DNA from: Octopus bimaculoides
Taxonomy: Eukaryota
Direction of reading: 5' to 3'
Length of the DNA: 39,012 nucleotides
Assembly: GCF_001194135.2 (NCBI RefSeq)
Contig: NC_068987.1
Location: 42,507,523 to 42,546,534, forward strand
Below the pieces are notes generated by a model. It saw nothing but the letters and a program-made list of their open reading frames with translations. It had not been told where the DNA came from and did not search any database. The position numbers and the translations under genes were made by a program. Shown piece by piece: positions 1-39,012 of the stretch; within the stretch, counting starts at the first letter, position 1; the number at the start of each line of letters is the position of its first letter.

Positions 1-111
1 TGATAGCTGCATTCCCTCGCTTTCAGTAAATATGTTGCTTAGTTTTTGGTAGTTTTTGACTTTAGTCCCTCGAAGCGTGAGGCATTACTACTCAGTTAAT
101 GCCCTTTATAT

Positions 112-149
<38 letters not shown>

Positions 150-394
150 CGAAGATGTACTTGCATAGCAAGTGACCTGATCTGAGATCGTGTGCTGGAA
201 CAAAAACAATTCCAGCATGGAAGGTGTTTATAAGCCATTAAAGAAACACACAAAAACCATTAGATTAATTTCAACATTTAAATTTAATTTGCCAAAATAT
301 TTTCGTCACTTTGAGACTGCGACCTGTTCACTGACAAAATTCCATGCAGCATCTGAGAAAGTAACAGTTAGTTCAGGATATATATGTACGCATG

Positions 395-700
395 TAAGTG
401 TGTATGTATGTATGTATGTATGTATGTATGTGTGTACATGTATGTGCAAATGCATATGTGTACATGCGTATGCACTAGTGCATGCCTATATGCATGTATG
501 TATGTATGTACGTTTGTACTTATGTATGTATGTGAGTATTTAGGTAAGTGTGTAGATGTGTCTGCGTGTGTGTACATGTGAACGTTTGTTTATGTACTGA
601 TATGAGTCTGTTCAAGTTGTATACATGACTGTTACTTTGTTGAAGGTTGTATACACACATATACATACATATGCATATACATATAGACACATGTGTGTAT
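395..700. repeat. Degenerate (TGTA)n/(TG)n/(CATA)n microsatellite
   Basis: Direct tandem low-complexity sequence; explains the spurious MCVYV/HTHI ORFs. Confidence 0.9.
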
Positions 701-929
701 GTGGGTTTATCCCTCTCACCACCGTCTACACTACAAACTAACAAAATGCTGAGTAATTAATAGTGATAGTGTCCCTCTGTTTACCATTTTAGATGGGATT
801 GGTGTCACTGAGGATTATGCATCTTTGCCAGATAATCACACGATAGAAGCAGTTAAGATGAAATCTATTTACCCAGACAGCTCTATTTCACTACTCATTG
901 ATTGTTGTTAATGTCGTTCTTCTTGAAGT

Positions 930-1260
930 CACACACCTGGTTAACATCCCAATGCACTCTTTTACCTACACAGACATGCCTGAGCTTATATTCATTTAGT
1001 GCAAGCTACTGCACATACTCAAGACATGATTGATACTTTCATCTCCTTTCCTGCAGATTCTACACTCACTGTTTAACTGAGTTTATAGATCTTTACTTGT
1101 GCCACATTCATCCTCATGGTTTGTTCCTGAGCAACTATAATTTTCCCTTCAGTCCCCTGTTTCAGGTTCCTGACTATCTACCAAAGCCAGTGTACTTTAC
1201 TTCCAACCTCCTTAGTTTGTTGCATGAATTGGCCATGTAATTTCATTTCTTTCCATTTGC
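930..1260 (-). mobile_element. Degenerate non-LTR retrotransposon fragment, R4/Dong-like C-terminal CCHC region
   Basis: Hand translation of the minus strand across stops and frameshifts: TEGKIIVAQEQTMRMN..VKIYK / SECRICRKGDESINHVLSMC / LALNEYKLRHVCVGKRVHWDV. This resembles the TEG..IAAQDQ..CRLC...ET..H..S.C..LA..EY..RH..VG..VHW pattern of R4/Dong ORFs. Confidence 0.7.
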
Positions 1261-1277
1261 TTGTCATGTCAGTTATG

Positions 1278-1420
1278 TGAGTTCAAATTTTGTTGGGGTT
1301 GACTTTGCCTTTCATCCAAATGGGGTTGATGAAATAAGTACCAGTCAAGCACTGGGGGTCAATGTCATTGACTTGCTCCTTCCTTCAAAACTGCTGGCAT
1401 AGTGCCAAAATTTGAAGTTA
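1278..1420 (+). mobile_element. SINE 3' half (family repeated many times in this window)
   Basis: Motif gttcaaatt..g(t)cgactttgcctttcatcc..ggggt(c/t)gat(g)aaataagtaccagt..cactggggtc is shared with copies at about 15680, 16760, 18065, 29760, 30030 and 34830. Confidence 0.8.
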
Positions 1421-1875
1421 TTATTGTTCTTATTATTTTATTTTATCATGAATGATATAGTGTAAAATATTACTCGTAATATTGGTTAATAATATTTACC
1501 CATAGTCTTTTGTATGTATTCTTCTATAAATATTTGTCATTGACAGAAGTTTTATGTTGTTATCTGTTCATGTGCAGTTAGCCAAGTGAACGAACATTTA
1601 AGAGAACCTAGATTTGATTAGCTTTGCTTTTCTTTGACGACATAGTTTACCATGTAAAACAATGGATGAAAATGTGTGGTAAAGTTTAAATAGTGAACAC
1701 TTGTATCCATGTGGTAGTTTAGTCTGTTAATTAAAATTGAATGTTCTGGTAATAGTTATAGTTGAGTGGGAGAAAGAGTGAATTAATCAATGGGATGAAG
1801 CTCTAATTCAGCAGGATTCACTAAGTGTGGATCAGGTAGTTAGGATGTTACTTTTTTGTCTTACATTCTTGACCT

Positions 1876-2324
1876 GGTTGTGGAAGAGGGAGACCCAGGA
1901 AGACATGGAACAAAGTCTTGATGGCCGATCTCAAAACGCTGAATCTTATGAAGGAGATGAGAGAGGAGAGATATGTGGTGCATTGCTGTACTTGAGAAGA
2001 CCTGTCCATCACAATAGAATTGTGATCCTAAAACCAAGGTGCTATGTAAAAAGCATTGGTGTGGGTGCTGGTACCTTGTAAAAAGCATTGATGCTGATGT
2101 CATGTAAAAAGCACAAGTAATGGTACCACATAAAAAGCACTAGTAATGGTGCCACATAAAAAGTATGCAGTACATTGTAGAGTGGTTGTGTTAGGAAGGA
2201 CATCCAGCCATAGAAACCAAGCCAAAACAGACTATGGGACCGGGTGCAGCCCCTGGCCTTGCCAATTTCTGTCAAGTCATCCAATCCATGCTAGCATGGA
2301 AAAGGGATGTTAAATGATGATGAT
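1876..2324 (+). mobile_element. 5'-truncated RTE-clade LINE 3' end
   Basis: Encodes CGRGRPRKTWNKVLMADLKTLNLMKEM (RTE ORF2 tail), followed by tandem (c/g)catgtaaaaagca units, a 3' UTR homologous to the reverse complement of 24951-25199, and a (TGA)n tail ending at 2324. Confidence 0.85.
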
Positions 2325-2794
2325 TTGAGGAGGATTTGATTTGAGGAAAATAACACTAGCTATAATGAGAATTTTTAAGGATTTTATTTTTGAAGGAACA
2401 TGCATATCTCTGTGTATGTTGTTGACTAAACAAACTGAATTAGATACAATGACAAAACTAATGATGTGGCACAATGTGAGCTTGCGGCCTTTAAAACTAT
2501 GGCCCAACCGAGATCTTGGATTGGATATGTAATGTATTGCAGAATTATTGCTCTAGCAATTGTATACCACCTTCATCCAAATGCACATAGAGCTTTATTC
2601 TTCTTCTAGTACTTCATTGACTGCCTTACTTACACTTACCCTGCACCATCCACTTCACTCATTTTTGCAAAACCAACATTTCCGTGAAACACTTTTTCAG
2701 CTGCAAACCTTAAGTATTATTATCCTTTGTCCAGTTATCCCTGAATTCCAGTGTCAAAGAAGGTTAACAACCTAAAGGAAATTGTTTTCTCTTA

Positions 2795-3759
2795 TATTAC
2801 GTTGAGGAATAATTCACAAGCGTTTTTTATTGGCAATGTGAGAAAATCGCAGCTTATTTCATATTGGTGATGTGAGGATGGGCATTGTCATGATGCAGAA
2901 GAATGGCATTTCGCCTATCTGGTCTTTTTTGCTGAATTACTTCATTGAGTTGGTGCAGTTGTTGAATGTAGAGCTCTGAATTGAGTGCTTGGTTGCACTC
3001 AAGCAGTTTGTAATGAATTATGCCTTCCCAGTCTGACCATACACAAAATATAGTCTTTTGAGGATGTTGCTTGTTTGCCAGGGCTGAGCCATTCTTTTTG
3101 CTGCTTCATATTGACACAAAGGCACCAGTTTTCATTGCCAGTGACAATGTGGTAAAGAAAACACTGAGCAATGTCGAGCAAGCAAGCTGCCAACGATTGT
3201 GGAGTGTTGGTTTTAGTTGTTTTCATCCAAAGTGTGTGACACCCAAGTGTCAAGTTTCTGAACCTTGCCCATTGAGTGAAGGTTTTTGATCACAATTCAC
3301 CTGCTCCACCAATTCTCTGGTTGTTTGACATGGATTTTCATAAAGAAGTTGATTCAATTACTCTTCATTGAACTCAATTGGTCGACCAGTGTGTGATCCA
3401 TCCTAGAGGTCAAAATTCCCATTTTTGAAGCACGGAAACCAATGGTAGCTGGTACTTTGAAGCATTGCTCCTTTTCCATTCACAGCACAAATCTCAGGAG
3501 CAGCTTCAGTGGCCTTAACACTTTGATAGATGCAAAAAGTAAATGGTGTTGAAAATACTCAGTTTTGTCCACTTGACATTCCATTTTATTGATCTGGAAA
3601 TACACAAAAATCAATAAAATCAAAAAATCAAAACACACTTTCTTCTAGAGCAAAAAATTCTCTTTTGAATAACACAAAACATTTTGCCAATGTATTTTAT
3701 TTCTGTGTGCCCTTTTAAATTTGAAAAAAAGTGCTCTTGAATTATTCCTCAATCCAATA
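2795..3759 (-). mobile_element. Internally deleted mariner DNA transposon with both TIRs; transposase pseudogene from ATG 3584
   Basis: TIRs tattacgttgaggaataattcacaagcgtttttt (from 2795) and the reverse complement tattggattgaggaataattcaagagcacttttt (ending 3759). Minus-strand peptides: MECQVDKTEYFQHHLLF, WFPCFKNGNFDL..GRPIEF, IVTGNENWCLCVNMKQQKEWLSPGK, ILLHHDNAHPH. The YSPDL region is missing; stops and frameshifts are present. Confidence 0.9.
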
Positions 3760-4429
3760 ATTCCATTCACATCTAAGACATTTCACAAGAATATTAAATT
3801 GGCTCCACTTTATGACAGGTAGTTTATTTAATTTATCTCAGAAGGCTGTTGAAAAGAAAAGTTGACTTCAGGAGAATTTGAACTCAGAAATAAGAGAGTG
3901 TAATTAAATGACATAGGCACTGTCCAGTGATTCATTGGTTTTGAAAATCAACATCTCAGATATGTGTGTATATACACACACACACATATATATTTACATA
4001 CACAAATATACCTTATTTACACACACACATTATATCAATTATTATTATTTGAATCAAACTGTCTCAAATAATAATAAATGTAACTCTTACTAAGTGTATT
4101 GAGTGCCTTTTTCTTTCATTTGTTCACTCACTGAACACTCATAAGACTTATTTTATAGTTATACATATAAAAACCAGCTTTTAGTCAAGAAGAAAAATGT
4201 GCAACATGGTATCATGAACAGTTTACCAACATATCACATGTCAAATATTTTATTGTTAATGACATTAATAACTACCTTATTCTCTAAATTAATCTGTATA
4301 GCATTATATATATATATATATATATGTAATCTTCCAGTTTAGGGAGGTAAAAAAAGTAAATAAAAATACAAGGGAAATACCATATGTGTGTGTATAATAT
4401 ATATATATTGTGTGTGTATAATATATTTA

Positions 4430-4495
<66 letters not shown>

Positions 4496-4583
4496 TAGGG
4501 TAAAAATTAATAATTAATTGATAATTAGTAATTTTACTAAGTAACTCGGTGTGTTAAAAACCATTATCGGTAAATATATAAAT

Positions 4584-4647
4584 ACAATTTAAAATTTAGG
4601 GTTCAGCAAGTGAAGCAATACTTGCTGAACCCTAAATTTTAAATTGT
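4584..4647. repeat. Perfect 28-bp inverted repeat with 8-nt loop
   Basis: acaatttaaaatttagggttcagcaagt (4584-4611) / gaagcaat / acttgctgaaccctaaattttaaattgt (4620-4647), checked base by base. Confidence 0.95.
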
Positions 4648-4899
4648 GTGTGTGTGTATATATATTTGTACGCATATATAATGCAGTATATTTTCAAGGT
4701 TATATATTCCATCGTCCCAATCACAGATGTAATCGACGAATCCGAAGACGTATACACATATTAACTTGTTCAGCAAACTTCGTTTATCAATAAAGATATA
4801 TACAAAAAAAAAAAAAAAATGTTCCTATACTACAGTTTTTCTAAAGCTCCGAGTATCAATCAATTAATCAATTCATCATAATTCAAATATCAATATATT

Positions 4900-5590
4900 A
4901 CATAAGCAATCAGAAACATTATGTAAATAGGGTGATCCATCGCTTGCCTGGTTGAAAGCTAAGTTTTCGCAGTCGAAATGAACTAGAATTTCTTCCGTCC
5001 AACTGCTGTTAATCTAAATTTATTCCAGCTGTTCAGATTCTAGTTACAATGCTGTCATTTCTCTTTGATTTTGATATCAACACACACCAGATCCTCTAAT
5101 TAACAGACATTTATCTAGTAATCCTAGTGTGGTCTGTGTAAATATAGCGGTTCTGATGTGTAGCAGGAACTATCGTCAATGATAGTGTCAGAATTGCTAC
5201 CACGACGCAGAGCTTTGCTGCTTTGCATATATTTAAAAGGAAAATCGCTCAAGCAAAATCACAACAAAAACAATCCCCCCACTTTTCTTAAAATATCGAT
5301 TTGACGAAACGAAACAGATAATTAAAACAATCGATTTATCCGCATATGTGGAAGGAATGCATTATTTGCTTTAGCAACATAGAAATTGAAAGATTGCAGA
5401 GTAAATGAATGTAAGGAGTCAGGTGTTGTGGGACGTAATCAAAGGGGAGACAATCATTTTTGCTTTCAGAGAATGTCACTAGGAGTGCGCGAAGCTAGAT
5501 GATTGCACAGAAGCATTAACACCGCCATGATTGCTGTGTTTGAAGTGGGTGTGTAAAGATTGCAGTTTTGAGAGACATTGAAAATTAATC
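4900..5590 (+). promoter_or_regulatory. Probable promoter/5' UTR of the RhoGAP gene
   Basis: Visibly more CpGs than the flanking AT-rich DNA and no recognisable TE. In-frame TGA at 5579-5581 upstream of the ATG; strong start context (A at -3, G at +4). TSS not located. Confidence 0.4.
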
Positions 5591-8218
5591 ATGGGACTGC
5601 GACCGCTGGAATTCGCGGAATGTTTAACAGATAGTCCGTATTTTCGAGAGAATTTACACGAGCATGAAAAAGAATTGGAAAGAACAAGCAAATCTATCAA
5701 AAGCTTGATAGCTTGCGGAAAAGAACTCATTAACGCTGCGAGAAATCTGTCGAAAGCCCAGAAAGCTTTTTCACAAAATCTACAGGAATTTCGATTTGAA
5801 ACAATAGGAAATCAACAAACTGATGATGAAGTAGTAATTGCAGCTTCTCTCAAGGAGTTTGGAGATTGCTTCTTAGCAATTGAGGAAGTATTTGAAAGAA
5901 TGCTAGATAAAGCAAAAGATATGTTTTTGGCCCCTTTGGAAAGGTTCCGTAAAGAAAACATTGGAAAAGCTAAAGAAGAAAAGAAACAGTTTGAAAAACA
6001 AACATCTAAATTTTGTGCTTCACAAGAGCGCTATCTCAACTTGAAACCGAAAACTAACGACACTACATTCCAAGAGGCTGATGCAGCTCTTGTTTTGGAA
6101 GGTAAGCATTTTTACCAAGCATCCATGAAATATGTTCTTTTATTACAAGAAGTGCAAGAGAAAAAAAAATTTGATTTTGTCGAAATTATTCTTACATTTA
6201 TATCTAATTGGTTAACTGTTTACCATCAGGGCCATGAAGTGGCTAAAGAATTTAAAACTAACATGAGTGACCTGCAGCTACGATTGCAGAACACGCGAGA
6301 GAACTTTAATAGTACTAGGGATGAAGCGGAACTTTTGATGAATAAAATGTTGGAGACCAGAGGTTCTCGTGGTGAGTTTACTCTGGCCCCTAAGGACTGT
6401 ACTCGACAGGGTTACCTCTTTCTCATGGAGAAAAAAGCTCTTGGTACTAACTGGACGAAATGCTACTGTCGCTATTTCAAGGAACATAAAACTTTCTCTA
6501 TGATTCCCTATAATCAAATGGTTGGCAAACTCAGTCAACCAGAAACAGGGATTCTTATGTCTTGTATAAGGAGAGCATCTGATTCCATTGATAAACGATT
6601 TTGTTTTGATATAACTATTTCTGACAAGCCAACTGTAATCTTTACATTCCAAGCATTGTCCGAAGATGATCGACACTTATGGCTCGATGCTATGGATGGA
6701 AAAGAACCTACCTATCAAACTCCCAGCAAAACGTCTGAAGAGACCTATATTTTGGATAGCATTGGGTTTCAGTTTATCAATAAATGTATCGGTTCTATAG
6801 AGAGAAGAGGCCTGACAGACCAGGGTCTCTATAGATTGGTTGGTGTCAACTCGAAAGTAAACCGACTCGTTAACATGGGACTTGATCGTCGAAAAGCTGA
6901 TAAGCTTTGCTTAGATGACACTGGAACCTGGGAAGTGAAAACAATCACCAGCTCCATTAAACATTATCTTAGATCTTTACCAGAACCTTTGATGACCTTC
7001 CGTTTGCACGAGAATTTTATCACTGCTGCCAAACGTGAGTCTAAACTTTTGCGATTTCATGATATACATAGTCTTGTACATAAGCTGCCTCAAAAGAACT
7101 TCAAAATGTTAGATTTGCTATGTAGTCACCTAAAAAGAGTTTCAGACAAGAGTGATATCAACCTTATGACTGTTGCCAACCTCGGCGTGTGTTTCGGACC
7201 AACTCTAATGCGGCCCGAAGAAGAGACTGTGGCCGCTATAATGGATATTAAATTTTGCAATATCGTCATTGAAATTTTAATAGGAAACTATGAAGAGATT
7301 TTCAAACAGACACCTGTAGATATTGGACTTTTAGATGATCTGGAGGATTGTAAATTGTCACCTGCTGAGAGTACAACTACCACAAAGACAAGCTTGGAAA
7401 ATCAAGCTTTGCCTTCAGGTACCTCTAGTCATGGAATACCTCCATCTCCTGTTTCTGCGACACACTATAGCAATGTATCATCAACTGTTAATTCAAGTCC
7501 TGGTTTGCCTAAAAGTGGACCCTTCGCTGATCATGGCTCTCCAAAATGTGCAGCTCCTGTTGTGATGCGATCGCATAATTTACCAAAAACTAGATACCAG
7601 GGTATTGGACACGGTCATCTGAGTCAAGTTGGTGCTGCTATTGGTGGAGTTCATATGACGGGTCACGATCCCAGTCGTGGTAGCAGTACCAGCGGGAGTT
7701 CAGAATCCTTGAATTCTTACAAATCCCCTTCGACAAACCCTTCGCCTCAATTGGATTCTAATCGTAGAGGCCCTATTATGCCTGCAATGTTTACAAGTGC
7801 CCCAGCATCTGCTTTCTCTGGATCCAAGATTCAGACTCTTGGCGATATTGGGACGTTTGGCAGTATTAAAAGGCGTAACGCCACTGAGTCGTATGCTGGT
7901 GGTGGAGGAGGAGGCAGCGGCGGCTTGAGTGTTGGGGGAGGTGCTTTACGTTCGTCGATGCACAGTGGCACGACTAGCAGCAACGTTGGGCTCCTTCCAG
8001 ATTCATCTTCTGCCATGTCTAAGTCTATGACTGAACAGCGCTTACGTACTGTTCGAACTCTTTACAACTGCCAGGCAGAAAATGATTCTGAGTTGTCTTT
8101 TCATGCCAACCAATTCATCTATCAGGTGAAACCATCGCAGGAAGCTTGTTGGTTAGAAGGGACACTGGATGGTGTGACAGGGCTTATACCTGAGAATTAT
8201 GTGGAGTATGTTGATTAG
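5591..8218 (+). CDS. Graf: GRAF/oligophrenin-family Rho GTPase-activating protein (ARHGAP26/ARHGAP10/OPHN1/Graf-like), single coding exon, 875 aa
   Basis: Uninterrupted ORF. N-terminus MGLRPLEFAECLTDSPYFRENL matches the GRAF start. BAR about aa 1-255; PH about aa 271-373 (RQGYLFL..KRFCFDI..QALSEDDRHLWLDAMDGKEP); RhoGAP about aa 388-573 with the arginine finger GLYR (R415, nt 6833-6835) and MTVANLGVCFGPTLMRP; low-complexity linker; C-terminal SH3 from about aa 819 (ELSF..WLEGTLDGVTGLIPENYVE). Confidence 0.97.
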   Translation: MGLRPLEFAECLTDSPYFRENLHEHEKELERTSKSIKSLIACGKELINAARNLSKAQKAFSQNLQEFRFETIGNQQTDDEVVIAASLKEFGDCFLAIEEVFERMLDKAKDMFLAPLERFRKENIGKAKEEKKQFEKQTSKFCASQERYLNLKPKTNDTTFQEADAALVLEGKHFYQASMKYVLLLQEVQEKKKFDFVEIILTFISNWLTVYHQGHEVAKEFKTNMSDLQLRLQNTRENFNSTRDEAELLMNKMLETRGSRGEFTLAPKDCTRQGYLFLMEKKALGTNWTKCYCRYFKEHKTFSMIPYNQMVGKLSQPETGILMSCIRRASDSIDKRFCFDITISDKPTVIFTFQALSEDDRHLWLDAMDGKEPTYQTPSKTSEETYILDSIGFQFINKCIGSIERRGLTDQGLYRLVGVNSKVNRLVNMGLDRRKADKLCLDDTGTWEVKTITSSIKHYLRSLPEPLMTFRLHENFITAAKRESKLLRFHDIHSLVHKLPQKNFKMLDLLCSHLKRVSDKSDINLMTVANLGVCFGPTLMRPEEETVAAIMDIKFCNIVIEILIGNYEEIFKQTPVDIGLLDDLEDCKLSPAESTTTTKTSLENQALPSGTSSHGIPPSPVSATHYSNVSSTVNSSPGLPKSGPFADHGSPKCAAPVVMRSHNLPKTRYQGIGHGHLSQVGAAIGGVHMTGHDPSRGSSTSGSSESLNSYKSPSTNPSPQLDSNRRGPIMPAMFTSAPASAFSGSKIQTLGDIGTFGSIKRRNATESYAGGGGGGSGGLSVGGGALRSSMHSGTTSSNVGLLPDSSSAMSKSMTEQRLRTVRTLYNCQAENDSELSFHANQFIYQVKPSQEACWLEGTLDGVTGLIPENYVEYVD

Positions 8219-9130
8219 TTCTGTTTGGCTTATCCTTGACGGGCTGACTGGCATTCTCTCTCATTTTTTAAAATCTTGTTCATATAAAATGTTCTCAGTT
8301 TCAGATTTTTATGAAAGGTAGAAGGAATGTTAACACCGTTCACTTTTTTTTATATCTATTATCGTCAGCAATGTTTTAAAAATAGCCTTAAAACAAAATT
8401 CAGACAATCTTAATGCAAAGTGATATTTTGCTTAGTATGCATATATATATATATATATATANNNNNNNNNNNNNNNNNNNNNNNNNNNNNNNNNNNNNNN
8501 NNNNNNNNNNNNNNNNNNNNNNNNNNNNNNNNNNNNNNNNNNNNNNNNNNNNNNNNNNNNNNNNNNNNNNNNNNNNNNNNNNNNNNNNNNNNNNNNNNNN
8601 NNNNNNNNNNNNNNNNNNNNNNNNNNNNNNNNNNNNNNNNNNNNNNNNNNNNNNNNNNNNNNNNNNNNNNNNNNNNNNNNNNNNNNNNNNNTTTAAAATG
8701 TTTTTTTTCTTTCCCACCCACATTTAACAAGAAAAGTAACTTTTTAACAATTTTAATTCAATCAGTTATGTCAACTTTTATTAAGAATTTTAGATTCCTG
8801 AAATATTGCTTATAGGGAACAGGAACATATTTCAGCAAATAAATTATACTACAAAGTCTATGAATGCAAACCTATTCGAATGCAACAAAAAAAAAAACTT
8901 CTATGTCTGTATTTAAAGATTAGCAACAAACTTTTTATTTTTATTTATTACTTTCATTTTTTGTCAATATTTTCTGCATTTATGCATGCATAAATTATGA
9001 CTTAGAGGGAAGTCATGAAATATATATCCTGTGTGCGCCTGTATACGTCGAAGTCCAACTGATTATAATTTAATCTATAAATATACCCCTCAAGTAATTA
9101 ATATTAAAAATGGAGAGTTACCTGGAATAC

Positions 9131-9173
<43 letters not shown>

Positions 9174-9239
9174 CTTTCGAACAATTATTTTCGTTCATTG
9201 ACTCCATATAACAGCAGTTTATGGAAAACAAATGACGGA

Positions 9240-9315
9240 GGTGAAGAATACGCACACCACCCATTTTCGGCGGAACCCTAACCGCCGAAAACAGGTAGTG
9301 TGCGTATTCTTTACC
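9240..9315. repeat. 34-bp imperfect inverted repeat with AACCCTAA loop; poly(T)34 at 9136-9169
   Basis: ggtgaagaatacgcacaccacccattttcggcgg / aaccctaa / ccgccgaaaacaggtagtgtgcgtattctttacc; 30 of 34 positions are complementary. Confidence 0.9.
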
Positions 9316-10217
9316 TTCACCAGACAAATTAATAACAATACCAATAAAATAATGGTATTCCAATACCCACCTATTATAATGATGCAAACTCTCTACGTTT
9401 AGTTTGCTCTTCATTTCCAGTGAAGATACCTCCTTACTTCATTTAGCTTTTATTCTTACGTCTTCTATAAATATAATCGCATTCAACATTTAAATCTTTC
9501 TCCATTGGTAAACTAAAAGCTTGCTAACTTTTCCTTTATTTTCAAAAGGAAAAGATAAACTAAATAGCAATGACTTCGAGTCGGTAAATTTCACGATAAT
9601 TTTTGTCTTTAATCATATTTTGTAAGCCCAGTCATGTTTGGGGACCGTGAAGTTCTTCTTTTGAGCCACCGACAGTGCACAAAATTTGACTGACTTTTAA
9701 ACTTAAATGTTATTATTCGTCTTTTCTAAGAATAGATAAACTTTCATTGAAAACTCACATTCAAAGCAGTGATTTTTTTTTTCTTCAGTTAAGTAATTTT
9801 ATATCTGATGGAAATTAGAGTATTTAAGTTATATGGCATCAAACGCATATCAGGATTTTGACTTCCATATGGACTCCCGTATGTAGAACACAAATTTGTA
9901 AAACTTTTCAGAAAATTCCAAAAAATAAAAAAATTATAAGGGGTTATATGGGGTGCTTTAACCAGAATTCCGTCTATTTCGTAATTAACAACGGAACAAA
10001 GATTTTTTTTTTTTTACTTCAAAATAACTGGTTTCGCATTCCATAACTCTCTCTCAGTTGTTCTTTCTTCATCCCAAACTGCCGAAAAGCCCCCTCATGA
10101 TCGTTGCTAGTTCAGTTTCATAAAAAGTAGTATAAAATTTTCCCAAAAGTAGTAGATTGTTAGAAAATAAATCAAAATGGCCATTTTACTAGTAAATTCA
10201 CGTGTTTGTAACAAAGG

Positions 10218-10898
10218 GGCGGAGGTAAAAGACATGGGCCGCACCCCTTTTCGGTTATTATTTTTTTTTCTTCTTCTACAGAACCCTATCTTTTCGACTG
10301 CGGAGATTCCGAATCTGCAAAACAAAAATCGGCATTTCAAAATTNNNNNNNNNNNNNNNNNNNNNNNNNNNNNNNNNNNNNNNNNNNNNNNNNNNNNNNN
10401 NNNNNNNNNNNNNNNNNNNNNNNNNNNNNNNNNNNNNNNNNNNNNNNNNNNNNNNNNNNNNNNNNNNNNNNNNNNNNNNNNNNNNNNNNNNNNNNNNNNN
10501 NNNNNNNNNNNNNNNNNNNNNNNNNNNNNNNNNNNNCTCTGCCTAATAAAGGATTATCTGTCGGTTGGTTCTCATTAAATGATATTCAATAAAATTCTTA
10601 GCTTTAAGAAATTAAAATTTTCAAAACGTGTTTTGGGGTTGTTCAAAATCTTCAATTTTTAAGTACTCTCCAATTGGAAAGTCCGACAAGCTAGAAACAA
10701 CAGCCAAACCGAAGATCCACTTTCTAAATACGAATTAACAAAAAAGGAAAAAAAACTTTTAAATGTCATTTTGTTGTGTGTGCGTGTGTGCAAAAGAACT
10801 AATTTTTACATACCTCTCTTAATTCCTAATTAAAATTTTGAAAAGATGGGTTTCTGTAGAAAAAGAAAGGGGGGGGGTCCATGTCCTTTACCTCTGCC
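10218..10898. mobile_element. Non-autonomous TIR transposon with 9-bp TSD (Mutator/MULE-like)
   Basis: Left end ggcggaggtaaaagacatgggccgcacccc..ttctacagaaccctatctttt; right end (reverse complement) ggcagaggtaaaggacatggacccccccc..ttctacagaaacccatctttt. Flanks are taacaaagg (10209-10217) and taataaagg (10899-10907). The element contains an assembly gap. Confidence 0.7.
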
Positions 10899-36447: not shown

Positions 36448-36856
36448 TTCCAGAAACAATGTATCCGTGGATGGAATGCCGCGTCACGTGCTGGACCTGC
36501 ACAGGATAGCCACTTTGTCAGATGAAGAGCGCAATGGAAACAAGGCACCTGGCTTGAGAAGATCTCGACATGTAAGGCGCCCGCCTGGTTGGATGGCGGA
36601 CGTGATCTTTAAGATCAGGGTGGCGTGTGGTATGACGTCAGCGACTGGGGAGCTGACCGGAAGGGCGAGTCGACCAGAAGAGGAAGAAGGGCAGAGGGAG
36701 CCTTGATCGGGATTTCGTGCCCTTTTCGAATGGGGTTGTTGTGAGGAGAGGATGTGCCAAGCGACGGTCTAGGTTTGGGAGAAGCAGCTGCTATTTCTAG
36801 TGTTCTTTGAGTTTGTCCTGCGGTATCCGATCCTCGCAGCTGGCCCGACCCGAAGA
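36448..36856 (+). mobile_element. Gypsy integrase C-terminal tail plus LTR start (TG at 36626)
   Basis: SRNNVSVDGMPRHVLDLHRIA..RRSRHVRRPPGWM is near-identical to the reverse complement of 36945-37149, followed by tgtggtatgacgtcagcg and running into a gap. Confidence 0.85.
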
Positions 36857-36944
36857 NNNNNNNNNNNNNNNNNNNNNNNNNNNNNNNNNNNNNNNNNNNN
36901 NNNNNNNNNNNNNNNNNNNNNNNNNNNNNNNNNNNNNNNNNNNN

Positions 36945-39012
36945 CACACGCCACCCTGATCTCAAACATCACGTCCGCCCCTACTCCACTTCGAAGTCCA
37001 CCATCCAACTGGGCGGGTGCCTTACATGTCGAGATCTTCTCAAGCCAGGTGCCTTGTTTCCATTGCGCTCTTCATCCGACGAAGTGGCTATCCTGTGCAG
37101 GTCCAGCACGTGACGCAGCATTCCATCTACGGATACATTGTTTCTGGAATTGACTGCTGTCACTGTTCCCCTGCCCCATTGTGATGTGCAGCATGCCTTC
37201 GGCGGCTTGACCCAAACTTCCTCCCCTACTTTCACGCCGGCAGGTCCCTTCTCTTCCTCGCAGTACTCCGGCGTCTTACTGGGATGCTTCCATTCATACT
37301 TGAACACTGCTCTGTGCGGCACAGACTCTTCCGCTTGTCCGGGTCGGGGAGACATGTTATACCAGTAGACTGTTCTCGGGGGTGAAACGTGACCCCTTTC
37401 AGCCATGGCGTTGATCGTCCGATGGTGCCTCTCAACGATTCTGTTGCCGCTCGGCCTATACGCCGCTCTGAACAATCGTTGCACCTTCCACCGGTTGAGC
37501 ATCTCCCCCAATGCTTCCGAACGAAACACTGCCCCATTGTCCATTAGCAGTTCTTCCATGGGACCCCTCTCCCAGAACATCCCGTTCAAAATGCGGGCAA
37601 TCTCATCAGTAATGCCTGTCCTCAGCTCCCTCCAAATGGCCAGTCGACCATGCTGAGATACATTCCCTGACGGTAGTGCGTCACATCCACAGCTACTCTC
37701 CTCTGGTTGTGCTCTACCGAGAGGTTCACTTGCTCATGCTCACTCGGGGTGGGGTCAATGGACTGGCACCTGTCACAGTTCCCGGCCACTTTCTTGACGC
37801 TTCCCCTAGTGATGTCAGCATCGATCATCTTTGCGAGATACGGGGTCCTGTCCACCACCAAGTGGTGCATAGCATGTAGCTTCTTCTGTTTGGAGTTATC
37901 CAGCCGACATGCCGCAGCTATCCCTTTCCTTGCTTCCTCTGGCTCCTCCAGCTACGCCCTTTTCACCCTGGTCAGTGCGTCTGCCCTGTTTCTCTCCGAA
38001 GGCACGAAAACCACGTTCAGCTTCAGTCCAAACTTGGCGACCAGCTCTCCTAGAACTCTTAGACAGCGTTTCATCAACAACTCCGTGACCCCTTTCGTCT
38101 TGACTCTCCTCTCACTGGTAATCACCGATCCTACCCAGCCGACCACGGTGGCTGAATCTGCCTGGATCTTGATCAAGTGAAGCCCCCCATCTCAGGGCTA
38201 AGTTCACCCCTTTCAGCACCGCATGTAGTTCAGCGACATTGATGTGGTTGAAGTCGTCTGTTTTCCGTAGCCAGGCTGCATCCTCCACCTCAGCACCTTC
38301 GATCTCCAACACAACCACTATCGCTATACTGCTAGCATCACACCAAACCGTCCCGCATTCTGTATTGGGCACATACCAGTNNNNNNNNNNNNNNNNNNNN
38401 NNNNNNNNNNNNNNNNNNNNNNNNNNNNNNNNNNNNNNNNNNNNNNNNNNNNNNNNNNNNNNNNNNNNNNNNNNNCCCCAACTCTCCCTCTCTGCTCGTC
38501 TATTGGTGTAACTGCACGCTGTGCACAGCCATCCAGCGATCGGGTAGTGTCCAACCAACTTCCCACAAGCCGAGAACAACTCTCCTGCTGACGCTGGAAC
38601 TCAGCTCTGGGATCTCGTTTCCTCTCCGGAACACCAGCTCACCCGATCTGCCTTTTTGTAGTTTCAGCTCCCCCCACCATCGAATCTGGCGGCTTCCCAA
38701 TCAGCCGAAACCTCTCCAGGTGTCTCACTACCTCGGTGGCTGGCACTACAGTCTTGTCAACCAAAATGTCGTCAATGTAGGAACTGGTGGCCTTCCTTAT
38801 CCTCTCCTCTTTCCCTAGGATGGACCTGAGCACCATTGCCATGATTTTCGGAGTGGAATTCAGCTGCAAATATGCCGACTTCAAGTCGACGATCGTTGCT
38901 GCCTTGGTCGACTGTCTTCACACACGTAACGTCTCACCGCAAACGTCCATTGCCTCGCCTCCCCTGTGGCATGATATATGTTCGTTCAGCTCCCTAAAGT
39001 CCAGCACCGGTC
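36945..39012 (-). mobile_element. Ty3/Gypsy LTR retrotransposon pol (RT - RNase H - integrase), disrupted; continues beyond the window
   Basis: RT: DFRELN, VDLKSAYLQ, YIDD (38768-38779). RNase H: VWCDASS, HINVAEL, ADSATV. Integrase: HH..CDRC zinc finger, VAVDVTH, LMDNG, GNRIVERHHRT. The RT-RH-IN order is Gypsy-type. Deletions, frameshifts and a gap are present. Confidence 0.95.

Follow-up and report, generated by a model that had tools for sequence, protein, structure and literature searches.

Members of the GRAF family of RhoGAP proteins (vertebrate ARHGAP26/GRAF1, ARHGAP10, ARHGAP42 and OPHN1; Drosophila Graf) are encoded by genes with approximately 20–25 coding exons. In contrast, a 39,012 nt stretch of the Octopus bimaculoides genome, referred to here as the window, carries a gene with the identical BAR-PH-RhoGAP-linker-SH3 order in one coding exon. 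This raises the question of how the gene lost its introns and whether an intronless copy took the place of a multi-exon parent.

The octopus locus encodes a complete GRAF-type protein

In the ORF listing of the window, the GRAF reading frame is the longest of all by a wide margin. It is 100% identical to an O. bimaculoides gene model on CM046607.1. The following features were assigned:

5579-5581, + strand: in-frame TGA, 4 codons 5′ of the GRAF ATG
5591..8218, + strand: GRAF/ARHGAP26-like RhoGAP, complete single-exon CDS of 875 codons plus TAG (2628 nt with stop)
5606..6322, + strand: N-terminal BAR domain of the APPL/GRAF type, aa 6-244 (Pfam PF16746 BAR_3, E 3.4e-71)
6404..6694, + strand: PH domain directly after BAR, aa 272-368 (PF00169, E 1e-7, 32.8 bits versus a cut-off of 25.1)
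6773..7219, + strand: RhoGAP domain, aa 395-543 (PF00620, E 5.9e-39)
6833-6835, + strand: arginine-finger codon R415 (GLYRLVG) inside the RhoGAP domain
7316..8035, + strand: Ser/Pro/Gly-rich linker, aa 576-815
8051..8206, + strand: C-terminal SH3 domain, aa 821-872 (Pfam SH3_9/SH3_2, E 1e-8)

Across 127 aligned GRAF proteins, the catalytic residues R415, K457 and N530 are kept in 126-127, and the closest solved structure of the RhoGAP domain is the chicken GRAF GAP domain (1F7C, E 3e-76). SH3_9 alone covers aa 824-872 with 34.9 bits (cut-off 30). The GRAF alignment also shows conservation of W854, P867 and Y825, which are hallmark residues of SH3, and the domain matches the SH3 structures 1UGV and 2MIO (oligophrenin-like and ARHGAP10). 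The BAR-PH region also matches the BAR-PH structures of APPL1 and ACAP1. The N-terminus (MGLRPLEF) aligns at residue 1 with the Lottia and Elysia proteins, indicating that the octopus ORF is full length. Besides the TGA, two further in-frame stops are located less than 50 codons upstream of the ATG. The preliminary description of this DNA had reported an intact reading frame with all four GRAF domains, an arginine finger and an in-frame upstream stop, all of which were confirmed by Pfam, the alignment and the TGA at 5579-5581. Thus, the octopus gene encodes a complete BAR-PH-RhoGAP-SH3 protein of the GRAF type.

The BAR-PH module of GRAF1 binds and curves PI(4,5)P2-rich membrane, the GAP domain switches off RhoA/Cdc42 and the SH3 domain brings in proline-rich partners, for example FAK and dynamin. 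In combination, these activities drive clathrin-independent endocytosis and cytoskeletal remodelling. Domain conservation, read against this knowledge of GRAF1, suggests that the coleoid protein would have the same membrane-bending, RhoA/Cdc42-GAP (via Arg415) and partner-recruiting role.

Coleoid and gastropod GRAF genes differ in exon structure

The O. bimaculoides gene consists of one uninterrupted CDS with zero coding introns. The span of the gene also equals the length of the CDS in the assemblies of Argonauta hians (2601 nt for 866 aa) and Sepia pharaonis (2673 nt for 890 aa), and the GRAF proteins of O. vulgaris and O. sinensis fall into the same 90% cluster as that of O. bimaculoides. 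The single-exon gene in octopus, Argonauta and Sepia indicates that the intronless state predates the octopus-cuttlefish split. It is in line with the old age that had been proposed for the copy. The A. hians assembly contains two GRAF loci, which are colinear at 97-98.5% including their flanks; because of this colinearity, a duplication with a bearing on how the gene arose was rejected.

Outgroup gene structures were determined at the DNA level in two gastropods. The orthologue of Elysia is composed of at least 24 coding exons across 54 kb, that of Lottia of at least 20 coding exons across 26.7 kb. About 19 exon boundaries are located at the same Octopus residues in both gastropods, and none of them is present in octopus, so that the loss of every coding intron asserted in the preliminary description held up. 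In the BAR region, seven introns common to Lottia and Elysia follow Octopus aa 52, 82, 105, 128, 162, 200 and 234. GRAF genes that are already single-exon across molluscs had been considered as a counter-explanation; the two gastropod genes examined here are multi-exon.

Outgroup GRAF annotations list up to approximately 26 isoforms, and aa 576-815, the linker, corresponds to an alternatively spliced or variable region in outgroup models. In contrast, alternative splicing of the coding region is impossible in coleoid GRAF, as it has one coding exon. Compared with other GRAF proteins, the coleoid linker is of lineage-specific sequence.

Coleoid GRAF is a constrained orthologue

In a neighbour-joining tree (a distance tree without support values), the cephalopod GRAF sequences formed one clade inside Mollusca. 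Coleoid GRAF displayed 62-65% identity to annelid, hemichordate and arthropod GRAF, equal to the values of other molluscs, and over aa 1-575 the identity to protostome and hemichordate GRAF was 60-66%. These outgroup identities indicate that the coleoid gene is the orthologue rather than a divergent extra copy; a fast-evolving, neofunctionalised retrocopy is ruled out by the same values.

Four unsaturated pairs were used to determine dN/dS, which was 0.057 for Octopus-Octopus, 0.058 for Octopus-Argonauta, 0.046 for Sepia-Sepia and 0.063 for Sepia versus the other decapodiform. Within the domains the ratio was 0.02-0.035, while the linker evolved faster (0.12-0.20). Between two Octopus species the CDS is 94-96% identical compared with 74-85% in the flanks. 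Hence, coleoid GRAF is under strong purifying selection. A neutrally evolving copy, which had been envisaged at the outset, does not fit values of 0.046-0.063, far from neutral.

Flanking regions carry no recognisable marks of retroposition

Neither a poly(A) tract nor a target-site duplication was recognisable around the GRAF CDS in the window, as had been noted before and as inspection of the flanks likewise showed. The first + strand AATAAA is located approximately 620 nt beyond the stop codon, and AATAAA occurs near chance frequency in this AT-rich window. An A-run approximately 45 nt past this AATAAA was discarded as a poly(A) mark, being unremarkable in DNA of 23-30% GC. Similarity between Octopus and Argonauta reaches no further than 1 nt upstream of the ATG and 7 nt past the stop codon, so that poly(A) or target-site marks would have decayed anyway. 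At an age above roughly 250 million years their lack is no surprise, yet the classical hallmarks are absent.

No neighbouring gene was called within 10 kb of GRAF in Octopus, Argonauta or Sepia. The window, by its ORFs and Pfam matches, and the 10 kb flanks of the three loci revealed no neighbour gene but only degenerate transposon fragments. The Lottia gene is accompanied by RanGAP1, NOA36 and a WD40 protein, all three of which are absent from the 39 kb octopus window, and a TBLASTX comparison of the Lottia flanks with all cephalopod loci yielded a single noise-level match. The abundance of RTE and PLE reverse transcriptases claimed in the preliminary description was not recovered by Pfam, which detected only two elements, several stretches of the window being N-masked:

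36984-37733, − strand: weak integrase core (Pfam)
38112-38579, − strand: DUF7047 (Pfam)

Logan contigs of approximately 2.8-3.0 kb extend beyond the CDS on both sides. They follow the genomes colinearly, have low-complexity ends and may represent DNA or RNA; their run accessions did not occur in the literature searched. One contig begins with an Illumina adapter.

A short element of the 5′ leader is conserved among coleoids

Upstream of the start codon, a conserved element was found:

5523..5556, + strand: coleoid-conserved 5′ leader element, upstream ATG + GGGTGTGTAA

The upstream ATG at 5527-5529 lies in a strong context (CGCCATGAYWG), and GGGTGTGTAA terminates a 9-codon upstream ORF. Both motifs are found at equal offsets in Octopus, Argonauta, Sepia and a second decapodiform, and the Lottia and Elysia loci contain neither. 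The two gastropod genes carry a CGCATGCG palindrome near the start codon (-108 and -218); neither the 5.6 kb preceding the Octopus gene nor the flanks in Argonauta and Sepia contain it. Its absence is a weak hint that the coleoid proximal promoter may not be the ancestral one.

Retroposition followed by parent loss is the favoured origin

On balance, coleoid GRAF is probably an orphan retrogene: before crown coleoids, a copy would have been retroposed and its parent would then have disappeared. The spliced mRNA of an ancestral GRAF gene with approximately 22-25 exons would have been reverse-transcribed in the stem-coleoid germ line, before the split of Octopodiformes and Decapodiformes. Most likely, the cDNA inserted at a new locus, where it would have become transcribed and assumed GRAF function. 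The multi-exon parent would subsequently have been lost, a course of events termed 'retrogene replacement' or 'orphan retrogene', and one long-linker isoform would have been frozen in this way. We infer each of these steps, from the RNA intermediate through the new locus to the disappearance of the parent. That every intron is gone together, the 5′-most included, is what a full-length cDNA would produce.

The same cDNA could also have acted at home, the second route that the preliminary description had named. If the ancestral locus had recombined with its own full-length cDNA by reverse-transcriptase-mediated gene conversion, the introns would have been lost in place, with no second copy and nothing replaced. 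The outcome at the sequence level would be equal, namely a single copy with orthologous tree placement, no rate acceleration and strong constraint; precise intron removal with the frame kept is likewise shared with known in situ intron loss. The missing poly(A) tract and target-site duplication agree with this route, and the conserved 5′ leader directly adjoins the CDS and might represent the 5′ UTR of the ancestral gene. However, the motifs of this leader are missing from the Lottia and Elysia loci, and the CGCATGCG of the gastropod genes is missing upstream in coleoids, again a weak hint. Moreover, intron loss through a cDNA is usually incomplete in animals and concentrated towards the 3′ end, typically affecting one or a few adjacent introns, whereas coleoid GRAF has lost all of its coding introns. 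From an ancestral locus that probably extended over tens to hundreds of kb, about 20 or more introns, the first at codon 52 among them, would have to be removed. We consider intron loss in place less likely than retroposition.

No second GRAF gene was found in cephalopods

A very improbable variant is an ordinary retro-duplicate, in which a multi-exon parent persists in coleoids, but is unannotated, split by giant introns or too divergent. We searched 5.8 billion protein clusters with the full protein, the BAR domain alone and aa 1-575; for the full-length and the aa 1-575 queries, the best 120 of approximately 3,600 matches per search were considered. Among the matches listed from these clusters there was no second cephalopod GRAF, neither complete nor fragmentary. 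The cephalopod matches listed belong to the intronless clade only, and identity jumps from at least 85% to at most 66%. A parent should match the retrocopy at least as well as outgroup orthologues do, but no cephalopod protein and no transcript contig without a species label at 66-85% identity, full-length or as a short fragment, was present among the matches listed. Logan/JGI sequences without a species label fall outside cephalopods and cluster with annelids, bivalves, gastropods or arthropods in the neighbour-joining tree. Furthermore, the 39 kb window contains no GRAF-like remnant elsewhere. The spliced paralogue for which the preliminary description had allowed thus did not appear among the cephalopod proteins in the matches listed from protein and transcript databases.

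A parent could have been overlooked in that only the best 120 of approximately 3,600 matches per search were taken into account and its absence is judged from protein and transcript databases. In cephalopods, gene models are often poor where introns are very long, and such models could hide it. Unlike most redundant retrocopies, however, intronless coleoid GRAF shows the usual evolutionary rate of an orthologue. According to protein and transcript databases, it is apparently the sole GRAF-family (ARHGAP26/10/42/OPHN1-type) gene of coleoids.

An artefact of cDNA contamination or mis-assembly can practically be dismissed: nothing specific speaks for it apart from the N-masked stretches of the window, the same structure is found in independent assemblies of O. 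bimaculoides, O. vulgaris/sinensis, A. hians (two loci) and S. pharaonis, and the gene is embedded in species-specific non-coding flanks diverging like neutral DNA.

Coleoid GRAF resembles known orphan retrogenes

Retrogene replacement and orphan retrogenes are an established concept with precedents such as amphioxus SYCP1 and tetrapod Sowah (PMC5803294, which cites Krasnov 2005 and Ciomborowska 2013 on orphan retrogenes). Like orphan retrogenes, coleoid GRAF has no parent detected in the databases searched, is intronless in all sampled coleoids and has retained constraint. In AmphiSYCP1, as in coleoid GRAF, a large single exon is found where relatives have a multi-exon gene (approximately 3.2 kb and 2.6 kb, respectively). 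The new position of AmphiSYCP1 beside the ParaHox cluster and its expression were both demonstrated (PMC5803294), whereas a new position and transcription are presumed for coleoid GRAF. The coleoid event is the older one, with at least the age of crown Coleoidea. A retro-replacement of GRAF looks like a tidy case of a known process, not a new kind of thing. In the literature searched, cephalopod GRAF was not reported as an intronless gene or retrogene.

Significance for the GRAF family and for coleoids

Under either history, the protein is an ordinary, previously annotated GRAF orthologue. If the introns were lost in place instead, the gene would be a striking animal example of a full set of introns erased by way of a cDNA. 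If the favoured retro-replacement is true, it would be a rare and cleanly datable change and a possible synapomorphy-like marker for Coleoidea or, depending on the state in Nautilus, for Cephalopoda as a whole. It would also be an unusually large example, in which a gene of more than 20 exons was swapped for its own cDNA copy and constrained for hundreds of millions of years.

GRAF has neuronal and endocytic roles in other animals, and coleoids are known for A-to-I recoding. As a long shot, retro-replacement might have placed this conserved endocytic and synaptic regulator in a new regulatory landscape, with a new leader containing a conserved uORF and with splicing abolished, so that isoform diversity would have to come from elsewhere, for example A-to-I recoding; it might then be a datable part of the reorganisation of the genome that went along with nervous-system evolution in coleoids. 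If retro-replacement took place, coleoid GRAF would provide a natural experiment, in which a heavily alternatively spliced gene was frozen to one isoform under new cis-regulation.

Structure of the GRAF-type coding sequence

In the ORF listing, the window's one outstanding ORF occupies positions 5591..8218 of the plus strand (2628 nt, 875 codons). Its product carries four Pfam domains:

aa 6-244, BAR_3 (E 3e-71)
aa 272-368, PH
aa 395-543, RhoGAP (E 6e-39)
aa 821-872, C-terminal SH3

This is the defining domain order of GRAF-type RhoGAPs. Of 127 aligned family members, 126-127 retain R415 (the arginine finger, in GLYRLVG), K457 and N530, and the same alignment revealed the SH3 hallmark residues in the Octopus protein, whose nearest solved structure is the chicken GRAF GAP domain (1F7C; E 3e-76). 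An in-frame TGA at 5579-5581 lies four codons 5′ of the ATG, with two further stops beyond it, and residue 1 pairs with residue 1 of the Lottia gigantea and Elysia chlorotica proteins, indicating that the ORF is complete and devoid of coding introns. The uninterrupted coding sequence, the four domains, the intact arginine finger and the nearby in-frame stop reported in the preliminary description were all confirmed. Since the protein matches an O. bimaculoides gene model on chromosome CM046607.1 (assembly GCA_001194135.2) by 100% and its 90% cluster includes an O. vulgaris/O. sinensis protein named 'rho GTPase-activating protein 26-like', the gene itself is already annotated. The question concerns its structure and history.

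Coleoid GRAF lacks the introns shared by two gastropods

Vertebrate ARHGAP26 and Drosophila Graf are multi-exon genes. Outgroup structures were derived from two gastropods, E. chlorotica and L. gigantea, with exon boundaries read from TBLASTN HSPs at a precision of 1-3 residues. At least 24 coding exons make up the Elysia orthologue, which covers 54 kb; the Lottia orthologue has at least 20 over 26.7 kb. Shared exon ends correspond to Octopus aa of about 52, 82, 105, 128, 162, 200, 234, ~257, ~282 and 314 (first ten) and about 327, 346, 385, 407, 432, 460, 570, ~815 and ~844 (last nine). Judged by these structures, the shared introns are ancestral to gastropods at least; coleoid GRAF has none of them. 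Within the Elysia locus (L008), two successive GAP-domain exons occur twice in tandem (41310-42268 vs 43156-44125). Gene model P0005 takes in both copies, aa 483-564 recurring as 577-666, and the doubling is either a genuine duplication or an assembly artefact.

In the Argonauta hians and Sepia pharaonis assemblies the gene spans 2601 nt (866 aa) and 2673 nt (890 aa), respectively, which is the exact CDS length and therefore demonstrates a single exon in both. Colinearity with the CDS also holds for contigs of a further Octopus species (L009), a further Sepia species (L006/L007) and one more decapodiform (L011-L013). Synonymous sites are saturated between octopods and decapodiforms (pS about 0.78-0.82), placing the intron-loss event before the Octopodiformes-Decapodiformes split, which molecular-clock studies date very roughly to 250-300 million years ago.

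A. hians possesses two loci, L001 (BAAFZT010000078.1) and L002 (BAAFZT010000004.1), encoding the same 866-aa protein. The two run colinear over >15 kb, flanks included, with 97-98.5% identity, and thus probably represent haplotigs or a segmental duplication of very recent date rather than separate retrocopies.

The coleoid gene is a constrained, apparently single-copy orthologue

A neighbour-joining tree of aa 1-575 placed coleoid GRAF as one clade within Mollusca with an unremarkable stem, and it is as similar to annelid, hemichordate and arthropod GRAF (62-65% identity) as the sequences of other molluscs are. Far from neutral, dN/dS amounted to 0.046-0.063 (Nei-Gojobori, four unsaturated pairs). 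The linker scored highest (0.12-0.20), against 0.02-0.035 for BAR-PH-GAP and about 0.02 at most for SH3. In a comparison of two Octopus species, identity is 94-96% over the CDS vs 74-85% in the flanks.

Paralogues were sought in 5.8 billion protein clusters with three queries: the complete protein, the isolated BAR domain and aa 1-575. Among the matches listed, cephalopods contributed four clusters (85-100% identity), beyond which nothing exceeded 66% identity. A parent gene, if kept, would be expected at least as near as the outgroup orthologues, so that this gap counts against a paralogue. None of the unnamed transcript-like sequences grouped with cephalopods in the tree, and GRAF-like remnants were not found elsewhere in the window. 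The coleoid gene is the orthologue, constrained and apparently alone.

Upstream elements

A short 5′ leader element at window positions 5523-5556 is conserved in all coleoids despite the saturated synonymous sites. Further copies are:

9933-9965, L001/L002 (A. hians)
9922-9964, L003 (coleoid)
1912-1954, L006 (second Sepia species)
20-62, L011 (decapodiform)

The element comprises an upstream ATG in the strong context CGCCATGAYWG followed by GGGTGTGTAA. Its upstream ORF has 9-12 codons (MIAVFEVGV in O. bimaculoides, MTVYSACGWVGV in Sepia, each followed by a stop); that of Argonauta uses a different frame and ends with TGA. Neither snail locus contains the element, which might act in translational control or form part of a core promoter.

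The palindrome CGCATGCG, similar to an NRF-1-type promoter motif, is located 108 nt 5′ of the start codon in Lottia (L014 9893-9900) and 218 nt in Elysia (L008 2783-2790). The Octopus window contains no copy; the sole copy near the Octopus gene lies ~8 kb upstream (1979-1986 in the flanked Octopus locus L010).

Route of intron loss

That about 20 or more introns, the first among them, were removed precisely and all at once points to a spliced mRNA of full length as template. A cDNA of this mRNA would have been retroposed to a new site and the multi-exon parent then lost, leaving an orphan retrogene by retrogene replacement. We cautiously favor this course. The alternative, that the cDNA recombined with the original locus and the introns were lost in place, is the less likely route because such loss usually removes only some introns, preferentially towards the 3′ end, unlike in coleoid GRAF. 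The palindrome found near the start codon in both snails but missing near the coleoid gene, and leader motifs found in coleoids but not in the snail loci, weakly argue in the same direction. Neither a poly(A) tract nor target-site duplications are visible around the Octopus gene, and their survival is not expected. Retroposition with parent loss has precedents in the orphan retrogenes amphioxus SYCP1 and tetrapod Sowah (PMC5803294). The retrogene origin tentatively put forward in the preliminary description withstood every test applied (outgroup exons, dN/dS, clade-wide state and paralogue searches).

Mobile elements and gaps in the window

36400-38950, minus strand, GC-rich block (48-55% GC vs about 30% in its surroundings)
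36984-37733, minus strand, weak integrase core
38112-38579, minus strand, DUF7047 (E 6e-14)
within 36400-38950, minus strand, RNase H/RT-like ORF fragments
24949-25108 and 32251-32343, short interspersed repeats

The GC-rich block contains degenerate LTR-retroelement pieces broken up by N-masked stretches. The short repeats, which appear SINE-like, are common to Octopus and Argonauta (70-94% identity), with many copies in L001/L002 (several per 22 kb in Argonauta). ORF fragments at 25868-26464 and 22996-23400 (both minus strand), which we take to resemble the C-terminal portion of a reverse transcriptase from a non-LTR retrotransposon and a Tc1/mariner-type transposase, fell below every Pfam threshold, and the earlier labels 'RTE and PLE' were not substantiated. 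N runs (masked or assembly gaps) occur at 8462-8691, 10345-10536, about 25200-25790, about 36700-36800 and about 38300-38480. One begins 243 nt 3′ of the GRAF stop codon, right after a (TA)n microsatellite, rendering part of the probable 3′ UTR unreadable.

Implications for coleoid GRAF

Given the conservation of the four domains and their key residues, the coleoid protein is expected to function as GRAF1 does: membrane binding and curving by the BAR-PH module, action of the GAP domain on RhoA/Cdc42 and recruitment of partners by the SH3 domain, all serving clathrin-independent endocytosis and actin control. A single coding exon makes alternative splicing of the coding region impossible in coleoids, unlike the outgroups, whose annotations name many isoforms. 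No report of an intronless coleoid GRAF was found in the searchable literature. The gene is a fresh example of a known phenomenon in a known gene family; unsurprising in kind, it is of interest as a rare genomic change across the whole coleoid clade.
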